A stretch of 64,000 nt of DNA, from the sequence record OZ470804.1; one strand, given 5' to 3'. The notes under the pieces were generated by a model. The model did not search any database and was not told the origin of the DNA. It saw nothing but the letters and a program-made list of their open reading frames with translations. A program made the position numbers and the translations under genes. The stretch comes from a phage. Within the stretch, counting starts at the first letter, position 1. Each line of letters starts with the position of its first letter. Below, in pieces: positions 1 to 64,000 of the stretch.

Positions 1-1
1 A

Positions 2-1603
2 ATGGATTTAAATGCTGTTAAGCAGAAGCGAGTGGAAGATGTTAGGAAAGTCCTAGCTGGAGAGTTGGGGCTTTCTGATGAAGTAAAAGAAATTATCAAA
101 TCATTCGGTAAAGACCCCTCTAAATTCCTTCCAACTCAAATTCTGACTTTATTAAGATACACACCAGACCAAGTTAGACTTATCTTCAAATTGATGACTG
201 ATAAGAACTATGTAGCCCCTCAGCCGGGTTCTCAAGAGGTCTTTTTAAATACTAATGCTGACTTGGTTTTATATGGTGGTGCTGCTGGTGCTGGTAAAAC
301 TGCTGCATTGTTAATGGACTCTTTAAGGTTTATTGAAGACCCTAACTATAATGCTGTATATTTCCGTCGAAATACAACACAGTTACAAGGTGGTTTATGG
401 CCTGCTGCAAAGAAACTATTTGGTAAGTTTGGTGGGGTTCCTCACGAGCAGAAGATGACTATCACATTCCCTTCTGGGGCAACTATTAAGTTCACCTACC
501 TAGAACTTGAAAAGCACGCTGAAGGTCATCAGGGTATTGAATACTCAGCTATCTACTTTGACGAAGGTACACACTTCTCTGCTTCACAGATTTCATACCT
601 ACAGACCCGTCTACGTTCTGGTGCTGAAGGGGATTCATACATGAAGATTTCTATGAACCCAGACAGAGACCACTTCATTTATGATTGGGTAGAGCCATTC
701 TTAGATGAAGAAGGTTACCCAGACCCTGAGAAGTGTGGTCGTATTCGTTGGTATGTTATGAATGATGGTGTGATGGTTTCTGATTGGGAGAGAGACAAGA
801 TTCTTGAAATGTTCCCTCTTGAGATTCCTCAGACATACACCTTCATCTCTGGTACGATTGATGATAACCCAATTCTTGACTTCTTAGAACCTAAATATCG
901 TGGTAAGTTGGAAAACAACACACCTGTAAACGTTGCAAGACTTCGTTTCGGTAACTGGAAGGCTCGTGCAGAAGGTTCAAACTATTGGCAAAGACAATGG
1001 TGTGAGATTGTTGATTCACTCCCAGAAGATGTGTTTGATGTCAGAGCATGGGACTTAGCAGCGACTTTACCATCTGAGATTAACCCTAATCCAGACTGGA
1101 CAGCGGGTGTTAAGATGGGTAAATCTAAAAAAGACGGTTGCTATTATATCATTGATGTAGTAAGATTTAGAGATAGACCCTCTGGAGTCGAAACACAAAT
1201 TAATTTGACTGCTGAAAGTGACGGTAAGCGAACTGGTATTTTTATCCCTCAAGACCCAGGCGCTGCTGGTAAATCCTATGCAACATCCCTCATCAGGAAA
1301 CTTGCCGAGAAAGGTTATCGCGCAAGAGCTAAACCAACAAATAAAGATAAAGTTACCCGCTTTGCGGGATTTTCTGCTGCTTCTGAAGCTGGACTTGTAA
1401 AAGTTTTGAGAGGTAGTTGGAATGAAGCTTATTTCCAAGAGCTTGAAGGCTTTTGTGGTGATGGTAAAACTAAAGATGACCAAGTGGATGCTACCAGTGA
1501 TGCTTTCAACAGTCTTAACGAAGTTAAATTATTCAAGCCACCATCAATGGGCGCTCACACAGACTTAGTGAGAGGAAATCCATATGAGGGGCTTAGACGT
1601 TGA
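2..1603 (+). CDS. terL: terminase large subunit (5' end outside window)
   Basis: ORF open to window edge; Walker A-like GGAAGAGKT and Walker B-like IYFDEGTH; acidic nuclease-type C-terminal half; directly upstream of portal gene. Confidence 0.85.
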   Translation: MDLNAVKQKRVEDVRKVLAGELGLSDEVKEIIKSFGKDPSKFLPTQILTLLRYTPDQVRLIFKLMTDKNYVAPQPGSQEVFLNTNADLVLYGGAAGAGKTAALLMDSLRFIEDPNYNAVYFRRNTTQLQGGLWPAAKKLFGKFGGVPHEQKMTITFPSGATIKFTYLELEKHAEGHQGIEYSAIYFDEGTHFSASQISYLQTRLRSGAEGDSYMKISMNPDRDHFIYDWVEPFLDEEGYPDPEKCGRIRWYVMNDGVMVSDWERDKILEMFPLEIPQTYTFISGTIDDNPILDFLEPKYRGKLENNTPVNVARLRFGNWKARAEGSNYWQRQWCEIVDSLPEDVFDVRAWDLAATLPSEINPNPDWTAGVKMGKSKKDGCYYIIDVVRFRDRPSGVETQINLTAESDGKRTGIFIPQDPGAAGKSYATSLIRKLAEKGYRARAKPTNKDKVTRFAGFSAASEAGLVKVLRGSWNEAYFQELEGFCGDGKTKDDQVDATSDAFNSLNEVKLFKPPSMGAHTDLVRGNPYEGLRR

Positions 1604-1610
1604 TAGCTAG

Positions 1611-3086
1611 GTGAGAAGAATGGCAGATATTACAGAAACACAAGAAAGCTTACCACCATTTAGAATGGGTGAAGTAGGTTCTTTGGGTCTGAAGGTTAAG
1701 AATGGAAGAATCTATGAAGAACCTCGTCAGGCACTAAGGTTCCCTGAAAGTATTAAAACTTTCCAATTAATGATGCGTGACCCTGCTGTAGCAGCATCTG
1801 TAAATATTATTAAGATGTTTGTCAGAAAAGTCAACTGGAGATTCGTACCTCCAAAGGGAAAAGAGCAAGACCCTAAAATGCTTGAAAGAGCAGACTTCTT
1901 TAATTCTTTAATGGATGACATGGAGCATGATTGGGCAGATTTTATTAACTCTGTAATGTCATTCTGCACTTATGGGTTCTGTGTTAACGAGAAAGTTTAT
2001 AAGAAGCGTCAGGGTAAAAAAGGAAAGTACCAGTCAAAATTTGATGATGGTCTAATCGGATGGGCTAAATTGCCAATCAGAAACCAGTCAACGCTTGATA
2101 AGTGGTACTTTGACGAAGACTTTAGAAAAGTTACTGGTGTTAGACAGAATCTGAGAAATGTTTCACATATTGCTGGGGCAATTAATCTTGGAGAAAGACC
2201 ACTAACAAGAAAACTTCCACGAGCTAAATTCATGCTGTTTAAGTATGATGATGAATATGGAAACCCAGAAGGCCGTTCACCATTACTTAATGCCTATGTA
2301 CCGTGGAAGTATAAAGTTCAGATTGAAGAGTATGAAGCTGTTGGTGTTTCAAGAGACTTGGTAGGTATGCCAAAGATTGGTTTACCACCAGATTATCTGG
2401 ATGAAAATGCAGAACCTGAAAAGAAAGCTTTCGTACAATACTGCAAAACTGTTGTTAACGATATGATTGCTAATGATAGAGCAGGCTTAATCTGGCCTAG
2501 ATATATCGACCCAGATACTAAAGAGGATATTTTTGAGTTCTCATTAGTTTCTAGACAGGGTGCTAAAGCATACGATACAGGTTCTATTATTGACAGATAT
2601 TCTAAGCAGATTATGATGGCATTTATGTCAGATATTCTTGCTATGGGTCAGTCAAAATACGGTTCATTCTCTCTTGCAGATTCTAAGACAAGCTTACTAG
2701 CAATGTCAGTAGATATTCTGCTGAAGCAAATTAAGAACGTAATTAACCGTGATTTAGTTGCACAGACTTATGCTCTTAATATGTGGGATGATGAAGAACA
2801 TGTGCAAATCACATATGATGATATCGAAACTCCAGACCTTGAAGCAATTGGTTCTTATATTCAGAAGACTGTTGCAGTAGGTGCTTTGGAAGTTGACAAA
2901 GAGCTATCTAACAAACTTAGAGAGCATATTGGTCTTCCTCCTGCTGATGAGTCTCATCCAGTATCTGAAAAGCTTTCTCCGAATAGCCAAAGCCGTTCAG
3001 GAGATGGTTATAAGACCGCTGGAGAAGGTACTGCAAAGACACCTTCAGCGAAAGACCCAAGCACAGCAAATAAGGCAAATAAATAA
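1611..3086 (+). CDS. portal protein
   Basis: 491-aa ORF starting 8 nt after terminase stop and preceding protease/capsid genes; canonical position and size. Confidence 0.7.
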   Translation: MRRMADITETQESLPPFRMGEVGSLGLKVKNGRIYEEPRQALRFPESIKTFQLMMRDPAVAASVNIIKMFVRKVNWRFVPPKGKEQDPKMLERADFFNSLMDDMEHDWADFINSVMSFCTYGFCVNEKVYKKRQGKKGKYQSKFDDGLIGWAKLPIRNQSTLDKWYFDEDFRKVTGVRQNLRNVSHIAGAINLGERPLTRKLPRAKFMLFKYDDEYGNPEGRSPLLNAYVPWKYKVQIEEYEAVGVSRDLVGMPKIGLPPDYLDENAEPEKKAFVQYCKTVVNDMIANDRAGLIWPRYIDPDTKEDIFEFSLVSRQGAKAYDTGSIIDRYSKQIMMAFMSDILAMGQSKYGSFSLADSKTSLLAMSVDILLKQIKNVINRDLVAQTYALNMWDDEEHVQITYDDIETPDLEAIGSYIQKTVAVGALEVDKELSNKLREHIGLPPADESHPVSEKLSPNSQSRSGDGYKTAGEGTAKTPSAKDPSTANKANK

Positions 3087-3586
3087 TGGCTGAAGTTATC
3101 TCTATTTCAAATGCTACACGAGTGCATTCGTATAGAGGTGTCCTTATCATTACTGATAAGTTATCTGTAGAGGCTGGCTCAAGGGTCAGCCTTTCAGGTT
3201 ATGTTAGTGATGGTGGAGTCTCTGACGTTTTCACTATTTGTAGGTTACTTGATGCACCAATGAGTGGAAAACCGTTTATTTCAGGAAATTGTAGTGAAAT
3301 TGTTAAAATTCCATTTGACAGTTCATGCCTTTTGGGTGTAAAGTTATATAACTGCGAGAATAAACGTATCAATGTTAAAAGCATTGAAGCCGCTTTCATT
3401 ACCCTCGACACTGCATTTCAATCTCCAATGACAGTTAATAAAGAAACAAACAGACTTGAATACATTTTTTCACAAAATGATTACAAAGTACTTGTCAAAG
3501 GTAAAGTATATGATATGATTGTAAATGTGGTAGATGAATCTGGTAACCATTCAACAGTCCTTAAACAAAAAGTAAGGTTTAATTAA
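3086..3586 (+). CDS. hypothetical protein (head module)
   Basis: 166-aa ORF, start overlaps portal stop; no motif recognised. Confidence 0.4.
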   Translation: MAEVISISNATRVHSYRGVLIITDKLSVEAGSRVSLSGYVSDGGVSDVFTICRLLDAPMSGKPFISGNCSEIVKIPFDSSCLLGVKLYNCENKRINVKSIEAAFITLDTAFQSPMTVNKETNRLEYIFSQNDYKVLVKGKVYDMIVNVVDESGNHSTVLKQKVRFN

Positions 3587-3918
3587 TGGGAACATTAACT
3601 ATTGATGGTAAGAATAAAATCCTCGCCACGCTAACCCCAACGACTATTATTTTACACAATGTAGACCCAACGGCAGACCCTACAGCAAATAAGGTTACTC
3701 AGCCAGTGGCTATTTATTTTTCTGAACCGGATAATGGCTTAATTGCCTCAGAAGACACAGTTAATATTACTGTTCCAGCTTCTGCAACGGTCTCACACTA
3801 TAGCTTGTGGGATGCTAACGATAAATGCGTGGCAACTGGTGCTCTTAGCAAACCTCAATTCTTTGCTGAAGAAGGTATCTATGTTATCTCTTCAGTCTCT
3901 GTAGATTTAAACAAATAG
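3586..3918 (+). CDS. hypothetical protein (head module)
   Basis: 110-aa ORF, translationally coupled to upstream gene. Confidence 0.4.
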   Translation: MGTLTIDGKNKILATLTPTTIILHNVDPTADPTANKVTQPVAIYFSEPDNGLIASEDTVNITVPASATVSHYSLWDANDKCVATGALSKPQFFAEEGIYVISSVSVDLNK

Positions 3919-3929
3919 GGTGAGTAAAA

Positions 3930-5276
3930 ATGAGTTCGAATATCTTCAGACTTGCTGATAGATTATTCAACCAACCTTTACTAGCCACTGAATCATTAGC
4001 TCACTCAGCAGCAACTTATGTGAATAACAGATTGCTGGGTGATGTCCAAGCAGCAGTAAACTTTGATAAACCCAAAGGTGAAGCAAGAAGTCTTTTAAAA
4101 GTAAAAGATGACATTGCTATTATCCCTATTATGGGTGGTTTAACTCATCGTATGACATTCATTGATGCAATGTGTACAGGTGGTCTAAGCTCTTATGAAG
4201 GTTTACGTAGAGGCTTTGACGAAGCTTTAGCAGATGAGTCAATTAAGACTATTGTTCTGCATATTGATTCTGGTGGTGGTGAAGCTTCAGGTTGCTTTGA
4301 ATTAGCACGTCACATCATGGCTTCAAGAGGCCAAAAGAAAATTATTGCTTATGTAGATGAGTTCGCTTGTTCCGCTGCATATGCTCTTGCATCTTCTGCT
4401 GAAGAAATTATTGCATCACCAGATGCAGATGTTGGTTCTATCGGTGTAATCATGGTTCATCAGGAATTAACTAAGGCATTTGAAAAGAATGGCGTAACAA
4501 TTAACGTCATTAAAGCTGGTGAGTTTAAAGGTATGGGTTCACCATTCCAAGCACTTTCAGAAGAAAGCAAAGAAAGACTTCAAAAGAGGATTAATGATAC
4601 CTACGCAACCTTCACAGGTTTTGTAGCCGAATCTCGTAATCTCTCTGAAGAAGCTGTAAAGAATACTGAGGCGAATGTTTATTCTGCTCAGGAAGCTCTT
4701 GAACTTGGTTTAATTAACTCAATCATGTCTCAAGATGATTTCTTAAATTACTTACAAGGTTCTGAAGAGGCTCCTGTAAGTTTAAACGTTAACAATTCAG
4801 GTGAAGAAATGACTGAACAAGAAAAGCAAGAACTAGAAGCTTTGCGTCTTCAGGTTGCTCAAATGAAAGCTAAAGAACAGGAAGCTGCTTTGTCAGATTT
4901 GACTAATAAGATTTCTGCTTCTGCTGAAGCTTTTGGATTTGATGCAAAAGAAGCTGCAACGACTATTTTAGGTGCTGGTCTTGATAACCCTCTGAGTGTT
5001 CTGTTTATGGATGCTATGGAAGGTGCTAACCAGAAACTTAATGAAACTATCGCATCCCACGCTTCTGCAATGGAAGAAAAAGAATCAGAAATTACCAAGC
5101 TGAAAGAAACTGCTGGTGCTGTTCTTGAACATTCCAACGCTATGGAAGAAATGGGTAATGACGGCGAAGCTGATTTGGTTGAAGAAGAAAACGAACCAGC
5201 TAAGAATGCTTCCGAAGACACCGCTGAACAACGCAAACTGGCTCTCCAGAATGCTCTAAAATCTCTTATCAAATAA
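3930..5276 (+). CDS. prohead protease (S49/SppA-like) with C-terminal scaffold-like coiled-coil region
   Basis: N-terminal half resembles S49 peptidases (IVLHIDSGGGEASG, FACSAAYALA); C-terminal 150 aa Ala/Glu/Lys-rich and acidic like a scaffold; sits between portal and capsid. Confidence 0.75.
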   Translation: MSSNIFRLADRLFNQPLLATESLAHSAATYVNNRLLGDVQAAVNFDKPKGEARSLLKVKDDIAIIPIMGGLTHRMTFIDAMCTGGLSSYEGLRRGFDEALADESIKTIVLHIDSGGGEASGCFELARHIMASRGQKKIIAYVDEFACSAAYALASSAEEIIASPDADVGSIGVIMVHQELTKAFEKNGVTINVIKAGEFKGMGSPFQALSEESKERLQKRINDTYATFTGFVAESRNLSEEAVKNTEANVYSAQEALELGLINSIMSQDDFLNYLQGSEEAPVSLNVNNSGEEMTEQEKQELEALRLQVAQMKAKEQEAALSDLTNKISASAEAFGFDAKEAATTILGAGLDNPLSVLFMDAMEGANQKLNETIASHASAMEEKESEITKLKETAGAVLEHSNAMEEMGNDGEADLVEEENEPAKNASEDTAEQRKLALQNALKSLIK

Positions 5277-5287
5277 GGAACACAATA

Positions 5288-5665
5288 ATGGCATATCAAG
5301 GTTTTACTAAGTTAGGTAAAAGAGAACCTCTGAATGATATCATTCTTTGGGAACAGGTTACCCCAACAGGCCACTCTCGTAAAGAGTACACTCCAGTTGC
5401 TTCAACAGAATACCGTGTAGGTGAAGTTCTGAAAGCAGACGGCACTAAAGTTACAGCAGGACAAGAAGCTCAGGCTGATTCGGTATGTATCGTTAACTTT
5501 TATGCAGACCTGCAACTGTCTTACCACGGTCAGTTGAAAGTTGTTGGTATTTACCGCGACGCAGAACTAAAAGACCTGCTTACTCTTGAGTCAGGTGTTG
5601 ATGCTGCCGCAGTCAAGACAGCTCTGGCTGCTAAAGGTATTGATTTCGTACCAACTGGCCTGTAA
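5288..5665 (+). CDS. head decoration-like protein
   Basis: 125-aa ORF immediately upstream of major capsid gene, as in lambda D/E arrangement; weak sequence resemblance only. Confidence 0.4.
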   Translation: MAYQGFTKLGKREPLNDIILWEQVTPTGHSRKEYTPVASTEYRVGEVLKADGTKVTAGQEAQADSVCIVNFYADLQLSYHGQLKVVGIYRDAELKDLLTLESGVDAAAVKTALAAKGIDFVPTGL

Positions 5666-5698
5666 TAACAATAATAAGACATTCTGGAGAATTTTACA

Positions 5699-6802
5699 AT
5701 GTTGACTAATTCTGAAAAAAGCAGATTTTTCCTTGCTGACCTGACTGGTGAAGTCCAGTCTATCCCAAATACTTATGGGTATATTTCCAACTTAGGTCTG
5801 TTCCGTTCAGCACCAATCACCCAAACTACTTTCCTTATGGACTTGACTGATTGGGATGTTAGCTTGCTTGATGCGGTAGACCGTGATAGCCGTAAAGCAG
5901 AGACTAGCGCACCTGAGCGTGTTCGTCAAATCAGCTTCCCAATGATGTACTTCAAAGAAGTTGAAAGCATCACTCCTGATGAAATTCAGGGTGTACGTCA
6001 GCCAGGCACTGCAAACGAGCTTACTACTGAAGCTGTAGTACGTGCTAAGAAGCTGATGAAGATTCGTACCAAGTTCGATATTACTCGTGAGTTCCTGTTT
6101 ATGCAAGCTCTGAAGGGTAAAGTTGTCGATGCTCGTGGTACTCTGTACGCTGACCTGTACAAGCAGTTCGATGTTGAGAAGAAGACTGTTTACTTCGACC
6201 TTGACAATCCTAATGCTGATATCGACGCTTCTATTGAAGAACTGCGTATGCACATGGAAGACGAAGCGAAGACTGGCACTGTAATCAACGGTGAAGAAAT
6301 TCACGTAGTTGTTGACCGTGTGTTCTTCAGTAAGCTGACTAAACATCCTAAGATTCGTGACGCTTATCTTGCACAGCAGACTCCGCTGGCTTGGCAACAG
6401 ATTACTGGTTCTCTGAGAACTGGTGGTACTGACGGCGTTCAGGCTCATATGAACACCTTCTACTACGGTGGTGTTAAGTTTGTCCAGTACAACGGTAAGT
6501 TCAAAGACAAGCGTGGTAAGGTTCACACTCTGGTAAGCATTGATGGTGCAGCAGCAACTGTTGGTGTTGGTCATGCCTTCCCTAACGTTTCTATGCTGGG
6601 TGAAGCAAACAACATCTTCGAAGTGGCATATGGTCCATGTCCTAAGATGGGTTATGCAAATACACTTGGTCAGGAACTGTACGTATTCGAATACGAAAAA
6701 GACCGTGACGAAGGTATTGACTTCGAAGCTCACTCTTACATGCTGCCATACTGTACTCGTCCTCAGTTGCTGGTAGATGTTCGTGCTGACGCCAAAGACT
6801 AA
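5699..6802 (+). CDS. major capsid protein
   Basis: 367-aa ORF after protease and decoration-like genes; C-terminal region resembles lambda gpE-type capsid proteins from memory; strong RBS context. Confidence 0.75.
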   Translation: MLTNSEKSRFFLADLTGEVQSIPNTYGYISNLGLFRSAPITQTTFLMDLTDWDVSLLDAVDRDSRKAETSAPERVRQISFPMMYFKEVESITPDEIQGVRQPGTANELTTEAVVRAKKLMKIRTKFDITREFLFMQALKGKVVDARGTLYADLYKQFDVEKKTVYFDLDNPNADIDASIEELRMHMEDEAKTGTVINGEEIHVVVDRVFFSKLTKHPKIRDAYLAQQTPLAWQQITGSLRTGGTDGVQAHMNTFYYGGVKFVQYNGKFKDKRGKVHTLVSIDGAAATVGVGHAFPNVSMLGEANNIFEVAYGPCPKMGYANTLGQELYVFEYEKDRDEGIDFEAHSYMLPYCTRPQLLVDVRADAKD

Positions 6803-6823
6803 TATTCTTAAGGAGGGTTATGA

Positions 6824-7273
6824 ATGTGTTATACAGGCGACCCAGCCAATAACCCTCTTGATAGAGTAAGAATCCTCTGCACAGACACCAATAATGATGA
6901 AATTCTTATTGAGCAGTCTGTGCTAGAGTGGTTCTATCTAGAATCTGGAAAGGATGAAAAGAAAGCAGCCATCAAAGCTCTTAAATATTTACTCTTTCAA
7001 GTAGCCAAGATGGGAGATGAGAAGGTTGGTGGTGTTTATTTACGTAACTCTTCCAGATTCAAATCTCTGAAAGCTGTTTATGATGACCTTGTTAAAAGCT
7101 CTGTTTCAGGACTACCCTATGCAGGTGGTATTAATCAGTGCGATATTGATATGCGTCGTCAGAATCCTTGCTCTGTCAAGAAATACACAGAATATGGTGA
7201 TGCTGCCAGATACGAAGGCAGAGATTACTGCAACCGTGTTAATGGCGTATTTATTATCGAGCGAGATGAATAA
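6824..7273 (+). CDS. hypothetical head-tail joining protein
   Basis: 149-aa ORF between capsid and tail genes; synteny only. Confidence 0.3.
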   Translation: MCYTGDPANNPLDRVRILCTDTNNDEILIEQSVLEWFYLESGKDEKKAAIKALKYLLFQVAKMGDEKVGGVYLRNSSRFKSLKAVYDDLVKSSVSGLPYAGGINQCDIDMRRQNPCSVKKYTEYGDAARYEGRDYCNRVNGVFIIERDE

Positions 7274-7755
7274 TGGTTAAAAGGGTTATTCACCCCGCTA
7301 GAGCAAAATTAGTCGGGGCTATGAAGAACTTGCAAACGGCTAATGCTCAAGTTGGGTATTTTCAAGAACAAGGTCAACATAGCTCTGGTTTTTCTTATCC
7401 TGCTTTAATGTATTTACAAGAAGTTATTGGGGTTCCTTCAGCTTCTGGTAAAGTATATCGTAGGTTGTTTGAAATCACTATGATGCTAAACAGACAGGCC
7501 TTGTTAGAGCAGACTAAGAAGAATCTATATAAGCAACTTAGCAGTCTCAACACAGACCCTTCAAATACCTTAGAAGCATTTGCAAAGAATGCTCAAAAGG
7601 CAATTAAAAGAGGTTTTGGTAATTCTGCTATCCTCCCTCCTAACGCACCTTCCACAGTCAAGAAAAAAGGCTTTAACGCACCTCTTGTTGAGACAGGTGA
7701 CTTAAGGGAGAACCTTGCTTATAAAATTTCTACTAAGAAGGGTATTAAAAAATGA
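7273..7755 (+). CDS. hypothetical head-tail connector protein
   Basis: 160-aa ORF, start overlaps upstream stop (ATGA); synteny only. Confidence 0.3.
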   Translation: MVKRVIHPARAKLVGAMKNLQTANAQVGYFQEQGQHSSGFSYPALMYLQEVIGVPSASGKVYRRLFEITMMLNRQALLEQTKKNLYKQLSSLNTDPSNTLEAFAKNAQKAIKRGFGNSAILPPNAPSTVKKKGFNAPLVETGDLRENLAYKISTKKGIKK

Positions 7756-8153
7756 GGCTCTTAAACAGACACAGCTTTGTAGTAAAGCGTAAAGTCTCTG
7801 AAGATGGTTATTATAATGATGATGGTGATTGGGTAGCTTCACAAGATATTGTAGAGGTCAAATGTAAAGGTAATATCCAGCCATATATCAAAGGTTCTGT
7901 AAAGAACGGTACACAGATTGCTTTACCGGAAGGTATTAGGCTTACCGATACAAGAATCCTGTATACCACATATAAACTTAGAACTTCAGATGATGTAGAG
8001 TGGAATGAGTCTGATATTGTTATGATTGATGGTCATGAGTATGAAGTATTTATGACTATGGATTGGTCACAGCAATTAGCCCATACGTCCCATTATGAAT
8101 ATATCATTATTAGAAGGGATAAAATGAATGCAGTTAGAAACAGCAGAACTTGA
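7752..8153 (+). CDS. hypothetical head-tail connector protein
   Basis: 133-aa ORF, overlapping start; synteny only. Confidence 0.3.
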   Translation: MRLLNRHSFVVKRKVSEDGYYNDDGDWVASQDIVEVKCKGNIQPYIKGSVKNGTQIALPEGIRLTDTRILYTTYKLRTSDDVEWNESDIVMIDGHEYEVFMTMDWSQQLAHTSHYEYIIIRRDKMNAVRNSRT

Positions 8154-8727
8154 AAAAGGTCTAGTTAGAACCTTAGTGGATGTTATTGGTCACAGACTAG
8201 CTCGTGATAAGAATAATAGACCAAACGTAATTAGAGCTTACCCTTCTGATAACTCAAATGACAAAGGTTTAAAACCTGACCAGCCATTTATTACCGTATA
8301 TTGTCAAGATGCTGCAACACCTTATGGTTGGGTTCTTGATAAGTTTGTTGAGGATGATGTAGTTTGCTACAGAATTGCTTTTCAGATTCCAGTATTGATT
8401 GCGGTGAATGGTAAAGGTGCTCACAGTATTATGCTTGAGCTTAAACAACGATTAGAGATGAGTTCAGTCAGAGATTTAATCCTTGAAGAAACAGGAGCTA
8501 CAGTACTAGATACTGGAGCAATCCCTAATGACTACACTTATCTCAATACAGATTTCGAAAATTCTGCACCTCTTGTTGTAACTCTTGTAAAAAACTCAGT
8601 CCTGAAAGATGAACGTGGAAGTATTATTGAGCGTGTCATTGTTGATGGTGAGTTAGTTTATGAAGAAGGACAAGAGCCACCAGAATATACTATCCATCTA
8701 GATGTAGACTCCAAAGGGGTAAAATAA
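8128..8727 (+). CDS. hypothetical tail completion protein
   Basis: 199-aa ORF preceding sheath-like gene; start uncertain (overlaps upstream gene). Confidence 0.3.
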   Translation: MQLETAELEKGLVRTLVDVIGHRLARDKNNRPNVIRAYPSDNSNDKGLKPDQPFITVYCQDAATPYGWVLDKFVEDDVVCYRIAFQIPVLIAVNGKGAHSIMLELKQRLEMSSVRDLILEETGATVLDTGAIPNDYTYLNTDFENSAPLVVTLVKNSVLKDERGSIIERVIVDGELVYEEGQEPPEYTIHLDVDSKGVK

Positions 8728-10080
8728 ATGTGGAATCCAATTGTTAATGTAGATATTACATTGAACACCGCAGGAACTACAAGAGAAGGTTTTGGTTTAC
8801 CACTATTCTTAGCTTCAACAGATAACTTTGAAGAAAGAGTACGTGGCTACACTTCCTTAACTGAAGTTGCTGAAGATTTCGATGAGAATACTGCTGCATA
8901 TAAGGCTGCTAAACAACTTTGGAGTCAGACTCCTAAAGTAACTCAGCTTTATATTGGTAGACGTGCTATGCAGTACACTGTATCAATTCCTGATGCCGTT
9001 ACCGAAAGTACAGACTACTCGATTACTGTAGCTGCTGGCGGTGGAATTTCTCAACCATACCAGTATACAGCGCAAGACTCAGACACTGCTGAAGTAGTGT
9101 TGCAACAGTTTAAAACACAGATTGAAGCTGACCCAACAATCAAAGATAAGGTTTCTGTGAACGTAACTGGTAGCAATGGTTCTGCCACAATGATTATTAC
9201 CAAAGCTGGTGATAATGACTTTGTGAAAGTAACAACTACAGCACAGACTGTATCTATTGCAAGCACAACTGCCGATACAGCATCAACTGCTCTGGCAGCC
9301 ATTGAAGCTTATTCTACTGACTGGTATTTCATTGCAGCAGAAGATAGAACTCAACAGTTTGTCCTAGCAATGGCTTCTGAGATTCAGGCTCGTAAGAAAA
9401 TTTTCTTCACTGCTAACTCTGATGTATCAGCACTACAAGGTACAGAATTAAACAGTGCAAACGATGTTCCAGCACAGCTTGCTAAGAGTATGTATACTCG
9501 CACAGTTTGCTTGTGGCATCACACAGCAGCAGAAGATTATCCAGAGATGGCATACATTGCTTATGGTGCTCCATATGATGCAGGTTCAATTGCTTGGGGT
9601 AATGCTCAGCTAACTGGTGTAGCCGCTTCTCTACAACCATCTAATCAGAGACCTCTGACAAGTATTCAGAAGTCTGCTTTAGATGTACGTCACTGTAACT
9701 TTATTGACCTTGATGGTGGTGTTCCAGTGGTTCGTAGAGGGATTACTTCTGGTGGGGAATGGATTGATATCGTCCGTGGTGTTGACTGGTTAGAATCAGA
9801 CCTGAAAACTTCTCTGAGAGACTTGCTAATTAACCAGAAGGGTGGTAAGATTACTTATGATGATACTGGTATTACCCGTATTCGTCAAGTCATTGAAACC
9901 TCTCTGCAAAGAGCAGTCAACAGAAACTTCCTGTCATCTTACACAGTTAATGTTCCTAAAGCCTCTCAAGTTGCTTTAGCAGACAAGAAAGCTCGTATCC
10001 TGAAAGACGTTACCTTCGCAGGTATCTTAGCAGGGGCTATCTTGGATGTTGACTTGAAAGGTACAGTGGCTTACGAATAA
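8728..10080 (+). CDS. tail sheath protein (candidate)
   Basis: 450-aa ORF followed by a 148-aa tube-sized ORF, chaperone pair and tape measure: myovirus sheath-tube order. Confidence 0.55.
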   Translation: MWNPIVNVDITLNTAGTTREGFGLPLFLASTDNFEERVRGYTSLTEVAEDFDENTAAYKAAKQLWSQTPKVTQLYIGRRAMQYTVSIPDAVTESTDYSITVAAGGGISQPYQYTAQDSDTAEVVLQQFKTQIEADPTIKDKVSVNVTGSNGSATMIITKAGDNDFVKVTTTAQTVSIASTTADTASTALAAIEAYSTDWYFIAAEDRTQQFVLAMASEIQARKKIFFTANSDVSALQGTELNSANDVPAQLAKSMYTRTVCLWHHTAAEDYPEMAYIAYGAPYDAGSIAWGNAQLTGVAASLQPSNQRPLTSIQKSALDVRHCNFIDLDGGVPVVRRGITSGGEWIDIVRGVDWLESDLKTSLRDLLINQKGGKITYDDTGITRIRQVIETSLQRAVNRNFLSSYTVNVPKASQVALADKKARILKDVTFAGILAGAILDVDLKGTVAYE

Positions 10081-10095
10081 TAGAGGTAAATTGGA

Positions 10096-10542
10096 ATGGC
10101 TATGTATCAGCAATATTCCCCTAAAGACGTTGTATGTAGCTGGAACGGCATTGCTATTGAAGGCTTTGCTCCAGACTCATTCTTGCGTCTACAGAGAACA
10201 TCACCACTTGTGACACCAGTTGTTGGTGCAGGTGGTCAGGTTGCTCTGACAAGAAATGCAGACAAGACAGGTACTATTGAGATTGAGCTAATGCAGACTT
10301 CTCTCTCTAACCAGATGCTTTCTGCAATTCAAGCTAAACAAGACAATATGGAACTTGAAGAAGATATCTCTTCTAACTTCGTAATCTACGACCCATCAGG
10401 CTCTGTTCTGGCAACTGGTATTAACGCTTGGTTGCAGGAGTTACCACAGATTGAACTTGGTCGTGACCAGAACTCTAAAACTTGGATTTTTGGTTGTGAG
10501 AAGTTAGACTACACTTCTACAATTCCAGCGTCAAGTGTTTAA
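10096..10542 (+). CDS. tail tube protein (candidate)
   Basis: 148-aa ORF between sheath candidate and chaperones; followed by a terminator hairpin. Confidence 0.5.
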   Translation: MAMYQQYSPKDVVCSWNGIAIEGFAPDSFLRLQRTSPLVTPVVGAGGQVALTRNADKTGTIEIELMQTSLSNQMLSAIQAKQDNMELEEDISSNFVIYDPSGSVLATGINAWLQELPQIELGRDQNSKTWIFGCEKLDYTSTIPASSV

Positions 10543-10554
10543 TAAATCCTATAA

Positions 10555-10586
10555 GGGGGAGACTTTAAAAGGTCTTCCCCTTTTTT
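10555..10586 (+). terminator. rho-independent terminator
   Basis: GC-rich inverted repeat GGGGGAGAC / GTCTTCCCC with 8-nt loop followed by TTTTTT. Confidence 0.6.
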
Positions 10587-10615
10587 GTTTCTTTTAAAAG
10601 TATTAAGGAATCACA

Positions 10616-11014
10616 ATGAAAACAGAATCTAGAGTAATTAATGGTAAGAAAGTAAATATCGTTCTGCTTGGGGCAAGAGATGGTATTAAGATGTCTATGA
10701 AGTTGGGTAAAATTGTTGTTCCAACTTTTGCACAGATGCTGTCAAGTCTGACTGACAAGGGTAAGAAAGAAGCTCCAATGGTTCCATTTAAAGAACTTGT
10801 TGAAGCTTGTTTTGACAGAATTGAAGAAATTAACCTTGAAGAAATGGCTACCCTGTTATTTCAAGGGGCAACTGTTGATGACTTCCCACTTAATATTGAT
10901 ACGTACTTCCAAGCAAACTACGGTGAGTTCATTGATTACTTAGCATTTGCGCTGGAGGCAAACTTCGGAAGTTTTTTCGAAGCAAGCATTTTCAAAAGCC
11001 TAACTTCTCAGTAA
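10616..11014 (+). CDS. tail assembly chaperone (G-like)
   Basis: 132-aa ORF directly upstream of tape measure gene; contains slippery heptamer near its 3' end. Confidence 0.5.
   Translation: MKTESRVINGKKVNIVLLGARDGIKMSMKLGKIVVPTFAQMLSSLTDKGKKEAPMVPFKELVEACFDRIEEINLEEMATLLFQGATVDDFPLNIDTYFQANYGEFIDYLAFALEANFGSFFEASIFKSLTSQ
10972..10978 (+). other. candidate -1 programmed ribosomal frameshift site (T TTT TTC)
   Basis: X XXY YYZ heptamer in zero frame of the chaperone ORF; the -1 frame is open from 10936 through 11256, so a slip would fuse the two ORFs. Confidence 0.55.
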
Positions 11015-11016
11015 AC

Positions 11017-11255
11017 ATGGGTAACACTCTACAGACACCACTAACTGATGCTGCTGTAGAGGCAACCTATGAAGAAGCAGACGAGATGAAATTTGTGCTT
11101 GCTATTTATGGTATGGAAGGGTGTAAAGAAACACTCGACCAACTCTTTGCTATGACATTCTCTGATTTATTATCATTGAGACAATTTCTTGAAATTCAGA
11201 GGTCGTATAAAGAGGAAATTGCTTACAACGAACTTAGAAGAGCAGGAAAAATGTA

Positions 11256-11256
<1 letters not shown>
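11017..11256 (+). CDS. tail assembly chaperone extension (GT-like, -1 frame)
   Basis: 79-aa ORF in -1 frame relative to upstream chaperone; its frame stays open upstream to 10936 across the slippery site. Confidence 0.5.
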
Positions 11257-19281
<8,025 letters not shown>

Positions 19282-19283
19282 TA

Positions 19284-20432
19284 ATGGCAGTAGGTGAAAT
19301 TCAAATTAGTGCCTTGCCTCAAGCAGCCTTACCGATTGACCTTAGTGATATCTTCCATCTTAAACAGGGTATCGAGGATAAGAGATGTACTCTTGAGCAA
19401 CTACTTGCTCCACACTCAAGCCTAAGAAATAACCCTCATGGTGTTACTAAGACACAAATTGGTCTAGATAATGTTATTAATGCTCTTCAGTTAGTTGCTG
19501 CAAATAACTTATCAGATATTGTTAATGTAGCTGAGGCAAGAGCAAATCTACAGATTATGTCTTCAGAAGAGGTTAATAGCCTTATTCAACAGCATATTAA
19601 TGACAAGAGCAACCCACACAATACAACTAAGGCGCAGGTTGGTTTAAGTAATGTCCAGAACTGGACAACATCTAACCTTTATAATGAAGATGCAGATAAG
19701 TATGCTACAGCAAGAGCAGTAAATAACTTGTACAAGGCTGTTCAGGCTTCTTATCCAGTAGGTACTATCCATCTCTCTATGAATCCTGCAAACCCTTCTA
19801 CATATTTAATTTGTGGAGGTACTTGGGAGTTAGTTTCAAAAGGGAGAGCACTTGTAGGTTATGATAGTGATTCTAGGCCAGTTGGTTCAACGTTTGGTTC
19901 ACAGACTACTGCACTGACGGTTAATAACATCCCTGCACATACCCACTCAGTGTATGTCACTGGTGGTGGTCACACTCATGGTGCAACGGCCTCTATCAGT
20001 GCTTTTGACTATGGTACTAAAGGGACTACAACGTTTGACTACGGAACCAAGACCGTATCTACTTACGACTATGGCAACAGAACAACAAGTGCTGCTGGCT
20101 TAACACAAACAACATTCATTAACCGTGGCTATGCTGATGGTGGTTGGAGAGGTTTATCGGTTGAGGGGGCAAGCTATGACCCAAGAGCTACGCTGACAAC
20201 AGCTAACAACCACACTCACTCTGTAGCAATTGGTGCGCATAATCATACGGTTGGTATTGGTGCTCACAGCCATACTGTTGCAATTGGTTCCCACAACCAC
20301 TCAGCAACAGTAACAGTAACCGGAGCAGGTGAGCATTCGCACTCTGGCACAACTGGTCCAACTGGTTCTGGTCAAGCATTTAGTGTTGAACAGCCATCCT
20401 TTGTATTGTATGTATGGCAGAGAACAGCTTAA
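19284..20432 (+). CDS. tail fibre protein with His-x-His repeat tip
   Basis: N-terminal repeats NPHGVTKTQIGLDNV / NPHNTTKAQVGLSNV; C-terminal HTHS, HNHT, HSHT, HNHS, HSHS repeats; C-terminus homologous to next gene. Confidence 0.85.
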   Translation: MAVGEIQISALPQAALPIDLSDIFHLKQGIEDKRCTLEQLLAPHSSLRNNPHGVTKTQIGLDNVINALQLVAANNLSDIVNVAEARANLQIMSSEEVNSLIQQHINDKSNPHNTTKAQVGLSNVQNWTTSNLYNEDADKYATARAVNNLYKAVQASYPVGTIHLSMNPANPSTYLICGGTWELVSKGRALVGYDSDSRPVGSTFGSQTTALTVNNIPAHTHSVYVTGGGHTHGATASISAFDYGTKGTTTFDYGTKTVSTYDYGNRTTSAAGLTQTTFINRGYADGGWRGLSVEGASYDPRATLTTANNHTHSVAIGAHNHTVGIGAHSHTVAIGSHNHSATVTVTGAGEHSHSGTTGPTGSGQAFSVEQPSFVLYVWQRTA

Positions 20433-20442
20433 TTTCTTTACA

Positions 20443-20462
20443 GGGGCTTTATAGCCCCTTTT
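20443..20462 (+). terminator. terminator-like hairpin between tail fibre genes
   Basis: GGGGCT / AGCCCC stem with TTAT loop followed by TTTT. Confidence 0.45.
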
Positions 20463-20478
20463 AAGAGGAAAATTTATA

Positions 20479-22833
20479 ATGGCAGATTACAAGTTGAGTG
20501 AATTAAACTCAATTGATACAATTCGTTCAGACGACCTTCTTCATGTCAGGGTTAAAAAGAGACCTGAAATGCTGGGTGATGAAGACCGTCGAATGACCTA
20601 TCAAGACTTCTTAGCATCTTTTAAACTAGAAAGGTTTGTTCAGATTGCTGGTAGCACTATGACGGGTGACTTAGGAATTGTCAAGTTACTTTATAGTGGT
20701 AAGGCAGTATTTGACCCTACAGGCTCTTCTGAGATTACTATGGGGGATGTTTTAAAGGCTTTTAAAATCAATGCAAACGGTCTTAAACTGACTATTGCAG
20801 ATGCTTCAAGGTCTGCAACTGTTTATCATACTCTGAATAAACCAAGTCCTAATGAACTTGGGATGAGAACTAATGAAGAGAATGATGCAAGATATGCAAG
20901 GCTTGCTGTAACAAACACATTTAGAGGTACTCAAGCTATTCTCTCTGACAATGAAGCCCTTATTGTTAAGAATATTACACAAGGAATGCCGCTGTATATT
21001 CGTGGTCAAGATGCAGATGGTACTAATAGGTGGTATCTAGGCAATGATAATAGGGGTACAGATAATCTGGTTATCAAAAATGTCAAATCCGGTGCGTATT
21101 TAGCTATTTTGGATAACCTAATCTCTGTGAACAAATCAATCCAAATTACTGGTCAAGTTCAGCCTTCTGACTTATCTAACTTAGATGCTAGATACTTTAC
21201 TCAGACAGCAGCTAATCAGAGATTTGCACAGTTAACTGCTAATAATACTTTTAGTGGTTTAAATACATTCAGCAACGCTGTTAACATTAGCTCTAATGCT
21301 GCTGCTATCATGCTGCAAAATAAATCTACAAATGAATCTTTATTCATCCTAGCAAAAGACAGTGAAAATAATAACTTGTGGTATATTGGGAAGGGTAGTG
21401 CAAACTCTAATATCACATTACACGATTACAAAGGTAACACCTCGATTGTCTTAGACTCGTCTGGTGCTACATTCAACAAGTCTGTAAAAATCACTGGTCA
21501 AGTTCAACCTTCTGATTGGACTAACATTGACTCTCGTTATGTTCTTGTTGGTACTTATACTAACCTTGCTAAGAAGAACGAAGCAAACTACTTCACACTA
21601 CAACAGAATATTCAGTCCGATGGTGAAGCATTAAGAATTTACAGCAAAGTCCAGAACAATGCTTCTTACATTGTTGGTAAGAATACTGATAACACTAATA
21701 AGTGGTACATTGGTTGTGGGACAAATGGTTCTGGTATTGCATCTTTCCATAACTACTTGACTGGTGCAAGGATTGATTTGTCTGATGAAGTCCTTCTGTC
21801 TAAATCTTTACAGATTAATGGACAGGTAAAACCTTCTGATTGGTCTAACTTAGATGCTAGATACTTCACTCAGTCAGCAGCTAATCAGAGATTCATGCTT
21901 GCAGGTTCTACAGGGAATGGCACAGAGCAGAATGCAGATGGTGTGGCATGGAACGCTAAAACAGGCTTATATAATGTAACATCACCAAATGGTGATTACA
22001 CATCACTTGTATTTCAAATGTATCAGGCGGTGCCATCTTCTACTGCCTGTGCGCAACTAAAGTTCCAGTATAAAAACGGTGGAATGTGGTACAGAACATC
22101 TGTAGATAGTAAAGGCTTTGAAGCTAAGTGGTCTAAGATTTACACAGAGGCTCAGAAACCAACCCCTTCAGATATTGGTGCATATACTAAAACTGAGACT
22201 GACCAGAAGATTGCGCAGGCGGTAAGTGACTCTACAGACCTTAACAAAATCTATCCAGTAGGTATTGTGACATGGTTTAACAGCAATGTTAACCCTAACA
22301 CAGCACTGCCTGGTCTAACTTGGACGTATCTGAATAATGGTGTTGGTAGAACTATCAGAATTGCAGCAGCAAATGGTTCAGATGTTGCTACAACTGGTGG
22401 TTCAGACTCTGTGACGTTAGCTGTTGGTAACTTACCTTCGCACACGCACAGTTTTTCTGCGACTACCTCATCGTTTGACTACGGAACAAAAAACACTAAC
22501 ACAACTGGTGCTCACACACACTCTGTAAGTGGCTCTACTTCATCTGCTGGTCACCACAACCACGCTATCTCGTGGATTGGTCAGAACTCTACACACTATT
22601 CTGGTGGTGGTGGTGGTAGAATCGGTACAGGTCCGGGTTACACTGATGGTGGTGGTGACCACACCCACTCTGTAAGTGGTACTGCTGGTTCTGCTGGTAA
22701 CCATGCTCACAGTGTTGGTATTGGCGCTCACAGCCATACAGTTAGCGGTAACACTGGTGGTACAGGTTCTGGTTCAGCATTTAGTGTTACTAACCAATTC
22801 TACAAGCTAATGGCTTGGGTGAGAACTGCTTAA
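20479..22833 (+). CDS. long tail fibre protein with internal repeats and His-x-His tip
   Basis: 784 aa; three ~110-aa internal repeats each containing ITGQVQPSD(W/L)(S/T)N(L/I)D; C-terminal HTHS/HHNH/HAHS/HSHT cluster; last ~25 aa match upstream fibre. Confidence 0.85.
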   Translation: MADYKLSELNSIDTIRSDDLLHVRVKKRPEMLGDEDRRMTYQDFLASFKLERFVQIAGSTMTGDLGIVKLLYSGKAVFDPTGSSEITMGDVLKAFKINANGLKLTIADASRSATVYHTLNKPSPNELGMRTNEENDARYARLAVTNTFRGTQAILSDNEALIVKNITQGMPLYIRGQDADGTNRWYLGNDNRGTDNLVIKNVKSGAYLAILDNLISVNKSIQITGQVQPSDLSNLDARYFTQTAANQRFAQLTANNTFSGLNTFSNAVNISSNAAAIMLQNKSTNESLFILAKDSENNNLWYIGKGSANSNITLHDYKGNTSIVLDSSGATFNKSVKITGQVQPSDWTNIDSRYVLVGTYTNLAKKNEANYFTLQQNIQSDGEALRIYSKVQNNASYIVGKNTDNTNKWYIGCGTNGSGIASFHNYLTGARIDLSDEVLLSKSLQINGQVKPSDWSNLDARYFTQSAANQRFMLAGSTGNGTEQNADGVAWNAKTGLYNVTSPNGDYTSLVFQMYQAVPSSTACAQLKFQYKNGGMWYRTSVDSKGFEAKWSKIYTEAQKPTPSDIGAYTKTETDQKIAQAVSDSTDLNKIYPVGIVTWFNSNVNPNTALPGLTWTYLNNGVGRTIRIAAANGSDVATTGGSDSVTLAVGNLPSHTHSFSATTSSFDYGTKNTNTTGAHTHSVSGSTSSAGHHNHAISWIGQNSTHYSGGGGGRIGTGPGYTDGGGDHTHSVSGTAGSAGNHAHSVGIGAHSHTVSGNTGGTGSGSAFSVTNQFYKLMAWVRTA

Positions 22834-22840
22834 TCCCTTG

Positions 22841-22869
22841 TTGACTGATTGTTAAGATGGTGTTAATAT
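22841..22869 (+). promoter_or_regulatory. sigma70-like promoter (TTGACT-N17-TAATAT, TGn extended -10)
   Basis: -35 TTGACT at 22841-22846, 17-nt spacer, -10 TAATAT at 22864-22869 preceded by TGT; embedded in 9-bp inverted repeat AAGATGGTG / CACCATCTT. Confidence 0.5.
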
Positions 22870-22912
22870 TCTTTATGGGTATTCTCACCATCTTGGCTGA
22901 TGAGGTGATTAA

Positions 22913-23107
22913 ATGCCTACAATCCTAGCAATTCTTCTAAAAAATCTAGGTAGCTTCTTCTGGAAACTCATTTTATCCCTTCTAAGTGAATACATGATTG
23001 AGAAAGTGTTCTTTAAGCTTGCAAGATACCTTGCGAGTAAAACAGACACACCTATTGATGATGAGTTCGTAGATAACTTAGAAAAAGCTTTTAAGGGGGA
23101 GAAATAA
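22913..23107 (+). CDS. small membrane protein
   Basis: 64-aa ORF with one hydrophobic helix ILAILLKNLGSFFWKLILSLL. Confidence 0.4.
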   Translation: MPTILAILLKNLGSFFWKLILSLLSEYMIEKVFFKLARYLASKTDTPIDDEFVDNLEKAFKGEK

Positions 23108-23473
23108 ATGAAGTGGCTAGAGGAAGCTTTTAAAAATAATATTGGTGCAATTGTAGTTGGTATTTTTAGTGTTATTGGGATGTATACCACGATGCAAGTC
23201 TCAAGTGGTAAGCAAGAAGTATCTGTCACAACAAAGTTACAGCAGCTAGATAATTATTCCAAAAGTAACTATTCAGCTATTCGTGATTTACAGTCTGACA
23301 TGAGACTGATTCAGCTAGGGATGGAGAACCAGAAAGTTCAGTTAGAGAATGTTAAGGGTGAAAACGCAAAACTTACTAAAACCCTTGATAAATTCTCTGA
23401 CAGTGTGAATAATCTGGCTCAATCGGTATCAGCCCTCCAAGCTATTACTGAGAAGAATACAAAAGAACACTGA
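23108..23473 (+). CDS. membrane-anchored coiled-coil protein
   Basis: 121 aa; N-terminal TM helix IGAIVVGIFSVIGMY then helical heptad-like region. Confidence 0.4.
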   Translation: MKWLEEAFKNNIGAIVVGIFSVIGMYTTMQVSSGKQEVSVTTKLQQLDNYSKSNYSAIRDLQSDMRLIQLGMENQKVQLENVKGENAKLTKTLDKFSDSVNNLAQSVSALQAITEKNTKEH

Positions 23474-23487
23474 AAATAAAATTTTAA

Positions 23488-23514
23488 GGCTCCTTTTTAC
23501 GGGAGCCTTTTTTG
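23488..23514. terminator. bidirectional rho-independent terminator between convergent operons
   Basis: GGCTCC / GGAGCC stem flanked by A/T runs on both sides; lies between + strand gene ending 23473 and - strand thyA ending 23518. Confidence 0.7.
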
Positions 23515-23517
23515 TTT

Positions 23518-24417
23518 CTACTTACCTACTGACAAAGGTGCTTCAATCTTTCCTGCATGTTGGTAGTTACTAATTCCACCGATAAAGTCACTTGCAGTAA
23601 GATGTTTCAGGTCACTTAAAGTATTAAGTTGTAGACCAATCTCAAAAGTTGGTGCATGGAACTCTTCATTGTTCATCAGTTCATAAACCTGCTTCATATG
23701 ATTCTGATAAATCTGAGTATCTCCAAAGACACCTATCAAGTATCGTGGAGTATACCCAGTCATCTTGCAAAGAACTTCCAGAATAAAACCATAAGATGCA
23801 ATGTTAAACGGAAGTCCTAAAAAGGTGTCTACAGAACGTTGATACCATTGTAAGTCAACTTCACCTTCGTTAGTGATATAAATCTGAAACAGTACATGGC
23901 AAGGTGCTAAAGCCATAGAGTTAGCTGCAATATCTGCTGCATTCCAAGCATTAACAAGCATGTAGCGGTCTGTGATATCACCCTTCATCTTCGTTACTAA
24001 GGTCTCTAACTGGTCTACAACACAACCATTATGACCTTCAAAGTTTCTCCACTGAACTCCATAGATTCTCCCACCTGCATCCTCTAACCAATCTTGTTCA
24101 GAAGAATAATTAGAGCTTAACCAACGTTTAAAATCATCTGACCAGATAGTCCAGCGTTCTCCGTCATTTTCACCCCAAGTACGGTAACGAAGTTCACCCA
24201 GCTTATTCTCACCATTCAGGAACCATAAAGCTTCCCCAATAACTTGCCGTGTAAACACCTGTTTAGATGTTAAGAGTGGGAAACCAGTTCTCATATCAAA
24301 ACGAAATTGTGGTGGAGCAAATGCAGAGATAACGTCTCCAGTTCGTGTAGTACGCAGTTCACCAACGGATAGAACATGGTTCAGAATATTTTTGTAACTT
24401 GAATCTGCTTGTGACAT
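23518..24417 (-). CDS. thyA: thymidylate synthase
   Basis: Translation contains MALAPCH (catalytic Cys), LQWYQRSVDTFLGLPFNIASY and GDTQIYQNH, matching ThyA. Confidence 0.95.
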   Translation of the reverse strand: MSQADSSYKNILNHVLSVGELRTTRTGDVISAFAPPQFRFDMRTGFPLLTSKQVFTRQVIGEALWFLNGENKLGELRYRTWGENDGERWTIWSDDFKRWLSSNYSSEQDWLEDAGGRIYGVQWRNFEGHNGCVVDQLETLVTKMKGDITDRYMLVNAWNAADIAANSMALAPCHVLFQIYITNEGEVDLQWYQRSVDTFLGLPFNIASYGFILEVLCKMTGYTPRYLIGVFGDTQIYQNHMKQVYELMNNEEFHAPTFEIGLQLNTLSDLKHLTASDFIGGISNYQHAGKIEAPLSVGK

Positions 24418-24418
24418 A

Positions 24419-24964
24419 TCAAAAGTGTCCTTTTACTTGTGGAACATAAATTTCAAAGGTTGCTTTACCATCATCTGAGGGTCTTGACTGCACCTTTGCA
24501 AATACACGGCTATCATACAATTTATCGAAGAAGTTTTCAAAAGGTAAATACACAGTGGCCTCTTCAGTGACTTTATGGAAAACTGTATGGAAAACTACAC
24601 CAGCATACGGCAAAGCATCGACAAGAACACCTGCACCACCAATTACAAAGACATCTTCATCAATAGAGCTGTCAAGATACTTCAAAAATGCTCCAAAGGA
24701 TTCTTTACTAGCCTTAGCATACATTACATCGTCTTTGTCAAAGTCTATACCCAAATATGGAACAGAGTTCGTTAAGACGAGGTTTGTACGTTCTGGTAAT
24801 GGTTTACTACCCAGAGTCTTAAAAGTTTCATTACCCATTACTACTAAGTTATCTTTAGTGAGTCTCTTAAACTCTTGCATATCTTGCTTATGTCGAGGCC
24901 ACGGCATACCAGTTGGAGTACCAAACTCCCCATTTTCACCACTTGCAAAGATTAATTTAATCAT
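24419..24964 (-). CDS. frd: dihydrofolate reductase
   Basis: GTPTGMPWP, VVMGNETFKTLG, PLPERTNLVLT and VIGGAGVL motifs; adjacent to thyA. Confidence 0.9.
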   Translation of the reverse strand: MIKLIFASGENGEFGTPTGMPWPRHKQDMQEFKRLTKDNLVVMGNETFKTLGSKPLPERTNLVLTNSVPYLGIDFDKDDVMYAKASKESFGAFLKYLDSSIDEDVFVIGGAGVLVDALPYAGVVFHTVFHKVTEEATVYLPFENFFDKLYDSRVFAKVQSRPSDDGKATFEIYVPQVKGHF

Positions 24965-25221
24965 TTTGTAAACCCTTTCTTAATAAACCAGTTGATAACA
25001 TTCTTCACAGCTTTATTGCTATGGTAGATTAGGTGTGGTGTAGGTTGGTATGAACCATAAGCCCAGAATGATAGCTGCTCACCACAATCAACACATGTCG
25101 TACTCTCTTCAGCTATATGACCATTAACAATCACATGAACTTCACCTTGTAAATCTGTACACCCACAATGTGGACATCGGATAGGCGTCCCATCAGACTC
25201 ATAGCAGTGTTCGATTTCCAT
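24961..25221 (-). CDS. zinc-ribbon protein
   Basis: 86 aa with CPHCGC ... CVDCG cysteine pairs. Confidence 0.4.
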   Translation of the reverse strand: MEIEHCYESDGTPIRCPHCGCTDLQGEVHVIVNGHIAEESTTCVDCGEQLSFWAYGSYQPTPHLIYHSNKAVKNVINWFIKKGFTK

Positions 25222-25737
25222 TTACTTAACCTCAAAAACTGGCTCAAGAACCAATATAAAGTCTACACAGTCATCTTCTTCATCCAGAATACCATCAAAG
25301 TTCTTAGGAATGAAGTCAAAGAGGCTCATAACAAAACAGTCAGAAGTAACCCTTATAGTTCCTCCCATGTTCTCTACAGTTAACACTGTACGACTTTCTT
25401 TTACCTCCCTCAGAAGATTACCCACAAAGTCATCTAAGAAGTACTTCATCAATGACTTAAAACCTTTAGGGTAATCTGTACCAGAGTATGTTTCAATCTG
25501 AGGCACAAGCTTAGCATTTATACTAGTCTTTGTTAAGAACGTTTTAGAGAACATACTATCAGGTAACTTACAAACAGTCTTTCCAGTACCTTCATGTTCA
25601 ATCTCAACAAAACCAGCTTCATCGCCACATGTAACTATTTTAAAAGATGCTTCATTCTCATACTGTGAAGTCATAAACTTTTTAAGCATCTCTTTAAGGA
25701 AATCTGCATGAGCATCTTGTAAGTAGATATCAATCAT
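25222..25737 (-). CDS. hypothetical protein
   Basis: 171-aa ORF, tightly packed in - strand operon. Confidence 0.4.
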   Translation of the reverse strand: MIDIYLQDAHADFLKEMLKKFMTSQYENEASFKIVTCGDEAGFVEIEHEGTGKTVCKLPDSMFSKTFLTKTSINAKLVPQIETYSGTDYPKGFKSLMKYFLDDFVGNLLREVKESRTVLTVENMGGTIRVTSDCFVMSLFDFIPKNFDGILDEEDDCVDFILVLEPVFEVK

Positions 25738-25750
25738 AGTTAATCACCTA

Positions 25751-26110
25751 TTATGGGAACAAACACTTAATGTCATCGTTTTTGAAAACGAAACTTGTGT
25801 AGTTGTGACCATCAACATCTAGCCAAACAGCCTGAACATCTACACCATCAAGATTCTGGTAAAGCTCTTTGATGAAGTGGTCTTTCACAATCTGGCTACT
25901 AGTTGTTTCCAGCTTAATGTTGGAGATTGCTGAACCTACAGCCATATATCCCATGACACGTTTCTTCTCAGTATGTTTAATCTTACCATCTTTGTAAGCC
26001 ATAATGAGATTGGAGAGAATCTTCACACCATAATACTTTTCAAGGTGAGTAGGTACACCATAAAAGCCTAATGCAAAGTTTTCAGAGTGGATAATGTTTT
26101 CACGTTTCAT
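25751..26110 (-). CDS. hypothetical protein
   Basis: 119-aa ORF. Confidence 0.4.
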   Translation of the reverse strand: MKRENIIHSENFALGFYGVPTHLEKYYGVKILSNLIMAYKDGKIKHTEKKRVMGYMAVGSAISNIKLETTSSQIVKDHFIKELYQNLDGVDVQAVWLDVDGHNYTSFVFKNDDIKCLFP

Positions 26111-26111
26111 A

Positions 26112-26441
26112 TTAGTCTGCCAACCTTAAATTGAAATTAACACCAAATTTTTCACACACTTCCAACATATACTCAAGGGAAACATTCCCAGTGAGGTGGA
26201 TTATGTTGGATACACGAGCCTGAGAGATACCACAAATTTTAGCAACTTGCTCTTGAGAAAGACCTCTGGATTTAATCTCTCTCTTAAAACGATGTGCAAC
26301 GAAGTCTCTCATTTCGTCTACATCCATTGGACAAATATAACTCTCCATTTCAGCCTCTCTATCAGCCTCCCAATCATCTTGTGGGGCATAAGGGTCAAAA
26401 ACCTCATTCATCTTTCTTCTTCCGTTTGCGTGAAGTGTCAA
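26112..26441 (-). CDS. helix-turn-helix (XRE-like) DNA-binding protein
   Basis: SQEQVAKICGISQARVSNI resembles XRE-family HTH. Confidence 0.55.
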   Translation of the reverse strand: MTLHANGRRKMNEVFDPYAPQDDWEADREAEMESYICPMDVDEMRDFVAHRFKREIKSRGLSQEQVAKICGISQARVSNIIHLTGNVSLEYMLEVCEKFGVNFNLRLAD

Positions 26442-26616
26442 TCAATGAATCTATGTTTGTAGCCCTAACCTTTTCACGTTCATCGTTAAGATAATCGTCA
26501 AGAGCCTTTTCAATCTGTGAATCATCTTGACAGATAACTGTAAAGACTGTAAAGCCGTCTGTATCGTCAATTATCTTACCATAACCGCTTCTGGGATGTA
26601 ACTTTTTAAGAGCCAT
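26404..26616 (-). CDS. hypothetical protein
   Basis: 70-aa ORF with basic C-terminus. Confidence 0.3.
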   Translation of the reverse strand: MALKKLHPRSGYGKIIDDTDGFTVFTVICQDDSQIEKALDDYLNDEREKVRATNIDSLIDTSRKRKKKDE

Positions 26617-26617
26617 A

Positions 26618-27001
26618 TCAAATACCTGTGCAGCTTCTGTTTTCTAAGAAATATTCAACACCATACATAGCTTTTTGCATCAAATCTTCTTTAAACTGGA
26701 TACGATGATTGAGCATAACCTGTACATCAATATCATCATGGTGTTTCTCTTTAATATTTGCAGATTGCAGGAAATACTCTGCAAGAACGCGATACTGGTA
26801 GTCAGTCACCTTATCAGTCATCTCTGTCAAAGACTCTTCAGAGATTGGTTTAAGTAACTCGCCTTTAGATAGCGCAACACCTTTTACAATCTGGCAAGTG
26901 TCTTCTGAAACACCTGATAAGTCCACATTGGGAAGTTCTGTTGCACTAACTGGTAAACTCATTGCCATAACCGTTGCAGCAGCTAATAAAATCTTTTTCA
27001 T
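26618..27001 (-). CDS. secreted/periplasmic protein
   Basis: N-terminal signal peptide MKKILLAAATVMAMSLPVSA; first gene after candidate promoter. Confidence 0.5.
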   Translation of the reverse strand: MKKILLAAATVMAMSLPVSATELPNVDLSGVSEDTCQIVKGVALSKGELLKPISEESLTEMTDKVTDYQYRVLAEYFLQSANIKEKHHDDIDVQVMLNHRIQFKEDLMQKAMYGVEYFLENRSCTGI

Positions 27002-27045
27002 AATGACCTCAAAGTTATATTAAATTTTGTATTACATTGAGTATA

Positions 27046-27074
27046 AAAATAAGCTATAACACCTGACTTGTCAA
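27046..27074 (-). promoter_or_regulatory. sigma70-like promoter (TTGACA-N17-TATTTT) flanked by 9-bp inverted repeat
   Basis: On - strand TTGACA (27074-27069), 17-nt spacer, TATTTT (27051-27046); AAGCTATAA / TTATAGCTT inverted repeat at 27051-27059 and 27081-27089. Confidence 0.4.
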
Positions 27075-27091
27075 CAGATTTTATAGCTTAT

Positions 27092-27131
27092 TTGGCAGAT
27101 TTTTTATAAGGCTACTGCCATCCTTCCATAC
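27092..27131. repeat. 40-bp exact direct repeat, copy 1
   Basis: Identical to 28469-28508; contains TGGCAG-N16-CTGCCA inverted repeat. Confidence 0.9.
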
Positions 27132-27326
27132 CGAACCGTGCCTAACCTGACCATGCCACACCTTACAATACCAAACATTACTTAAAAACCCTCTTAGAAG
27201 ACTCTTAAGTGATGTAATCGAATTTTAATGTAGCTCCGATTAACTACCCATACCTGACCAGACCTTGCCAAACCTTACCTCACCCAACTACACCGAACCT
27301 CATTAAAAGACCCTCTTAAAAGACCT

Positions 27327-27352
27327 TTTAAAAAGGAGCCTCCGAAGAGGCT
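27327..27352 (-). terminator. rho-independent terminator (- strand)
   Basis: AGCCTC / GAGGCT stem with 4-nt loop; on - strand followed by CCTTTTT; immediately downstream of gene ending at 27364. Confidence 0.6.
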
Positions 27353-27363
27353 ACCTAGTCAAC

Positions 27364-27804
27364 TTAGAAAGGTTTTCTACGTTGCTTGTTAATGTTAGCT
27401 TTCATAGCAGCTAAATGGTTTTGCTGTTCAATCAGTCGTGAACGTTCTTGATGACTAAGCGCCATAGTGTTCACATTCTCAATTGCTTGAGTGGCTTGCT
27501 TTAAAGCTCGACCAATCTTACCAGACATTTTGCGTTTTGCAATAGTTGCTTGATGCTTAGGTTCAACCACACGATAACCAACACCCATTGAAGCAACCAG
27601 ATAAATCTTCTCTTCTTTAAGAAGCTTTTCAATAAACTTCTCAAGTCGGTTTAGACGTGTAAGTGCATAAGCCTTCATTTCATCTTCGTACTTAACAATG
27701 TCGCCTTGATAAGTTGGCTTCACAATACCTAAGAAGGTATCCATCTCAGAGTGTGATACAGTGTCACCGTAACTAAACTTTGCTGCTAATGCTTTTGTAT
27801 TCAT
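27364..27804 (-). CDS. hypothetical protein (repeat-flanked cassette gene 2)
   Basis: 146-aa ORF, basic C-terminus; no motif recognised. Confidence 0.5.
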   Translation of the reverse strand: MNTKALAAKFSYGDTVSHSEMDTFLGIVKPTYQGDIVKYEDEMKAYALTRLNRLEKFIEKLLKEEKIYLVASMGVGYRVVEPKHQATIAKRKMSGKIGRALKQATQAIENVNTMALSHQERSRLIEQQNHLAAMKANINKQRRKPF

Positions 27805-27806
27805 AA

Positions 27807-28412
<606 letters not shown>

Positions 28413-28468
28413 TTAGTTGATTGTTAATTTGTTTGTAAAGAACCCTCAACAGAAGACTCTTTAGAAAC

Positions 28469-28508
28469 TTGGCAGATTTTTTATAAGGCTACTGCCATCC
28501 TTCCATAC
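28469..28508. repeat. 40-bp exact direct repeat, copy 2
   Basis: Identical to 27092-27131. Confidence 0.9.
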
Positions 28509-28660
28509 ATTACCAAACAGTACTGTGCCACAACACACCATACCCAACCCCACCTAACTCTACCACACCTCATTAAAAGACCTTGTTTAAAGACCTTTTA
28601 AAAAGGTAAGTCTCATTTTAATGTAGCTGAGACTAACTACCCTTACCAGACCTAGCCTTG

Positions 28661-28720
28661 CCTTACCATACCGTACTTTACCTTACCGTACCGTACTTTA
28701 CCCTACCGTACCGGACAATA
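28661..28720. repeat. 20-bp tandem direct repeat x3 (iteron-like)
   Basis: CCTTACCATACCGTACTTTA / CCTTACCGTACCGTACTTTA / CCCTACCGTACCGGACAATA; strongly G-poor on + strand. Confidence 0.8.
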
Positions 28721-28838
28721 CTTAACCCGACCTCGCCCTACCGGACATCACTTAAAAACCCTTTTAAAAGACTCTTAAGTGATGCTGGTGAGTACCCGTT
28801 GGTTTATGCTGCTCAGTATACTCACCAAATTTTCTATG

Positions 28839-29027
28839 TCAACAACTTTCTAATAAAGTTTTATGAAGATTTTGCTTAACGACCCGCCTCACATGCCTGT
28901 GCTCTTTCTTAATAAAGAGTGACCTCTTCTTGATAGAGCGCCTATTCTTGTAAGTGTTGCTAGGGTACTTATCATGAACCGGACAACAGCCACCCGGATT
29001 TGTAAACTTGATAATCTCTCTTTTCAC
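28839..29027 (-). CDS. hypothetical small basic protein
   Basis: 62-aa Lys/Arg-rich ORF; overlaps a + strand ORF drawn across the repeat region. Confidence 0.25.
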   Translation of the reverse strand: MKREIIKFTNPGGCCPVHDKYPSNTYKNRRSIKKRSLFIKKEHRHVRRVVKQNLHKTLLESC

Positions 29028-30166
29028 TATTCATAATCCCTAATAACTAGCCCAACAGGGAACTGTAAAGACCCCTTACGAGTCATCTTCTGGAACTGAA
29101 CCGTTAAAGGCTTCCCGATAAACTCTTCAGGATGCTCAGCAAGATACTGTTTCTTCTCGTGTGTAGTTTTCCATGAAACATCTACAAAGACGTTAGGAAG
29201 AGTCTCTACAACGAACTTGCCATGACCACGCTTATCAGTCTTTACACCAGTCACTTTAAACTCTTCAGTGTGCATCTTCTTGTGCTTAATCAAGAAGTAT
29301 GAACGGTGACAACACTCGTAGAAGGAGTCTTCAGAGATTGAGCGGTACATTGCACCTTCAAACTCAGCTTCAACCCACTTATCATGAGCTTCATCAAACT
29401 CTTCCCAAGAATTTACACGACGAGACTTAACAGGAACAACTTTACAGCCATCTCTAAAGTCATTCAATGGTGAAGTCTCAATAATATCTCTACGCTCAGG
29501 CCACGTCTTAGTGCTGTCACAGATATCATACCAGTAAAACTTGAGTAAATGTCGGTCAGGATTGTCTTCATTTTTAATCATGGAGACAATATCTTCTAAA
29601 TCCAACCCATGAGCATAGATTTCACCATCAAATTCATCAACGTCTTTATGGAGCCTCAACATTGCCATAATGTCAGGTATTAGTTCAGTAGGAATTTTAT
29701 AAATAGTGTTCTCACGAGAATATGCTGTAAATACACTGCCAATACTTAAGTGTCTTGAAATTCTACAACGTACACCATCCAGTTTTGGTTGAGCATCAGC
29801 AGGGAACTTCAAATACTTTGCATGACTAACCTTTGCAGCATCATGAGCAAGCTGTACACCTACCTTCTCAGTATTCTGTGCAGACTCTTTTGTGTAAGCA
29901 TAACCTTTACGGTCAACTTGCTTTTTATACTTAGCAGAAACTTCAAAGAGAGCTTGCTGTTCAGCATTACGCTCATTCTTTTTACCGATGTTTTTAGGTT
30001 CTGCTGTATACTCTTCAAACATCATCTTGCCATTTTCTTTACCGTAGGTTGTAATAACTTTGTCACCTACAGCGACACATGACCAGACGTTGAAAGAACC
30101 ATCTTTATTTTGTTTGTACAGAATTGTCATTTTTAACCTCTGAGTGATACCAAGTGTAACAAGCAT
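29027..30166 (-). CDS. ATP-dependent polynucleotide ligase (DNA ligase-like nucleotidyltransferase)
   Basis: Motif I KLDGVR, motif III FDGEIY, motif IV EGAMYRS, motif V LIKHKK. Confidence 0.7.
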   Translation of the reverse strand: MLVTLGITQRLKMTILYKQNKDGSFNVWSCVAVGDKVITTYGKENGKMMFEEYTAEPKNIGKKNERNAEQQALFEVSAKYKKQVDRKGYAYTKESAQNTEKVGVQLAHDAAKVSHAKYLKFPADAQPKLDGVRCRISRHLSIGSVFTAYSRENTIYKIPTELIPDIMAMLRLHKDVDEFDGEIYAHGLDLEDIVSMIKNEDNPDRHLLKFYWYDICDSTKTWPERRDIIETSPLNDFRDGCKVVPVKSRRVNSWEEFDEAHDKWVEAEFEGAMYRSISEDSFYECCHRSYFLIKHKKMHTEEFKVTGVKTDKRGHGKFVVETLPNVFVDVSWKTTHEKKQYLAEHPEEFIGKPLTVQFQKMTRKGSLQFPVGLVIRDYE

Positions 30167-30323
30167 TACATGCGTAAAGCTCTAAGTCATTTTTATCTGG
30201 TTTATGGAAACAGTTTGACCCACAACGACATCGGAATAGTTTACCATCAACACGAAGAATGAATGTTTCAAGCTCACCATCTTCTGTAAGAACTGCGTTC
30301 TTAAATTTATCTTCTACAGTCAT
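30105..30323 (-). CDS. zinc-finger protein
   Basis: 72 aa with CRCGSNC ... CNAC cysteine clusters. Confidence 0.35.
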   Translation of the reverse strand: MTVEDKFKNAVLTEDGELETFILRVDGKLFRCRCGSNCFHKPDKNDLELYACNACYTWYHSEVKNDNSVQTK

Positions 30324-30625
30324 TTTCTCTTACCACCAATCTCTACGTCAATCACTTGAACATCACCAGCAACATCAAACTTATGAATGATGCTTTCCAC
30401 AGTGTAAGTCCAACCCTCGATGCGAACCAATTCACCTTCTCGTGGAACTATTGGGTTACGTTGGGCTACGGTTGTAGTGGAGTGAACAACATCATAACAA
30501 TAGATATAGTTTACTAGGACTTCCATCGTGAAAACCTCACTCAATAACCGTAGTGTGCGATTGACCATTTTTGCCATAGCTATAAGATGTTGTTGTTTGA
30601 GAGTTTGGACATCTGACAACAACAA
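30320..30625 (-). CDS. hypothetical protein (start uncertain)
   Basis: ORF overlaps downstream lipoprotein gene; internal Met at 30526 would avoid the overlap. Confidence 0.3.
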   Translation of the reverse strand: MLLSDVQTLKQQHLIAMAKMVNRTLRLLSEVFTMEVLVNYIYCYDVVHSTTTVAQRNPIVPREGELVRIEGWTYTVESIIHKFDVAGDVQVIDVEIGGKRK

Positions 30626-30773
30626 TATCCCTGCTTATGGCATCACCATGTAACTTATAGACTTTGCAATCTTGCATCTCTGGTGGGAGGCTATAAGAAG
30701 CGTTTTTGTCCTCGTAAGAGGGATTACAGCCAGATAGAAAGATAACACTAAGCACAATTACTACTTTCCACAT
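30537..30773 (-). CDS. lipoprotein
   Basis: Signal peptide with lipobox MWKVVIVLSVIFLSGC. Confidence 0.5.
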   Translation of the reverse strand: MWKVVIVLSVIFLSGCNPSYEDKNASYSLPPEMQDCKVYKLHGDAISRDIVVVRCPNSQTTTSYSYGKNGQSHTTVIE

Positions 30774-30960
30774 AATACTTCTCCTATTTACTGTTCACGA
30801 TGTTCTACTTCTCTGTACGTTCGTCGATAGTTTATAATAAGCTGTGCTAATTCGTTGCTTTTAACATCTGAACGTAGCAGTTGCCAATCAAAACCTTTAC
30901 CGACTCTTCCATATAAACTAAAGAATTTTACTTTGCGTTTCATTTTGGTGTTCCCAATAC

Positions 30961-31188
30961 TCAGAGGTCAACGCTAATACGTTCACCCTTAAGGACTCCT
31001 GTACGGTCTCTTGCAATCTTACCGTCAACAATAAGGATATGCGCAGACTTTAAAGATTCACTATTAAAACCTTTTACGAACTTACTAGGCATCACCACAA
31101 TAAGCATCTCTTGAATCAACTCTGGAGTGTAGCAATTATCGTGAAGTTGCTGAATAACGTCTGCAAGTGTCATTTTTGATGTCTCCAA
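30961..31188 (-). CDS. hypothetical protein
   Basis: 75-aa ORF. Confidence 0.3.
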   Translation of the reverse strand: METSKMTLADVIQQLHDNCYTPELIQEMLIVVMPSKFVKGFNSESLKSAHILIVDGKIARDRTGVLKGERISVDL

Positions 31189-31379
31189 TATTCAATATCA
31201 ATAAGTTCTTGTGCAATGCTTTTCAGATTACCTTTCAAGAAAACCTTCTCAGAACCTGAAAGAGATGAATTGTCAATTAACCTGTTCATTCTCTCAAACA
31301 ACTTCTGCTTACGGTTCTTGATAGTTTCCTTTGAAGCACCTTTCATCATTGCTGCATGGGTTCTTCCACGGTGGCTCAT
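31170..31379 (-). CDS. hypothetical protein
   Basis: 69-aa basic ORF. Confidence 0.3.
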   Translation of the reverse strand: MSHRGRTHAAMMKGASKETIKNRKQKLFERMNRLIDNSSLSGSEKVFLKGNLKSIAQELIDIEYWRHQK

Positions 31380-31430
31380 AAGCCCTCCTATATAAGATAT
31401 AGTATAAGGTACTCTTCCATGAGAACCTTG

Positions 31431-31934
31431 TCAACTTAGTTTTGCAAACTCTCCGTGGAGTTTTACAGCAGCTTCACAGTAAGCTTTATGGGCTTCTTCT
31501 GGTGTGTCAAATAAACCAAGTGATGTCCTTTTACCTCTGCATGTTATAGCTGCCCTCCACTTATTACAGTCTTTAAAGTAATGTACACCCTTGTAACCTG
31601 ATTTATTAGTCGTCTGCTTTATTCTATTTTGTGCATTTCCGTATTTATCAGTCTCCCTAAGATTAGAAATGTGATTATTACTTCTGTTACCATCAATGTG
31701 GTCTATCATCTTAGTGGGTTTGTAACCATGTTCGAACCACCAAACGAGGTGATGAATTTTTATTACGACATCTTTGAATTTAAGTACTTTGTAACCGTAA
31801 GCATCAGCACCTCCTGCAATCTGCCCAGCTTTAGCTTGTCTATTCCTGTCATACTTGTTGTAGAAGACCCCTTTGTCGGGGTCGTAAATAAAATTATCCT
31901 TGTAATCTTGAAGTGTTAGTGTACGGCGTACCAT
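31431..31934 (-). CDS. HNH homing endonuclease with AP2-type DNA-binding domain
   Basis: IDHIDGNRSNNHISNLRE (HNH_3-type) plus GVHYFKDCNKWRAAITCRGKRTSLGLFDTPEEAHKAY (AP2-like). Confidence 0.8.
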   Translation of the reverse strand: MVRRTLTLQDYKDNFIYDPDKGVFYNKYDRNRQAKAGQIAGGADAYGYKVLKFKDVVIKIHHLVWWFEHGYKPTKMIDHIDGNRSNNHISNLRETDKYGNAQNRIKQTTNKSGYKGVHYFKDCNKWRAAITCRGKRTSLGLFDTPEEAHKAYCEAAVKLHGEFAKLS

Positions 31935-34615
31935 GTCTTACCTACCTTACCAGTGCCTGTAACAAGCGTCTTACTCTTTAATCCAAGATTTTTTGATGCT
32001 TGACCATACATTCTATCAATAATTTCCTTAACATCAGGTACATCTTTGGTTGGAACCTCTAAAGAGACCTCATCGTGGTAACTACAGACCCACCTAGCAC
32101 CAATAGCGGGCTTCCTACCATTTAGAACTGTAAGCTTGCGCTCTGTTAACTCTCTGTTAGCCAAGTTAATACCCTCATTCTGCACCTGCGCCTCACTGCC
32201 CATAAGTGTGTAATTCAATAACTTATGTGGAGATTTACACCATAACCACGCTCCAGCAACTTTGATATAACCACCTTTGGCAATTGCAGAAGTTTTTCCG
32301 AAAACCTCTTCAAGTGCTTTCTTAGTTGCTTTGAAGTCTTCCTCTAACCTGTCCAGAAGCTTTTTAATCTTAGGCAGACGCACAAAGTAAGTTTGTTTAG
32401 TCAATGCACCTTCTTCCGTAGATGATGCCTTGATAGTTTTTGCAAACTTCTCGTCTCCGGCTCCAAATAACAGGGCGTAGATACCATTCTTAGCCTTCTT
32501 ACGGCCTTTTGTAATCTCGTGAAGAAGTTCCTCATCCTGTGTCTCCCTACAAAGAATAATATCCTCTTCTTTGTTAAGACCAAAGTAAATACTGTTCAGT
32601 GTATGCGCATCAGTCCCTGTATAGACTTCATAGAGGTCATTCTCAGCATCATAACGAAGATACTTGTCAGTTTCTGGGTTAAGATACTTATCAAGATGCT
32701 TACAATAGTATCTACCATCCTCTTGCTTAGTGAACTCTACTGACTCTTTGCCCTCAGTGACCGCTTTAGTGAAGTCTTCATCACCCATAAAGTTACAAAG
32801 AAGAACTAGCTGGGCTGAGTTTTGGTCTACGGAGATGATGTCTGTACCATCTTCACAAGTCCACACTTCCCTCATAGGCGCTCCATAGACAGCAGCACCA
32901 GACGGTACGTTTACAATGCCATATTGTGTCATACGTCCAGTTGAAGTACCAAACACCATTGCACCAGCACTAAGGCGACCATCTGGACGAATCTGGTTCA
33001 ACCAACCTTTTTCATCATCCTTTGAGTTCTCAATAGTTCTGCGTCGGTGCATCAAAGTATAGTACTTAGCAATCTTCTGCCCAAGCTCACCTTCAATCGT
33101 ATCATAAGATGATTCAGTAAGTTTTGGTGAAGTACGGATTAAGCAAGGTTCAAGCAAATCTGTGTATTTCTTCACAGACCAGTTATGCTCGATGTACTGT
33201 ACACCTTCGTGTTCAACATAACTCAAACCACACCGCTCAACCATTTCCTGCCACTTAGGATGCTTTGTAATCATCTTTTTATTGTCTTTGAAACGACAAA
33301 CTTTGACAGGGCGACCATCTGAGTCTTTCTTGTAATTCCAGTCATCTGGAATCCAACCAACTGATTTCAAGTAGTCTTTAACAACTGCTACCTGAGTCAT
33401 GCGAGAAACTTCGAACTCAATTGGTGTATATGGTGCATCAATCAAACCTGTGTAGCGACTTGACTCAAGTTCAAAGTGGTTAACAACATGACTGTTATAG
33501 TACTTCACAGTTTTGACTGTTTTTACTGGCTTCCAGTCTTTGCATTTCTTACCAATCTTTGCGTTCAACTCATTGCAAATTGCACGAGCATCCTTCATTG
33601 CTACAAAACCTTCCTTGTACTCTTCACCAGTTACAGAGTTGGTTGGTGTATAGCAATTTCTCTTTTCAATGTTAAAAATCTTTGTAGTTGGCTTACCAAA
33701 TGGCTTGATTTCGTATGTCTGCATCTCACCGTTACGCACCTGTTGACGATACTTTGTCTTAGGATACTTGGTAATCCTCTTCAGTCCATCTGCATGACCA
33801 AATGTTTCAACATACTCATTCCAAGCTTTTGCAAACTCTTCTCCAGTGACTTTACCTTTGGTCTTAATAGTTGGAGGAAGGTGTGGTTCAACCTCTGAAG
33901 CAAGCTCATTAGTCAACTTGTCAAGTTCCTTTACATGGAACTCCATAAGCTCTTTATCAGCTTTCCAACCATTGATAGCTTGTTGACTCATCCAGAAAGA
34001 TGTTTCTTTAGCTCGCATGTAGGTTTCATAAGTGTCTATGCCACACTTCTTAAGCTTGAGATACTCATTATCAAGTGCCCGTTTAGTTTTGGCGTTAATA
34101 CGGATATCTTCTACAACACGAGTGAAGATTTCTGCATTCCACACACCCCAATGTTCAATCTCTGGTTTACGAACACCAACACGAGCACCCCATGCAGCCA
34201 AGCCATGAGCACCTTTATAACCCTTTGGAGTTGGTCTATCCATCCACTGAACACGAGACTGGATAAGAGAATCCTGAAAGAAATTACTCCACGGCTTACA
34301 CTTTGGATTATCAAAGTTCCATAAATCCGGTGCAATGTGATTGAAAACCCACCAGTCATAACCTAGACCATTATGAATGCAAAGACGTTTTGCCTTTAAC
34401 GCAAACTCAATACCTTCACGTAAGCCACCCTTAATGTACTTGGTATACTTGTGACCGAGGATAGGCTCATCTGTAAAGACCCATACAGGTGGCTCTTCAT
34501 CGTCAGATTTATAGTCTGCGAAAGCCATTACGTGCACTTTAGTGAACTCAAGGAGTAAACCATCAGTTTCTGTATCACCAACTAAATGTAAGTTTTTAAA
34601 ATCTACGTTTTCCAT
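31916..34615 (-). CDS. DNA polymerase, family A, with 3'-5' exonuclease domain
   Basis: Exo I VGDTETDGL near N-terminus; motif B-like RKKAKNGIYALLFG; motif C YHDEVSLEV; start placed at MENVDF, preceded by GAGGGAG RBS (track ORF extends to 34645). Confidence 0.9.
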   Translation of the reverse strand: MENVDFKNLHLVGDTETDGLLLEFTKVHVMAFADYKSDDEEPPVWVFTDEPILGHKYTKYIKGGLREGIEFALKAKRLCIHNGLGYDWWVFNHIAPDLWNFDNPKCKPWSNFFQDSLIQSRVQWMDRPTPKGYKGAHGLAAWGARVGVRKPEIEHWGVWNAEIFTRVVEDIRINAKTKRALDNEYLKLKKCGIDTYETYMRAKETSFWMSQQAINGWKADKELMEFHVKELDKLTNELASEVEPHLPPTIKTKGKVTGEEFAKAWNEYVETFGHADGLKRITKYPKTKYRQQVRNGEMQTYEIKPFGKPTTKIFNIEKRNCYTPTNSVTGEEYKEGFVAMKDARAICNELNAKIGKKCKDWKPVKTVKTVKYYNSHVVNHFELESSRYTGLIDAPYTPIEFEVSRMTQVAVVKDYLKSVGWIPDDWNYKKDSDGRPVKVCRFKDNKKMITKHPKWQEMVERCGLSYVEHEGVQYIEHNWSVKKYTDLLEPCLIRTSPKLTESSYDTIEGELGQKIAKYYTLMHRRRTIENSKDDEKGWLNQIRPDGRLSAGAMVFGTSTGRMTQYGIVNVPSGAAVYGAPMREVWTCEDGTDIISVDQNSAQLVLLCNFMGDEDFTKAVTEGKESVEFTKQEDGRYYCKHLDKYLNPETDKYLRYDAENDLYEVYTGTDAHTLNSIYFGLNKEEDIILCRETQDEELLHEITKGRKKAKNGIYALLFGAGDEKFAKTIKASSTEEGALTKQTYFVRLPKIKKLLDRLEEDFKATKKALEEVFGKTSAIAKGGYIKVAGAWLWCKSPHKLLNYTLMGSEAQVQNEGINLANRELTERKLTVLNGRKPAIGARWVCSYHDEVSLEVPTKDVPDVKEIIDRMYGQASKNLGLKSKTLVTGTGKVGKTWYAVH

Positions 34616-34645
34616 TTTTACTCCCTCTAAAATCATTAACCTCAT

Positions 34646-34872
34646 ACATTACTGCAAAAAATTATAAAAAGCAAGTTGACAATGCACTTGACAAGGTGTT
34701 AATCTTTGCGAAGTGGGTTTTTACTTAAAAGGTTACTTAACAGTTTAACTATACAGATACTTTAAAAGTCTTAAAAGATTATTTAATAGCTTTTAAAAAG
34801 CTTTAAAGTATAACGTATAGAATACGTTAAGATAAAAGATTAAAACTTAATAGTTACTTAAAAGAGGTTTAC
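34646..34872. promoter_or_regulatory. divergent AT-rich control region with palindromes and short repeats
   Basis: Two TTGACA hexamers (34676, 34688); palindromes AGCTTTT-A-AAAAGCT (34788-34802) and TAACGTAT-AGA-ATACGTTA (34811-34829); repeated TTACTTAA and TTAAAAG units. Confidence 0.4.
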
Positions 34873-35295
34873 ATGCAGAAAATGTTTGTTCACCCAGACA
34901 TAGCTGACTTTGTTAGAGCTTTGCAGAAGTTGGAAGAACTTGACATTGCTGCTCAACGGGAATATGCTCACCATCACAGGAGAATGGTTGATATACAACA
35001 TGAAATAGAGTTGTCTGAAAACTATGAAGATGACTTAAAATGCTCTGTATTTGAGCATATGAAAGATGTTGCTACAGCGAGACGTAAAGCTAAAGACACA
35101 GTTGCTTTACTAGATTCTCTTAAAAAGAGGTTGCAAAGTGGTACAGACCTGTGTAATCTAGCGTCACTGATTAACGATGTTGAAACTTCTTGGGATAGGC
35201 ACTATTATCCACGTTCTGAAAAGACACTTGACTTTTCTTCATCAGAAAACTTAAAATGTTCTAGAAAGAAACTTAACCAACTGAGAGAGAAATAA
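34873..35295 (+). CDS. hypothetical protein
   Basis: 140-aa ORF, first gene of + strand block. Confidence 0.4.
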   Translation: MQKMFVHPDIADFVRALQKLEELDIAAQREYAHHHRRMVDIQHEIELSENYEDDLKCSVFEHMKDVATARRKAKDTVALLDSLKKRLQSGTDLCNLASLINDVETSWDRHYYPRSEKTLDFSSSENLKCSRKKLNQLREK

Positions 35296-35296
35296 T

Positions 35297-36097
35297 ATGA
35301 ATACTACTGTAGACCAGATGCTTGAAGAAAAAGGTATTGACGAAGCTTTCTTAATCAATGCCGTAGAAAGCATGGCTATGATTCTTCGTGGAAACAACTA
35401 CACAGAACAGTTTATGCCTGCAAGCTATAACCTGCCTAAAGACAAGTCTGATAACGGTGCTTTTGCAGAACAGGTTAATATGATGTTGACAGACACTACA
35501 CTTGCTCTAGCATCTATTGCGGTTGGTGTTGATGCACTTGCTGAGTTCATTTTTTATGAAATGCAAAAGAATGACTATATCAGGATGTCAGACGAAGATA
35601 AGGAACTGTTACTGACTAAGGATACTGATTTCATTATTGATACGCTTATCTCATCAACAAGTGCTGTTATGGCTGTTCTTGAGAAGCGTATGGAAGAGAA
35701 ACTTTCACGATATGAAAAGCTTGATTGGGGCGTAGAAGAATTAAACCCACGAATCAAAGAGATTATCCAGCAAACTAAAGAGTCTTTAGAAGAAGCTGTT
35801 GAAAATGACACTGTAGCTGATATAGAACCTCTTCAGGTGAAAGTTGCACTGATGATTCCAGCTATTTCTACAATGATGAATATCGTTGCACTAATCCAAC
35901 TTTCACAGATGATGGGTGTGAGTATGGAGTTCATTGAGGAGATGACTGGTGGTGTCAGTATGCAAGCAATCAATGATGTTTTGGTGAACATTGGTGCTTC
36001 AATCATTGAAGAGAAACTACGCATCAACTTCGGTGATGATTTTGTGAAGCAACTCTCAGCTATGGCTGAAAAAGAGTCTGCCGAGCAACTGCACTAA
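35297..36097 (+). CDS. hypothetical protein
   Basis: 266-aa ORF followed by terminator hairpin. Confidence 0.4.
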   Translation: MNTTVDQMLEEKGIDEAFLINAVESMAMILRGNNYTEQFMPASYNLPKDKSDNGAFAEQVNMMLTDTTLALASIAVGVDALAEFIFYEMQKNDYIRMSDEDKELLLTKDTDFIIDTLISSTSAVMAVLEKRMEEKLSRYEKLDWGVEELNPRIKEIIQQTKESLEEAVENDTVADIEPLQVKVALMIPAISTMMNIVALIQLSQMMGVSMEFIEEMTGGVSMQAINDVLVNIGASIIEEKLRINFGDDFVKQLSAMAEKESAEQLH

Positions 36098-36114
36098 GTC
36101 TTTATAAATCTTAC

Positions 36115-36139
36115 AAGCCTCCTTAGTTGGGGGCTTTTT
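36115..36139 (+). terminator. rho-independent terminator
   Basis: AAGCCTCC / GGGGGCTT stem (one G-U) followed by TTTTT. Confidence 0.55.
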
Positions 36140-36158
36140 AGTAATTAAGGGAGATAAA

Positions 36159-36902
36159 ATGAGTAATATTATTGCATTTACTGGAAAGGCACGCTCTGGA
36201 AAAGACACCTCATGTTCTATTGTGAAGAACATCTTAGAGGATGAGTACGGCTACAATGTTGCAGTAATGGCCTATGCAGACAACCTTAAGCTATCTGCAT
36301 CAAAGATATTTGACCTGACTTGGAATGACCTGTATGGTGAAACTAAAGAGACTCCACAGGTTTTTGACTTATCATATCCTGAACTGATGTTAAAAGTTAC
36401 AGAAGCTATGGAGTTCACTTTCAAAGGTGAGCGTTACCATATGGATTTTAAGCTTATGTCAGAGTTAACCGGACGATTAATCATGGAACTTAAGAAGGTG
36501 GCTAAACCGACTCTATTAACACGTCTGGGATTTAGCAAGAAGTATAAATTCTCATCAAGGCAAATTCAACAGATTTGGGGCACTGAAGTTATCCGTAAAG
36601 TTATGGGTGACAAGTTCTGGGCTAAAGACCTCGAAAAACGAATGGTAAATTTCTTTGACGTTTGCTCACTTAGAAATCAAGAAGGTGTTGTTTTAATCAG
36701 TGATTTAAGATTTGACTCTGAAGCTGAGTGGCTGAGTAGATTTGCACACCAAACTATTGAAGTAAAAAGAGACAATGTGGACAAAGTTTCATCACACGTT
36801 TCAGAAAATGGGATTTCTACAAAATATGAGCGTGACATTATTCATAATAATGGTACTCTTGAAGACCTTGAAAGCAAGCTAAGAGCTATCCTGAAGATTT
36901 AA
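36159..36902 (+). CDS. deoxynucleoside monophosphate kinase
   Basis: P-loop FTGKARSGKDT and C-terminal IIHNNGTLEDLESKLRAILKI closely resemble T4 gp1 dNMP kinase (recalled from memory). Confidence 0.8.
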   Translation: MSNIIAFTGKARSGKDTSCSIVKNILEDEYGYNVAVMAYADNLKLSASKIFDLTWNDLYGETKETPQVFDLSYPELMLKVTEAMEFTFKGERYHMDFKLMSELTGRLIMELKKVAKPTLLTRLGFSKKYKFSSRQIQQIWGTEVIRKVMGDKFWAKDLEKRMVNFFDVCSLRNQEGVVLISDLRFDSEAEWLSRFAHQTIEVKRDNVDKVSSHVSENGISTKYERDIIHNNGTLEDLESKLRAILKI

Positions 36903-36910
36903 AAGAGAGA

Positions 36911-37111
36911 ATGAAGATGAGAGTAAAAGATAATTTCAAAGTTATTGACCATCGTTTAGTGGAACTCTCATCTCTTTCCAATGAGGTAATGATTGAACGT
37001 CTTAAGAGAGTTGAATCACGAAGGAAAGAGATTGCAGACGAAATTCATGAACTGGACAAGATTGAAAATGGATTGAAGGCAGAACTACAACGAAGAGGTG
37101 CTAATGTCTAA
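36911..37111 (+). CDS. hypothetical coiled-coil protein
   Basis: 66-aa ORF. Confidence 0.3.
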   Translation: MKMRVKDNFKVIDHRLVELSSLSNEVMIERLKRVESRRKEIADEIHELDKIENGLKAELQRRGANV

Positions 37112-39089
37112 AGGTCGTAAATTGAAAGAGGCTGGTCAGTTTATTGGTCATTGTGCATGTCCACGTTGTGGTTCATCAGATGCTGGTTCAATCTACCATC
37201 ATGACGATGATTCTTATTCGATGACTTGCTTTAGTTGTAATAAAGGTTTCCCAGAGTGGGATTTTGATAAAGGACAAATCGTGAGCACTTATTCTACTGG
37301 TTCAGACAATAAAAACCGTACTTTCCGTGGAATGGATTTAGACGATGTAAAAGAAAACCTAGAAGCAATGGACTTGAAAGACAGGAAGATTCCTGCAAAA
37401 GTCCTTGAACGTTTAGGTATCAAGGTTGACATTGATGGTGACGGTGAAATTGACGCACATTTCTATCCAACTTACAAACGTAATGAAGATGGTAAGCTAG
37501 AGCACGTCGGTTATCGTGTACGTCACCGTTACCCAGAAGACCACCCAAAAGAACATCTACGCGGTAAGTTAAAAGACTTTTCAGGTGGTGTTGGGGACAT
37601 TAAAGGTGAACTGGCAATGTTCGGTTCATGGATTGCTCCAGAAGGTGGTAACCGTCTATTCATTTGGGAAGGTGAGATGGAATGTGCCACAGCAATCTAC
37701 ATGACTTCTCTGGCGATTAAAGATAAGTCTCGTCGTAAGAATTACTGTCACGTATCTGTTCCATCAGGTGCAAACATTAAGTCTATCAAAGACAACTATC
37801 AGTACATTACATCATTTGATGAGATTTACTTGTGCTTTGATAACGATGAAGCAGGTGCTAAAGCTACCAAAGAAGCTGCTGGTATCCTACCTATTGAGAA
37901 GGTTCGTTTATTCCAGTATCCAGAAGGTGTAAAAGACCTTAACGAATGGTGGACAAAGTTCTATAAAGAGAAAGACACAGTTCTGGAAGGATTTAAACAG
38001 CGTATCTACAACGCACCTCGTTACTGCCCTGCTGGTATCAAGAACTTCGCAGATGGTTTTGAGGCAATGAAGAATCGTGGTCAGATTCCATTGATTCCTT
38101 TCCCAGAATCTTTCGGAGATTTGAACAGGTTGACTTATGGTGGTTATGGTTTAGGTGAGATTACAACTCTGGCAGCACCATCTTCAGTAGGTAAATCAGC
38201 GTACACCCGTGAAATGATTTACACTGCTTGGAAGGAAACTGATTATAATATTGGTGTAATTCCTGTAGAAGATACCTATGAAGAGTTGATGGAGATGCTC
38301 TGTGCAATTCATCTAAGCAAGCAGATTTCTGAGATTCCTTATGATGAACGTGATTGGGATGAATTGAAGGAAGCACACGCAGAACTATCTAAAGGTCGTC
38401 GTATCCATATCGTTGACCATCAAGGGGCAATTGACCAAGATAACCTGCTGGAATTTGTTGACTATCTTGTTAACAGTTTAGACTGTAAGATTATTATTCT
38501 TGACCCTATTACGTTGGCTCTGTCACGTTCAGATACGGATGAAGAGGAAGTTTTATCTGAGCTATTGCGTCGTTGCAAACGCTACCAGTATGCACAGGTA
38601 AACGTATGTCACGTTCGTAAGAGTGCAGGTGGTCAGAAAGCTAACTCTGAAGGTGGAGATATCTCTGAAGAGGATATTAAGGGTTCTGGTGCATACTTCC
38701 AGATTTCCATGAACAACATTCTGTTAATGCGTAACAAGGTTGACCCAGACCCTGTTAAGAAAAACTTGACAAAAATCAAGTTAACTAAGTGTCGTCGTCA
38801 TGGTAAGTCAACAGGTATTGCTGGTCATACTTGGTACAATCCAGATACAGGACGTCTTATCAAAGCTTCTGGATGTGGTGTTGACATTGATGGTGCAGCA
38901 GAAAATATTCGTCAACAGTTTGGTATTGGTGAAGCTGAAGACCATTACGATGACTCTTTACCTCATTATGAGGATGAAGTGTTTGACCGTGAGACTGGTG
39001 AAGTCTATACTGAAGAACAGCGTCAAAGTTCAACAATCCCACCTGTATTAAGCGAGGATGCAGATGACTGCCCGTTCGAAACTGAGTGA
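37098..39089 (+). CDS. DNA primase-helicase (zinc ribbon + DnaB-like helicase)
   Basis: N-terminal CACPRCG ... CFSCN zinc ribbon; Walker A APSSVGKS; 663 aa. Confidence 0.85.
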   Translation: MLMSKGRKLKEAGQFIGHCACPRCGSSDAGSIYHHDDDSYSMTCFSCNKGFPEWDFDKGQIVSTYSTGSDNKNRTFRGMDLDDVKENLEAMDLKDRKIPAKVLERLGIKVDIDGDGEIDAHFYPTYKRNEDGKLEHVGYRVRHRYPEDHPKEHLRGKLKDFSGGVGDIKGELAMFGSWIAPEGGNRLFIWEGEMECATAIYMTSLAIKDKSRRKNYCHVSVPSGANIKSIKDNYQYITSFDEIYLCFDNDEAGAKATKEAAGILPIEKVRLFQYPEGVKDLNEWWTKFYKEKDTVLEGFKQRIYNAPRYCPAGIKNFADGFEAMKNRGQIPLIPFPESFGDLNRLTYGGYGLGEITTLAAPSSVGKSAYTREMIYTAWKETDYNIGVIPVEDTYEELMEMLCAIHLSKQISEIPYDERDWDELKEAHAELSKGRRIHIVDHQGAIDQDNLLEFVDYLVNSLDCKIIILDPITLALSRSDTDEEEVLSELLRRCKRYQYAQVNVCHVRKSAGGQKANSEGGDISEEDIKGSGAYFQISMNNILLMRNKVDPDPVKKNLTKIKLTKCRRHGKSTGIAGHTWYNPDTGRLIKASGCGVDIDGAAENIRQQFGIGEAEDHYDDSLPHYEDEVFDRETGEVYTEEQRQSSTIPPVLSEDADDCPFETE

Positions 39090-39159
39090 TAGTTATAAAA
39101 GAGAGGGGTTTATACCCTTCTTTGAAGAAAAAAGTTTAAATAAATTTCAGGAAGAGTGT

Positions 39160-39188
39160 TTGACAAAGATTGATAGGTTCTATAGAAT
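39160..39188 (+). promoter_or_regulatory. sigma70-like promoter TTGACA-N17-TAGAAT
   Basis: TTGACA 39160-39165, 17-nt spacer, TAGAAT 39183-39188. Confidence 0.45.
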
Positions 39189-39341
39189 GCTCCTCATGAA
39201 ATGCGATGGGGAGGTTGCTATAAAAGAAGATTCCTACCAAAGCACGATTACAGTCATCATTACACTGCCTCAGCATAATATTAGTTGGCTGTTTATAATT
39301 AAAGAAAATGTGTTTGAATATCAAGTATATCGGAGAATATC

Positions 39342-39491
39342 ATGAAGCACTCTAAAGCATTTGAAAAAGTTTTTGGGGATTCCTTAAAAGCCACTGCTGG
39401 AAAACCAGCAAAATACTATGAAGAAAAACGTGTAAGAACTGGAAAAACTGCACGTAAAGCAGCTTCTAAAGATAAGCACAACTTCCAGTAA
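39342..39491 (+). CDS. small basic protein (49 aa, absent from ORF track)
   Basis: ATG preceded by GGAGA RBS; translation MKHSKAFEKVFGDSLKATAGKPAKYYEEKRVRTGKTARKAASKDKHNFQ. Confidence 0.3.
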   Translation: MKHSKAFEKVFGDSLKATAGKPAKYYEEKRVRTGKTARKAASKDKHNFQ

Positions 39492-39498
39492 TTAGTAT

Positions 39499-39527
39499 TT
39501 GACAATAGAGTATCAACAAACTAGAAT
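39499..39527 (+). promoter_or_regulatory. sigma70-like promoter TTGACA-N17-TAGAAT
   Basis: TTGACA 39499-39504, 17-nt spacer, TAGAAT 39522-39527; 36 nt upstream of SSB-like gene. Confidence 0.5.
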
Positions 39528-39563
39528 TGGTACTCTTCATAAATTGAGATAGAGGTTTAAATA

Positions 39564-40421
39564 ATGTCTAAAGTTGTTAAAATGAAAGCTCCGGTAGAGA
39601 AGTACAACGGTACTGAACGTCAAACTCTGCGTTACCTGCTGAAAGATGTCTGGTTTTATTACCTGAACACTTCACCACGTCCGGGAAAAGGTAAGTCTAT
39701 TGATAAGAAATTCCCAGGCAAAGACTGTAACTACAGCGTATCAATTCTGGCAGAAGACGGTAACAAACTGTTTAAAGAGTTTACTAAGTCTAAGAAGAAC
39801 CCAGAAGGTTGGGATAAAGTTACTACTGAAGCAGTTGATGCAGATGACTTCGAAGAGAAGTTTGGTTGTAAACCACCTTTTGAAGCAGACACTTACTACA
39901 TCTTGAAAGTAAGTCGTGCAGCAGCTTATAAAGATGGTGCTGTGTGGACAGCTAAACAGTCATTCCCTGTAATGCTGATTGAAGAAGTAAATGGTAAGCG
40001 TGTAGCTGTTAAACAGCCGATGAAGAAAATCAAAGCTCAAGCATCTGACAAACATGAAGATGACAAGAACTATGATGTAATTCATCCAGATATTGCAGTT
40101 GGTAACGGTTCTTTTGGTAGTGTGATTCTTTCTACTCACTTCTACACTTTTGAGAACAATGTTCTGACAAAACCTATTCAGGAACAGTTTATCATCGATA
40201 CTCTTGTACCTTACACTGGTGGTAATGGTGCTAATGGTGAACCTGAACTGGATGAAGATGAACTGGCTATGCTTGGTCTTGATGGTGTTGAAGATAACGG
40301 TGAAATCACTGAAGAAGACGCAACAGACCACAAACCTTCGAATAATTCTGATGATGGTGACGATGAAGACTTGCCAGACCCAGATGACGAAGAAGATGAA
40401 GACTTCGATACAGAAGACTAA
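39564..40421 (+). CDS. single-stranded DNA-binding protein (candidate, acidic C-terminal tail)
   Basis: 285 aa; extremely acidic C-terminus DDGDDEDLPDPDDEEDEDFDTED as in T7 gp2.5-type SSBs; in replication module. Confidence 0.5.
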   Translation: MSKVVKMKAPVEKYNGTERQTLRYLLKDVWFYYLNTSPRPGKGKSIDKKFPGKDCNYSVSILAEDGNKLFKEFTKSKKNPEGWDKVTTEAVDADDFEEKFGCKPPFEADTYYILKVSRAAAYKDGAVWTAKQSFPVMLIEEVNGKRVAVKQPMKKIKAQASDKHEDDKNYDVIHPDIAVGNGSFGSVILSTHFYTFENNVLTKPIQEQFIIDTLVPYTGGNGANGEPELDEDELAMLGLDGVEDNGEITEEDATDHKPSNNSDDGDDEDLPDPDDEEDEDFDTED

Positions 40422-40440
40422 TCTCTAAAAGTTACTTTAA

Positions 40441-40467
40441 AGCCCTGTACTTAGTATGGGGCTTTTT
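40441..40467 (+). terminator. terminator-like hairpin
   Basis: AGCCC / GGGCT stem with 13-nt loop followed by TTTTT. Confidence 0.4.
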
Positions 40468-40483
40468 CATATGGAGAGCCATA

Positions 40484-41530
40484 ATGGAGAAGTACACATT
40501 AACAAAACTTCCCGATTCAGTTACACATGTCTTTATTGACTCTGATAGCATTGCCTATAAAGGTGCTTGTGTAGTTGAGAAAGCAAAATATAAATATGTC
40601 AATAAACTCACAGCAGAAGAATCTGAACCATTTGATAATGCAAAAGATGCTGCAAGATGGTTAGCAGACCAGAGAATCCTTGTAGAAGAGCTTGGACTGA
40701 CATTTGATGAAGATGAATGGGAAAGACAGACTTGGAAAGAAGCTAAGAGTGAAAAAGAAGCTATCATGGCTACTCAGCAGGTTCTTCAGGAATGGCTTAA
40801 GGTTGTTGGTAAAGAAAGAACTTGGGTAGGTTATTTAACAGAGAAAGGTGTGCATAAACATAAAGACATTAAAGGTCTTGAGCACCAATATCAAGGTAAC
40901 CGCAAAGATGCTGTCACACCAACACACTTAGTTGCTTGTCGTGAGTATCTTCTGTCAAGGCCAGAGTTCAAATTGATTCTTGATGGATTTGAAGCTGACT
41001 CTATCGTTATTGCTAAAGCTGAAAAGATGGGTAAAAAGGCTGCCTTAATGAGTATTGATAAAGACCTTCGCCAAGCTGAAGGGACTTACTGCATTGATAT
41101 GACCTATGAAAAGTCGCCTTTGATTTTCATTGCTGATAACAACGTTGGTGAAATTTGGGATTGTCCAATAAAATCGACACCAAAAGCTAAGAAGACAGTT
41201 GGGGTAGGTTTTAAATTTCTTTGTTACCAAGCTGTGGCTGGTGATAATGCGGATAATTATTTTGGTTTAAAGGGTGTTGGTAAGGTTACTATAATGAAAG
41301 CCCTTGAAGGTAAAACCACCTACAAAGAGTGTCTTGATGCAATTTATGAGCTTTATGCTAAGAAAGAGTCATACACTTATGTCTCGTGGGATGGTCAAAC
41401 AATTACCAGAACACCTTTAGAGTTAATGCAGCAACACTTTTTCTTAGCTTATCAGGAAAGAAACAAGAAAGACGATTTCACTTTTGATAAGTATGGGTGG
41501 ACACCAAATGTTAACTCAACAAACTCTTAA
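40484..41530 (+). CDS. 5'-3' exonuclease / flap endonuclease (T4 RNase H-like)
   Basis: VFIDSDSIAYKGA, FEADSIVIA, MSIDKDL and H3TH-like AVAGDNADNYFGLKGVG match FEN-family motifs. Confidence 0.8.
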   Translation: MEKYTLTKLPDSVTHVFIDSDSIAYKGACVVEKAKYKYVNKLTAEESEPFDNAKDAARWLADQRILVEELGLTFDEDEWERQTWKEAKSEKEAIMATQQVLQEWLKVVGKERTWVGYLTEKGVHKHKDIKGLEHQYQGNRKDAVTPTHLVACREYLLSRPEFKLILDGFEADSIVIAKAEKMGKKAALMSIDKDLRQAEGTYCIDMTYEKSPLIFIADNNVGEIWDCPIKSTPKAKKTVGVGFKFLCYQAVAGDNADNYFGLKGVGKVTIMKALEGKTTYKECLDAIYELYAKKESYTYVSWDGQTITRTPLELMQQHFFLAYQERNKKDDFTFDKYGWTPNVNSTNS

Positions 41531-42008
41531 AGAATACCTGCACTATGACCCCGAAACAGGGGTCTTTACTTGGTTAGTTGGTAGAAAAGGTAAGGCCAAA
41601 GCTGGCTCAGTAGCAGGTCTTAAACATCATAGTGGTTATATTTATATAAAACTCTTCGGAAAAAGATATGCAGCACACAGACTGGCATTCTTGTATATGA
41701 AAGGATACCTCCCAAAATTTGTTGACCACAAGAATGGTATCAGGCACGACAACTGGTTCGACAATTTGAGAGAGTGTAGCAGGTCAGACAACAACTGCAA
41801 TGCAGTCAAAAGAAAAGATAATAAGTCTGGTGTGAAGGGTGTATATTACCACAAGCAAAGGGGTAGGTGGGCTGCACAAGTCAAGCATAATAAAGTATGC
41901 TACCATCTAGGTTTATTTGACTCTATCACTGAGGCTGAATCAGTTGTCAAAAAGAAAAGAGAAGAACTCCATAGAGAGTTTACAAATCACGGAGAAGCTC
42001 ATGAATGA
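41493..42008 (+). CDS. HNH homing endonuclease with AP2-type domain
   Basis: VDHKNGIRHDNWFDNLRE plus GVYYHKQRGRWAAQVKHNKVCYHLGLFDSITEAE; start uncertain (track 41484, ATGs at 41493 and 41508). Confidence 0.8.
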   Translation: MGGHQMLTQQTLKEYLHYDPETGVFTWLVGRKGKAKAGSVAGLKHHSGYIYIKLFGKRYAAHRLAFLYMKGYLPKFVDHKNGIRHDNWFDNLRECSRSDNNCNAVKRKDNKSGVKGVYYHKQRGRWAAQVKHNKVCYHLGLFDSITEAESVVKKKREELHREFTNHGEAHE

Positions 42009-42505
42009 TTAAAGTTAAAGGTTTTGGGAGTTGTCCAACTTATGGTCACTGGATTTCACTATGTGGTGAAGTTGACCCAGCAAAGCACTTTGGTTTTGTC
42101 TACCTAGTGTACTGCAAAAAGACTGGACAGTACTATTTGGGTAAGAAACAGCTTAACAGTGTGACAAAAAGAAAAGTTGCCGGTAAGACTCGGAAGAAGG
42201 TAGTCACTAAGGAGAGTGATTGGATGACTTATGAGACTTCTTCTGAGTATATTAAAAAAGATATTGAGAGCTTTGGAAAAGAATTTTTTGACTTTTACAT
42301 TATTCAGACCTACTACACAAAAGGTGGCCTAGTCTATGGTGAAGCAAACCTTCAACATAAATTCGATGTAATGACAAAAAGGATTGACTCGAAGCTCAGA
42401 CTCTTCTACAATGCCAATATTGCAGCAATTAAGTTTATTACTAAAGAAACTTATGAAGATGCTGAAAAAAGAATCCATAAGGTAATGAAAGCAAATTGTG
42501 CTTGA
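42005..42505 (+). CDS. GIY-YIG-like endonuclease (candidate)
   Basis: GFVYLVYCKKTGQYYLGKK fits GIY-(10-11)-YIG spacing. Confidence 0.45.
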   Translation: MIKVKGFGSCPTYGHWISLCGEVDPAKHFGFVYLVYCKKTGQYYLGKKQLNSVTKRKVAGKTRKKVVTKESDWMTYETSSEYIKKDIESFGKEFFDFYIIQTYYTKGGLVYGEANLQHKFDVMTKRIDSKLRLFYNANIAAIKFITKETYEDAEKRIHKVMKANCA

Positions 42506-42511
42506 TAACTA

Positions 42512-42757
42512 TTGAGAGAGAATAAAATGTTTAACAAAAGCAAAGCTGTGAGTCATGTAGCAAAAGTTGACAGTAAGATTGAAGAACTTGAGCGCATTCT
42601 TGCAAATGCTAAAGAGTCAATAATTAAAGAAGTTGAAGCTGTTGAATCTCAAATGCAGCACCTAATGCTTAAACGCCAAGAGCTACGTGAGCATCTGGAA
42701 TATATTGAAACACGAGAGCTAAAGGTTAACAGATTTTTAAGGAGTCCAAATGTTTAA
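42512..42757 (+). CDS. hypothetical coiled-coil protein
   Basis: 81-aa helical ORF. Confidence 0.3.
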   Translation: MRENKMFNKSKAVSHVAKVDSKIEELERILANAKESIIKEVEAVESQMQHLMLKRQELREHLEYIETRELKVNRFLRSPNV

Positions 42758-43505
42758 CTCAAGAGAAGCAGTAAAAAACTGGAATCTTCGTTGTGGAAAC
42801 ACTCAAAAGCAACCTTACAGTGATGAGTATTGGGAATCTTTAAAATCCCAGTCTCTGTGTATGCTTGAAGAAGCAAAAGAGCTTGTAAAAGCAATTGAAG
42901 AGAAAGACCCCATTGAGACACTGGATGCTCAGGCAGATTTGCAATATGTTCTTGATGGTCTGATTTATCTGTCACAACATGACCATAACGGTGCTATGAA
43001 AGCTGTTTGCCATAATAATGACCTGAAGTACACAGATGACTATGAAGAGGCTTTAAAACGTCTTGCAGACATTGAAAAGCGTACTGGTCAAGAGTGTATC
43101 ATCAGAATGTCAGTGGTTGATGGTAAAGAGTGGTATGCGATTGTCCGTGCAGCCGATGGGAAGATTATGAAGCAATCAAATCTCCCTAAAGTACAGCTTG
43201 GTGAATACATTGTAGAACTTGAAAGCCAAGAACTTTTTGTGGTAGTATCTGAGACATGCGTTATCTGCAAAGGTATTGTAGGTAGCTTAAAGGATTTGGG
43301 TGTAGATGGTTTTGTAGAAGTTAATCCAATTACCTCTAAAGCAGATAAAGATTTCTGTAAAGAGAATGGACTATGGATTGCAGATATTGTCTACTATGAT
43401 GGTGAGCAGTTCCATGTAACCTCATACCCGAAACTGAATTATGATGCTAATAACCTGAAGTGCTGGTTAAAAGGGGTTGGTTATAATGGATTCACAGAAC
43501 ATTAA
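42750..43505 (+). CDS. hypothetical protein with MazG-like NTP pyrophosphohydrolase resemblance
   Basis: LEEAKELVKAIEEKD ... LDAQADLQYVLDGLIYL resembles all-alpha NTP-PPase motif; weak. Confidence 0.3.
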   Translation: MFNSREAVKNWNLRCGNTQKQPYSDEYWESLKSQSLCMLEEAKELVKAIEEKDPIETLDAQADLQYVLDGLIYLSQHDHNGAMKAVCHNNDLKYTDDYEEALKRLADIEKRTGQECIIRMSVVDGKEWYAIVRAADGKIMKQSNLPKVQLGEYIVELESQELFVVVSETCVICKGIVGSLKDLGVDGFVEVNPITSKADKDFCKENGLWIADIVYYDGEQFHVTSYPKLNYDANNLKCWLKGVGYNGFTEH

Positions 43506-43809
43506 TAAAGAGGGTGTGGCTCAGAAGAGCCACTTCTCAAACTACAATATTTCTATGACGGTGTTTATGAATGACCCGTTACTAGAAAAATATGGTGAGA
43601 CTCCAGATACACTTCTGGACAATGAACAAGTTTTAAAAGCAGTCCTGTACAAATATGGGATTGATATTGAGAAAGAGTATTCTTTTGAAATCTGTCAACA
43701 CAGGAATACTTTCGGTAAAGTTGTGATGGCTCCGCTCTTTATTGGTGTAGAAAGGACTGACTATGGTTGGTTGTATCTGAAAAGAAACTTGGAGAAATAC
43801 CGTGTTTAA
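43477..43809 (+). CDS. hypothetical protein
   Basis: 110-aa ORF. Confidence 0.3.
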   Translation: MVIMDSQNINKEGVAQKSHFSNYNISMTVFMNDPLLEKYGETPDTLLDNEQVLKAVLYKYGIDIEKEYSFEICQHRNTFGKVVMAPLFIGVERTDYGWLYLKRNLEKYRV

Positions 43810-44140
43810 AGCAAAGAAGTTAGATTACGATGCCATTATCTCTGGTGCTAAGTTAGGTGTTGATAGTATCGGACAAGATGTTAAGCACGGGGACACAGTT
43901 ATGTACTGTGATGACCGAAGAGGCAGAAGTGCAATCTTGTTTGGGAGAATTGTTTGCAAGATGCGAGGTAATTACGTTGTTGCAGACATGGATGTGAACG
44001 TTACACAAAAACTTGAAACACTTATGGATGATAATACATCATCATGGTTCTCCCTGAATTGTATGCACACTTCTTCAGTCACAAAAGTAAGTGATAAGTT
44101 TTACGATATGTGGCAGAATGAGCAAATTTTCAAGATTTAA
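43802..44140 (+). CDS. hypothetical protein
   Basis: 112-aa ORF followed by terminator. Confidence 0.35.
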   Translation: MFKAKKLDYDAIISGAKLGVDSIGQDVKHGDTVMYCDDRRGRSAILFGRIVCKMRGNYVVADMDVNVTQKLETLMDDNTSSWFSLNCMHTSSVTKVSDKFYDMWQNEQIFKI

Positions 44141-44146
44141 ACTAGG

Positions 44147-44168
44147 GAGCCTCTTCGGAGGCTCTTTT
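44147..44168 (+). terminator. rho-independent terminator
   Basis: GAGCCTC-TTCG-GAGGCTC hairpin followed by TTTT. Confidence 0.65.
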
Positions 44169-44186
44169 CATCTGTAGGATTCAAAA

Positions 44187-46421
44187 ATGATTAAGACAAT
44201 TAAAAAATCAAACGGTACAGTAGTAAACTTTGACCCAGAAAGATTGAATAAGTGGGCATCATGGGCAGATAAGCGTGGAATTATCTGGTCAGAAGTCACT
44301 ATGGAAGCCATGAAACGTGTCTATGAAGGTTGCACTACAAAAGAGATGCACCAAGCCATGATTGATGTTTGTGTTGATAAGCAAACTCAAGAGTACTCAG
44401 ACATGGCTGGACGGCTACTTCTGGGAATTATCTACAAAGAAGCCTTTGGAGGCTTTACTAAGGTTCCTACGCTGGTTACCTTCGTTAAAAATATGGAGAG
44501 AGCAGGACTTTGGGAGAAGATGGACTATTCTCAGGAAGAGCTTGAATACCTGCAAGGGTACATTGTGCACTCAAAAGATATCTCTTATGGTTATGCAGTC
44601 CTGAAACAGTTTAGAGACAAGTATGGTATCCGTGATATTAAAACGGGAAGACTTTTTGAGTCACCACAGTTTATGTTTATGGGTATGGCTATGAAAGCCT
44701 TTGAGAAGCAACCAAAGCACCGTAGACTGCAAGATATTATCAAACTGTACACTTACCTATCTGACCTGAAGATTAATGCTCCTACGCCTTATCTGAATGG
44801 TTTAAGAGCTACTAAATCAGGTTATGCGTCATGCTGTTTGATTAAGGCGAATGATACTGCTGAATCACTTGGTATCGCTGCAAAGGTTGCTTATGATATG
44901 ACTACAAAGCAAGCTGGTATTGGGATGCTGATGGAGACTCGTACTATTGGTGATGGTATCCGTCAAAATACTATTGAGCACATGGGTAAGCTGCCTTATT
45001 ACAAGCTTGTACGTTCATCTGTAGAGGCAAACAAACAAAAGAGCCGTGGTGGTTCAGCTAACAACTTCTACACTGCTCTAGACCCGCAGATTGAAGATTT
45101 ACTGCGTTTGAAGCACCCTACAACGGTTCCTTCGAAACGTATTAACGAGATGGACTACTCGTTTGGTACAAATGATTATTTCTGGCAGTGTGTTCAATAT
45201 GATACAGACTGGTTGCTATTCTCTTACAAGGACGCACCAAAGCTCTATGACATGTTCTACACAGCATCTGCTGATGAGTTTGCTATGGCAGTTGGTCACG
45301 CAGTCCATTCAGGTGTTAAGCACAGACGAGTAAAGGCTCGTGAAATTGCTAAACTGTTTATCCAGCAGCGTTATGCAACAGGCCGTGTGTACCCATTCTT
45401 CACGAATAATGCAAACACACATACACCATTTAAAGAACCTTTGAAGATGTCAAATCTTTGTATGGAAATTGTGTTGCCAGTGTACGGCTTTGAGAAAGAG
45501 ACAGACCTTTACAGAGACGATGCTGTGAAAGAGGATGGTGAGGTAGCTCTTTGCTTCCTAGCTAGTTTGGTTGCAGGGAGAATTTCAGAAGATGAATACG
45601 CTGACGTTGCTTATTATGCTCTTGCAATGGTTGACTCCGTTATTGACCTTATGGATTATCCGTATCCGTCGATGCGCAACCATGTTCAGAAGCGTCGTTC
45701 TGTTGGGATTGGCCTTACAAATGTGGCTCATTACCTTGCAAAAAACTACGTGAACTACTCTTCAAGAGCAGGTAAGACGAAGCTTCATGAGCTTGCTGAA
45801 ATGCACTCTTACTACTTACACGAAGCTTCTTTAAGACTTGCTAAAGAACGTGGTGTACCTGAGTATATGCAGTTCACTAAGTATCCTGAAGGTTGGGTTC
45901 CTCCGAAGACAGCTAACAGGAAGATTGATGAGAAGCATGATGCAAAACTTCGTTATGATTGGGATGACTTAGCACAACGTATTAAAGAAAATGGTGGAAT
46001 CCGTAACTCTGTATTAGAAGCTTACATGCCTAATGAGAGTTCTTCACTGGCAACTAATACGACAAATGGCTTGTATCCAATTCGTGACTTTATTTTAACT
46101 AAAAAGTCTGCAACTGGTAACGTACTGTTTATTGTTCCAGATTACGAAGAGTTGAAGTATGTCTATGAAATTGCTTGGGATATTGACACCTTTGACCTGA
46201 TTGATTGCTATGCAATTGTTCAAAAGTTCACTGGTCAAGCTATCTCTTCAGATTTCTATGTTGACTACGCAAAAGCTAAGAAGGTATCATTGGCTCAAGC
46301 TTTGAAGTACATGATTTATGCCAACTCAGTAGGTATGAAAACCATGTACTACCTTAACAGCCGCATTGGTGTAGGTAAATCTGCACTACAAGATGCTTAT
46401 TGCGAGGGTTGTGGTGTTTAG
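44187..46421 (+). CDS. nrdA: ribonucleotide reductase class I alpha subunit
   Basis: ATP-cone-like N-terminus; active-site MSNLCMEIVLP; C-terminal Cys pair CEGCG; 744 aa. Confidence 0.9.
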   Translation: MIKTIKKSNGTVVNFDPERLNKWASWADKRGIIWSEVTMEAMKRVYEGCTTKEMHQAMIDVCVDKQTQEYSDMAGRLLLGIIYKEAFGGFTKVPTLVTFVKNMERAGLWEKMDYSQEELEYLQGYIVHSKDISYGYAVLKQFRDKYGIRDIKTGRLFESPQFMFMGMAMKAFEKQPKHRRLQDIIKLYTYLSDLKINAPTPYLNGLRATKSGYASCCLIKANDTAESLGIAAKVAYDMTTKQAGIGMLMETRTIGDGIRQNTIEHMGKLPYYKLVRSSVEANKQKSRGGSANNFYTALDPQIEDLLRLKHPTTVPSKRINEMDYSFGTNDYFWQCVQYDTDWLLFSYKDAPKLYDMFYTASADEFAMAVGHAVHSGVKHRRVKAREIAKLFIQQRYATGRVYPFFTNNANTHTPFKEPLKMSNLCMEIVLPVYGFEKETDLYRDDAVKEDGEVALCFLASLVAGRISEDEYADVAYYALAMVDSVIDLMDYPYPSMRNHVQKRRSVGIGLTNVAHYLAKNYVNYSSRAGKTKLHELAEMHSYYLHEASLRLAKERGVPEYMQFTKYPEGWVPPKTANRKIDEKHDAKLRYDWDDLAQRIKENGGIRNSVLEAYMPNESSSLATNTTNGLYPIRDFILTKKSATGNVLFIVPDYEELKYVYEIAWDIDTFDLIDCYAIVQKFTGQAISSDFYVDYAKAKKVSLAQALKYMIYANSVGMKTMYYLNSRIGVGKSALQDAYCEGCGV

Positions 46422-46476
46422 TTTTAATAACTATGAGGGTCGTAAAAGACCCTCTAAAATTAACTTTGGAGAAACT

Positions 46477-46734
46477 ATGAAAGACTTAATAGAAAAACAT
46501 GAGAGACCAATATACTTGTTCTACAAACCCCGCAAAACATTATACTACGTGAGCAGCACAGGCATCATGATAAAGCAGAATGACGACTTATGGGTCACTG
46601 GAGCCTCTTACATCTCTACAGCAGATGGTAAAATCTACGCAAGACCTTATGAGATGTTCAATGAAGAAAATTGGGAAGTTTTAGACAGAAAACAAGCCTT
46701 AGAGATGATAAAGAAAGGAGAAATCACGCTATGA
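46477..46734 (+). CDS. hypothetical small protein between nrdA and nrdB
   Basis: Track ORF 46393-46734; first ATG outside nrdA is at 46477. Confidence 0.3.
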   Translation: MKDLIEKHERPIYLFYKPRKTLYYVSSTGIMIKQNDDLWVTGASYISTADGKIYARPYEMFNEENWEVLDRKQALEMIKKGEITL

Positions 46735-47804
46735 TTAACCAACACCCAATCTTTTTAGGTGGTGAGAGAAAAACATTCGACTCACTTAATAAGCACTACC
46801 CAAAAATCTTTGAGCTATATAAACAACAAAAAGCACAAGACTGGTCAGAAGATGAGTTCCCTTTTGAACAATCACGTCTTGATTTTGAGAGTGTACCAGC
46901 ATCAATGTCAGGTGTAATGCTTGAGATTCTTAAGTGGCAATGGGAAGCAGATACCCAAGTTGCTAAGAGCTTAGCGTTTGCCTTTGCGCCATTCATCTCT
47001 GATGACATTTATGCAACTGCAATTATGAAGCAGTCTGAGATTGAAAACCTACATGCTCTTACTTACTCGGAGATTGTAAGACAATGTATTAAAAACCCTG
47101 AAACAATCTTAGATGAGATTAACCAGAACATTGCTGTACAAGACCGATTAAAAACTGTGAATCGCGTTCTTGAAGAATTGCTGGACGAAGGCATAAACTA
47201 TCGGCTGAGCTATGTCCGTGACTCGCTTCTGGACAAAGACCCTTTACACTTCCATAAAGTGATTCTAAAAGGTCTATTTGCAGTTACTGCACTTGAAGGT
47301 ATTTCTTTTATGGCATCCTTTGCATGTACTTTTGCACTTGATGCTCAAGATAAATTTCAAGGTATTGCTCAAGCTGTCCAGAAAATTATGCTTGACGAAA
47401 TCCTTCACACTAAAATTGATATTGAAGTTTTAAAAGAAACTCTAAGAGATGATGAGTGGCAAAAAGCTTTCCAACAAATTCTTCCAGAGATTAAAGTAAT
47501 CTTAGATGAAGTAGTTGAAAGTGAAGAAAAATGGTCGTATTATATCTTCTCCGAAGGACGTGCTGTAGTTGGGTTGAATACAAAGCTTCTTCATGAGTGG
47601 GTTTACTATAATGCTGCCCCACTGTATGATATGTTTGGCATTCCCAGAGATTTTGTAGCTCCTAAAGAACCACCTTTGAAGTATATGATTAAGAAGATGG
47701 AAATTGATAAAGAGCAGAATGCTAATCAGGAGCAACAGAACGGTGCGTATTTATTGAATACTGTTGTCGATGATTTGAATAGTGGATTTTTAGAGGTTCC
47801 TTAA
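46731..47804 (+). CDS. nrdB: ribonucleotide reductase class I beta subunit
   Basis: Start placed at MINQHPIF preceded by AAAGGAG RBS; ferritin-like segments incl. LDEILHT; between nrdA and glutaredoxin gene. Confidence 0.8.
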   Translation: MINQHPIFLGGERKTFDSLNKHYPKIFELYKQQKAQDWSEDEFPFEQSRLDFESVPASMSGVMLEILKWQWEADTQVAKSLAFAFAPFISDDIYATAIMKQSEIENLHALTYSEIVRQCIKNPETILDEINQNIAVQDRLKTVNRVLEELLDEGINYRLSYVRDSLLDKDPLHFHKVILKGLFAVTALEGISFMASFACTFALDAQDKFQGIAQAVQKIMLDEILHTKIDIEVLKETLRDDEWQKAFQQILPEIKVILDEVVESEEKWSYYIFSEGRAVVGLNTKLLHEWVYYNAAPLYDMFGIPRDFVAPKEPPLKYMIKKMEIDKEQNANQEQQNGAYLLNTVVDDLNSGFLEVP

Positions 47805-48046
47805 TGACTTATGTAATTTACTCCAAAACTGGATGCCCTCAGTGTGAGACTGCAAAGAATTTTGCAAAAGCTCGTGGTATTGACCATGTTGTGAGAATGT
47901 TAGGGCAGGATTATGAACTGTCAGACCTGATGGATATTGCACAGATGCCAGTTCGTCAGATGCCATTCATCATGAAAACTGATGGTCAAAATCTAAAACC
48001 TGTTGGAACGCTACAGAATTTTATGGCAGAGGTGAATAATGCTTAA
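47804..48046 (+). CDS. glutaredoxin/NrdH-like redoxin
   Basis: 80 aa with CPQC active site near N-terminus. Confidence 0.75.
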   Translation: MTYVIYSKTGCPQCETAKNFAKARGIDHVVRMLGQDYELSDLMDIAQMPVRQMPFIMKTDGQNLKPVGTLQNFMAEVNNA

Positions 48047-48245
48047 ACGCCTTTGGGAAGGCTTGGTTGTTGATGCACCAGCCATTGTGATTGGTATGCT
48101 TATTGTTAACCTATTTACTGATTTTGAACAAGGTTCATTGTTTGGAGCCATGTTACTATGGGTTATCTTTGAAATATTAGAGATACAGCTAGGCATCACT
48201 GAAAAACTAAGAAAACTCGTTTCAAAGTTTTCTAAAAAGATTTAA
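48039..48245 (+). CDS. small membrane protein
   Basis: 68 aa with two hydrophobic segments. Confidence 0.35.
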   Translation: MLKRLWEGLVVDAPAIVIGMLIVNLFTDFEQGSLFGAMLLWVIFEILEIQLGITEKLRKLVSKFSKKI

Positions 48246-48253
48246 AATGAAAG

Positions 48254-48274
48254 GGTCTCTTCGGAGACCTTTTT
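48254..48274 (+). terminator. rho-independent terminator
   Basis: GGTCTC-TTCG-GAGACC hairpin followed by TTTTT. Confidence 0.65.
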
Positions 48275-48293
48275 AGCATGTAAAGGGGCAATA

Positions 48294-50438
48294 ATGAACA
48301 AAGTACAGATTATTAAAAAGAATGGCTCACTTGAAGAACCTGATATCAAAAAAGTTTTAGCAGCAGTAACTAAGTCAGCTAACAGGGTTGGGTATAAAGA
48401 ACTTCCACCAGATGTTATCCAAGCTCTTGAGTCAGCATTTATGAGGATTCTGGTAAAGTCCACTAAGCAGAATAATTTGCTCATCTCGGTAAATGACATT
48501 CACAGTATTGTTGAGGGTGCTTTGGCAGAAGTCAATCACGAGATTTATGAGTCTTACTCAACATATAGAAATTACCGTAAAGAGGTTGCTCAAAATTGGG
48601 ATGAGCTTTACCAAAAGACTAAAGACACACTCTTCTTAGGTGACCGTGAAAATGCTAACTTTGACAGCAGTTTAATTTCTACAAAAGGTTCAATTATTCG
48701 TGGCTATCTGACTAAAGAAATCTTTAAACAATACCATTTAACACCAGAGGAACTCGAAGCCATTGAAAAAGGGTTTATCTACATCCATGACTTAAGAGAC
48801 CTAATTTTTGGTGGTATCAACTGTTGCCTGTTTGACATCGGTAAAGTACTGAAAGGTGGCTTTGAAATGTCTGGCATTGAATACTGTGAACCGAAGTCTG
48901 TGCTGTCAGCCTTACAGGTTATTGGTGATGTAGTTCTTTCAGCAACTGCACAGCAATTTGGTGGATTTACTTTAGCAGAGATTGATAAGGTGCTTGTACC
49001 GTATGCTAAGAAGTCTCTACGCTATCATGCTGAGAAAGCAGCATCTTACGGTATTCCTAAAGAACATTACCATAACTATGTCATGGAGCAGCTACAGATT
49101 GAATTAACTCAAGGCTTCCAGTCACTAGAGATGAAGCTAAATACTGTACCTTGTAGCCGTGGTGATTTCGCATTCACAACTTTAACATTTGGTTTACTTG
49201 ACTCAGATATGTCTAATGAAGACAACCGACTACAATACATGATTGCAAACACTATTCTTGATGTTCGCATGAATGGGCAAGGTAAGAGTAAGAAGCCCGT
49301 TGTATTCCCTAAACTGGTTTATATTCATGACCAGAAGAGACACGATGAGAATATCTGTCAAGGCCAACTGTACAGTAAAGCTATTGAGTGTTGCTCTAAA
49401 GCTATGTATCCAGATTTCTTAAGTGTATCTGGTCACGGTGCTGTAGCAGAGGCTTTTGAGCGTTCTGGCAAGGTAATTTCACCGATGGGTTGCAGAGCTT
49501 TCTTATCCCCATATCTTAACGAGAATGGAGAAGAGTTCTACGTTGGTCGTGCTAACATTGGTGCTGTATCTTTGAACTTACCAATGATTTACCAGTATTC
49601 TAAAGAGAATGGTTTAGATTTCTGGAAAGAGCTTGATAAGTACCTAGAAATGATTCGCAGCTTCCATAAGAAACGTTACGAAATGATTGCCAATATGCCA
49701 GCAAGTTCTAACCCTCTTGCATTCACACAAGGAGGATTGTACAAAGGAACTAAGAAACCTACTGACAAGGTTGGTTGGGATATCGTGAAGTCCTTCACAG
49801 CTTCTTTTGGGGTTACTGCTCTTGATGAGTTATCTGTTCTTGCTGAAGGTAAACGACTTCATGAAGTTGGAAGTTCTAGTTTTGCATACGATGTTCTAGC
49901 ATACATTAACATGAAAACTGAAGAGTTTAAGAATGAAGATGGCTTCCTGTATGCAGTATATGGCACTCCAGCAGAGTCATTGTGTGGAACTCAGCTAAAA
50001 CAGTTCAGAGATATGTTTGGTGTTATTAAAGGAGTTTCTGACAAGGAATATTTTACAAACAGTTTCCATATGAATGTTGCAGCAGATATCTCACCATTTG
50101 AGAAGCAGGACTTAGAAGAGCCATTCTTCCATATCTGTAGAGGCGGCAGAATCCAGTATGTGAGAGTAGCTAACCCAGAAAACTTACCAGCACTTAAAAG
50201 TTGTATTACAAGAGGGATGTTGAAGGGTTTTTATCAGGGACTTAACTTTGACTTAGCAATCTGTGAACATTGTGGTAACAGGCCAAAGGCTGATGTTGAA
50301 GAATGTGAGGTTTGCCATTCACATGATATCTCTGTGATTAACAGAGTGTGTGGGTATCTTGGGTGGACTAAGATTAAAGGTGAATCCCGAATGAATGATG
50401 CAAAAATTGCTGAGATTCGTGACAGGGTTTCTATGTAA
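48294..50438 (+). CDS. nrdD: anaerobic ribonucleoside-triphosphate reductase
   Basis: ATP-cone N-terminus; C-terminal CEHCG ... CEVCH zinc site and glycyl-radical motif RVCGYLG. Confidence 0.9.
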   Translation: MNKVQIIKKNGSLEEPDIKKVLAAVTKSANRVGYKELPPDVIQALESAFMRILVKSTKQNNLLISVNDIHSIVEGALAEVNHEIYESYSTYRNYRKEVAQNWDELYQKTKDTLFLGDRENANFDSSLISTKGSIIRGYLTKEIFKQYHLTPEELEAIEKGFIYIHDLRDLIFGGINCCLFDIGKVLKGGFEMSGIEYCEPKSVLSALQVIGDVVLSATAQQFGGFTLAEIDKVLVPYAKKSLRYHAEKAASYGIPKEHYHNYVMEQLQIELTQGFQSLEMKLNTVPCSRGDFAFTTLTFGLLDSDMSNEDNRLQYMIANTILDVRMNGQGKSKKPVVFPKLVYIHDQKRHDENICQGQLYSKAIECCSKAMYPDFLSVSGHGAVAEAFERSGKVISPMGCRAFLSPYLNENGEEFYVGRANIGAVSLNLPMIYQYSKENGLDFWKELDKYLEMIRSFHKKRYEMIANMPASSNPLAFTQGGLYKGTKKPTDKVGWDIVKSFTASFGVTALDELSVLAEGKRLHEVGSSSFAYDVLAYINMKTEEFKNEDGFLYAVYGTPAESLCGTQLKQFRDMFGVIKGVSDKEYFTNSFHMNVAADISPFEKQDLEEPFFHICRGGRIQYVRVANPENLPALKSCITRGMLKGFYQGLNFDLAICEHCGNRPKADVEECEVCHSHDISVINRVCGYLGWTKIKGESRMNDAKIAEIRDRVSM

Positions 50439-50592
50439 AACTTGACAAGGTGGTGTGAGTCTTGATAGGCTTACATCATCTTTTTTATTGGATGTTAGAT
50501 ATGGCAGAGAGCATCATTGGCCTGTTCATAGGTTCTGTTTTACTAGGGTTCTTTTTAGGACTCTCTTATTGTGAGTTGAGAGATAAGTTAAA

Positions 50593-50793
50593 ATGTTTAA
50601 AATATCAAAAACATTGATATACATACTCCACATTCTAATCTTCTTCTTTGGGGTTAGTGTTATGGTATGGGGTTTTTCAGACCCACAATGGAGTTTCGCA
50701 TATCATGGTCAGATGGATTTATGGTCATGCTTCAAACCATTTTTAGGGTTAGCTATAGCATTCAGTGCATTACCAACTAAGGTGAAATTATGA
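50593..50793 (+). CDS. small membrane protein
   Basis: 66 aa, two hydrophobic helices. Confidence 0.35.
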   Translation: MFKISKTLIYILHILIFFFGVSVMVWGFSDPQWSFAYHGQMDLWSCFKPFLGLAIAFSALPTKVKL

Positions 50794-51185
50794 TTAAGCT
50801 CAACCAGAAACAGTTAGAGTGGATTAAAGATTATGCCTCAGAGTGTGGCTCTTGTGAGAAGAATCACGTAAGGTACTCAACATTCCATACAGTTTTCACA
50901 TTGTATATCAGTGACAACGTTCTAAGTGATTCCGTAGAAGACGGTGTAGCGTTACCTAATGAATTACTTGACAAATTAGCTGTAGTCACTGGAACTTGGT
51001 CTGAAGAAGATGGTCATGAACTATCTGGTGATGTTGTCTTCTACACCCTTGAAAACATCATGAATCCAGAGTACATTATGCTAATGACTTGTGCACAAGA
51101 CTGTGTGCCACTACAGGACTTCATTAAAGAACACTGTGAAGAATTTATTACTAAACAGGTTCCTTGTCAGGTGGTGTTTGAATAA
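50790..51185 (+). CDS. hypothetical Cys-rich protein
   Basis: 131-aa ORF between nrdD and nrdG. Confidence 0.35.
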   Translation: MIKLNQKQLEWIKDYASECGSCEKNHVRYSTFHTVFTLYISDNVLSDSVEDGVALPNELLDKLAVVTGTWSEEDGHELSGDVVFYTLENIMNPEYIMLMTCAQDCVPLQDFIKEHCEEFITKQVPCQVVFE

Positions 51186-51220
51186 GTAAAAGGTTTAAAT
51201 AATATTGGTGAGGTAACGAG

Positions 51221-51706
51221 ATGAATTACATGGAGATTCGACCATTTGACACAGCTAATGGTGAAGGGGTTCGTGTAAGCCTCTTCGTAGCTGGCTGTAA
51301 ACATCACTGTGAAGGCTGCTTTAACAGGGAGTCTTGGAAGTTTAATGCTGGTAAAGAGTTTACTTATGCAAATCTCTACGGCATCATTAAGTTAATGGAT
51401 GATGAGGCCATCAGTGGGTTGTCAATACTTGGTGGAGAGCCTCTTGATGATAGAAACATTCAAGAGGTCACTAACATATGTAAACGTATTAAAACTGTTT
51501 ACCCAGAAAAATCTATCTGGCTCTGGACAGGTTTTCAGTTACACGAAAAAATCCACCTAGAGGTGATGAAATATGTTGACGTGGTGATTGATGGTAAGTA
51601 TGATTCTTCTAAACCAACAGTTAAACCATATCGTGGTTCTGATAACCAAAACCTCTGGAGAAAAGAGTATGGGTGGCAAGGTGACTGCCAATGGCGAGCA
51701 GAGTAG
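51221..51706 (+). CDS. nrdG: anaerobic RNR activating enzyme (radical SAM)
   Basis: CKHHCEGC (CxxxCxxC) cluster near N-terminus; 161 aa; downstream of nrdD. Confidence 0.85.
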   Translation: MNYMEIRPFDTANGEGVRVSLFVAGCKHHCEGCFNRESWKFNAGKEFTYANLYGIIKLMDDEAISGLSILGGEPLDDRNIQEVTNICKRIKTVYPEKSIWLWTGFQLHEKIHLEVMKYVDVVIDGKYDSSKPTVKPYRGSDNQNLWRKEYGWQGDCQWRAE

Positions 51707-51874
51707 TATAGCAGGGCTATACATATACAACAGTGAGTTATTAGATGAGTGGACTAAGTTTACATCTGATAACCACGGGAAGGATGGTTTAGAATCTCTT
51801 GCTTGTATAGTTGGAGCAGGTGTATTTCTAGTCTTAGATGAAAAGTTTGGAGAGTACTACAAAACAAACCTCTT

Positions 51875-52207
51875 TTGTGGAATGTGGAGAGTCGGTATTA
51901 CTCCAGAAGAGTTAATCAACTTCTGTATAAAAGTTTGAGAGATAGTGAAATGGGAATCTGGAATAGTTTTAAATCAAAAGTAAAAGCAGCATTGGCATCA
52001 TTAGGTATGCTCACTGGTGTTGATGTGACCCATCTTATGCAAAACTTCAAGATGGATGAGAATCTGGCTAATGAGATTATGAAAAGCATCTACGTAGGTC
52101 GTGGTAAAGGTGGTAAGAAACAAGCACATCGACCAACTGGTGCAGCAGCAATTAAACGTGCAGCTAAAAAAGCTCGTAACCGTAAACGTAACAAGAAGGC
52201 TAAATAA
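51875..52207 (+). CDS. hypothetical basic protein (start uncertain)
   Basis: C-terminus Lys/Arg-rich AAIKRAAKKARNRKRNKKAK. Confidence 0.3.
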   Translation: MWNVESRYYSRRVNQLLYKSLRDSEMGIWNSFKSKVKAALASLGMLTGVDVTHLMQNFKMDENLANEIMKSIYVGRGKGGKKQAHRPTGAAAIKRAAKKARNRKRNKKAK

Positions 52208-52209
52208 TC

Positions 52210-52521
52210 ATGAGCAAAGTTTATAACACTCGTAAAATTCAGATTTCTGTTCTGTGTCAGTTTATGGCTGATAAACACAATTCACATTATTGTGGCACAG
52301 GTTTCCTTACTCTTGGTGGCGGTTACATTAGCTTCAAAGAGGCTGTAAAGATGTACAATGAGCACCCTGAAGATGATAAAGAGCTGAAGCAGCTTAAACT
52401 CTCTTATGATAAGAAACGTAAGAAAATAATCTGCTTGAACAACCTTATCAAGCCAACTGAAAAGGTTTATGATGCAATTGGCGAAGAAGGTTTCTTCAAA
52501 GTATTGAAATTAGTTCAGTAA
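52210..52521 (+). CDS. hypothetical protein
   Basis: 103-aa ORF followed by terminator. Confidence 0.35.
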   Translation: MSKVYNTRKIQISVLCQFMADKHNSHYCGTGFLTLGGGYISFKEAVKMYNEHPEDDKELKQLKLSYDKKRKKIICLNNLIKPTEKVYDAIGEEGFFKVLKLVQ

Positions 52522-52534
52522 GAGTCTATGATTA

Positions 52535-52559
52535 GGGAACTGTAAAGGTTCCCTTTTTT
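52535..52559 (+). terminator. rho-independent terminator
   Basis: GGGAAC-TGTAAAG-GTTCCC hairpin followed by TTTTTT. Confidence 0.65.
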
Positions 52560-52573
52560 ATTTTGGAGATAAT

Positions 52574-53089
52574 ATGTACCTGTCAAACCTGAAACGTTCG
52601 GCTGCAATGTCAGTGTTAAGGCTCAGCTTTGAGGAACGTCAAGAGTTCATTGACTCCCACCAATACGACCCTTCTAACTCAAATCACATGATTCTCTGGA
52701 ATCGTGATAACTTCCGTGAAAGAGCACTTGTCCGTTATTACCCACACTACACAATAGATAACCTGTATGAATGGTGTGTTGTGAAGAACACTATTGCAAC
52801 ACTTAACAATCTTTGCAGGTATACAGGCAAGCAAACATTTACACTAGGTCACCACAAGCCTGTTACAAAAGGTGGTGAACATCACTGTGCAAACTGGTTT
52901 ATCCAAACTAAAGCTGATAACCAGAAGCAAGGAGATAGACTCCTAAGCATCCCTAAGATGACCTATGAAGAGCAAGAGAAATATATCAAAAATAATATGC
53001 CAGATGTGCTTGACAACAACTATACAGATTTGGCAATATCTCTCCTGTTGAAGTTTGAGACAGTTTATAGGGCAACTTACAATGGCTAA
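52574..53089 (+). CDS. HNH-like endonuclease (candidate)
   Basis: LGHHKPVTKGGEHHCANWFIQTKADNQKQGD has His/Asn spacing suggestive of an HNH nuclease. Confidence 0.4.
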   Translation: MYLSNLKRSAAMSVLRLSFEERQEFIDSHQYDPSNSNHMILWNRDNFRERALVRYYPHYTIDNLYEWCVVKNTIATLNNLCRYTGKQTFTLGHHKPVTKGGEHHCANWFIQTKADNQKQGDRLLSIPKMTYEEQEKYIKNNMPDVLDNNYTDLAISLLLKFETVYRATYNG

Positions 53090-53360
53090 AGCAGATTGGG
53101 AAATAAAAGACCTAATAAGTGATGCTGGAAATGGTTGTGAGATGTATATGATTCGTGGTCATGTACCAGACCCATTAGCTCTTGAGATGATTGACCATCA
53201 CACAAATGGATTCTACAAAGAACTAGGTGAACCAAATGTTGAACGCACTTGGACAAAACCAGTACCAGATAGCACAGGCAACTGTTCAGTCCTCTATCAC
53301 ATTGTGAATCCACAAAAATGCAAAACAGCTATGGCTGTGACATTCGTAACTTTTGATTGA
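53055..53360 (+). CDS. hypothetical protein
   Basis: 101-aa ORF; likely starts at internal MAKADWEI. Confidence 0.3.
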   Translation: MRQFIGQLTMAKADWEIKDLISDAGNGCEMYMIRGHVPDPLALEMIDHHTNGFYKELGEPNVERTWTKPVPDSTGNCSVLYHIVNPQKCKTAMAVTFVTFD

Positions 53361-53372
53361 GAGAGAAAAACT

Positions 53373-54254
53373 ATGAAAACATCTATCCGTGTTATAATTC
53401 ATTCACCGACAAAAGGGTCTCATGAAGAAGAGTTTAACATCATCCAGTTCCCTTCTGGTGAGATTGGTGGACACTTTTCACAAGAGCTTGTTGACTTTAC
53501 TGCTCACGCAGCATCATCCATCAACAATGTGATTATGATTGTAAAAGGCTATGATAAAGACACATTGTTTGCTGTGGCACTTGCTAAAGAAGCAATTGAT
53601 GATTTAGTTCCTCATGAATATGCCTTAAAGACTGTCATCTTTTACTACTTACCAAATGCACGATATGACCGTCACATGTTTAAAGGTGATGCAGCAGCTT
53701 TGAAGGTTTTTGCTAAACAGGTTAATGCAATGGGGTTTGGTGCGGTCTGTGCAGTTGACCCTCACAGTTATGTGCCAGATAACCTGTTTAACTGCTTCCA
53801 AAGTATTCCTCAAAATGAAATTGCAGTCCACTATGCAAATGACCCACTGGTTGATTACTTAGTAGCCCCAGATGCAGGTGCTTCTAAGAAGATTGCAGAG
53901 ACTGCTAAAGAGGTGGATAAACCATACATCACAATGTCTAAAGTACGTAACCTTCAGACTGGTGAAATTACTGGTATGCGAATCCTTGATGATGTGGATT
54001 TGACAGATAAAACTGTCATGATTCTTGATGATATCTGTGATGGTGGTCGAACCTTCATAGAAGCAGCTAAACATCTTCGTGAAGCAGGTGCAAAACGTGT
54101 GGAACTCTATGTAACACATGGTATCTTCTCTAAAGGTGTTGAAAACCTTCTTGACAATGGTATTGACCACATCTACACTACAAACTCTTTAGGGGAAGCT
54201 AAAGACCGTGGTTTAACACATTATGGTCAAGTTACTGTAGCAAACCTTGATTAA
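53373..54254 (+). CDS. ribose-phosphate pyrophosphokinase-like protein (PRPP synthetase family; candidate ADPR-pyrophosphokinase Adps)
   Basis: AVDPHS, VAPDAGASKK, ILDDICDGGRT and AKRVELYVTHGIFS align with PRPP synthetase motifs; binding loop reads DGGRT rather than DTGGT. Confidence 0.85.
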   Translation: MKTSIRVIIHSPTKGSHEEEFNIIQFPSGEIGGHFSQELVDFTAHAASSINNVIMIVKGYDKDTLFAVALAKEAIDDLVPHEYALKTVIFYYLPNARYDRHMFKGDAAALKVFAKQVNAMGFGAVCAVDPHSYVPDNLFNCFQSIPQNEIAVHYANDPLVDYLVAPDAGASKKIAETAKEVDKPYITMSKVRNLQTGEITGMRILDDVDLTDKTVMILDDICDGGRTFIEAAKHLREAGAKRVELYVTHGIFSKGVENLLDNGIDHIYTTNSLGEAKDRGLTHYGQVTVANLD

Positions 54255-54264
54255 AACTTTATAG

Positions 54265-54285
54265 GGGGCTTTTAAGCCCCATTTT
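54265..54285 (+). terminator. intercistronic hairpin (weak terminator/attenuator)
   Basis: GGGGCT-TTTA-AGCCCC followed by ATTTTG between the PRPS-like and NAMPT-like genes. Confidence 0.35.
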
Positions 54286-54301
54286 GAGAGAGATTAAAAA
54301 G

Positions 54302-56083
54302 ATGACTAAATCACTTTATGCAGTGCCAGCAGGTTTAAACGCAGATGCTTACAAATCTGGTCACATTTACCAGTACCCTAGTGCAACAGAGTACTTAATG
54401 TTTAACCTGACACCACGTAGTGACAAATGGTTTAACAGTCCCTTAGCAATTGATGGTGTAGTTGCTTTTGGTATTCAACGTTTTGTTAAAGATTACTTGA
54501 TAGACCACTGGAACGCCACCTTTTTTGAACGTGACAAAAAAGAAGCAATTGATGAAATCTTAGAAGTCATGAACGGTGTTCTGGGTAAAGATGCTATTGG
54601 TCGAGAGCATTGGGAAGCACTTCATGACTTGGGTTATCTACCAGTTGAAGTATACGCTGTAGAAGAAGGAACAGTTGTCCCTATGCGTGTACCAATGGTT
54701 GTCTTCCAGAACACTGTTTCAGGTTTCCATTGGGTAGCGGGGTATCTGGAAGATGCTTTCTCTGCTGAGATTTGGAAGGCTTGTACCATTGCAACTATTG
54801 CATTGCACTACAAACGTATCTGTAAGAAGTGGGCTGACCTTACTTGTGACAACGACTTGCATTTACCTTATCAGTGCCATGACTTTGCTATGCGTGGTAT
54901 GTCCGGCTTTACTGATGACGCATTTAACGCTGTAGGCCACTTAACCAGCTTTAAAGGGACTGATAGCTTCCCTGCTGTATATACAGCTAAACGCATCTAC
55001 GGTCAGTCCTACCCAATCTCTGATATTGGTAGCTCTGTACCAGCCACTGAACACTCTGTAATGTGTGCAAACATTGCTTGGGAAGGTGGTAATGAGTTGA
55101 TTGAAGAAGAAAGACGCTTCAAAGGTGAGTTACAAACCTTCCGTCGCTTCTTAACAGAAACTTACCCAACTGGTATTGCAAGTGTTGTTTCAGATACTTA
55201 TAATTTCTGGAGAACTGTATCAGTCATATTGCCAGAACTCCGTAAAGAGATTATGGAACGAAATGGCAAACTGGTAATTCGTCCTGATTCTGGAGACCCT
55301 GTACATATTGTCACAGGTTATAAAGCAATTCACTTAGAGTGTGCTAAAAAGGCTTATTATGAACACCTAAGCAAGCTGGAAGCCAGCGACACAATGTTGA
55401 ATGCTGTTCTGAACATGAAGCTTGAAAACATCAATTATGGTATTGCTGGATGGCTACTGTTAGAAGGCTATGAGATGGTTGTTGACAGAGAAGACTTTGA
55501 AGTTGCTGATACAGTGATGTTGAAAAATGCTTATATGGTTGGTTCTGCAAACGTTGTAACACGTCCTGTAGCAGAGATTGATGGAGCTATTAAGACCCTG
55601 TATAACATCTTTGGAGGGACTATTAACTCTAAAGGTTTTAAGGTACTGGATGAGCACATTGGCCTTATTTATGGCGACTCTATCACGTTGGAACGTGCAA
55701 ATGAAATACTGAAGCGTTTGTATGAAATGGGTTTTGCAAGCTCTAACGTAGTGTTTGGTGTAGGTTCTTACACTTACCAGTACATGACTCGTGACACCTT
55801 TGCATTTGCTGTCAAAGCAACCCTTGCAAGCATTGGTGGTAAAGAGATTATGCTTGCAAAAGACCCTAAAACAGATAGTGGTGTTAAGAAGTCTGCTTTT
55901 GGTGGTGTAGCACCTATGTGGGATGGTGAAAATCTGAAAGCTGTAGATGGCTATGGGTTCCAGAGCTTTGCAGATGCACTTGAACATCCAGCTTGTGCTT
56001 TACGTCTAGTCTTTAGCGACTCTGAGCAGTTCGGCTACACAACTCTTGGTGATATTCGAAATAATATTGACAAGCAGCTTTAA
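54302..56083 (+). CDS. nicotinamide phosphoribosyltransferase-like protein (NAMPT family; candidate Namat)
   Basis: DAYKSGH, HDFAMRGMSGF...FKGTDS, VPATEHS, SVVSDTYNFW, IRPDSGDP, YGDS, FGVGSYT align with NAMPT motifs recalled from memory; ~90-aa insertion between PDSG and YGDS; start at ATG 54302 (track TTG 54284). Confidence 0.9.
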   Translation: MTKSLYAVPAGLNADAYKSGHIYQYPSATEYLMFNLTPRSDKWFNSPLAIDGVVAFGIQRFVKDYLIDHWNATFFERDKKEAIDEILEVMNGVLGKDAIGREHWEALHDLGYLPVEVYAVEEGTVVPMRVPMVVFQNTVSGFHWVAGYLEDAFSAEIWKACTIATIALHYKRICKKWADLTCDNDLHLPYQCHDFAMRGMSGFTDDAFNAVGHLTSFKGTDSFPAVYTAKRIYGQSYPISDIGSSVPATEHSVMCANIAWEGGNELIEEERRFKGELQTFRRFLTETYPTGIASVVSDTYNFWRTVSVILPELRKEIMERNGKLVIRPDSGDPVHIVTGYKAIHLECAKKAYYEHLSKLEASDTMLNAVLNMKLENINYGIAGWLLLEGYEMVVDREDFEVADTVMLKNAYMVGSANVVTRPVAEIDGAIKTLYNIFGGTINSKGFKVLDEHIGLIYGDSITLERANEILKRLYEMGFASSNVVFGVGSYTYQYMTRDTFAFAVKATLASIGGKEIMLAKDPKTDSGVKKSAFGGVAPMWDGENLKAVDGYGFQSFADALEHPACALRLVFSDSEQFGYTTLGDIRNNIDKQL

Positions 56084-56098
56084 AAGTATATGATAAGA

Positions 56099-56119
56099 GG
56101 CTCCTACGGGAGCCTTTTT
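56099..56119 (+). terminator. rho-independent terminator
   Basis: GGCTCC-TAC-GGGAGCC hairpin followed by TTTTT. Confidence 0.65.
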
Positions 56120-56136
56120 AATTTCTGGAGAAGATT

Positions 56137-56472
56137 ATGAAAATCAAAGAAATGAACATCAACATTGTCTTAGAAGAACGCTGGGAGAACATCAAGAAGC
56201 CTGAAAATGGTCATAAGTTCCTCAACAAAATCTTAGTAGCAGCTAAAGAAGAACTGACTGGCAAGGTTGCAGCAGCAATCACAATAAAGGTGTGTGTAAA
56301 GGGTCTTCCAGACAATCACCAATTTGCACTTGACGAGTTTAAAGAAAGCTTCTACAATCCAAACAAACAGATGCTTGAAAGTAACTTTGCAGTGTCTACA
56401 AGTATCGTCCATGACAGAAGCTTTATCCTTTACAAGAATATGAGAGGTGAGTCATGCAAGCATATTGGATAG
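56137..56472 (+). CDS. hypothetical protein
   Basis: 111-aa ORF. Confidence 0.35.
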   Translation: MKIKEMNINIVLEERWENIKKPENGHKFLNKILVAAKEELTGKVAAAITIKVCVKGLPDNHQFALDEFKESFYNPNKQMLESNFAVSTSIVHDRSFILYKNMRGESCKHIG

Positions 56473-56630
56473 AAATTTTACTGTCACTTGGTAGTGTAGC
56501 AGTATTTGTCTACCTCCTTTGCAAGTACTTTGCAGAGCACAAAAAATGTGACTACTGTAATGGAGAGGGGTACATAATGGCAGGATGTTGCCCTATGTGT
56601 GGTGGTTCTGGTAAAATGTTTAATAAGTAA
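56454..56630 (+). CDS. small membrane-anchored zinc-ribbon protein (58 aa, absent from ORF track)
   Basis: GAGGTGA RBS before ATG; hydrophobic helix ILLSLGSVAVFVYLL then CDYCNGEG...CCPMCGG. Confidence 0.4.
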   Translation: MQAYWIEILLSLGSVAVFVYLLCKYFAEHKKCDYCNGEGYIMAGCCPMCGGSGKMFNK

Positions 56631-56658
56631 TTTAACAGTAAACTGAGAGGAAAGTATT

Positions 56659-59025
56659 ATGCGCATGGTAAACGACCACGCAGAAGTGATTAAGAGTTCA
56701 ACTTCTTTAGAGACGTCTCAAGCACAGATTACAATGACACCTGAAATGTTCAGCCTTTTGAGTTCTGGTGTATATACCTTTAAAGAAAGGGCAGTGATTC
56801 GTGAACTGTCATGTAACGCAGTAGATGCTCAGAAAGAAGCTGGAAAAGAGAATATCCCGTTCCATGTGCATTTACCTACTCGTTTTGAGCCTTACTTTGA
56901 AGTCCGTGATTTTGGAACTGGATTGACTCATGACAAAGTAATGAGTTTGTATCTGAACTATGGGGCTTCTACGAAGAATGACTCTAATGATTACATTGGT
57001 GCAATGGGTATCGGCTCAAAATCCCCATTTGCAATTGCTCAGTCATTCACAGTGTCTAGCTATGTTGATGGTGTTGTTAATAAGTACTCTGTTTACCTTG
57101 AGAATGGTATCCCTCAAGTAACTAAGCTGACTACCAACCCAACAAAGGAACCTAATGGCTTAGCTGTACGTGTAGCAGTTGCTGACCATCGTATCTCAAA
57201 ATTCTTTGAAGAAGCTGGTCACGTATACTCATACTTTTCTGTAAAACCAGAGAGTAATGTGGAGTATAATGATATATTAGCAGATATGGATGTGATTGCT
57301 CGTGAAGAAGGTGTCTATGATGCCATGACTCATAAGCATAGCTGGCGTTCAAGCAGCAATAGAACAGAGTTTAACGTGGTTATGGGCAATATTGCCTACC
57401 CAGTTAATATGGAGGCATTACTTGGTGATGATTTCTTCAAAGTATTACCAGAATTTTTCCGCAGGAGCATAGACCTTGTAAACATCTACATGCCTATTGG
57501 TTCAGTTGCTATTGCAGCTTCTCGTGAAGCATTGCAGATGAATGACACGACAAAAAATGTTATCATCGAGGCTACTAAAAAGATAACTGAAGCAATTACA
57601 AAGGATGTTATCAAGAAAGTTAATAGTCAACCTACACTCATGGATGCTGCACAGGCTTATGCTGAGTTACGCTTGAACTCACGAGAGATGTTTAATGTTG
57701 TGTGTCCAAAGCTAGAGTGGGGAGGTGTTAAGCTTGATTCTCTGGAAGAAGAATTACTAAACATTCGTCGTGGAATTATCTACGCAGAGGACGGCTCAGT
57801 CATCTATGAACGTGACGGCAAAGGTAATATTAAGGTTGACAGTAAAGGAAACAACATTCCTAAAGTGGACTACCTATACAATCCAGTTGCTTATGTTAAG
57901 TTCAACTCTTTAGAGAGTAAGATTCGTGCAACAGCACTTTCCTACACTCAAGAGGCGAGCATGTTCAATATCTTTGGTGCAATGCGTAAAAGCCAAATTG
58001 AACAGTTTTTGTTCGTGATTAATGACCGTCGCAATAAAAACGGTACTGAAAAGACTGTAGGCCGCAATCAGATTCTGCGTGGTGCATGTCGAGACTACGC
58101 CAGTGAGTCAAGTCTGTTTCACAGATATAATGGTATTGTGTTTGTATTCTCGACTGAAAAAGAGTTAGACGACCTAATCAATCTACACAAACTTGATAAA
58201 AGCTTGTTAAAGATTGTGAAGATGTCTGATAAGGAACATCACTATCAGCGTAAAGAAGCTGTAAGGGGTGTTGTAAAACTCTGGAAAGCTGTTCCAGCAG
58301 AAGGTGTAGCTTCCTATAAAGAGGTTTCAGAGGACTTCGATACAATTGAAGAACCTCAGCTTTACATTAAGGCAGTTGGTGATACAGTTGATGGCGAATG
58401 TTTTTGCTCATCTCCAGAAGATGTAGCCAAGTCAGTTGCTAATGTTACAGGGAAGACAGTCTATGTTTTCCGAAAAGCAAATTGGAAAAAGATACCAGAA
58501 GACTGGATTGAAGTAGATGAGAAGCTCTTGAACGACAGCTTAACTGATGTTCACTGGATTAATCATAACAGGTATATGACACGTATCTATATGAATGGTG
58601 TTCTTGACCTTACAAGCAGTTGGATTATCGCCAGAAACTTTACATTCAATAACAGGAAGATTTCTCGTGGTTATTGCTATTCACGAGATACTAACAAAAC
58701 TATCTTCCTAGAAGGCAATGAAGATGCTGTAGAGGCAATGTTCGGTAAAATCCAATACGTTGCTGCACCATTTGCATACACTTATACTGTTAGTGTATTG
58801 AAAACTTTGAAAGACTGTCTTGACAATGATACAAAGCTTTACAAGAAAATTAAGAAAGCTGGTGACCGCATGGTCATTAAGGTGACAAACTACCTTTCAA
58901 AAAGAAAACAAGAAAACTTCTTGCTTTCTCATTTAGATTGGAATAAAGTGTCACCTATCGAAGTGAGTAAGTTCTTAGGCTTTGATGTGAAGTGTGTTCC
59001 AGAAGGGACTACAATTTACGATTAA
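56659..59025 (+). CDS. rIIA: rIIA-like protein with N-terminal GHKL/HATPase-type domain
   Basis: N-box-like RELSCNAVDA, G1-like DFGTGLT, G2-like GAMGIGSKSPF; 788 aa; followed by a second large gene as in rIIA-rIIB pairs. Confidence 0.5.
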   Translation: MRMVNDHAEVIKSSTSLETSQAQITMTPEMFSLLSSGVYTFKERAVIRELSCNAVDAQKEAGKENIPFHVHLPTRFEPYFEVRDFGTGLTHDKVMSLYLNYGASTKNDSNDYIGAMGIGSKSPFAIAQSFTVSSYVDGVVNKYSVYLENGIPQVTKLTTNPTKEPNGLAVRVAVADHRISKFFEEAGHVYSYFSVKPESNVEYNDILADMDVIAREEGVYDAMTHKHSWRSSSNRTEFNVVMGNIAYPVNMEALLGDDFFKVLPEFFRRSIDLVNIYMPIGSVAIAASREALQMNDTTKNVIIEATKKITEAITKDVIKKVNSQPTLMDAAQAYAELRLNSREMFNVVCPKLEWGGVKLDSLEEELLNIRRGIIYAEDGSVIYERDGKGNIKVDSKGNNIPKVDYLYNPVAYVKFNSLESKIRATALSYTQEASMFNIFGAMRKSQIEQFLFVINDRRNKNGTEKTVGRNQILRGACRDYASESSLFHRYNGIVFVFSTEKELDDLINLHKLDKSLLKIVKMSDKEHHYQRKEAVRGVVKLWKAVPAEGVASYKEVSEDFDTIEEPQLYIKAVGDTVDGECFCSSPEDVAKSVANVTGKTVYVFRKANWKKIPEDWIEVDEKLLNDSLTDVHWINHNRYMTRIYMNGVLDLTSSWIIARNFTFNNRKISRGYCYSRDTNKTIFLEGNEDAVEAMFGKIQYVAAPFAYTYTVSVLKTLKDCLDNDTKLYKKIKKAGDRMVIKVTNYLSKRKQENFLLSHLDWNKVSPIEVSKFLGFDVKCVPEGTTIYD

Positions 59026-59030
59026 AGTGT

Positions 59031-59060
59031 TTGACAAGGGGCTTCAAAACCCCTTAGAAT
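59031..59060 (+). promoter_or_regulatory. sigma70-like promoter TTGACA-N18-TAGAAT
   Basis: TTGACA 59031-59036, spacer containing GGGGCTTCAAAACCCC hairpin, TAGAAT 59055-59060. Confidence 0.4.
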
Positions 59061-59104
59061 AGCATCACAAAATGATTTATTAACTAACAAGAGAGAGTAA
59101 TAAG

Positions 59105-60214
59105 ATGACTACCAAAACTAAAGCACAGATTGACGCAGAAATTTACAAACTGGTTAAAGAAGGTAAGTTGACTAAAACAGCTATTGCACAGAAATTTAAT
59201 ACTTCAACCCGTTCAGTCGGTCGTGCTGTAGAGCGTCATGAAGCAACCTTAAAAGGGAATAAGAAGGCAACTTCTACACCAGCTACGAAGACTTTGAAGC
59301 AAGTTGCTAAGACCTTTAAAAAGAAAGCTGACAAACCAGTTGAAAAGGTTGTTAAAGATGCTGTACAGAAAGCTCCGGTAAATAAACTGCATGAAGCTAT
59401 GCAGAAAGATGACAAGATTGAGTACATGATTACTGGTGACTCTGTAATTATGACTTATGGTTCAGAATCTGAAATTGTTGAGTCTACTCATCCGAACTAT
59501 CAAGAGATTGTAGTTCATGTTGTGAAAGGTGAGTTCAAAAAAGCCTTTGAATTGATGAACATTCGTAAGTCTATCGAAAACTTCACTCAGGGCGCTATCA
59601 CAATCAAAGGTGACAAGTTATTCTACGGTGCTGTTGAGATGCGTTCTACTCTGGTTGACCGTATTCTTCACATGATGAAGACTGGAGATAAAGGTTTCGA
59701 ACGCCTTGTGATGTTCTTCGAAAAACTGATGGAAAACCCATCTAAAGACTCTGTAGAACAACTTTGGGGCTTCGTATCTCACCTTGATGTTGAAATTGAT
59801 GAAGAAGGCTACATCATTGGTTGGAAGAAAGTATCTACTCGTGAAGGCAAGCTGGTTGACTCCCACACCTACAGAGTACCTAATGATTTGGGTAACATTG
59901 TAGAAATGCCACGTTGGATGGTTGATAATAACCGTAACGTGACTTGCTCTCAAGGTCTTCATGTTGGTGCTTGGGATTATGTTCGTTGCTTCTCAGGTGA
60001 TACAATTCTGAAGGTTCGTGTCCATCCACGAGACGTTGTATCCGTACCAACTGATTACAACGATATGAAGATGCGCTCGTCTCGTTATGAAGTTACAGCA
60101 ATCGTTGATAATCAACGTAAAGTACTGAAAGCATGGGATGGCAAGACTGAAGCTTTGCATGTCATCGTTGGCACTGCTGGGGAACTTATCTCTCAGCGTA
60201 AACGTGAAATCTAA
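59105..60214 (+). CDS. rIIB: rIIB-like protein (candidate)
   Basis: 369-aa ORF immediately downstream of rIIA-like gene; N-terminal HTH-like segment; adjacency only. Confidence 0.3.
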   Translation: MTTKTKAQIDAEIYKLVKEGKLTKTAIAQKFNTSTRSVGRAVERHEATLKGNKKATSTPATKTLKQVAKTFKKKADKPVEKVVKDAVQKAPVNKLHEAMQKDDKIEYMITGDSVIMTYGSESEIVESTHPNYQEIVVHVVKGEFKKAFELMNIRKSIENFTQGAITIKGDKLFYGAVEMRSTLVDRILHMMKTGDKGFERLVMFFEKLMENPSKDSVEQLWGFVSHLDVEIDEEGYIIGWKKVSTREGKLVDSHTYRVPNDLGNIVEMPRWMVDNNRNVTCSQGLHVGAWDYVRCFSGDTILKVRVHPRDVVSVPTDYNDMKMRSSRYEVTAIVDNQRKVLKAWDGKTEALHVIVGTAGELISQRKREI

Positions 60215-60231
60215 TAAGTAATTTCTTAAAA

Positions 60232-60254
60232 GGCTGCTTCGGCGGCCTTTTTTA
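60232..60254 (+). terminator. rho-independent terminator
   Basis: GGCTGC-TTCG-GCGGCC hairpin followed by TTTTTTATTT. Confidence 0.65.
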
Positions 60255-60314
60255 TTTGTATTTTGTGCAGAGTGCTGTATAATTGTTTTCACGATAAACT
60301 AAACAGGAGAACCA

Positions 60315-60863
60315 ATGAAGAAATTGATTCTAGGTTTGTGCTTAATGTTTACAGCACACTTATCTTATGCAGTTGACTGCCCAGAGCTATCAATTAGCCA
60401 AAAAGTAAACATGTTAAAAGCTTACCAGTATGGTGAGAATAACATGGGTAAAGGTTGGGGTATCACTCTAGCTGCTATAGCCTTACAAGAGTCAGAGTTA
60501 GGTCTGAAGGTAGAGAATAAAAAGACCCATGACTATGGTATCTTCCAGAATCACTTGAAGACTGTTGTAAAGCGTAACAAAATTAGTCCTAATGTGGCTA
60601 AAAAGAAACTCTTAAAAGACTTTGACTATGCTGCGAAGGAAACTCACAAAGAGCTTGAGTTTTGGACAAAGGTGCATGGTCAGCCAAAGTCAAAGAAGAC
60701 TTTACAAAAAGTTTTAGCATCATATAATGCTGGGTATTCGTACAGAATCCCTAAAGCTAAGAAATATTCTCAAGATGTCTATAACAACATGAAAGTTATT
60801 GCTCAATGTGAATTTGCAACAAACATTTCTAAGGTAAACCATGAAAAAATTAAAAAAGTCTGA
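60315..60863 (+). CDS. lytic transglycosylase (SLT domain) with signal peptide; candidate endolysin
   Basis: Signal peptide MKKLILGLCLMFTAHLSYA; SLT motifs AIALQES, GIFQ and YNAG; TATAAT hexamer 25-30 nt upstream. Confidence 0.6.
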   Translation: MKKLILGLCLMFTAHLSYAVDCPELSISQKVNMLKAYQYGENNMGKGWGITLAAIALQESELGLKVENKKTHDYGIFQNHLKTVVKRNKISPNVAKKKLLKDFDYAAKETHKELEFWTKVHGQPKSKKTLQKVLASYNAGYSYRIPKAKKYSQDVYNNMKVIAQCEFATNISKVNHEKIKKV

Positions 60864-61536
60864 TGAAGTACTGTGTCATGCTTACGACTTACATCCTCAT
60901 GAGTTAGGTCTTGATTCCTGTGTATGGACTCCAGAACAGTGTAGGGATTTTGAAGACACTGCAAGAGAAGTTGTATGTTCACTCGAAGAGTTCCACACAT
61001 CAGAACCAATTGTGAATGTTGTAGATAAAGAGACTGGACAAACTATAGGTGTAAGTCGTGATAGCTTAGTCATAGTCAATAAAGACCTTGTAGAAAAAGG
61101 GAATCTCATCTTAGCAGATATTGATGGTGTTCTTACAAATTTTAATCACGAAGATTGTTCAACGGAATTGACTGACGGTTCATTCTCGCAGTACACTAAT
61201 CTTCTTGACTCTGTAAGAGCAAAACCAACGTATGTTTTCAATATCATTGATGCAATTGCTAATCATGCTGCTGTTGGACTCTTGACAGCGAGAGGTGAAT
61301 CTCAGAGAATACCTACTGAGATGTTTTTAAGGCATAACACAGAGCATGACTACATGCTTTTTATGCGTGGTTTTGGGACTAACTCTATAAGCGCAGAAAG
61401 TTTGAAAGTGAGGATGATTCAGTCTTGCATTCTGCCTTACTTTAATATAGTATGTTTTATAGAAGACACAGAGAAGAATGTGCAGAAGGTGAACAGAATC
61501 CTTCCACACATTAAAACCATGTTAGTTAAACATTGA
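60841..61536 (+). CDS. HAD-like hydrolase (candidate nucleotidase/phosphatase)
   Basis: LADIDGVLT resembles HAD motif I (DxDGT/V). Confidence 0.3.
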   Translation: MKKLKKSDEVLCHAYDLHPHELGLDSCVWTPEQCRDFEDTAREVVCSLEEFHTSEPIVNVVDKETGQTIGVSRDSLVIVNKDLVEKGNLILADIDGVLTNFNHEDCSTELTDGSFSQYTNLLDSVRAKPTYVFNIIDAIANHAAVGLLTARGESQRIPTEMFLRHNTEHDYMLFMRGFGTNSISAESLKVRMIQSCILPYFNIVCFIEDTEKNVQKVNRILPHIKTMLVKH

Positions 61537-61546
61537 GAGAAAACTT

Positions 61547-62011
61547 ATGAACAATATCATTACGGTAGCACTGGACGATACGGTAAACAAATCTGCAATA
61601 GTTCGTAAAATGATTCAAGGTAACTTTGAAGGTAAAATTTTTCGTGCTGTTAATGTAAAAGCTGATGGCAGCATTCGTGAATATCGTGCATTATTGAATG
61701 TTAAAAAACACGTAAAAGGTGCTGGTTCAACGACTGCACACAAAGAAAACCTGATGACTATCTATGATATGGGTAAGGCTTCAGAGTTAGGTGCTGAAGG
61801 TATCGTTAAAGAAGGTGCTCCGTATCGCTCTTTCAATCTGGAAACTACTCTTATGCTTTCCTTTACAAGTGGTTCTAAAACAATCACTTATCTCTTTACT
61901 GATGCTGCAACGGTATCTGCTATTAAGGATAGCACTGTCAAAGCTGGCGTAGTTGCTGCTGCAAAAGCTTCTTCGATGGCTGCGAATATCCTTGCTAAAG
62001 TCCTCGGTTAA
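61547..62011 (+). CDS. hypothetical protein
   Basis: 154-aa ORF followed by terminator. Confidence 0.4.
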   Translation: MNNIITVALDDTVNKSAIVRKMIQGNFEGKIFRAVNVKADGSIREYRALLNVKKHVKGAGSTTAHKENLMTIYDMGKASELGAEGIVKEGAPYRSFNLETTLMLSFTSGSKTITYLFTDAATVSAIKDSTVKAGVVAAAKASSMAANILAKVLG

Positions 62012-62023
62012 GGTTAAGATACA

Positions 62024-62044
62024 GGCTCCTTCGGGAGCCTTTTT
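62024..62044 (+). terminator. rho-independent terminator
   Basis: GGCTCC-TTCG-GGAGCC hairpin followed by TTTTT. Confidence 0.65.
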
Positions 62045-62063
62045 CATTTTAGGAGATTGTTAA

Positions 62064-62411
62064 ATGACATTTAAAGAGTTCTGTCAAGCTACTTTCATAA
62101 TTGTTTTCTTAGTTGGTGCAGGTGTCTGGGGAGGATACTCTTACAGAGACTACCAAGTTGCTGAAACTGAGCTAAATAATGAGAAGCTGATAAGTGTTGC
62201 TAAAGATGCTTATCAGGAAGGATTAGTCACACTGAGCACCAATTACAAAAATGATTTGAAAGATGTGCTTGCTAAGAATAAGCATACAAAAGAGGTACTA
62301 ACATATGAAAAAACTAAGCCAGAGTTTTATAATGTTTGTGTTACTGATAACTATGTCAGGGTGTTCAACGAACAAAGTGAGCAGTACATTCAAAAACTCC
62401 CAAGTAAGTGA
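62064..62411 (+). CDS. i-spanin-like protein (Rz-like)
   Basis: N-terminal TM helix FIIVFLVGAGVWGGY then soluble helical domain; overlapped by a lipoprotein ORF. Confidence 0.4.
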   Translation: MTFKEFCQATFIIVFLVGAGVWGGYSYRDYQVAETELNNEKLISVAKDAYQEGLVTLSTNYKNDLKDVLAKNKHTKEVLTYEKTKPEFYNVCVTDNYVRVFNEQSEQYIQKLPSK

Positions 62412-62574
62412 GAGTGATAAGTACACTCAAGAAGAATCACGGTATATCATCAAAGGTAACACAGGCAGTGATGTAGCAGCAGCCCTTGAGTTCTATCGTG
62501 ACGGCTTTTACCAGTGCACAATCAAAGCTAACAACCTTATTGACATGATTTTATTAGGGAATAAGCAGCAATGA
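62305..62574 (+). CDS. o-spanin-like lipoprotein (Rz1-like)
   Basis: Lipoprotein signal MKKLSQSFIMFVLLITMSGC; ORF begins inside 3' part of upstream gene in another frame. Confidence 0.4.
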   Translation: MKKLSQSFIMFVLLITMSGCSTNKVSSTFKNSQVSESDKYTQEESRYIIKGNTGSDVAAALEFYRDGFYQCTIKANNLIDMILLGNKQQ

Positions 62575-62840
62575 CAGAGAATCAAGACACTTTCTATGTA
62601 GAAGGTTACTTACTGTTGCCACGACCAAAAGAAACTTATATGCGAATTGATTTCTTACCAACCATTATGGATAATGTGATGTGCCATATCTTTATGCAAG
62701 GTGTCACAGCACAGCTTAAGCATGTTGGTAAAGAGTGCAAAATAAAGGTTGACACTCATCCAGAAATCAAAGAGAATCACTACACATGGTTCTTACCAGA
62801 CTCTAAAGAAATCTTAGCAGTTCTTAAAACGAGGAAGTAA
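62571..62840 (+). CDS. hypothetical protein
   Basis: 89-aa ORF. Confidence 0.3.
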   Translation: MTENQDTFYVEGYLLLPRPKETYMRIDFLPTIMDNVMCHIFMQGVTAQLKHVGKECKIKVDTHPEIKENHYTWFLPDSKEILAVLKTRK

Positions 62841-62842
62841 CT

Positions 62843-63166
62843 ATGCAGATTAATGGAAGAGACTTTGTAGCCGTTTACTACGAGAAAGGTAAAGAAGTTG
62901 GCGTAGCACAAGTATCTTATGGCAATGGTAAGTGGCTATATGGAACAATCGCAGTAGTAGGCACAAGAAGTGATACAAAAACTTTTAAAGATTGTGTTGA
63001 ACTTCTTGAAGAATCCATTCAGAACCATTGGTGTCTGATATGGATGACTGACAACGAAGTGATAGAACGTTTCAAAAAGATTGACATCAACATTGACAGT
63101 ATTGAGCATGTTGATTTATATGAGCTAACTGAGAAGGTAAACTATGAAAGCTCTAGAGGTAATTGA
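62843..63166 (+). CDS. hypothetical protein
   Basis: 107-aa ORF. Confidence 0.3.
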   Translation: MQINGRDFVAVYYEKGKEVGVAQVSYGNGKWLYGTIAVVGTRSDTKTFKDCVELLEESIQNHWCLIWMTDNEVIERFKKIDINIDSIEHVDLYELTEKVNYESSRGN

Positions 63167-63371
63167 TAAAGACACTGGAGAAGTTACATCAGCATGTGTT
63201 TTCGTTAGTAACGACACAGTGATACCATTTTACAATCTCGATAGTTTTAGTTTTACAGGGACAACTCCAGAGGAATACTTTGAAGACCTCACCTTTGCCA
63301 GAATCTCTATAGATACATTCTATAAATGCTTCTATGATGAAGGTAAAGAATTACGAGAAACCGAACTATAA
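63144..63371 (+). CDS. hypothetical protein
   Basis: 75-aa ORF. Confidence 0.3.
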   Translation: MKALEVIDKDTGEVTSACVFVSNDTVIPFYNLDSFSFTGTTPEEYFEDLTFARISIDTFYKCFYDEGKELRETEL

Positions 63372-63383
63372 GGTGTATATTAT

Positions 63384-63584
63384 ATGGCTGACTTCTGCAA
63401 AGACTGTTCTATCGAAATGTTTGGACGTGATACAGGTGACTTAAAAGGTCTTATCACTGAAGATGACTTTAAAGCTGGCTATGCAATGCCAGTAATCTGT
63501 GAAGGCTGTGGGTGCATCTGGGTAGACCATGAAGGGCAACGTGTAAAACCTTCAGAAGATAAAGAATCTTGGGAGAGATGTTAA
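63384..63584 (+). CDS. zinc-ribbon protein
   Basis: 66 aa with CKDC ... CEGCGC. Confidence 0.35.
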   Translation: MADFCKDCSIEMFGRDTGDLKGLITEDDFKAGYAMPVICEGCGCIWVDHEGQRVKPSEDKESWERC

Positions 63585-64000
63585 ATGGGTATTGTAAAAA
63601 TCATCAAAGGCGATATCTTTGACGCCTTTGATAAAGGTAAGTTTGATATCATTGGGCATGGTTGCAACTGTATGAATTTCATGGGTGCAGGTATTGCAGC
63701 AACTATTTCTAAGCGTTATCCAAAAGTGTATGATACTGACACAGAAGTTTACCTGTTTGCAGGTGGCATCCGTCACAAACCCTGTGAGAATTTACTAGGT
63801 AATTTCTCTGTAGCACGCTTAAAACAAGGTCGTATAGCTAACCTTTACACCCAACTTCATACTGGTAAAGATGCCCGATACAGTGCTTTAGAGTCATCTT
63901 TGAAACAACTTAACAGATACTGTGAAGTTAACCAGTTGAAGAAAGTCGGTCTGCCTATGATTGGTGCAGGTATCGGTGGACTTGACCCTCAAGCTGTCAC
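63585..64000 (+). CDS. macro domain protein (ADP-ribose binding/processing; 3' end outside window)
   Basis: ATG at 63585 overlapping upstream stop; frame open to window end (absent from track); IIKGDIFDA...DIIGHGCNCMNFMGAGIAATI and VGLPMIGAGIGGL match macro-domain motifs. Confidence 0.75.
   Translation, partial: MGIVKIIKGDIFDAFDKGKFDIIGHGCNCMNFMGAGIAATISKRYPKVYDTDTEVYLFAGGIRHKPCENLLGNFSVARLKQGRIANLYTQLHTGKDARYSALESSLKQLNRYCEVNQLKKVGLPMIGAGIGGLDPQAV

Follow-up and report, generated by a model that had tools for sequence, protein, structure and literature searches.

In a coliphage of the genus Felixounavirus (Ounavirinae), positions 19284 to 22833 of the window (the whole 64,000-nt stretch of phage DNA analysed here) very probably encode a short and a long receptor-binding fibre, which carry T4 gp37-type tips and evolve by swapping cassettes. 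The identity of the genes, their homology to T4 gp37, the pattern of conservation and the mosaicism are direct observations. The fibre architecture and its HxH tips, to which the first-pass annotation had drawn attention, are genuine features already known from published work, and therefore add no new kind of system. For cassette shuffling in Felixounavirus fibres, our literature search found no prior account, only general remarks on fibre diversity.

Identity and setting of the two fibre genes

The two open reading frames lie side by side on the (+) strand at 19284-20432 (382 aa) and 20479-22833 (784 aa), with the same coordinates as in the first-pass annotation. The region was assigned to Felixounavirus by megablast (239 matching records, the top one being JLBYU32 at 94.6%). 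Genes 23-30 of Bas63, that is Escherichia phage JohannRWettstein, are syntenic with the window, and the short tail fibre (STF) and long tail fibre (LTF) genes follow baseplate wedge and platform genes, as they do in Bas63. Both Bas63 fibres, gp26 (STF) and gp27 (LTF), have been described by cryo-EM (Sci Adv 2025, PMC12609058). As context, the 100-aa ORF at 18979..19281 (+) has the position and length of bas63_0025 and matches phrog_4141 (E 3.3e-62), making it the counterpart of the platform gene for Bas63 gp25, a T4 gp9-like long-fibre platform (PMC12609058).

Directly 3' of the platform gene, in the order of bas63_0023-0027, the STF is the orthologue of Bas63 gp26 over its full length (380/382 residues identical, 99%) and matches phrog_2097 tail fiber (E 6e-129). 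The LTF is the orthologue of gp27, with colinear homology over the full length (595/786 residues identical, 76%), a match to phrog_4277 over residues 1-784 (E 0), three PF20744 stretches plus PF12604, and an HHxH motif at 692-695. Promoter and terminator scans of 18800-23600 returned 13 against 12.1 and 4 against 2.9 in shuffles, counts at shuffle level that therefore give no sign of internal regulation, and a tRNA scan of the window found none.

Collar, needle and head of the fibre tips

Both genes match PHROG tail-fibre families, and the proposal that the two fibres are paralogous holds for their tips by BLASTP (STF residues 157-382 against LTF 592-784, 33% identity, E 1e-14); the N-terminal halves have no detectable sequence similarity. 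The common C-terminal module noted earlier was recovered: in both proteins an HxH-rich segment precedes ...GSGxAFSV...WxRTA, with the STF ending in ...TGPTGSGQAFSVEQPSFVLYVWQRTA and the LTF in ...TGGTGSGSAFSVTNQFYKLMAWVRTA. Seven HxH motifs are present in the STF (residues 219, 230, 310, 319, 328, 337, 351) and six in the LTF (655, 679, 693, 728, 742, 751), where the motif at 693 has an extra His before it (HHNH, His 692/693/695). The first-pass annotation found these clusters reminiscent of T4-type needles, and the likeness turns out to be true homology: both tips match the iron-binding tip of T4 gp37 (PDB 2XGF) by phmmer (STF E 8.5e-15, LTF E 3.6e-13), with His boxes colinear. Five STF boxes align with T4 boxes and five LTF boxes with T4 boxes 2-6; the first LTF box, which sits unaligned at the alignment edge, is probably the counterpart of T4 box 1. 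Pfam matches in the tips are Gp10_C, three of gp37_trimer, and gp37_C.

The STF tip begins with a collar of the T4 gp10 C-terminal or gp37 type (~residues 154-215, 19743..19928, +), identified by PF21939 Gp10_C (residues 154-260, 65.1 bits against a cut-off of 27) and by phmmer matches to the gp10 structures 2FKK and 5HX2 as well as to 2XGF; its conservation among relatives is 0.92-0.93. The ascending needle strand, with approximate boundaries at residues 216-260 (19929..20063, +), bears HxH 1-2 and aligns with the AHSHS...FDYGTK segment of 2XGF. Three 11-aa repeats of FDYGTK type occur here: two are inside this strand and the last (YDYGN, 261-265) lies just beyond the approximate boundary. 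FDYG copy number ranges from 1 to 4 among relatives' STFs. There follows the head, a hypervariable cassette that putatively contacts the receptor (~residues 261-307, 20064..20204, +). Per-residue identity to relatives is 0.24-0.43 here, against at least 0.9 in the N-terminal 200 residues and at least 0.8 in the flanking His-box and C-terminal blocks, and for phages with a 93-96% identical backbone, identity in the head DNA is 39-51%. The descending needle (~residues 308-355, 20205..20348, +) carries His boxes 3-7, aligns with T4 NHSHT/DHSHS/AHTHT/SHGHT and includes a tandem repeat at 20226-20299 (period 27 nt) encoding GAHxHTVxI. The C-terminal strand TGPTGSGQAFSVEQPSFVLYVWQRTA (20349..20429, +; conserved at 0.85-0.94) may return to the collar by analogy with Bas63 and T4, in which the chain doubles back to the collar (PMC12609058).

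The LTF tip has the same layout. Its collar (~residues 589-650, 22243..22428, +; conserved at 0.90-0.92) scores 22.5 bits with Pfam Gp10_C, under the 27-bit cut-off, and was assigned by its alignment with the STF collar within the BLASTP match given above. The ascending needle (~residues 651-695, 22429..22563, +) holds HxH 1-3 including HHNH and is colinear with T4 gp37 FDYGTK/GHTHS/EHSHY. The head (~residues 696-726, 22564..22656, +) is a variable cassette, with an identity of 0.31 and 10 allele types, and it is followed by the descending needle and C-terminal strand GTGSGSAFSVTNQFYKLMAWVRTA (22657..22830, +), which holds HxH 4-6 and is conserved at 0.88-0.99.

By homology to T4, we infer that the tips bind metal; we likewise infer their trimer geometry, their contact with the receptor and an effect on host range. 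Both fibres would be homotrimeric, each with a T4 gp37-type tip made up of a gp10-like collar, three strands that ascend to a small variable head (perhaps the receptor-contact part of the fibre), three strands that descend from it, and a closing strand (AFSV...WxRTA) running back to the collar. Published cryo-EM density and AlphaFold 3 models of the tip of Bas63 gp26 depict such a six-stranded trimeric needle doubling back at the head (PMC12609058). HxH side chains of all three chains are predicted to face the fibre axis, each triplet holding one octahedrally coordinated metal ion, as Fe2+ is held in T4; the predicted sites, seven in the short fibre and six in the long, would make the needle stiffer. 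A single-sequence AlphaFold2 prediction of STF residues 140-382, run as a single chain with no alignment, gave a pLDDT of 33 and a pTM of 0.14, values too low for the model to be used.

It is unlikely that the HxH motifs work without metal in these fibres, as a packing motif of beta-strands or as a relic kept only for recombination homology. Such a role would fit the difference in HxH number between alleles (7 or 9 in STFs; 4, 6 or 7 in LTFs), and the density of the fibres in the Bas63 maps was too weak for side-chain modelling (PMC12609058). However, the motifs are colinear with the T4 gp37 His boxes, they persist amid variable surrounding residues in all the relatives inspected for tip sequence, and HxH iron sites have been proposed for tail spikes of the same phages (PMC12609058; Sf14 paper).

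Repeats and cassette exchange along the fibres

Conserved linkers alternate with variable blocks along the fibres in per-residue identity to relatives. The LTF opens with an N-terminal part and first shaft domain (residues 1-140, 20479..20898, +) for which the Bas63 paper gives a baseplate-binding role (PMC12609058); identity among relatives is 0.83-0.95, with a single allele type at >=80% identity. The three internal repeats described in the first-pass annotation are present as paralogous units of 108-115 aa, matched by three stretches of Pfam PF20744 (E 3.8e-59) and 34-46% identical as protein (z 16-26 against shuffles). Unit 1 (residues 141-252, 20899..21234, +), a PF20744 stretch, consists of a variable body (identity 0.47-0.63) and then junction J1 (21133-21231, identity ~0.8), with 11 allele types. 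Unit 2 (residues 253-367, 21235..21579, +), likewise a variable body followed by J2 (21478-21537), shares 34-39% identity with units 1 and 3 (z 16-18), has 17 allele types and weakly matches the C-terminal region of T7 gp17 (4A0T, E 6e-6). Unit 3 (residues 368-475, 21580..21903, +), a variable body and then J3 (21802-21900), shares 46% identity with unit 1 (z 25.5) and has 16 allele types. The fifth shaft slot (residues 476-588, 21904..22242, +) holds a Mu/P1/P2 S/H-type domain followed by the conserved linker J4. It matches Pfam PF12604 (E 2.4e-17) and PDB 8JU3 (Mu S/S', E 7.8e-17), with tblastn matches to P1 Sv', Peduovirus H and Mu S, and is the most variable LTF part (identity 0.17-0.38); in eight relatives an unrelated 142-aa domain takes its place.

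At the DNA level the repeat copies begin at 21130, 21475 and 21799 (spacing 345 and 324 nt), with conserved junctions at 21133, 21478 and 21802. Near-identity of the DNA, which had been claimed for all three, applies to copies 1 and 3 (a 23-nt exact match, 84% identity over 92 nt) and not to copy 2, which shares exact matches of only 14 nt with the others and is 72-75% identical to them. In the J1/J3 core, a segment picked after the match was seen, 14/16 synonymous codons are shared against 7.2 expected (P ~5e-4). The three paralogous units stand in tandem, their junctions are homologous, and J1 and J3 are homogenised at the DNA level, as one might expect if the repeats served chiefly for unequal crossing-over, which would alter copy number and fibre length and so tune reach. 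This is very unlikely. Slot structure is constant in 32/32 complete LTFs (R1 76-78, R2 82-84, R3 76-80 aa), so that the comparison of repeat copy number proposed in the first-pass annotation showed no variation; every LTF tested has three PF20744 stretches, and none with two or four units was found among the relatives examined. The Bas63 paper also gives repeat number as invariant (PMC12609058), and the two LTF length classes (~780 and ~845 aa) are due to the unrelated 142-aa fifth-slot domain and to head size.

What varies among relatives is the content of the slots. The comparison covered 31-33 relatives, with 32 complete LTFs used for slot structure and allele types. The suggested search for domain swaps across related phages supports recombination: independent assortment is seen for the bodies of the repeats, for the fifth shaft domain and for the tip heads. 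Relatives with 97-100% identical flanks display every combination of same and different cassettes for R1, R2 and R3 plus fifth domain. Full four-gamete sets are formed by R2{d,e} x R3{a,g} in the window and in relatives L030, L029 and L033, and by R1{a,g} x R2{b,h} in L004, L006, L021 and L016. In otherwise near-identical phages, adjacent blocks drop from 97-100% to 32-50% DNA identity within ~60 nt. Two relatives with a distant backbone (L013 and L014, 77-82%) have R3 and head cassettes 87% identical to those of the window.

Cassettes have also moved between positions. R1+J1 of L002 (290 nt) is 94.1% identical to R3+J3 of L011, and nt 748-947 of the L003 STF are 91% identical to nt 1990-2189 of its own LTF, placing the same head on both fibres. 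In the window, the longest exact match between the STF and LTF genes is 16 nt, and they have one 30-nt stretch at 93% in common; therefore no recent exchange has occurred between them in this phage.

These observations bear on whether the variable blocks could instead have arisen lineage by lineage, through point mutations that accumulated fast under diversifying selection, with the linkers and His boxes structurally conserved and no cassettes exchanged. Linkers (triple-helix turns) and His boxes (putative metal ligands) are structural elements, and purifying selection alone would therefore conserve them; the Bas63 paper explains the diversity by 'substantial sequence variation between species' (PMC12609058). 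However, point divergence accounts poorly for identity that jumps so abruptly and in all combinations, for the four-gamete sets, for the R3 and head cassettes on the L013/L014 backbones, or for the 94%-identical cassette in two different slots, and neither congruent block trees nor identity falling smoothly as backbones diverge was seen. We consider it extremely unlikely as an explanation and retain cassette exchange.

The claim that this region is a site of recombination is thus upheld by cassette mosaicism, slot-hopping, exchange between fibres in relatives, and breakpoints at linkers and His boxes. The 179 breakpoints that cluster there were all measured against a single reference and, given that one reference and the shared ancestry of the relatives, are not independent events; their clustering at conserved segments is partly expected, owing something to the detection method and to selection for correctly folded recombinants. 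Clusters were located in the STF at 20184-20243 and 20364-20393, in unit 1 at 20874-20933, 21114-21173 and 21234-21293, in unit 2 at 21444-21503 and 21534-21563, in unit 3 at 21804-21893, and in the LTF head at 22524-22583 and 22644-22733. A "hotspot" here probably means only the stretches with sufficient homology rather than targeted breakage. Homologous recombination between co-infecting relatives would resolve at linkers and His boxes because only there is DNA homology between diverged alleles sufficient. The LTF shaft is predicted to consist of beta-rich domains with conserved helical linkers between them, three of the domains being paralogous repeats recognisable by sequence and the fifth being of the Mu/P1/P2 S type. 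Exchange of this kind would move whole cassettes, namely repeat bodies, the fifth domain and heads, which may occasionally pass between repeat slots or between the STF and LTF genes.

Host recognition and comparison with known systems

At least 10-17 alleles occur at each of the shaft slots and the head in 32 phages. It is possible, and we propose it tentatively, that the LTF shaft is a combinatorial recognition array and not an inert spacer, with repeat slots, fifth slot and head reshuffled via linker homology. If so, the shaft domains would bind host surface glycans, allowing multivalent lateral binding, and the diversifying pressure that acts on the tip would act equally on them. Felixounaviruses are in wide use for diagnostics, biocontrol and therapy of Salmonella and E. 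coli, with the two fibres expected to set host range. The comparison maps where cassettes are exchanged in frame in nature, namely at linkers J0-J4 and at the His boxes, and according to this map shaft domains are exchangeable to the same degree as tips. The map is directly useful for host-range engineering, since cassettes should be swappable at these points with the protein kept intact.

The closest described system is Bas63, which belongs to the same genus and agrees in gene order, protein lengths (382 and 784 aa) and HxH counts. Its fibres end in collar/needle/head tips of the T4 gp37 kind, bearing 7 and 6 HxH motifs and HHxH at 692/693/695, and its LTF has five shaft domains with triple-helix linkers (PMC12609058). 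The LTF tip is nearly identical to that of the window, including HHNH at 692-695, and the two LTFs have the same allele of repeat 2 but differ in those of repeat 1, repeat 3 and the fifth domain (40-58% DNA identity). The Bas63 paper called the non-conservation of shaft domains 'unexpected' and did not read it as cassette exchange (PMC12609058). Infection by Bas63 requires the LPS core (BASEL paper); the Bas63 gene-essentiality preprint makes no statement on the fibre genes.

The T4 gp37 tip (2XGF) resembles those described here in its collar, FDYGTK motif, colinear GxHxH boxes and closing C-terminal strand, and its His boxes coordinate Fe ions along the needle (PMC12609058). It differs in belonging to a four-protein fibre, whereas each fibre here is the product of a single gene. 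T4 boxes are arranged as three ascending and four descending, compared with two and five in the STF; the LTF lacks T4's seventh box, and the heads are unrelated in sequence. T4 gp37 depends on the dedicated chaperones gp38 and gp57A. No gp38-type chaperone gene adjoins the fibre genes in the window, the two downstream ORFs being small membrane or holin-like proteins, and no homologues of Mu-type chaperones are reported for a related Ounavirinae phage (Sf14 paper). With T4 gp34, the LTF has no significant sequence match; its likeness to the gp34 rod (5NXH) is structural, in beta-rich domains with triple-helix turns (PMC12609058).

The distal fibre domains of Mu (S/S'), P1 (S, Sv') and P2 (H; PF12604, 8JU3) are homologous to LTF residues ~472-579, which are 36-42% identical to P1 and Peduovirus fibres. 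In Mu and P1 the S-type region precedes or makes the fibre end and is switched through DNA inversion. The S-type domain here, unlike theirs, is an internal shaft slot with a T4-type tip after it, and no invertase was seen adjoining it. The Mu-plus-T4 hybrid character of the fibre was already noted in the Sf14 paper.

For exchange itself, the nearest model is that of T-even gene 37. There, variable adhesin segments lie between conserved His boxes, which are also the sites of recombinant junctions, and the same is seen here. Recombination mediated by His boxes (GxHxH) in T-even gene 37/38 was reportedly described by Tetart et al. in 1998 and Sandmeier in 1994. The Felixounavirus fibres differ from that model in that exchange takes place also at the helical linkers of the shaft repeats, and in that cassettes pass between paralogous fibre genes (L003) and between repeat slots (L002/L011).

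The fibre locus and its surroundings

The two fibre genes are adjacent plus-strand ORFs encoding a short tail fibre (STF, 19284-20432, 382 aa) and a long tail fibre (LTF, 20479-22833, 784 aa), and upstream of them lie two wedge genes, one Baseplate_J-like (16650-18119) and the other at 18122-18979, followed by an ORF of 100 aa (18979-19281). Megablast searches with the fibre region matched 239 phage records, nearly all Felixounavirus with Escherichia, Salmonella, Citrobacter and Shigella hosts, and the top match was Escherichia phage JLBYU32 (94% of the query aligned, at 94.6% identity). Genes 23-30 of Bas63 (Escherichia phage JohannRWettstein) have the same order as the window; its gp26 is identical to the STF at 380 of 382 residues and its gp27 to the LTF at 595 of 786 (76%).

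The 46-nt gap between the fibre genes (20433-20478) contains a hairpin, GGGGC-TTTATA-GCCCC followed by TTTT, which could act as a leaky terminator or RNA stabiliser setting the ratio of the two fibres; it was absent from the output of a consensus terminator scan. A strong ribosome-binding site (AAGAGGA) lies between this hairpin and the LTF ATG at 20479. On the 3' side of the LTF, ORF 22913-23107 encodes a 64-aa hydrophobic protein (phrog_402, without a Pfam match), whose counterpart in JLBYU32 is annotated as 'L-fuculose phosphate aldolase', a label that is almost certainly wrong. The 121-aa product of ORF 23108-23473, annotated as a holin in relatives, has at its N-terminus a hydrophobic stretch resembling a membrane anchor. 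It probably also forms a coiled coil, its Pfam matches to coiled-coil families all being weak and sub-threshold. Neither qualifies as a fibre chaperone. At 23486-23509, where the plus-strand late genes meet a minus-strand block, a GC-rich hairpin flanked on each side by T-runs resembles a bidirectional terminator; the minus-strand block contains the thymidylate synthase gene (23518-24417) and a DHFR-like one (24419-24964). Between about 24 and 34 kb of the window the GC skew is negative, and ARAGORN found no tRNA genes across window 1-64000.

Needle tips of the two fibres

Both fibres end in the shared module described in the first-pass annotation (...GSGQAFSV...WQRTA in the STF, ...GSGSAFSV...WVRTA in the LTF), and over their C-terminal parts (~195-230 residues) the two proteins are 33% identical (E 1e-14). 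The HxH clusters noted there are also present, with seven motifs in the short fibre and six in the long, one of the latter being HHNH (His 692/693/695). What had been called a likeness to T4-type needle tips reflects true homology to the T4 gp37 receptor-binding tip: phmmer searches of the PDB matched 2XGF to the STF (E 8.5e-15) and to the LTF (E 3.6e-13), and in these alignments the FDYGTK motif and GxHxH boxes are colinear between both tips and 2XGF. The STF collar is recognised by Pfam Gp10_C (65 bits) and also matched the C-terminal domain of T4 gp10 (2FKK, 5HX2). Single-chain structure prediction of the STF tip without an alignment gave a pLDDT of 33, too low to be of use. Trimers would form a T4-type needle with one axial metal ion per HxH triplet, and the heads, possibly together with shaft domains, would contact LPS.

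Among relatives, the HxH count changes with the head allele: STFs have 7 or 9 motifs and LTFs 4, 6 or 7. Three copies of an FDYGTK-type 11-aa repeat (STF residues 239-265, window 19998-20078) lie in the short fibre's ascending needle; relatives have 1-4 copies, and copy number covaries with the STF HxH count and protein length (375-402 aa).

Shaft repeats and cassette mosaicism

The three internal repeats reported for the LTF are real, with DNA copies at 21130, 21475 and 21799 (spacings of 345 and 324 nt), three Pfam PF20744 stretches (E 3.8e-59) and protein units at 34-46% identity (z 16-26). Their description as near-identical DNA is overstated: it holds only for J1 and J3, the conserved junctions closing repeat cassettes R1 and R3 (23-nt exact match, 84% over 92 nt), and fails for J2, which has only 72-75% identity to the others. 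In the J1/J3 core, a segment picked after the fact, the same codon is used at 14 of 16 identical residues versus 7.2 predicted by the codon usage of the locality (P about 5e-4), which points to homogenisation at the DNA level.

Further along, the segment spanning LTF residues 472-579 has homologues in the Mu S/S' fibre (8JU3, E 7.8e-17) and in the fibres P1 Sv' and P2-like H. The fifth domain, which follows R3 (~82 aa, PF12604, Mu/P1-type), is swapped for an unrelated ~142-aa domain in 8 of 32 relatives (L033, which is momo, and loci L006, L011, L016, L017, L019, L022 and L023). LTFs therefore fall into two length classes, of about 780 and, with the replacement domain, about 845 aa. In the one LTF of the longer kind that was scanned, that of momo, residues about 476-620 had no Pfam domain match.

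Relatives comprised 28 IMG/VR loci, fetched via the conserved wedge gene, and six GenBank phages. Per-residue conservation falls into strikingly distinct blocks. The STF is variable in its head alone (residues about 261-320, conservation 0.24-0.43), and the variable blocks of the LTF are the head (0.31), the fifth domain (0.17-0.38) and the R1-R3 bodies. Conserved LTF parts are the N-terminal 140 residues (including J0, the linker before R1), the linkers J1-J4 (about 0.7-0.9; J4 follows the fifth domain) and the collar; the His-box/C-terminal strand is conserved at 0.85-0.99.

Domain swaps were evident across these relatives, cassettes assorting in mosaic fashion: in phages whose flanks are 97-100% identical, cassettes are the same or different in every combination. 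Relative to the window, JLBYU32 differs in repeat 2 only, SSBS18 in repeat 1 only (its record reaches only to repeat 3), and tootiki in repeats 1 and 2; the fifth domain differs in Bas63, together with repeats 1 and 3, and in nataliec, together with repeats 2 and 3. With allele types defined as clusters at ≥80% amino-acid identity, 32 phages carried 11 types at R1, 17 at R2, 16 at R3, 17 at the fifth domain and 10 at the head, and several slot pairs showed all four "gametes". Two loci with a backbone at 77-82% (L013, L014) have R3 and head cassettes 87% identical to those of the window. Repeat copy number, which the first-pass annotation proposed comparing alongside domain swaps, was constant, as were slot lengths. 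The LTF frame is split into two ORFs in L020 (541+259 aa) and L026 (453+311 aa), which could be a frameshift, a stop or an assembly error; LTFs are apparently truncated in phages EC6 and Si3 (PMC12609058).

Breakpoints, exchange and prior descriptions

Identity breakpoints (179, all counted against one reference, the window, and not independent events) cluster within a handful of 30-nt bins, which lie at J0-J4 and at the His boxes on either side of each head. Two findings go further than exchange in register. R1 and J1 of locus L002 (LTF nt 432-721) are 94.1% identical over 290 nt to R3 and J3 of L011 (LTF nt 1101-1390), an out-of-register move between repeat slots 1 and 3. In L003 (IMGVR_UViG_2706796270_000001), STF nt 748-947 match the phage's own LTF nt 1990-2189 at 91% over 200 nt, and both fibres have the same head and needle segment, with the identical peptide HTHTVGGHYGGDSIGGKQRVQASGTAQVSSVAGDHSHTVSG; the shared head implies copying between the two fibre genes. 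Weaker head sharing in L008 (81%) and L017 (79.5%) represents older versions of the same kind. The STF and LTF genes of the window phage share only 16-30-nt matches.

The proposal that the repeats and C-termini are recombination hotspots is supported by mosaicism and by breakpoints at linkers and His boxes among relatives. Part of the clustering at conserved segments would be expected anyway, both from recombination that depends on homology and from selection for products that fold, and "hotspot" is to be read in that limited sense. Recombination between diverged alleles would have homology to use only in the conserved linkers and His boxes, so that whole folding units would be exchanged. Gene identity, homology, conservation pattern and mosaicism are established directly; the observation in the first-pass annotation was correct and its interpretation is supported.

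Adhesin exchange mediated by His boxes is a classic T-even concept. The literature that we searched on Felixounavirus fibres did not contain the features added here: an explicit cassette map, slot-hopping, head copying between fibres and two alternative fifth-slot domains. Fibre architecture and HxH tips are already published for orthologues, including a 99%-identical protein. The Sf14 paper described a fibre that is Mu-like and ends distally in a tip resembling T4 gp37, and noted that Mu-type chaperones are lacking; the later cryo-EM study of Bas63 (PMC12609058, 2025) reported a short fibre (gp26) of 430 Å with seven motifs and a long fibre (gp27) of 630 Å with six, including HHxH at 692/693/695, and with a shaft of five beta-rich domains that have triple-helix turns between them.

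Follow-up and report, generated by a model that had tools for sequence, protein, structure and literature searches.

Hairpins in both flanks of the vipr-vap1 cassette of a Felix O1-like phage as probable 3' tail pseudoknots of VIPR guide RNAs

The window, by which we mean the whole 64,000-nucleotide stretch of DNA analysed here, comes from a Felix O1-like myovirus (Felixounavirus) and is 92-94% identical to many GenBank records. A two-gene cassette, vipr-vap1, has DNA ligase on one side and, on the other, a block with DHFR and thymidylate synthase at its end; every gene in the region lies on the minus strand (Table 1). Each flank of the cassette is made of two units in tandem, each about 120-180 nt long (repeat families D1, D2, D5 and D11), which on the minus strand consist of a 34-39-nt X or Y box, a G/T-rich GGY-NN tract with a strict 5-nt period, and a hairpin tail of about 35 nt. 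In-phase GGT pentamer tracts are found in these four units only in the whole 64 kb. The Y box is an A/U-rich inverted repeat of 10-14 bp (CATCACTTAA...TTAAGTGATG), and in the X box there are two GGTCTTTTAA-like direct repeats together with the palindrome CCTTTTTAAAAGG. Both boxes contain weak -35/-10-like hexamers that would be placed for a start at the first repeat and that score below the promoter-scan threshold. The boxes may be promoters, RNase sites or Vap1 sites, and for the Y box a promoter or a processing spacer may be among the candidates. Within the guide tract of vr-a, the series TACGG TACGG TAAGG TAAAG occurs twice, and relatives have a 16-unit version of the same guide.

Table 1. 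Features of the vipr-vap1 locus, listed in minus-strand order (positions are those of the window)
Feature	Position	Strand	Description or basis
Promoter-like site	28815..28842	-	sigma-70-type, TTGACA-16-TATACT, 11/12 consensus matches; upstream of first array and vipr-vap1; predicted
Y box leader before vr-a	28746..28784	-	CATCACTTAAGAGTCTTTTAAAAGGGTTTTTAAGTGATG, inverted repeat; repeat analysis
vr-a guide tract	28641..28745	-	21 YNNGG pentamers, 17 canonical; internal duplication
vr-a 3' tail, class B (copy 2)	28607..28642	-	hairpin 28628-28634 with 28609-28615; pseudoknot GUAGU 28636-28640 with GCUAC 28623-28627
X box leader before vr-b	28573..28606	-	CCTTTTTAAAAGGTCTTTAAACAAGGTCTTTTAA, two GGTCTTTTAA-like direct repeats; repeat families D1, D5
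vr-b guide tract	28503..28572	-	14 pentamers, 9 canonical; NN code fits the DNA of class C2 tails in rival elements
vr-b 3' tail, class C1	28469..28504	-	stem GGCAG/CUGCC, pseudoknot AAGG:CCUU
vipr	27807..28394	-	195 aa, RAMP-like, polymerises on GGY repeats; ~98% identical to PDB 36pp_D
vap1	27364..27804	-	146 aa VIPR accessory protein; 145/146 identical to SUSP1 gene adjoining vipr; phrog_5926
Terminator-like hairpin after vap1	27330..27352	-	intrinsic-terminator-like hairpin and T-run; terminator scan
X box leader before vr-c	27303..27336	-	repeat analysis
vr-c guide tract	27248..27302	-	11 YNNGG pentamers, 10 canonical
vr-c 3' tail, class A (copy 1)	27214..27249	-	hairpin 27235-27241 with 27216-27222, G.U 27236/27221; pseudoknot GUAGU 27243-27247 with GCUAC 27230-27234
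Y box leader before vr-d	27176..27214	-	flagged as long A/U-rich, terminator-like hairpin
vr-d guide tract	27126..27175	-	10 pentamers, 9 canonical
vr-d 3' tail, class C1	27092..27127	-	tail alignment

Parts of such units have been annotated before as anonymous repeats. The GenBank feature 'DR_4' of phage wV8 (L030, 801-858 and 2194-2251) corresponds to a class B tail plus an X box, and in Danish wastewater phages a 'repeat_region' covers parts of units (L001, 3666-3698; L002, 3765-3811). Elsewhere in the window, the in-gene direct repeats at 20204-22743 (D3, D4, D6 and D15) resemble the repeats of Felix O1 genes 76 and 77 (PMC3185647) and are unrelated to the hairpins.

The first gene of the cassette identifies the system. 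The window Vipr differs by 4 substitutions in 195 aa from chain D of PDB entry 36pp, 'SUSP1 Vipr protein' (phmmer, E 6e-128), and a profile built from 31 diverse Vipr homologues also retrieves this chain (E 2e-78). The published RNA (GGY)-contact residues, H17, E71, M72, R138, C173, D177, W178 and R179, are present, and the AlphaFold model of the protein has a pLDDT of 93.5. Pfam gave no family for Vipr or Vap1, PHROGs gave unnamed families only, and Rfam 15, run over 26000-30000 at a permissive E-value, gave no relevant family. Distant Vipr homologues (37-40% identity) on metagenomic viral contigs also have GGY-NN tracts beside them, in at least two cases (L026 and L021), which shows that gene and tracts belong to a single conserved module. 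In one of these loci, of higher G+C content (L026, Vipr 37% identical), such tracts precede each of three genes (2361-2480, 3053-3290 and 3752-3822) and each ends in a T-run, without an A/U-loop hairpin, which makes the pentamer tract universal and the pseudoknot tail specific to a clade. A further Vipr homologue with 43% identity (protein P0044) is annotated on a 362-kb contig of Rhodococcus globerulus, in keeping with reports that VIPR has spread to cellular genomes.

VIPR, for Viral Interference Programmable Repeat, is described as a system made of a minimal RAMP-like Vipr, an accessory Vap and vrRNAs of about 100 nt, in which 9-16 YNNGG repeats are followed by an invariable 3' tail (10.64898/2026.04.26.720920). 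In that account, the protein keeps hold of GGY, and double-stranded DNA is read through the NN dinucleotides, skipping one base in each unit, the outcome being transcriptional silencing of competing phages and satellites (10.64898/2026.04.26.720920). For SUSP1, the 2026 VIPR preprints report that the vrRNAs are expressed, co-purify with Vipr and silence their targets, that one Vipr protomer is bound per repeat, and that changing the GGY of the guide to AGY or GAY abolishes silencing. Small-RNA-seq placed one SUSP1 vrRNA upstream and three downstream (10.64898/2026.04.26.720920); our own parse of the SUSP1 locus, with one tail upstream and three downstream of vipr-vap1, agrees with this published 1+3 arrangement. 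The tail of the SUSP1 clade was predicted to form a hairpin and a pseudoknot, with compensatory changes in five tails (10.64898/2026.04.26.720920, Fig. 2E and S9), and tail hairpin, pseudoknot and covariation are reported for the clade in both preprints (10.64898/2026.04.26.720920; 10.64898/2026.04.26.720927, Fig. 2 and S8). By cryo-EM the RNA pseudoknot was seen, with the 3' pseudoknot capping the filament, and the subunits adjacent to the tail are those that are always ordered during DNA engagement (10.64898/2026.04.26.720920 / 10.64898/2026.04.26.720927).

An earlier note on this DNA had described two hairpins with the same loop and different stems, and both are present where it placed them. 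Read on the plus strand, copy 1 has the stem TAATCG (27215-27220) / CGATTA (27237-27242) around ATTTTAATGTAGCT (27222-27235), the AATCG/CGATT of the earlier note being the inner 5 bp of this stem. In copy 2, AGTCTC (28609-28614) and GAGACT (28629-28634) form the stem around the same 14-mer (28615-28628), and AACTACCC follows both hairpins (27242-27249 and 28635-28642). The exact 14-mer occurs at these two sites only in the 64 kb, and looser matches to it (up to 3 mismatches) are at chance level. When the two copies are aligned in register, two-sided compensatory change is seen at only 2 stem positions. The folding energies on the minus strand correspond to z-scores of -1.0 and -2.5 and are weaker on the plus strand, from a folding tool that cannot model pseudoknots. 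By themselves the two copies in the window are thus suggestive of a structure and not conclusive; it is the tails of the relatives that make the structure convincing.

On the minus strand, the tail of copy 1 (vr-c, 27249-27214) reads GG-GUAGU-U-AAUCGGA-GCUAC-AUUAAAA-UUCGAUU, and the stem described earlier corresponds to columns 9-13 paired with 30-34 of a 36-column tail alignment. The sequence AACTACCC becomes GGGUAGUU on this strand, and its GUAGU is complementary to the GCUAC of the loop. Covariation points to an H-type pseudoknot, in which the loop GCUAC would pair with the GUAGU directly after the last repeat. The loop had been taken for a sequence-specific one. A single-stranded recognition sequence does not account for its conservation if GCUAC pairs with the upstream GUAGU, and the loop would then be conserved because it forms one strand of the pseudoknot.

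We collected 100 tails from 24 loci, namely the window, 18 IMG/VR Felixounavirus contigs, fjerdesal, bumzen, SUSP1, wV8 and FO1a. The tails collapse to 20 distinct sequences in four classes. Class A has the stem AUCGG/UCGAU and class B the stem GUCUC/GAGAC, both with the pseudoknot GUAG:CUAC; class C1 combines GGCAG/CUGCC with AAGG:CCUU, and class C2 combines GGUAG/CUACC with GUGG:CCAC. RNAalifold, given the 20 distinct tails, independently predicted the 5-bp core stem, with two-sided changes in all five pairs. Under the model of hairpin plus pseudoknot, 90.4% of cells are paired, against 29-41% when the partners are slid by 1-3 columns, and two-sided changes are found in 10 of the 12 pairs, counts that stem from few independent compensatory substitution events since the four classes are paralogous repeat variants within which the stems hardly vary. 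None of 500 shuffles reached the covariation score. The covariation analysis across related phages that the earlier note had proposed therefore bears out its central claim of a selected nucleic-acid structure, with stems complementary in all four classes. Its claim that the element recurs in both flanks of a two-gene cassette is likewise confirmed, the tails of vr-a and vr-c flanking vipr-vap1.

Several pairs also report on the strand. In class A, most phages have G.U as the closing pair, two have G-C and one has A-U, and the pseudoknot pair 7/16 is U.G or U-A. Such G.U pairs are legal on the minus strand alone, which makes this the functional strand; the folding energy is also lower on the minus than on the plus strand. 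A protein-binding hairpin of RNA or DNA had been suggested. The part that stands is that the hairpin belongs to a protein-bound RNA, while binding at the level of DNA does not agree with G.U pairs that fit only a minus-strand RNA. The class B and C1 tails of the window are identical in sequence to tails of SUSP1 (L028). By analogy with SUSP1, from which the ends and the strand of the vrRNAs are carried over, the element is the putative 3' end of a guide RNA encoded on the minus strand. The earlier description of hairpin and loop was accurate, and it left unconnected the adjacent (GGY-NN)n tract, which is the defining part of a vrRNA.

The tails have also been exchanged in nature. A guide of the vr-a type, with the same NN string, is followed by a class A tail in two phages (L001 and L014) and by a class B tail in another (L009) and in the window; a second guide occurs with A or C1, and a third with B or C1. 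Since the same guide carries different tails in different phages, the stems appear to be interchangeable carriers of one fold, and exchanges of this kind speak for classes A, B, C1 and C2 as functionally equivalent versions of one structure. A rule that adjacent tails in one array differ in class was considered and rejected, as SUSP1 has two adjacent class B tails.

The locus has the features of a type II VIPR of the SUSP1 clade, for which more than 90% Vipr identity is the criterion (about 98% here). An accessory gene (vap1) adjoins vipr, the flanks carry YNNGG vrRNAs with conserved GGY and hypervariable NN, and the 3' tail of about 40 nt has a hairpin and a pseudoknot whose pairs we infer here. 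Natural targets are matched at 80% or more of NN positions by vr-d, vr-a and vr-b, with no self-target. We conclude, with a probability of about 0.92, that the two hairpins are stems of the 3' tail pseudoknots of two vrRNAs of this clade. The element is one already known, being the vrRNA 3' tail pseudoknot described in the 2026 VIPR preprints.

We argue that minus-strand expression would run from the promoter-like site through two vrRNAs, vipr, vap1 and the terminator to two more vrRNAs. The 5' ends of the vrRNAs could be set by the weak promoter-like hexamers in the X/Y boxes or by processing. The tail may fix the end of the Vipr filament, hence its register, and probably also protects or defines the 3' end of the vrRNA. 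The text of the 2026 VIPR preprints reports no tail mutants, so that roles of the tail as cap, in register and in protection are inferred ones.

We searched for targets under the published rule of one nucleotide skipped per unit, with at least 80% of NN positions matched. The 10-unit code of vr-d has an exact match (20/20) in a satellite-like contig (L031, IMGVR_UViG_2579779076_000012), the only hit in IMG/VR, and the matched stretch spans the ribosome-binding site and the start codon of an ORF in the satellite. In the same contig vr-a matches 34/42 positions (81%), with the skipped base at codon position 3 (wobble), and vr-b matches 24/28 (86%) in the DNA of the satellite's own class C2 tail (L031:430-471, minus strand). 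Maxima in shuffled sequence were 16 for vr-d, 26 for vr-a and 19 for vr-b, the last with a 13-unit version of the guide for which 24/26 was observed. Such matches show predicted satellite targets for guides of the window; 24 of about 60 distinct guides from other loci also match this contig at 80% or more. No guide has a self-target at 80% or more in the window, the best self-matches being 62-75%, and the exact pattern of vr-c with a 1-nt skip had no match in IMG/VR and GTDB genomes. Across the 24 related loci the NN strings differ widely and GGY is kept.

The contig carries an integrase, a tape-measure homologue and baseplate-hub-like genes, and matches the satellite described in the VIPR preprint. 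At 400-600 on its minus strand lies a solitary vrRNA with a promoter (TTGACG-17-TATAAT), about 10 pentamers and a C2 tail, followed by a separate intrinsic terminator, and no vipr gene was found within the 11 kb examined. The satellite's own guide reaches at best 14/20 in the window, which is no evidence of helper targeting. When 5,426 complete E. coli genomes were searched by BLAST with the downstream flank, for satellites with shared tails, no match was obtained.

That tail DNA may itself be a target is raised by vr-b. Besides the satellite, two elements have class C2 tail DNA that fits the NN code of vr-b: another Felixounavirus at 26/28 positions (L009:2374-2430) and SUSP1 at 23/28, in its vrRNA1 (L028:944-1000), about 70 bp upstream of vipr. 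Against its own tails the code scores only 19-20/28, and the window has no C2 tail. Among the 61 other guides, the best match to any tail has a median of 58% and reaches 82% for a related guide, followed by 68%, so that vr-b is a clear outlier among the 62; 5 of its 14 GG positions are non-canonical. All copies of the vr-b guide examined (the window, SPJ41, REP8 and the Vipr-less vB_CECAV_041) end in C1, and 20/20 other vipr-bearing loci examined have C2 in the slot where the vr-b copies have C1. The copies of the guide form one haplotype, so that linkage is a sufficient explanation for the association with C1.

One or two complete vrRNA-like units, each with box, GGY-NN tract and tail, lie after the ligase gene and before the next gene in two genomes without vipr and vap1, Salmonella phage FO1a (L029, 1265-1392) and vB_CECAV_041 (L032, 560-842), and the latter keeps the anti-C2 guide. 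Megablast found no second vipr-like place in these two genomes. Their units may have been left behind when the cassette was lost, or may be orphan guides that work with the Vipr of a co-infecting phage. It is a tentative idea, and one that we consider unlikely, that tail DNA is a target in an arms race of VIPR against VIPR, in which differences between tail classes would be escape variants that keep the RNA fold and the orphan vr-b might use a rival's Vipr. If it were true, the compensatory differences in stem and pseudoknot would change the DNA target while the RNA fold was kept, and Vipr-less Felixounaviruses with an orphan vr-b might shut down the vipr operon of a co-infecting rival through the rival's own Vipr.

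The tail could instead be mainly an RNA processing signal, at which a host or phage RNase, or Vipr itself, cuts the array in a Cas6-like manner, a role compatible with that of a cap. The tandem vrRNAs have no strong promoter match between units, the class A and C1 tails have no U-run after them, and other VIPR types are reported to have processed vrRNAs and staggered and hammerhead-separated arrays (2026 VIPR preprints). On the other side, the solitary vrRNA of the satellite needs no release from an array, yet it has the same tail; the boxes between units hold hexamers that, in our own sub-threshold reading, are aimed at the first repeat; and no nuclease is reported for type II loci. Processing as the main function therefore seems doubtful to us. 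The missing U-runs count against a different reading, that the hairpins are intrinsic terminators or attenuators around the cassette. For copy 2 this has some appeal, as GGUAAG can pair with CUUACC to lengthen its stem, after which UUUUU follows, but the extension relies on a hypervariable guide unit. The loops are 12-16 nt, and the tails lack the combination of a GC-rich stem, a 3-8-nt loop and a U-run within 0-2 nt by which intrinsic terminators are recognised. The terminator scan flagged only the hairpin after vap1 and one Y box, and the satellite vrRNA has a separate canonical GC-rich terminator 8 nt downstream of its tail; we regard termination as highly improbable.

The hairpins might also be palindromes acting in DNA, as sites for recombination and shuffling of the cassette or for a DNA-binding protein, for example Vap1. 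In about half of the Felixounavirus records vipr-vap1 is missing and no more than 19-34% of the locus is left, and in the records of wV8 and several Danish phages the units are annotated as direct repeats only. The number of units per flank varies from 1 to 3 between loci, so that recombination between units evidently takes place. Such recombination is better explained as a by-product of tandem homology of about 120 nt. The G.U pairs (G.T in DNA) would be A.C mismatches on the other strand, covariation of a pseudoknot has no meaning for duplex DNA, and the VIPR preprints saw the pseudoknot in RNA by cryo-EM, which leaves a DNA-level function very unlikely. Scarcely credible is the view that there is no selected structure and that a few palindromic repeat alleles are inherited together. 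It can point to the mere four classes with near-invariant stems and to the weak thermodynamic z-scores, but four stems and three pseudoknot helices stay complementary in register where the slid controls collapse, the G.U of class A has become G-C and A-U in separate phages, and published structural evidence exists for the pseudoknot (2026 VIPR preprints).

Other candidates were dropped along the way. The 5-nt periodicity prompted the ideas of replication-origin iterons, a TRAP-like site (triplet plus 2-nt spacer), an antisense rut site and a G-quadruplex, all of which were abandoned after the match of Vipr to the PDB entry. A genome terminus or packaging array (T7 SRL/SRR-like, with TAAAGACC-like boxes) was rejected, as the mapped 608-bp DTR of the Felix O1-like UAB_Phi87 starts next to a tRNA cluster and the vrRNA locus is ligase-proximal, not at the genome ends or DTR. 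A CRISPR array or solitary CRISPR repeat was also set aside: in place of 28-37-nt direct repeats with unique contiguous spacers and Cas6-type processing, the units are about 122-180 nt with pentamer guides, Rfam 15 gave no family in 26000-30000, and only two genes lie between the arrays, both 98-99% identical to SUSP1 vipr and vap1 and neither with a Pfam match.

Taking the hairpins as vrRNA tails, we would like to stress what the locus contributes. VIPR is a newly reported form of RNA-guided DNA recognition, proposed to be older than CRISPR, and the tail is its sole invariant RNA element. To VIPR the window adds arrays arranged 2+2, a fourth class of stem, tails swapped in nature on identical guides, and a guide aimed at a rival tail; the predicted targeting of rival tail DNA by vr-b is the one detail that is possibly new. 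The covariation table provides ready mutant designs for testing tail function.

Compared with the type II VIPR of SUSP1, the locus has about the same Vipr (~98%) and Vap1 (99%), the same YNNGG tracts, identical class B and C1 tails placed directly 3' of the last repeat, and the same class of satellite target. It differs in having two vrRNAs upstream and two downstream instead of 1+3, and the class A stem of copy 1 is absent from SUSP1. In its upstream terminal slot there is a C1 tail where C2 is usual, and vr-a, at 21 pentamers, exceeds the 9-16 quoted for VIPR because of its internal duplication. The tail resembles the 3' handle of class 1 crRNAs (types I-E and I-F, bound by Cas6), since both are conserved structured caps beside a variable guide in a helical filament of the RAMP family, and stem covariation between repeat families is likewise known for class 1 crRNA repeats. 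However, the window has neither a Cas6-like endonuclease gene nor acquisition machinery, and the CRISPR handle is a simple hairpin next to a contiguous spacer, whereas here a pseudoknot adjoins a discontinuous NN code in pentamers. Like a Rho-independent terminator, the tail is a short stem-loop with which a small RNA ends on its 3' side; it differs in its large loop, its A/U-rich stem and the lack of an obligatory U-run, termination in the satellite being left to a separate element. Promoter-early stem-loop (PeSL) cassettes reportedly flank variable genes in T4-type phages (Arbiol et al. in 2010 are said to have described them). PeSLs are DNA modules of promoter and terminator thought to mediate recombination. 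Like them, the units described here are repeated intergenic stem-loops that flank a cassette present or absent among relatives; unlike them, they encode protein-bound guide RNAs, and their stem is part of an RNA pseudoknot.

Follow-up and report, generated by a model that had tools for sequence, protein, structure and literature searches.

A probable divergent control region for early transcription, with a conserved leader, between the DNA polymerase and gp97-like genes of a Felixounavirus

Felix O1 is a classic typing phage for Salmonella, and phages related to it have been widely proposed for biocontrol and therapy. The Felix-O1-like myoviruses make up the genus Felixounavirus within the subfamily Ounavirinae. 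In Felix O1, transcription has been assumed to begin between genes 96 and 97, at promoters that diverge, and transcripts of gene 96 were detected within 5 min by RT-PCR timing (Whichard et al. 2010, PMC3185647). The same study reported that promoter-like sequence was not found in the gap between these genes and that no proteins modifying polymerase specificity were apparent, and it left open the question of how internal terminators are passed (PMC3185647). Transcriptomes, start-site maps and origin mapping for Felix-O1-like phages were not found in the literature searched. Several systems from other phages and bacteria also bear on the comparison made here. The T7 primary origin and T4 oriF/oriG consist of a promoter plus an AT-rich unwinding element, and iteron origins carry several direct repeats of ~17–22 bp that are bound by a dedicated initiator encoded nearby. 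Operators of the Cro/CI type are dyads of 14–19 bp that overlap a promoter element and are usually bound at several related copies by a cognate HTH dimer. In the MetJ metboxes and the omega heptads, small repressors bind short repeats that are arranged in arrays, and the T4 MotA box, (a/t)(a/t)(a/t)TGCTT(t/c)A, lies 11–13 bp upstream of the -10 element.

The window, meaning the whole stretch of 64,000 nucleotides that was analysed (record OZ470804.1), is a Felixounavirus genome. A 1-kb query around the region under study matched 273 phage records, 215 of them at 95% identity or more and representing Felixounavirus, and the best match was E. coli phage vB_EcoM_ASO1A (ASO1A) at 99.7% identity. 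The region spans 34616–34872, from the ATG of the DNA polymerase gene on the minus strand (34615) to the ATG of a gp97-like gene on the plus strand (34873). It is the same locus as the gap between genes 96 and 97 of Felix O1, a near-identical genome in which divergent early promoters are assumed at this place. In the ASO1A record the left flank is the DNA polymerase on the minus strand, and the right flank, on the plus strand, consists of a hypothetical protein like gp97 of Felix O1, a so-called minor tail protein, a dNMP kinase and a primase/helicase. Terminators are annotated inside the transcription units here. According to the gene map, 1–23473 carries structural genes on the plus strand, 23518–34615 carries genes of nucleotide metabolism and replication on the minus strand, and genes lie on the plus strand from 34873 onward; 34616–34872 is the sole divergent junction within the 64-kb window. 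The earlier note had described a divergent, AT-rich gap of 257 bp, and this is borne out, with genes on opposite strands on either side and a G+C content of 25.7% versus 39.2% for the window. No open reading frame of at least 20 amino acids lies inside the gap.

The left boundary depends on the choice of start codon. ATG 34636 is taken as the start of the DNA polymerase gene in some records; we place the start at 34615 because the upstream ATG meets a stop codon in Mooglevirus and because a Shine–Dalgarno sequence, GAGGGAG, precedes 34615. The ribosome-binding site of the polymerase gene, AGAGGGAG on the minus strand, occupies 34621–34628, where the block TACTCCCTCT is invariant in all 24 sequences of the alignment described below. 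The ribosome-binding site of gp97, AAGAGG on the plus strand, occupies 34862–34867.

Taking the sequence features together, we consider that this region is probably the main divergent control region of early transcription, made up of two back-to-back host-type promoters and a conserved regulatory leader. Conservation was examined in an alignment of 24 distinct gap sequences from Felixounavirus, Suspvirus and Mooglevirus, taken from GenBank and IMG/VR. Across the three genera, 34666–34872 is 84–87% identical, compared with 64–66% in the DNA polymerase gene and 55–62% in gp97 when third codon positions alone are counted (55–66% overall), and the right-hand 200 bp of the gap are therefore under purifying selection that extends beyond the promoter hexamers. 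When identity is followed in 100-bp windows, the gap is conserved like the polymerase gene and far more than the genes to its right. Its length is 257 bp in Felixounavirus and in Suspvirus, 259 bp in Mooglevirus and 256 bp in both the Kolesnikvirus phage SPARTY and the unclassified Salmonella phage PMBT37, and it departs from this range in Rouille (238 bp) and Arno18 (300 bp).

The rightward promoter, P_R (34676–34705, plus strand), is predicted to be a sigma-70 promoter of the extended -10 type, TTGACA-N18-TGn-TAATCT, with a -35 hexamer TTGACA at 34676–34681, TG at 34697–34698, a -10 hexamer TAATCT at 34700–34705 and an 18-bp spacer that ends in TGT. Its transcript would start at ~34711–34713. 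With extended -10 sigma-70 promoters in general, P_R shares the consensus -35, TG at -15/-14, A at -11, T at -7 and the 18-bp spacer, and it differs from them by a second perfect TTGACAAGGTG in the spacer, 12 bp after the first. Its -10 hexamer agrees with TATAAT at only three of six positions. Among the 24 sequences the -35 hexamer is invariant and the remainder varies as TGnTAnTCT, with changes confined to the n positions (T or G at 34699; TAATCT or TAGTCT as the -10 hexamer), a pattern of variation that fits the prediction of an extended -10 promoter. A consensus-predicted promoter at 34676–34703, overlapping P_R, is annotated in GenBank for both ASO1A and AYO145A. Other predicted promoters of this phage have the same style, TTGACA(A)-N17/18-TA(G/A)nnT, and three of those in the window have TAGAAT, the commonest -10 hexamer of the phage.

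On the minus strand, a second predicted sigma-70 promoter, P_L (34646–34674, TTGCTT-N17-TAATGT), faces the DNA polymerase operon, with TTGCTT at 34674→34669 as its -35, TAATGT at 34651→34646 as its -10 and a spacer of 17 bp. Its transcript would start at ~34637–34640. The -35 is invariant, the -10 keeps the form TAnnGT (TAATGT, TAGGGT, TAGTGT or TAAGGT), and the spacer is free in sequence and constant at 17 bp in the four lineages checked. Positional homologues of P_L closer to the consensus are found in Kolesnikvirus (TTGACT-N17-TACTAT) and in L045, a divergent relative from IMG/VR (TTGTTT-N17-TAGAAT, preceded by TGA). The -35 hexamers of P_R and P_L stand back to back with 1 bp between them, and L045 shows the same layout (AAACAA-GAG-TTGACT). 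An opposite-strand promoter abutting P_R is thus present at the sequence level in P_L, and the two share one upstream region, as enterobacterial and phage divergent promoter pairs do. A simple consensus scan called neither P_R nor P_L, and the leftward promoter of the ASO1A record lies elsewhere, at 34774→34748. A minus-strand TATAAT at 34666→34661 was rejected as the -10 of P_L, being unconserved in Suspvirus and Mooglevirus and having no -35 at a workable distance. From this pattern of conserved hexamers and spacings we infer that P_R and P_L are active promoters with start points as predicted. Where the 2010 paper on Felix O1 found no promoter-like sequence in the gap between genes 96 and 97 (PMC3185647), two promoters are predicted here. 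The proposal that the gap is a divergent control region is supported by this promoter anatomy, by the conservation pattern and by the positional homologues in distant relatives.

The two TTGACA hexamers 12 bp apart that had been pointed out earlier are confirmed at 34676 and 34688, and two TTGACA hexamers at any distance arose in only 4 of 5000 dinucleotide-preserving shuffles of the region, the chance test that was also applied to the repeat units and palindromes below. The second TTGACAAGGTG copy (34688–34698, plus strand) is a tandem -35-like element within the P_R spacer; it is invariant, yet the 5 bp between the copies vary. In the ~87 kb of genome covered by the window and ASO1A 1–31000, the exact module TTGACAA-N5-TTGACAAGGTG occurs at two sites only. 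The second site is the other divergent junction, at ASO1A 24062, which corresponds to 'P41' of Felix O1, and an identical 23-bp tandem module heads both divergent junctions. At ~+10 of both tandem-module promoters stands ACTTAAAAGG, followed by further units of the kind described below. A scan of IMG/VR also found the 23-bp module directly before TAnnnT in unrelated phages, with the hexamer TACATT in contigs resembling marine T4-like cyanophages and TATGAT in contigs resembling Clostridium phages, and the module therefore looks like a recurrent strong-promoter design. Two other uses of the hexamer pair were rejected. The second TTGACA has no -10-like hexamer 16–18 bp downstream on either strand that would make it an independent -35, and a sigma-54 reading of the 12-bp-spaced pair fails on inspection by eye, as neither of the dinucleotides essential to it, GG and GC, is there. 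The explanation that we favour for the region gives the second TTGACA copy no role.

Downstream of P_R lies a leader of ~160 bp at ~21% G+C that contains at least eight CTTAAAAG-like units. The array, with the consensus CTT(T)A(A/C/T)AG, occupies 34724–34808 on the plus strand, its units starting at 34724, 34736, 34749, 34760, 34770, ~34782, 34790 and 34801, which gives spacings of 10–13 bp with a mean of ~11. Two last units, CTTAATAG at 34846 and CTTAAAAG at 34857 (34846–34867), overlap the ribosome-binding site of gp97. All units of the leader are on the plus strand, in sense orientation. Exact copies of CTTAAAAG are found at 34724, 34770 and 34857, and TTACTTAA occurs at 34721, 34733 and 34854. 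The strict form CTT(T)AAA(A)G was observed 5 times versus 0.23 expected and the loose form 8 times versus 0.71 expected, and none of the 5000 shuffles reached either count. In the intergenic DNA of the window, TTAAAAG/CTTTTAA is the top over-represented AT-rich 7-mer (18 observed versus ~2 expected), standing beside TTGACAA and a terminator-stem word, and the leader is the sole site in the window with at least four units per 100 bp. Substitutions in relatives remain inside the motif, for example CTTAAAAG to CTTAATAG or CTTAACAG. Equivalent arrays follow the homologous promoter of Arno18, Kolesnikvirus and L045, the clearest distant case being that of L045, with five tandem units of 12–13 bp (CTTTACAGGATT, CTTTTAGAGATT and others). 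The phased A-tracts of the leader were considered as a source of strong intrinsic curvature, which was rejected as their periodicity power ranks only ~14th in the window.

The units are also found elsewhere in the genome. That they recur at 27.3 and 28.6 kb, as the earlier note had it, is confirmed by exact matches: TTACTTAAAAA at 27178, CTTAAAAG at 27315, and CCTTTTAAAAAGG at 27324 and 28594. The units near 27.3 and 28.6 kb belong to a module of ~100 nt that is present in four copies, and they run antisense to local transcription. The densest arrays lie outside the window in a terminator-flanked noncoding block of 1.5 kb associated with the terminal repeat (ASO1A 14733–16270), which is packed with the unit word family in both orientations. 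This block contains the physical genome end: in phage Pr103Blw the direct terminal repeat is 581 bp long, and it corresponds to ASO1A 15120–15700.

Both palindromes that had been claimed for the leader are present exactly at their positions, and both are perfect. Palindrome 1, AGCTTTTAAAAAGCT (34788–34802), has 7-bp arms around a 1-nt centre, and palindrome 2, TAACGTATAGAATACGTTA (34811–34829), has 8-bp arms and a 3-nt loop, TAACGTAT-AGA-ATACGTTA. Their presence was not accepted as evidence in itself, since similar palindromes arise in 14–35% of composition-matched shuffles (35% with an arm of at least 7 bp, 14% with an arm of at least 8 bp); two separate palindromes arise in 6.5%. Palindrome 1 belongs both to the unit array and to a 55-bp imperfect dyad (34757–34811). 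Its symmetry is broken by A→G in AYO145A and in Suspvirus and by T→C in Sf13-like Mooglevirus, and with breaks in three lineages it was rejected as a conserved dyad; what is kept in those relatives is therefore the word CTTTTAAAAAG and not the symmetry. Palindrome 2, judged from the alignment, is under selection for symmetry, because it shows two compensatory double changes (AU↔UA in 9 sequences and CG→UA in 4). None of its seven inner pairs is broken in any of the 24 distinct sequences, and its loop is also altered, from AGA to AAC. A hairpin of the nucleic acid accounts for compensatory changes of this kind more naturally than a protein site does. Palindrome 2 encloses a -10-like TAGAAT at 34818–34823, for which no -35 partner is present. 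Further copies of palindrome 2 were found neither at up to one mismatch in the window nor at up to two mismatches in ASO1A 1–31000, and it was rejected as a repeated operator on the ground of this single copy, which is unusual for the operator of a general regulator. The anatomy of the gap, the excess of its units, its conservation and the covariation of its hairpin are direct observations on these sequences. In the papers searched, neither the tandem -35 nor the unit array was found described, and the same is true of the covarying hairpin and of the conservation across genera.

A protein that might bind these elements was sought among the products of the neighbouring genes. Gp97 falls in a PHROG family without an assigned function, and neither Pfam nor the PDB sequences gave a match to it. 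AlphaFold models it as a long helical hairpin (pLDDT 72.5), for which Foldseek gave no hit at E ≤ 0.001, and gp97 was rejected as the binding protein for want of a Pfam or PDB match or an informative fold match. DNA-binding Pfam domains are absent from ten neighbouring small proteins. The helix-turn-helix protein encoded at 26112–26441, which had been put forward as an example of a phage early protein to footprint here, is a true Cro/C1-type HTH protein by Pfam (HTH_3, E = 6e-10), but nothing ties it to this region. The suggestion of an operator cluster stands in part: the symmetry of palindrome 2 is selected and the units are real and conserved, whereas palindrome 2 is a single copy, palindrome 1 is broken and no binding protein was identified.

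Known operators offer partial parallels. As a 17–19-bp dyad overlapping a -10-like hexamer, palindrome 2 may be likened to Cro/CI-type operators, and the many short, near-palindromic units (CTT-NN-AAG) near promoters may be likened to the MetJ metboxes and omega heptads. The region differs from all of these in having a single-copy dyad, non-contiguous units spaced by ~11 bp and no identified cognate protein. Set beside the T4 MotA box, AAAAGCTTTA (34796–34805) lies 12 bp upstream of TAGAAT in an invariant block but has A in place of the T of the box.

In the explanation that we consider the most probable, that of a divergent control region, host sigma-70 RNA polymerase would start leftward at P_L into the operon for DNA polymerase, ligase and nucleotide metabolism, and rightward at P_R into the operon for gp97, dNMP kinase and primase-helicase. 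The unit array and the inverted repeat would be regulatory, governing the level or the timing of rightward expression, their candidate roles being DNA sites for protein binding, a second, factor-dependent start at TAGAAT, or both. We infer a factor that would bind the units and the hairpin. The region is otherwise most likely ordinary in kind, a divergent promoter gap with conserved extra detail. The readings as a promoter region, as an origin and as an RNA element are not mutually exclusive.

Among the alternatives, one is that the region is, or also is, a replication origin of the transcription-activated type exemplified by T7 and by T4 oriF/oriG, in which P_R would open or prime the AT-rich leader and the units would be iteron-like. 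The support for this proposal is circumstantial, and we regard it as unlikely. The stretch 34721–34870 is the least stable duplex of the 64-kb window at 100, 150 and 200 bp, with a mean of -1.05 kcal/mol per bp versus -1.284 (sd 0.049), a departure of ~4.7 sd; against this, duplex-destabilised sites are generally typical of intergenic regions that bear promoters (PMC1468432). The AT-rich leader lies directly downstream of a strong predicted promoter and between the genes for DNA polymerase and primase/helicase, it holds short direct repeats about one helical turn apart, and its conservation reaches well past what promoter hexamers need. P_R followed by ~160 bp at ~21% G+C has the layout of a promoter plus unwinding segment, a layout shared by the other divergent junction. 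These features are, however, not specific to the site, as that other junction has the promoter module and the units as well, and the densest arrays lie in the terminal-repeat block. The units are 8–9 bp long at spacings of 10–13 bp and are not iterons of 17–22 bp. DnaA boxes, IHF sites and GATC, host-factor sites of the sort that many enterobacterial origins carry, are absent from 34600–34890, apart from a single poor DnaA hit at up to two mismatches, and scans for Fis and CRP sites alongside these gave nothing useful. No initiator-like protein or domain was recognised in gp97 or the neighbouring proteins. The reversal of GC skew at the region coincides with the switch in the direction of transcription, and the two cannot be separated. 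By analogy, then, the region may resemble the T7 primary origin, T4 oriF/oriG and lambda ori in its promoter followed by an AT-rich segment, its helically phased short repeats and its setting among replication genes, and it differs from them in its 8–9-bp, non-unique units and in that no initiator or host-factor sites were found.

An equally doubtful proposal places the function of the leader at the level of RNA. The 160-nt P_R leader, with its CUUAAAAG units and 7-bp hairpin, would then recruit a factor or alter RNA polymerase, after the manner of processive antitermination of the nut/put type or of leader-mediated control of mRNA stability or translation, and so let transcription pass the many intrinsic terminators in the operon. 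Such terminators are annotated within these transcription units, and the mechanism of their passage is the question left open in Felix O1 (PMC3185647). Palindrome 2 has the compensatory changes expected of a hairpin, the recurrent A→G change in palindrome 1 gives a U-G wobble in plus-sense RNA only, and the units of the leader are all sense-oriented. The tandem promoter at ASO1A 24062 has a similar leader, with ACTTAAAAGG at ~+10 and a 7-bp inverted repeat, AGATATC-N6-GATATCT. On the other side, the 171-nt leader folds no better than its shuffles (z = -0.63), and comparison with Rfam gave nothing, either for the region at E up to 10 or for the whole window at the gathering score; the leader was accordingly rejected both as a structured RNA overall and as a known RNA family. 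The remaining predicted stems are invariant and hence uninformative. The units are antisense at 27.3 and 28.6 kb and lie in both orientations in the terminator-flanked terminal noncoding block, which points to a word read at the level of DNA, and an N- or Q-like protein was not identified.

Somewhat less probable again is a broader proposal, in which the CTTAAAAG/CTTAACAG-like 8-mer would be the recognition word of a DNA-binding factor common to the Ounavirinae, and the array and hairpin at 34724–34864 would couple replication, through a transcription-activated origin, or genome-wide timing to the genome ends. Sites for the unit word concentrate in the terminal-repeat noncoding block, in the leader at each of the two divergent junctions that have a tandem promoter and in a few other gaps.

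That the region is nothing special, an AT-rich spacer with simple constitutive promoters whose palindromes and repeats stem from low complexity, is disfavoured and very improbable: perfect palindromes of such size are common enough in the shuffles and the A-tract periodicity is unexceptional, but the cross-genus identity far exceeds that at synonymous-rich sites, the excess of units is never reached by chance, palindrome 2 covaries, and the length of the gap is near-constant in four genera, Rouille and Arno18 apart.

For the locus from which early transcription of the Felix-O1-like phages has been assumed to start, the analysis supplies coordinates: two predicted promoters with their starts, a tandem -35 module, an array of 8-bp units and a single covarying hairpin. 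If the units bind no factor that also coats the genome ends, this would be an ordinary, well-conserved divergent promoter region. If it is true that they bind such a factor, the region would be part of an organiser of regulation or replication that serves an entire subfamily of phages.

In the records of phages ASO1A (the closest match to this phage) and wV8, the DNA polymerase gene begins at the ATG at 34636; in those of Suspvirus and Mooglevirus, its start is the counterpart of the ATG at 34615. The strong ribosome-binding site belongs to the ATG at 34615. Because a stop codon follows the equivalent of the upstream ATG in Mooglevirus, the sequences indicate that the longer annotation, starting at 34636, is probably wrong. 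In Kolesnikvirus and PMBT37 (loci L009, L010, and L012–L014), an inserted gene for an HNH homing endonuclease separates the DNA polymerase gene from the control region (34616–34872 in the window), and the length of the latter is nonetheless about unchanged (256 bp). The PMBT37 record also carries an annotated 60-aa ORF within this region, which is probably an over-call. On the opposite side of the control region, many records give the name 'minor tail protein' (phrog_4251) to the gene at 35297–36097, which is second in the rightward replication operon. This name seems questionable. The gene is surrounded by early replication genes, no Pfam family matches it, and its conservation between genera (53–58% nucleotide identity) is the lowest in the neighborhood.

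Within the control region, the G+C-richest piece is TTGCGAAGTGGGTTTT (34706–34722), located exactly at the predicted start of P_R, the putative rightward sigma-70 promoter. This piece is nearly invariant among three genera, and a short G+C-rich stretch occupies the same position in distant relatives as well. The piece may serve as a discriminator-like or initial-transcribed element.

The tandem −35 module of P_R, GTTGACAA-N5-CTTGACAAGGTG, is present in identical form at the other divergent junction of the phage, at 24050–24211 in ASO1A (L046). There, the module is followed in order by TAGGCT, TATAAATA, ACTTAAAAGGTT, more of the short repeated units, a 7-bp inverted repeat (AGATATC-N6-GATATCT), and the first gene. 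TATAAATA matches the late-promoter word of T4 perfectly, which may be coincidental.

Units are also dense, in both orientations (CTTAAAAG, CTTAACAG, CTTGTTAG, and CTATAAAG), in a 1.5-kb noncoding block that lies outside the window (14733–16270 in ASO1A and 1–1212 in Pr103Blw, L126). This block is bounded by convergent terminators and contains the 581-bp direct terminal repeat, which is the physical genome end; the least stable 150-bp segments of the 31-kb ASO1A stretch also fall within it.

Approximately 1.6 kb of the window is absent from ASO1A. This insert lies within 27002–29026, with the gene that ends at 27001 on one side and the DNA ligase gene on the other, and contains two minus-strand ORFs with no Pfam hit (27364–27804 and 27807–28409). 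A module of roughly 100 nt occurs four times in the flanks of the insert; on the plus strand, each copy has an ACC-rich periodic stretch, which reads (GGTNNN)n on the minus (transcribed) strand, followed by CATTAAAAGACC, CTCTTAAAAGACC, and TTTTAAAAAGG units. An exact 40-bp direct repeat is found at 27092 and 28469. The segment may represent a mobile cassette; alternatively, it may be a structured element that is repeated.

Exact copies of the 23-bp tandem −35 module were also found in IMG/VR loci L047, L060, L065, L067, L075, L079, L080, L086, L089, L091, L101, L107, and L116, in which an A-rich tract leads into the module and TAnnnT follows directly. The sole matches of these contigs, at 66–73% identity over less than half of the contig, are to marine T4-like cyanophages or related marine viruses and to Clostridium phages. 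This distribution suggests that the double TTGACA promoter design is in convergent or shared use.

Follow-up and report, generated by a model that had tools for sequence, protein, structure and literature searches.

The window analyzed here is a 64-kb stretch of the phage sequence record OZ470804.1, taken from a Felixounavirus genome of about 88 kb. It contains two adjacent genes on the plus strand, adps (53373-54254) followed by namat (54302-56083), with 47 nt between the stop codon of the former and the start codon of the latter. According to its ORF, its Pfam, NCBIfam and PHROG matches and its homology, adps is predicted to encode an ADP-ribose pyrophosphokinase (ADPR-PP synthetase) of the PRPP-synthetase family (293 aa), and namat, based on homology, fold, catalytic residues and the SCH motif (see below), a putative nicotinamide ADP-ribose transferase of the Nampt family (593 aa). 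The initial annotation had described two neighboring plus-strand genes of these families, and both the ORFs and the profile matches agree with it. In the program-made ORF list namat begins with TTG at 54284 (599 aa); the likely start is ATG at 54302, since it yields the length of bas63_0080 without gaps and is preceded, 7 nt upstream, by the Shine-Dalgarno sequence GAGAGAG. The start of adps is also preceded by a Shine-Dalgarno sequence.

The pair is matched by 257 phage records, the top match being EF202P1 (99.2%), and in almost all of these related records the GenBank labels are ribose-phosphate pyrophosphokinase and nicotinamide (or nicotinate) phosphoribosyltransferase. Phage Bas63 (JohannRWettstein, MZ501086) is a member of Felixounavirus (PMC12609058), and the order of genes is common to it and the window: NrdG, small ORFs, gp77, gp78, adps, namat, and then rIIA.

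Two intrinsic-terminator-like hairpins with T runs were identified on the plus strand. The upstream one (hairpin 52534-52554, with the T run 52534-52560; -11.6 kcal/mol) abuts promoter-like hexamers at 52504-52532, and the downstream one (hairpin 56095-56118, with the T run 56095-56125; -16.6 kcal/mol) abuts promoter-like hexamers at 56067-56094 (11/12 matches). As the upstream hairpin lies approximately 820 nt 5' of adps, with two ORFs in between (52574-53089 and 53082-53360), the terminators enclose a unit of four genes; thus, the terminators of the initial annotation are real, but they do not bracket the pair alone. Probably, adps and namat are located on one transcript with the two upstream genes. 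The first of the latter (plus strand, 171 aa) is an orthologue of bas63_0077 (91% identity; PHROG 3500; a weak HNH-like match) and is outside NARP1 chemistry. The second (plus strand, 92 aa), whose start overlaps the stop of the first, is an orthologue of bas63_0078 (71% identity; PHROG 4726; no Pfam match). In the ORF at 52210-52521, DUF7390 is the only Pfam match. The hairpin noticed earlier between adps and namat was also recovered: the plus-strand stem-loop GGGGCU-UUUA-AGCCCC (54265-54280), followed by AUUUU (54265-54285 in total; MFE -11.4 kcal/mol), is conserved in Bas63 with a changed loop. It was not scored as a terminator by the scan, because its T run is too short, and it may modulate the adps:namat ratio as an attenuator or a stabiliser.

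The Adps protein matches Pfam PF00156 and PF14572, TIGR01251 (118.6 bits, cutoff 113) and PHROG 619 (5e-97), while all Prs equivalog models score far under their cutoffs (e.g. 104 bits vs 296). It is 77% identical to Bas63 gp79 (bas63_0079), a seed of the published Adps clade (10.1101/2024.02.11.579819), 35% identical to Adps of SPbetaL1 (101 bits) and 29% identical to E. coli Prs (60 bits). Judging by pairwise identities, bit scores and the Prs equivalog models rather than by a tree, it can be placed with the Adps clade and not with cellular Prs. In this clade 97% of members have an immediately adjacent Namat gene (10.1101/2024.02.11.579819), as does the window gene.

Amino acids R97, D99, R100, H131, D219, D220 and T227 are invariant throughout the compared Adps and Prs, and the essential lysine of SPbetaL1 Adps, K162 (K197 in B. 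subtilis Prs), has its counterpart in K190. The loop DDICDGGRT, suggested initially to be consistent with a non-R5P substrate, is indeed present (aa 219-227; DDMIDTGGT in E. coli Prs), but it had to be rejected as a family-wide Adps signature: the counterpart in SPbetaL1 Adps is DDLSSFGGT, and the arginine site is occupied by R, G, Y or M in close homologues. The sole difference from E. coli Prs common to all 23 Adps-like sequences is the loss of the DTGGT threonine, and the loop as a whole is weak evidence on the substrate. Another loop, K-x-R-[DN]-x-x-[TS]-G, is found in most Adps-like homologues and is lacking in E. coli Prs. The two halves of the protein differ in conservation, with the N-terminal 180 aa being 66% identical to Bas63 gp79 and the C-terminal half 96% identical. 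Among Felixounaviruses, the window type of the N-terminal allele (at least 90% identity) occurs in 155 records, and alleles with 60-80% identity occur in 94; hence the window allele appears to be commoner than the Bas63 type.

The Namat protein matches PF04095 (2.7e-34), NF006629 (468 bits, cutoff 405) and PHROG 448 (3e-202), with PF18127 slightly below its cutoff (24.8 bits vs 25). It is 97% identical to Bas63 gp80 (bas63_0080) in an ungapped alignment and 47% identical to SPbetaL1 Namat. Its best PDB matches, both by sequence and by fold, are the Namat structures 9w5w and 9w5x; the AF2 model (pLDDT 93) is best matched by 9w5x, with a TM-score of 0.95 on the target. In comparisons of the kind the initial annotation had proposed, Adps thus scores higher with its SPbetaL1 counterpart than with E. 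coli Prs, and Namat is nearest to 9w5x.

Residues were mapped onto the crystal structure of SPbetaL1 Namat (catalytic residues and NAM, NMN and AMP contacts). The window protein is identical to it at D15, Y17, F195, R198, D221, A248, H251, R327 and D329, as well as at G458, D459, G488, S489, T496, R497 and D498, and two contacts are conservatively substituted (S190 to A196, A362 to S460). Namats have a specific selectivity-clamp motif, SCH, of the form GSX-phi-X-phi-X-phi-TRD, whose positions 3 and 7 are aromatic and stack on the adenine (PMC12774641). In the window Namat, aa 488-498 read GSYTYQYMTRD, and the two stacking positions are occupied by Y490 and Y494; the motif is missing from H. 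ducreyi NadV (GAQTYQRNTRD at the same site) and from Xanthomonas Nampt (GGALLQKVDRD). A stacking residue is also supplied by the SCL loop, as Arg in the third position or as Lys/Tyr followed by the stacking residue, and Bas63 Namat is the published example of the K-type (PMC12774641). The window SCL, RSDKWF with K42-W43, is the same as in Bas63.

Between PDSG and YGDS the window Namat carries a lineage-specific inserted subdomain (aa ~340-427; 55319-55582, plus strand), missing in SPbetaL1 Namat and in the solved Nampt chains. The insertion of about 90 aa described initially was thus reproduced: there are 77 extra residues relative to SPbetaL1, with approximately 88 residues replacing a 13-residue loop, GDPEAKDELVRKG in SPbetaL1 Namat. 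Bas63 Namat carries the insertion too. A phmmer search of the 91-aa insertion segment against 1.84 billion representatives revealed no family and a single match, a 223-aa protein that aligns from residue 1 with the end of the query and is most likely a truncated Namat. A Foldseek search of the insertion against BFVD found no fold relative (best E-value 0.22).

The orthologues in Bas63 have been studied experimentally. NARP1 was discovered in the operon formed by genes 79-80 of this phage, and deletion served to test it: without them Bas63 becomes sensitive to SIR2-HerA, and ADPR-PP is seen only when the wild-type phage infects defence-carrying cells (10.1101/2024.02.11.579819). In an independent study of Bas63, single deletions reduced plating 10^4-10^6-fold and complementation restored it; the same genes also counter retron Ec86 and hhe (10.1101/2024.10.10.617714). 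The in vivo phenotype and ADPR-PP were thus demonstrated with Bas63. As its protein "did not purify well", the reactions were established with purified enzymes of SPbetaL1, which are 35% and 47% identical to those of the window (10.1101/2024.02.11.579819). Purified SPbetaL1 Adps converts ADPR and ATP to ADPR-PP, and SPbetaL1 Namat prefers ADPR-PP over PRPP, yielding NAD+ directly (10.1101/2024.02.11.579819).

Given the orthology with Bas63, the catalytic and specificity residues, the gene order and the lack of a detectable NMNAT in the window, the locus is very likely the NARP1 counter-defence operon of Felixounavirus, and we infer that the enzymes of the window phage share NARP1 chemistry. 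First, NAD+ would be split into ADP-ribose and nicotinamide by a host defence that depletes it (SIR2-HerA/Nezha, DSR, type I Thoeris or similar). Adps would then move pyrophosphate from ATP onto the 1'' position of ADP-ribose, producing ADPR-PP, and Namat would swap this pyrophosphate for nicotinamide, giving NAD+ directly, with no NMN intermediate and no need for NMNAT. Some points weigh against this reading: the modest identity to the purified SPbetaL1 enzymes, the 66% identity to Bas63 gp79 in the N-terminal 180 aa of Adps, the subdomain by which the window Namat differs from the crystallized one, the activity of Namat with PRPP in vitro, and an NMNAT search confined to the 64 kb of the window. 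The initial pairing with NARP1 stands, given the orthology to Bas63 genes 79-80 (77% and 97%) and the shared gene order, while its status as a candidate module does not: the locus is a re-identification of a system already published and tested.

Two readings retain the phosphoribosyl chemistry suggested by the family names. In conventional salvage, a true PRPP synthetase would convert R5P to PRPP, a true Nampt would produce NMN, and the host NadR or PncC/NadD would complete NAD+. The domain models indeed indicate Prs and Nampt/NAPRTase, nearly all relatives are annotated in this way, and Namat retains a measurable PRPP-to-NMN side activity in vitro (10.1101/2024.02.11.579819). Still, the Prs assay with SPbetaL1 Adps yielded no product (the substrate according to the legend of Figure 2D being ribose-5-phosphate with ATP), and Namat offered both substrates made NAD+ as the sole product (10.1101/2024.02.11.579819); together with the low scores of the Prs equivalog models and the presence of the Namat-specific adenine clamp, this makes conventional salvage very improbable. 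Even more remote is NARP2-type salvage, in which the Nampt would be complemented by an NMNAT encoded elsewhere and the Prs-like enzyme would merely raise the PRPP supply. Nampt of the KVP40 type belongs to the same family, and about 24 kb of the genome lie beyond the window and hence outside the NMNAT search. However, in agreement with the initial annotation, no NadD- or NadR-like NMNAT, and thus no phage-encoded NMN adenylyltransferase of the kind that characterizes NARP2, was recognized in the 64-kb window by tblastn or by phmmer --max over 341 six-frame segments (single-sequence queries, E. coli NadD and NadR; all E > 0.1), and no NMNAT-annotated product occurs in positions 30-70 kb of Bas63. 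Moreover, the SCH motif is that of a Namat, the NARP1 paper reports that the two pathways did not co-occur in any phage, and Namats adjoining Adps form a clade apart from NARP2 Nampt (10.1101/2024.02.11.579819).

A different kind of reading accepts NARP1 and ascribes to the Ounavirinae-type enzymes an extra property, provided by the Namat insertion or the fast-diverging N-terminal half of Adps; regulation, partner binding and evasion of a host factor that targets NARP1 are possibilities. Structure prediction gives the insertion a compact, autonomous fold (pLDDT 95.5) with no fold relative, it persists in Ounavirinae-like Namats with as little as 46% overall identity (with the motif GYE[ML]VV in part of them), and the same site holds unrelated insertions in other phage Namats. 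The unequal conservation of the Adps halves and the action of Bas63 genes 79-80 on Ec86 and hhe point in the same direction. On the other hand, surface insertions in enzymes are often just structural, NARP1 of SPbetaL1 and Paenibacillus functions without this one, the insertion diverges approximately twice as fast as the core, and NAD+ supply alone can explain the effects on Ec86 and hhe. An extra property is unlikely, and it is equally doubtful that the insertion in Felixounavirus and other Ounavirinae-like phages is a functional module and not a passive decoration. Possible roles would be tuning the activity to the ADPR-PP supply, docking Adps or a phage or host protein, and shielding Namat against countermeasures of the host. 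The rapid divergence in the N-terminal half of Adps could have its origin in the same arms race.

The NARP1 system itself is already known, and the window locus adds nothing new to it. The correct annotation of the pair is NARP1 counter-defence Adps and Namat. The locus also provides context, being situated in a region where several Bas63 orthologues were reported to have anti-defence functions, namely gp77 (retron Ec67), gp79-80 (SIR2-HerA, Ec86 and hhe) and rIIA/rIIB (QatABCD). Moreover, it draws attention to a subdomain that is also inserted in Bas63 Namat, the one with which NARP1 was discovered in vivo.

Among known systems, NARP2 (Nampt NadV and bifunctional Nmnat NatV of Vibrio phage KVP40) shares with the window the Nampt-family fold and catalytic core and, like NARP1, rebuilds NAD+ during infection, but it is fed by PRPP, proceeds via NMN, requires NMNAT and has no Adps. 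H. ducreyi NadV (9ke8), a bacterial Nampt with the same family fold and core, lacks both aromatic clamp residues that are present in the window Namat. In the extended operons the core Adps and Namat are the same as in the window, with a Macro-domain phosphatase, Adpp, added in NARP1-AP of Vibrio phage Gary and an RyR-domain glycosidase, RyDEP, in NARP1 of phage DyoEdafos. In contrast, neither a Macro phosphatase nor an RyR glycosidase that would assign the window locus to NARP1-AP or NARP1+RyDEP was detected: at E <= 0.1, Pfam yielded neither domain in its neighbors (171, 92 and 111 aa among them), which comprise three ORFs before adps (51875-53360) and one ORF 3' of namat (56137-56472). If the reasoning of the aRES paper is followed, the window locus should not overcome aRES.

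NARP1 of the Bacillus phage SPbetaL1 (OQ921341), whose Namat crystal structures are 9w5w and 9w5x (PMC12774641), resembles the window in the order adps-namat, the catalytic lysine of Adps and, in Namat, the fold, the NAM, NMN and AMP contacts (with the two conservative substitutions) and the aromatic SCH motif. It differs in several features. SPbetaL1 Namat (491 aa) lacks the 77-residue insertion and a 15-residue insertion after the catalytic histidine, and uses R40 in the SCL in place of K42-W43; the Adps loops are DDLSSFGGT and DDICDGGRT, respectively; and the SPbetaL1 genes overlap and lack an intervening hairpin, unlike the hairpin-separated window pair. The closest system is NARP1 of Bas63 (bas63_0079/bas63_0080). 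Unlike Bas63, the window has a different allele of the N-terminal 180 aa of Adps and no equivalent of bas63_0081 3' of namat. Still, the two loci share the genus, the gene order, the homologues of gp77 and gp78 upstream, the intergenic hairpin, the DDICDGGRT loop and K190 in Adps, and a nearly identical Namat, insertion included.

The ORFs and profile searches confirm that two neighbouring + strand genes encode a PRPP-synthetase-like and a NAMPT-like protein, as the initial annotation had claimed. The product of the first gene, adps (53373-54254, 293 aa), matches PF00156, PF14572, PHROG 619 and the TIGR01251 subfamily (118.6 bits, cutoff 113), and scores far under the cutoff of every Prs equivalog model. 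The product of the adjoining ORF, namat, matches PF04095, PHROG 448 and NF006629 (468 bits, cutoff 405), with PF18127 slightly below its cutoff. The first protein is a member of the PRPP-synthetase family, and the second one belongs to the Nampt/NAPRTase family. The ORF listing places the namat start at TTG 54284 (599 aa), but ATG 54302 (54302-56083, 593 aa) is most likely the real one, since the resulting length equals that of the orthologue from Escherichia phage JohannRWettstein (Bas63, MZ501086) with an ungapped alignment, and since a GAGAGAG ribosome-binding site lies 7 nt upstream, as is the case for adps. The hairpin reported to separate the two genes is a 6-bp GC-rich stem-loop (54265-54280) followed by AUUUU, and it is also kept in Bas63. 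Some Felixounaviruses have an HNH endonuclease gene between adps and namat. In Salmonella phage HMD-P8 (PQ568382), the spacer with the hairpin, corresponding to 54255-54301 here, is replaced by a gene of about 490 nt (1191-1682) annotated as an HNH (homing) endonuclease. An HNH annotation under the pair match is also found in records such as vB_EcoM_D4, pinkbiff, skuden, Si3 and VpaE1, its placement being seen in the HMD-P8 record alone.

When compared with the characterised Adps (ADPR pyrophosphokinase) and Namat (nicotinamide ADPR transferase), Prs and NAMPT, both proteins are nearer to Adps and Namat, as judged by bit scores, the SCH selectivity-clamp motif and structural similarity. For Adps, the bit score is 101 with the Adps of Bacillus phage SPbetaL1, compared with 60 for E. 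coli Prs, and its K190 corresponds in the alignment to K162, the essential lysine of SPbetaL1 Adps. A K-x-R-[DN]-x-x-[TS]-G loop occurs in most of 23 Adps-like homologues but not in E. coli Prs. The sequence DDICDGGRT, taken initially as a pointer to a substrate other than R5P, is indeed present (aa 219-227); it is compatible with a different substrate but demonstrates none, because the motif varies. In SPbetaL1 Adps, whose biochemistry has been characterised, the loop reads DDLSSFGGT, and the arginine varies (R/G/Y/M) in close homologues, which rules DDICDGGRT out as an Adps signature. Loss of the DTGGT threonine is the single change in this loop relative to E. coli Prs that all 23 Adps-like sequences share.

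Namat is distinguished from Nampt by an adenine "selectivity clamp" added to the conserved catalytic core, as described for the SPbetaL1 Namat structure (2026, PMC12774641). Residues of this crystal structure were mapped onto the Namat studied here. Identity holds at 16 of the 18 core contacts (D15, Y17, F195, R198, D221, A248, the catalytic H251, R327, D329, G458, D459, G488, S489, T496, R497 and D498), and S190 and A362 are conservatively replaced by A196 and S460, respectively. The SCH segment of the clamp reads GSYTYQYMTRD, with stacking positions Y490 and Y494, while the same site is GAQTYQRNTRD in Haemophilus ducreyi NadV (HdNadV) and GGALLQKVDRD in Xanthomonas Nampt. The second clamp segment, SCL, is K42-W43, the same as in Bas63 Namat, which exemplifies the lysine-type SCL loop in PMC12774641. 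The AlphaFold2 model (pLDDT 93, pTM 0.91) best matches the Namat crystal structures (TM-score 0.95 on target), followed by HdNadV and then mammalian NAMPT. Namat-like proteins of 496 aa with GSYTYQYNTRD are also found on chromosomal contigs of Klebsiella, Cronobacter, Erwinia, Kosakonia and Superficieibacter, and Adps-like proteins of about 285 aa on Cronobacter and Superficieibacter contigs, which fits the published bacterial NARP1 homologues.

The insertion between PDSG and YGDS is real, this segment having 77 residues more than in SPbetaL1 Namat. It spans aa ~340-427, is also present in Bas63, and is kept in Namats of 590-610 aa from Ounavirinae-like phages, even where overall identity is only 46%, and some of these Namats contain a GYE[ML]VV motif in it; its divergence is about twice that of the Namat core. 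The insertion is predicted to be a small alpha/beta unit (pLDDT 92-96 within the full model; pLDDT 95.5 and pTM 0.84 when modelled alone). A search of 1.84 billion representative sequences yielded a single match, most likely a truncated Namat, and no fold relatives were found among viral models (best E-value 0.22). At the equivalent position, other phage Namats have unrelated insertions that differ in length, so insertions are tolerated there. PMC12774641 does not discuss the inserted segment in its text. A second, smaller insertion, which adds about 15 residues compared with SPbetaL1 Namat (55073-55129, aa 258-276), directly follows the catalytic-histidine segment ATEHSVMCAN, and its counterpart in other long-form Namats is longer and variable.

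Terminator-like hairpins with T runs are present on both sides of the pair (52534-52554 and 56095-56118), as had been noticed, but they enclose four tightly packed genes rather than a two-gene unit. The first of these (52574-53089, + strand, 171 aa) shares 91% identity with Bas63 gp77, reported to counter retron Ec67 and described as GIY-YIG (10.1101/2024.10.10.617714). Its product belongs to PHROG 3500 and has no significant Pfam match; there is a weak match to an HNH-endonuclease PHROG (E 2.4e-6, aa 58-124), and the segment HHKPVTKGGEHHCANW looks HNH-like. The second gene (53082-53360, + strand, 92 aa, PHROG 4726, no Pfam match), 71% identical to bas63_0078, lies directly upstream of adps; its ATG overlaps the TAA of the preceding gene, to which it appears to be translationally coupled. 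Strong sigma-70-like hexamers on the + strand, TTGAAA-17-TATGAT (region 52504-52560) and TTGACA-16-TATGAT (region 56067-56125), end 1 nt before the 5' arm of each terminator, so that a transcript starting at either site would lack this arm and would not be terminated. Among 31 strong promoter-like sites of the window, only these two abut a hairpin in this way, with an additional weak case at 39160. Further downstream, 56659-59025 (+ strand) encodes a 788-aa protein corresponding to bas63_0084, equal in length and position and annotated as rIIA; Bas63 g84 and g85 (rIIA, rIIB) are reported to counter QatABCD (10.1101/2024.10.10.617714). Several genes with Bas63 orthologues reported to act in counter-defence are thus grouped in this stretch of the genome.

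The 2.7 kb of the pair has matches in 257 phage records, nearly all of them from Felixounavirus or related Ounavirinae that infect Escherichia, Salmonella, Shigella and Citrobacter; Escherichia phage EF202P1 ranks first (99.2%), and the flanking 24 kb agrees. Bas63, also a Felixounavirus, shares the gene order NrdG, small ORFs, gp77, gp78, adps, namat, small ORFs, rIIA. Proteins 77% and 97% identical to Adps and Namat, respectively, are encoded by Bas63 genes 79 and 80, whose annotations read ribose-phosphate pyrophosphokinase and nicotinamide phosphoribosyltransferase. The lower identity of Adps comes with a mosaic pattern: 66% in aa 1-180 (53373-53912) and 96% in the C-terminal 113 aa. At the DNA level, identity is about 60% over the 5'-most 300 nt and reaches about 90% near the 3' end. 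The pattern suggests recombination or rapid divergence restricted to the N-terminal half. Felixounavirus-like records form two identity groups, 155 with at least 90% and 94 with 60-80%.

NARP1, the NAD+ reconstitution pathway formed by Adps and Namat, was discovered in the operon of Bas63 genes 79-80, is encoded by 859 of the phage genomes surveyed (4.3%), and does not co-occur in any phage with NARP2, the Nampt and NMNAT route (10.1101/2024.02.11.579819). It has also been identified in phage DyoEdafos with DefenseFinder. In agreement with this lack of co-occurrence, and with the initial annotation, no NadD- or NadR-like NMNAT was detectable anywhere within the 64-kb window. Bas63 without these genes becomes sensitive to SIR2-HerA and NAD+ recovery stops, host PncC and NadR are dispensable for the effect, and ADPR-PP (m/z 720.010) appears only in wild-type infection of defence-carrying cells (10.1101/2024.02.11.579819). 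The Bas63 protein "did not purify well", and the reactions were therefore demonstrated with the SPbetaL1 homologues: Adps makes ADPR-PP from ADPR and ATP and showed no Prs activity, and Namat forms NAD+ from ADPR-PP and nicotinamide and, when given both substrates, favours ADPR-PP over PRPP (10.1101/2024.02.11.579819). In PhageMaP, an independent screen, single g79 or g80 deletions cut plating on Sir2-HerA cells 10^4-10^6-fold and were rescued by complementation; the effects reported for retron Ec86 and hhe were weaker (10.1101/2024.10.10.617714).

The residual minor points are the inserted subdomain of Namat, the N-terminal half of Adps with its mosaic pattern, and the probable transcription of four genes as one unit. 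Judged by its sequence, the locus is NARP1, and the original reading of the gene pair was right; as it comes from the same genus as the discovery and encodes nearly the same proteins as Bas63, the system is already known.

What the first reader, a model, noticed from the sequence alone, without database searches (positions are those of the whole stretch)
63585..64000. Unannotated macro-domain gene at the window edge
An ORF starting at 63585 and running off the window encodes a clear macro domain (GDIFDA...GHGCNCMNFMGAGIAATI, GLPMIGAGIGG). It is missing from the ORF track because it has no in-window stop. Macro domains bind or hydrolyse ADP-ribose derivatives. In a phage that also carries a candidate ADPR-dependent NAD+ module 7.5 kb upstream, it could supply or process ADPR, reverse ADP-ribosylation (for example DarT-type DNA ADP-ribosylation), or degrade ADPR-derived immune signals.
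Basis: partly seen in the sequence, partly recalled or inferred. Interest (0 to 1): 0.6.

Follow-up and report, generated by a model that had tools for sequence, protein, structure and literature searches.

The report
Felix-type phage macro-domain ADP-ribose hydrolase
The window ends inside a real, widely conserved phage gene for a macro-domain enzyme that most likely trims modified ADP-ribose back to plain ADP-ribose, which would feed the phage's nearby NAD+-rebuilding pathway; the gene and its family are already known, but this two-domain version has never been tested.

Summary
The ORF is real: ATG at 63585, open to the window end, 138 codons of a 261-aa protein. The window is a Felix O1-like phage. 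The ortholog in Bas63 (bas63_0095, "putative phosphatase") is 92% identical. Pfam, two confident models and fold searches confirm a macro domain of the TARG1/DarG/Poa1p class. It belongs to the phage family phrog_335, which contains Adpp. Adpp is a 2026-described ADPR-1''-phosphate phosphatase that lets the NAD+ pathway NARP1 beat RES-type NAD+ depletion. A profile built from NARP1-adjacent Adpp proteins scores the Felix protein at 111 bits, against 37 bits for a DarG/AdfM profile. Adpp's essential His is conserved. The "NAD+ module" 7.5 kb upstream is NARP1, first found in Bas63. Best reading (about 0.45): an Adpp-like enzyme encoded away from NARP1, so missed by the published ±2-gene scan. 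Caveats: it sits in a sub-clade with T-even Tk.4 from NARP1-less phages, lacks Adpp's loop insertion, and shares its His/Asn/Gln signature with SCO6735, a DNA de-ADP-ribosylase. Anti-DarT activity therefore stays open (about 0.25). Residues 158-261 form a confident β-rich domain with no relatives elsewhere. Bas63 knockouts show the gene is dispensable, including under Sir2-HerA. Interest is moderate.

The parts
63585..64000 (+). The first 138 codons of a 261-codon gene for a two-domain macro protein, the ortholog of bas63_0095. The window holds macro-domain residues 1-138. The last strand and helix of the macro domain and the whole C-terminal domain lie beyond the window.
   Evidence: The fragment is 92.0% identical to bas63_0095.
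63571..63577 (+). A Shine-Dalgarno-like GGGAGAG run, 7 nt upstream of the ATG.
   Evidence: Read directly from the sequence. Its function is inferred.
63657..63668 (+). Codons for His25-Gly26-Cys27-Asn28, the H-x-x-N motif. His25 aligns with Adpp His24 (H24A is inactive) and with Poa1p His23. Asn28 aligns with AdfM Asn23 and, by residue spacing, with SCO6735 Asn27.
   Evidence: Both residues are invariant in 38 homologs.
63840..63854 (+). Codons for Asn86-Leu-Tyr-Thr-Gln90 (NLYTQ). Gln90 occupies the position of the catalytic Lys of TARG1 (K84) and DarG (K80), and of Gln85 in SCO6735.
63963..63980 (+). Codons for Gly127-Ala-Gly-Ile-Gly-Gly132, the glycine-rich loop (IGAGIGG) that binds the diphosphate in macro domains. 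Gly131 sits where TARG1 has Asp125.
   Evidence: The role in diphosphate binding comes from established knowledge of macro domains.
63384..63584 (+). A 66-aa Cys-rich ORF (CxxC...CxxCxC, phrog_2210) whose stop codon abuts the macro start codon. It is probably co-translated with the macro gene. Its function is unknown.
   Evidence: The same pairing is conserved in relatives.
53373..54254 (+). Adps, the ADP-ribose pyrophosphokinase that is the first enzyme of NARP1. It is the ortholog of bas63_0079.
   Evidence: Pribosyltran and Pribosyl_synth domains. It is 77.5% identical to bas63_0079. The NARP1 function was shown in Bas63.
54302..56083 (+). Namat, the nicotinamide ADP-ribose transferase that is the second enzyme of NARP1. 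It is the ortholog of bas63_0080. The listed ORF begins at a TTG at 54284, but the ATG at 54302 matches the Bas63 start.
   Evidence: NAPRTase and NAMPT_N domains. It is 97.5% identical to bas63_0080. Function shown.

Best explanation
The gene encodes a two-domain enzyme. Its N-terminal macro domain binds the ADP-ribose moiety and hydrolyses a substituent on the 1'' carbon of the distal ribose, releasing free ADP-ribose. The most likely physiological substrate is ADP-ribose-1''-phosphate. That compound is made when RES-domain defence proteins (aRES and RES toxins) destroy NAD+ by phosphorolysis. NARP1 cannot use ADPR-1''-phosphate. By removing the phosphate, the macro enzyme would hand plain ADPR to the phage's own Adps and Namat, 7.5 kb upstream on the same strand, and these rebuild NAD+. 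This would be the published NARP1-AP pathway with the phosphatase encoded outside the operon. Shown: homology to Adpp, conservation of the residues, presence of NARP1 in the same genome, and dispensability of the gene in the laboratory. Inferred: the substrate, the coupling to NARP1, and any role of the C-terminal β-rich domain, which might add a binding surface or stabilise the enzyme.
Against: The gene is 15 genes (7.5 kb) from NARP1, not in the operon. It lies in an HGCNC/NLYTQ sub-clade (66% bootstrap) with T-even Tk.4, from phages I believe have no NARP1 (my knowledge of T4-like genomes; not checked here). Validated Adpp and most NARP1-adjacent proteins are basal to that sub-clade and carry a 3-8 residue insertion after the Gln that Felix lacks. 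Of 56 distant homolog loci, only 5 have NARP1 within 10 kb. One Felix-like contig (L018) has lost exactly Adps and Namat yet keeps the macro gene. The His/Asn/Gln signature is also that of SCO6735, a DNA de-ADP-ribosylase, so the residues do not identify the substrate. Adpp has no C-terminal domain. No biochemical or aRES infection data exist for any Felix-type protein.
Confidence: 0.45

Rival explanations
1. It is an orphan antitoxin-like ADP-ribosyl glycohydrolase. The macro domain would remove ADP-ribose from phage DNA modified by DarT2-type toxins on thymidine, or from RNA or protein modified by another host ADP-ribosyltransferase. It would use a water-mediated, Gln-dependent mechanism like SCO6735. 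The C-terminal domain might bind nucleic acid or the toxin, as the second domain of DarG2 does.
Confidence: 0.25
2. It acts on another small ADP-ribose derivative. It might hydrolyse or sequester ADPR-based immune signals such as the Thoeris cyclic ADPR isomers, deacetylate O-acetyl-ADP-ribose, or salvage ADPR-cyclic-phosphate or ADPR-1''-phosphate that forms when the NARP1 intermediate ADPR-PP decays.
Against: There is no specific sequence or context evidence for any of these. MacroD-type profiles barely match (NCBIfam PRK00431 E=0.11). The gene-95 knockout is not sensitised under Sir2-HerA, where NARP1 is active and ADPR-PP is made. That argues against an essential salvage role. Known Thoeris-signal enzymes and sponges belong to other folds (for RyDEP; the rest from my knowledge).
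Confidence: 0.12
3. It is an RNA-repair accessory. Working with the polynucleotide kinase/phosphatase 2 kb upstream, it would dispose of ADPR-1''-phosphate or the 1''-2'' cyclic phosphate produced when a 2'-phosphotransferase removes 2'-phosphates from repaired RNA. This is the role Poa1p plays in yeast tRNA splicing.
For: A PNK gene lies at 60841..61536 on the same strand. The protein resembles Poa1p in fold and in its N-terminal motif. The phage carries many tRNA genes.
Against: No RNA ligase or 2'-phosphotransferase is annotated in the parts of Felix-like genomes examined. Proximity to PNK is weak evidence in a densely packed early region. Poa1p's pathway role comes from my knowledge of yeast biology, and no phage parallel is known.
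Confidence: 0.05

Closest known systems
Adpp, the ADPR-1''-phosphate phosphatase of the NARP1-AP pathway (Vibrio phage Gary KNV71_gp137; Osterman et al., bioRxiv 10.64898/2026.01.28.702374)
   Same: Both belong to the same PHROG (phrog_335). They align end to end at 28% identity. Both have the H-x-x-N, N-x-Y-x-Q and IG(A/C)G(L/I)(A/G)GG motifs, including the His that is essential in Adpp. Both are phage-encoded, and both genomes carry NARP1.
   Different: Adpp is a single domain of about 157 aa encoded between or next to Adps and Namat. The Felix protein is 261 aa with an extra C-terminal domain and lies 15 genes away. It lacks the 3-8 residue insertion after the Gln and falls in a different sub-clade. 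Its activity is untested.
T-even phage Tk.4 ('A1pp phosphatase motif' protein; T6 AXN58154.1)
   Same: It is the closest sub-clade. Both have the HGCNC and NLYTQ motifs, the short loop, and similar scores on the Adpp profile (101 against 111 bits). Acinetobacter phage 133 Tk.4 also has a C-terminal extension.
   Different: Most Tk.4 proteins are single-domain, about 155 aa. To my knowledge their phages have no NARP1. The function of Tk.4 is unknown.
Yeast Poa1p (PDB 6LFQ), an ADP-ribose-1''-phosphate phosphatase
   Different: Poa1p has Ser, not Gln, at the key loop position (LFTS against LYTQ), and it has long insertions. Sequence similarity outside the N-terminus is weak (E=0.019 for residues 5-55 only).
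AdfM (PhiKZ gp104) and the DarG2 macro domain, DNA ADP-ribosyl glycohydrolases that counter or neutralise DarT2
   Same: They share the macro-domain class, the conserved Asn, and the glycine loop GxGxGGL. AdfM is likewise an orphan phage gene.
   Different: AdfM and DarG have Lys in FPTK, where Felix has Gln. AdfM scores 133 bits on the DarG profile, against 47-53 bits for Felix. They fall in separate clades.
SCO6735 (Streptomyces coelicolor; PDB 5E3B), an ALC1-like macro hydrolase of dT-ADPr DNA and ADP-ribosylated protein
   Same: It has Gln at the position of the TARG1/DarG Lys, and the same His-x-x-Asn and Gly-x-Gly spacing.
   Different: It is a bacterial single-domain protein. Sequence similarity to Felix is marginal (E=0.47). 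By spacing, the DNA-positioning Lys34 is Ala here. I could not obtain a residue-level alignment.
Human TARG1/OARD1 (PDB 4J5R/4J5S)
   Same: It is the best sequence and Foldseek match among solved structures (E=3e-06 and 1e-11).
   Different: Both residues of the catalytic dyad, Lys84 and Asp125, are replaced, by Gln90 and Gly131.

Membership tests
Macro domain superfamily (Pfam PF01661) | The profile match exceeds the curated gathering score. | tested here: met
   30.3 bits for the window fragment and 29.4 bits for the full length, against a cut-off of 22.
Macro domain superfamily (Pfam PF01661) | A three-layer α/β/α macro fold. | tested here: met
Macro domain superfamily (Pfam PF01661) | Binding of ADP-ribose. 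| not testable with these tools
   The glycine-rich loops MGAGIA and IGAGIGG are present, but no ligand modelling or assay was possible.
Adpp / phage Poa1p-like phosphatase family (phrog_335; NARP1-AP) | Sequence homology to validated Adpp and to NARP1-adjacent macro proteins. | tested here: met
   phrog_335 E=1.3e-65 (Gary Adpp 1.3e-49). BLASTP E=1e-14 and 6e-19. Adpp-only profile 110.9 bits. Common clade with 84% bootstrap.
Adpp / phage Poa1p-like phosphatase family (phrog_335; NARP1-AP) | Conservation of the essential His (Adpp His24). | tested here: met
   It aligns with Felix His25, which is invariant in 38 homologs.
Adpp / phage Poa1p-like phosphatase family (phrog_335; NARP1-AP) | The gene lies within two genes of Adps and Namat, the criterion used in the paper. 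| tested here: not met
   It lies 7.5 kb, or 15 genes, downstream of Namat.
Adpp / phage Poa1p-like phosphatase family (phrog_335; NARP1-AP) | NARP1 (Adps plus Namat) is present in the same genome. | tested here: met
   Window 53373..56083 is orthologous to Bas63 genes 79-80.
Adpp / phage Poa1p-like phosphatase family (phrog_335; NARP1-AP) | The extended loop after the conserved Gln that is seen in Gary Adpp and most NARP1-adjacent proteins. | tested here: not met
   Felix has QLHTGKD, whereas Gary has QYHWHAHKVAPGRN. Whether this loop matters for activity is unknown.
Adpp / phage Poa1p-like phosphatase family (phrog_335; NARP1-AP) | ADPR-1''-phosphate phosphatase activity and rescue from aRES defence. 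| not testable with these tools
   This needs biochemistry and infection assays.
DarG2 antitoxin / AdfM | The NCBIfam equivalog score reaches the curated cut-off. | tested here: not met
   53.9 bits against a cut-off of 250, with only the macro part matched.
DarG2 antitoxin / AdfM | The catalytic Lys (DarG K80, AdfM K78) in the FPTK motif. | tested here: not met
   Gln90 in LYTQ, invariant across the family.
DarG2 antitoxin / AdfM | The conserved active-site Asn (DarG N22, AdfM N23). | tested here: met
   Asn28 aligns and is invariant.
DarG2 antitoxin / AdfM | A C-terminal domain that binds DarT. | tested here: not met
TARG1-type glycohydrolase | The Lys84/Asp125 catalytic dyad. | tested here: not met
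   Gln90 and Gly131 occupy the aligned positions.
SCO6735-type (Gln-dependent) ALC1-like hydrolase | Gln at the Lys position, with the His-x-x-Asn and Gly-x-Gly motifs. | tested here: inconclusive
   The residue spacing matches the published numbering (His24, Asn27, Gln85, Gly126, Gly128). No direct alignment was obtained, and sequence similarity is marginal (E=0.47).
MacroD-type O-acetyl-ADP-ribose deacetylase (an annotation found in some records) | A profile match to MacroD/YmdB-type models. | tested here: not met
   NCBIfam PRK00431 gives E=0.11 at 12.4 bits against a cut-off of 246. MacroD structures rank below the TARG1/DarG/Poa1p class.

The most novel reading that the evidence does not exclude
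The Felix-type protein is a dual-action counter-defence factor. The macro domain hydrolyses whatever a host NAD+-consuming effector attaches to or leaves on ADP-ribose (a 1''-phosphate from aRES, or thymidine-linked ADPr from DarT2). The family-specific C-terminal β-domain binds and blocks the effector itself, in the way the second domain of DarG2 does, or docks the enzyme onto Adps/Namat so that ADPR passes straight into NAD+ resynthesis. On this reading, 'split' NARP1-AP systems would be widespread, and the published figure of 15% of NARP1 phages carrying the phosphatase would be a large underestimate.
Probability: 0.1. Interest if true: 0.7.

Novelty: new variant of a known kind. Interest (0 to 1): 0.4.

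Why it matters
Bas63, a close relative of this window's phage, is the phage in which the NAD+-rebuilding pathway NARP1 was discovered. The recent finding that RES-type defences defeat NARP1 unless the phage adds a macro-domain phosphatase came from operon-adjacent genes only. If the Felix-type gene does the same job from 7.5 kb away, then the archetypal NARP1 phage already carries the extended pathway. Genome scans based on adjacency would then under-count it, and Felix-like therapeutic phages of E. coli and Salmonella would be predicted to resist aRES. The test is cheap, because knockout libraries of Bas63 and aRES strains both exist. If the protein instead removes ADP-ribose from DNA, it would point to a function for the very common Tk.4 family of T-even phages. 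Either way, the C-terminal domain is a confident new fold unit of unknown role.

Tried and rejected
1. DarG membership. The first profile hits pointed to DarG, but calibration showed that validated Adpp scores the same and true AdfM scores far higher.

2. Using the Lys-to-Gln change to exclude anti-DarT activity. I held this view until I read that SCO6735 uses Gln at that position and cleaves dT-ADPr DNA. I withdrew the argument.

4. The MacroD/O-acetyl-ADPR deacetylase annotation. No profile supports it.

5. Finding relatives of the C-terminal domain.
- Pfam found nothing for the domain alone or for the 13 members of its alignment.
- A PDB profile search gave only a BamB hit at E=0.049.
- A word-indexed homology search found nothing.
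- A full HMMER scan of 1.84 billion representatives found only the same phage proteins, plus spurious multi-stretch hits to LapA/Ig adhesins and NHL or PQQ propellers.

I used P0001 and P0045 instead.

7. The afdb50 fold library was unavailable.

8. A residue-level alignment to SCO6735 could not be obtained, because it never ranked among the printed alignments.

9. A search for a phenotype in the Bas63 knockout screen showed that the gene is dispensable in every condition I read. The main text never mentions DarTG, and aRES was described only later, so I take it that neither was in that panel.

10. A search for a Tk.4 paper failed on a term-length rule, and I did not repeat it.

Full report
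**Observation.** An ATG at 63585 follows directly after the TAA stop of the upstream 66-codon ORF (63384..63584). A GGGAGAG run lies 7 nt before the ATG. The ORF is missing from the ORF list only because ORFs that run off the window are not listed. It matches Pfam Macro above the curated threshold (30.3 bits against 22). It also matches the phage family phrog_335, annotated "phosphatase", at E=1.3e-65.

**Which phage, and the whole gene.** The last 3 kb of the window are 90-99% identical to more than 200 Felix O1-like phages (genus Felixounavirus). The best match is LF110P4 at 97.5%. In these relatives the gene is 786 nt (261 aa). It is already annotated as "putative phosphatase", "O-acetyl-ADP-ribose deacetylase" or "Poa1p-like macro domain". 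The window therefore holds only the first 53% of the protein. A strong intrinsic-terminator-like hairpin (17 pairs followed by a T run) sits just after the gene in LF110P4. The macro gene is thus probably the last gene of a rightward block of closely spaced or overlapping same-strand genes. That block also holds rIIA/rIIB, a lysin-like gene, a polynucleotide kinase, the spanins and several small ORFs.

**Fold and class.** Two AlphaFold2 models were made. The macro domain alone has mean pLDDT 86. A full-length relative, P0045, has pLDDT 93.4 and pTM 0.90. P0045 is the representative of a 1,060-member cluster and about 90% identical to the window fragment by my count from the sequences.
- Foldseek against solved structures gives near-equal top hits: TARG1 (1e-11), Poa1p (2e-11, best query TM-score 0.72-0.73) and DarG (3e-11).
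- Sequence searches agree: TARG1 3e-06, DarG 1.6e-04, and Poa1p for the N-terminus only.

The protein therefore belongs to the TARG1/DarG/Poa1p (ALC1-like) class, not the MacroD class (NCBIfam PRK00431 E=0.11). The fold fixes the class but not the chemistry.

**Active-site residues.** Across 38 homologs down to about 27% identity, the invariant positions include His25, Gly26, Asn28, Asn86, Tyr88, Thr89, Gln90, Pro124, Gly127, Gly129 and Gly132. Gln90 sits where TARG1 has its catalytic Lys84 and DarG has Lys80. Gly131 sits where TARG1 has Asp125. Asn28 matches the conserved Asn of DarG and AdfM.

**What the literature now says.** Three recent lines of work bear on this.
- *Adpp.* Osterman et al. 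(bioRxiv 10.64898/2026.01.28.702374) showed that RES-domain defence proteins (aRES) split NAD+ into nicotinamide and ADPR-1''-phosphate, which NARP1 cannot use. Some phages add a Poa1p-like macro protein, Adpp, inside the NARP1 operon. Purified Adpp from Vibrio phage Gary converts ADPR-1''-phosphate to ADPR. [quoted passage not shown] Their scan looked only two genes either side of NARP1, and its table contains no Escherichia, Salmonella or Felix-like phage.
- *AdfM.* PhiKZ gp104 is a phage DarG2-like macro protein that strips DarT2-made ADP-ribose from DNA. Its active-site residues are Asn23 and Lys78.
- *SCO6735.* This Streptomyces macro protein has Gln85 at the Lys position, plus His24 and Asn27. 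It still cleaves thymidine-linked ADPr DNA and protects against DarT, and its Q85A mutant is dead.

**Membership tests.**
- The Felix protein aligns end to end with Gary Adpp (28% identity, E=1e-14; Adpp His24 corresponds to Felix His25). It also aligns with a NARP1-adjacent Acinetobacter phage protein that has the same HGCNC and YTQ motifs (31%, E=6e-19).
- Both Felix and Gary Adpp fall in phrog_335.
- A profile built only from 11 NARP1-adjacent proteins gives the Felix macro domain 110.9 bits and the window fragment 96.9 bits. It gives DarG, TARG1, AdfM and Poa1p 45-65 bits. A DarG/AdfM profile gives Felix 37 bits, against 244-262 bits for its own members.
- In a neighbour-joining tree, Felix, Tk.4 and Adpp form one clade apart from TARG1/DarG/AdfM with 84% bootstrap.
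- The PADLOC DarG profile scores AdfM at 132.9 bits. It scores Felix at 47-53 bits, Gary Adpp at 44.6 and other NARP1-adjacent proteins at 46-52. The DarG hit is therefore a class resemblance shared with validated Adpp.

**Counter-evidence.**
- Within the phage clade, Felix groups with metagenomic proteins and T-even Tk.4 ("A1pp phosphatase motif") in an HGCNC/NLYTQ sub-clade with 66% bootstrap. NARP1-adjacent proteins are basal to it.
- Gary Adpp, most NARP1-adjacent proteins and Poa1p have a 3-8 residue insertion after the Gln or Ser. Felix and Tk.4 lack it.
- The macro family occurs in 2,877 phage records, whereas Prs/Adps-like genes occur in 1,413, with different host distributions.
- Among 56 distant homolog loci from viral contigs, only 5 have NARP1-like genes within 10 kb. 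One of these (L082) has the Adps-macro-Namat order.
- The His/Asn/Gln signature is common to Adpp and SCO6735, so it cannot decide the substrate.

**Genomic context.** The upstream module consists of a Prs-like gene (53373..54254) and a Nampt-like gene (54302..56083), with the same Pfam domains as reported for Bas63 genes 79-80. Bas63 is a Felixounavirus and is the phage in which NARP1 was discovered and deleted. In Bas63 the macro ortholog is bas63_0095, "putative phosphatase", 15 genes after Namat on the same strand. Identities to the window are 92.0% for the macro fragment, 97.5% for Namat and 77.5% for Adps. In Felix-like viral contigs the Namat start lies 9.3-9.6 kb before the macro start wherever the flank reaches that far. 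There is one exception. Contig L018 lacks exactly window positions 53380-56127, which is Adps plus Namat, with flanks matching at 85-98%. It still keeps the macro gene.

**Experimental data on the ortholog.** The PhageMaP screen made barcoded knockouts of Bas63 genes (bioRxiv 10.1101/2024.10.10.617714). Scores below 0 mean essential. Gene 95 scores about +1.0 in the TerY-P strain. Under the NAD+-depleting Sir2-HerA system it scores +0.84, +0.58 and +0.42. In the same condition g79 scores -2.06, -2.65 and -3.00, and g80 scores -3.00, -3.09 and -3.32. The macro gene is therefore dispensable in the laboratory, and it is not needed for NARP1 to work when the NADase releases plain ADPR. This fits an accessory enzyme needed only for modified ADPR. 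It argues against an essential role in salvaging decay products of ADPR-PP. The main text never mentions DarTG, and aRES was described only later, so I take it that neither system was in that panel.

**The C-terminal domain.** Residues of about 158-261 are predicted with high confidence as a compact β-rich domain. Its strands are 179-184, 187-194, 197-201, 213-215, 226-229 and 235-239, with a helix at 242-249. The high pTM implies that it is packed against the macro domain.
- In 20 two-domain proteins, only Pro174 and Gly179 are invariant in this part. Non-synonymous changes there are about as frequent as synonymous ones, 9-10 against 8-12. This pattern suits a binding or structural module better than a second enzyme.
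- The two-domain form covers at least 80% of the query in 258 phage records, all Ounavirinae in the rows shown. More divergent two-domain relatives exist in Erwinia phage MM7, Acinetobacter phage 133 (Tk.4) and Vibrio phages.

**Mechanism I commit to.** The macro domain binds ADP-ribose. Using the His25/Asn28/Gln90 constellation, it hydrolyses a group attached to the 1'' carbon, releasing free ADPR. The most likely natural substrate is ADPR-1''-phosphate made by RES-type NAD+ phosphorylases, so the product feeds the phage's own NARP1 (confidence about 0.45). The main rival is removal of ADP-ribose from DNA, RNA or protein in an AdfM- or SCO6735-like manner (about 0.25). Smaller rivals are other small ADPR derivatives or immune signals (about 0.12) and an RNA-repair by-product role (about 0.05). 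All the hydrolytic alternatives also yield ADPR, which is the NARP1 substrate.

**Novelty and limits.** The gene, its family and the Adpp pathway are all known. Three things are new:
- The archetypal NARP1 lineage carries an Adpp-family gene outside the operon.
- That gene is a two-domain, short-loop variant shared with a sub-clade found largely in phages that lack NARP1.
- Its C-domain has no known relatives.

No activity has been measured for any member of this sub-clade. I could not inspect model coordinates, model ligands, or obtain a direct alignment to SCO6735.

Noticed in passing
L018 (IMGVR_UViG_3300045988_004931) positions 2544-2559, against window 53380-56127: A Felix-like viral contig lacks exactly the Adps and Namat genes (NARP1). 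The flanks match the window at 85-98%, and the macro gene downstream is retained. This is a natural NARP1-less relative.
   Followed up: partly
L002:7436-7664, just beyond the window end in the closest relative: After the terminator that follows the macro gene there are four copies of a 28-34 nt repeat ending in TGTGCAG, spaced 39-73 nt apart. Then come about 4.5 tandem copies of the 10-nt unit GTGGGGGTAG. These could be promoter or regulator sites, or origin-like iterons. Their role is unexplained.
   Followed up: partly
window 63384-63584 (+): A 66-aa Cys-rich ORF (CxxC...CxxCxC, phrog_2210, unknown function) has a stop codon that abuts the macro gene's ATG. The pairing is conserved in relatives, so the two may be translationally coupled.
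   Followed up: no
window 53373-56083 (+): The two NARP1 genes have different histories. Namat is 97.5% identical to the Bas63 copy, but Adps is only 77.5% identical, although an identical Adps exists in phage EF202P1. This suggests allele exchange within the operon.
   Followed up: no
window 56083-56137, against L009:2211-2555 and Bas63 55508-55852: Bas63 and contig L009 carry an extra gene of about 345 nt (bas63_0081) immediately after Namat that is absent from the window. This is a variable slot next to NARP1.
   Followed up: no
window 60841-61536 (+): A polynucleotide kinase gene (phrog_3970, E=1e-134) has no Pfam match at E<=0.01. No RNA ligase partner is annotated in the parts of relatives I examined.
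   Followed up: no
L003:4063-4947 (Escherichia phage ESCO56): An adenine-specific methyltransferase gene is inserted between the PNK-adjacent ORF and the spanins, relative to the window. Three further genes sit between rIIB and the lysin-like gene. This shows that the region accepts cargo insertions.
   Followed up: no
L006:1498-1965 (phage T6): The T-even homolog of this macro gene is tk.4, which lies between vs and tk. It is present in very many T4-like phages and is still uncharacterised as far as I could find.
   Followed up: partly
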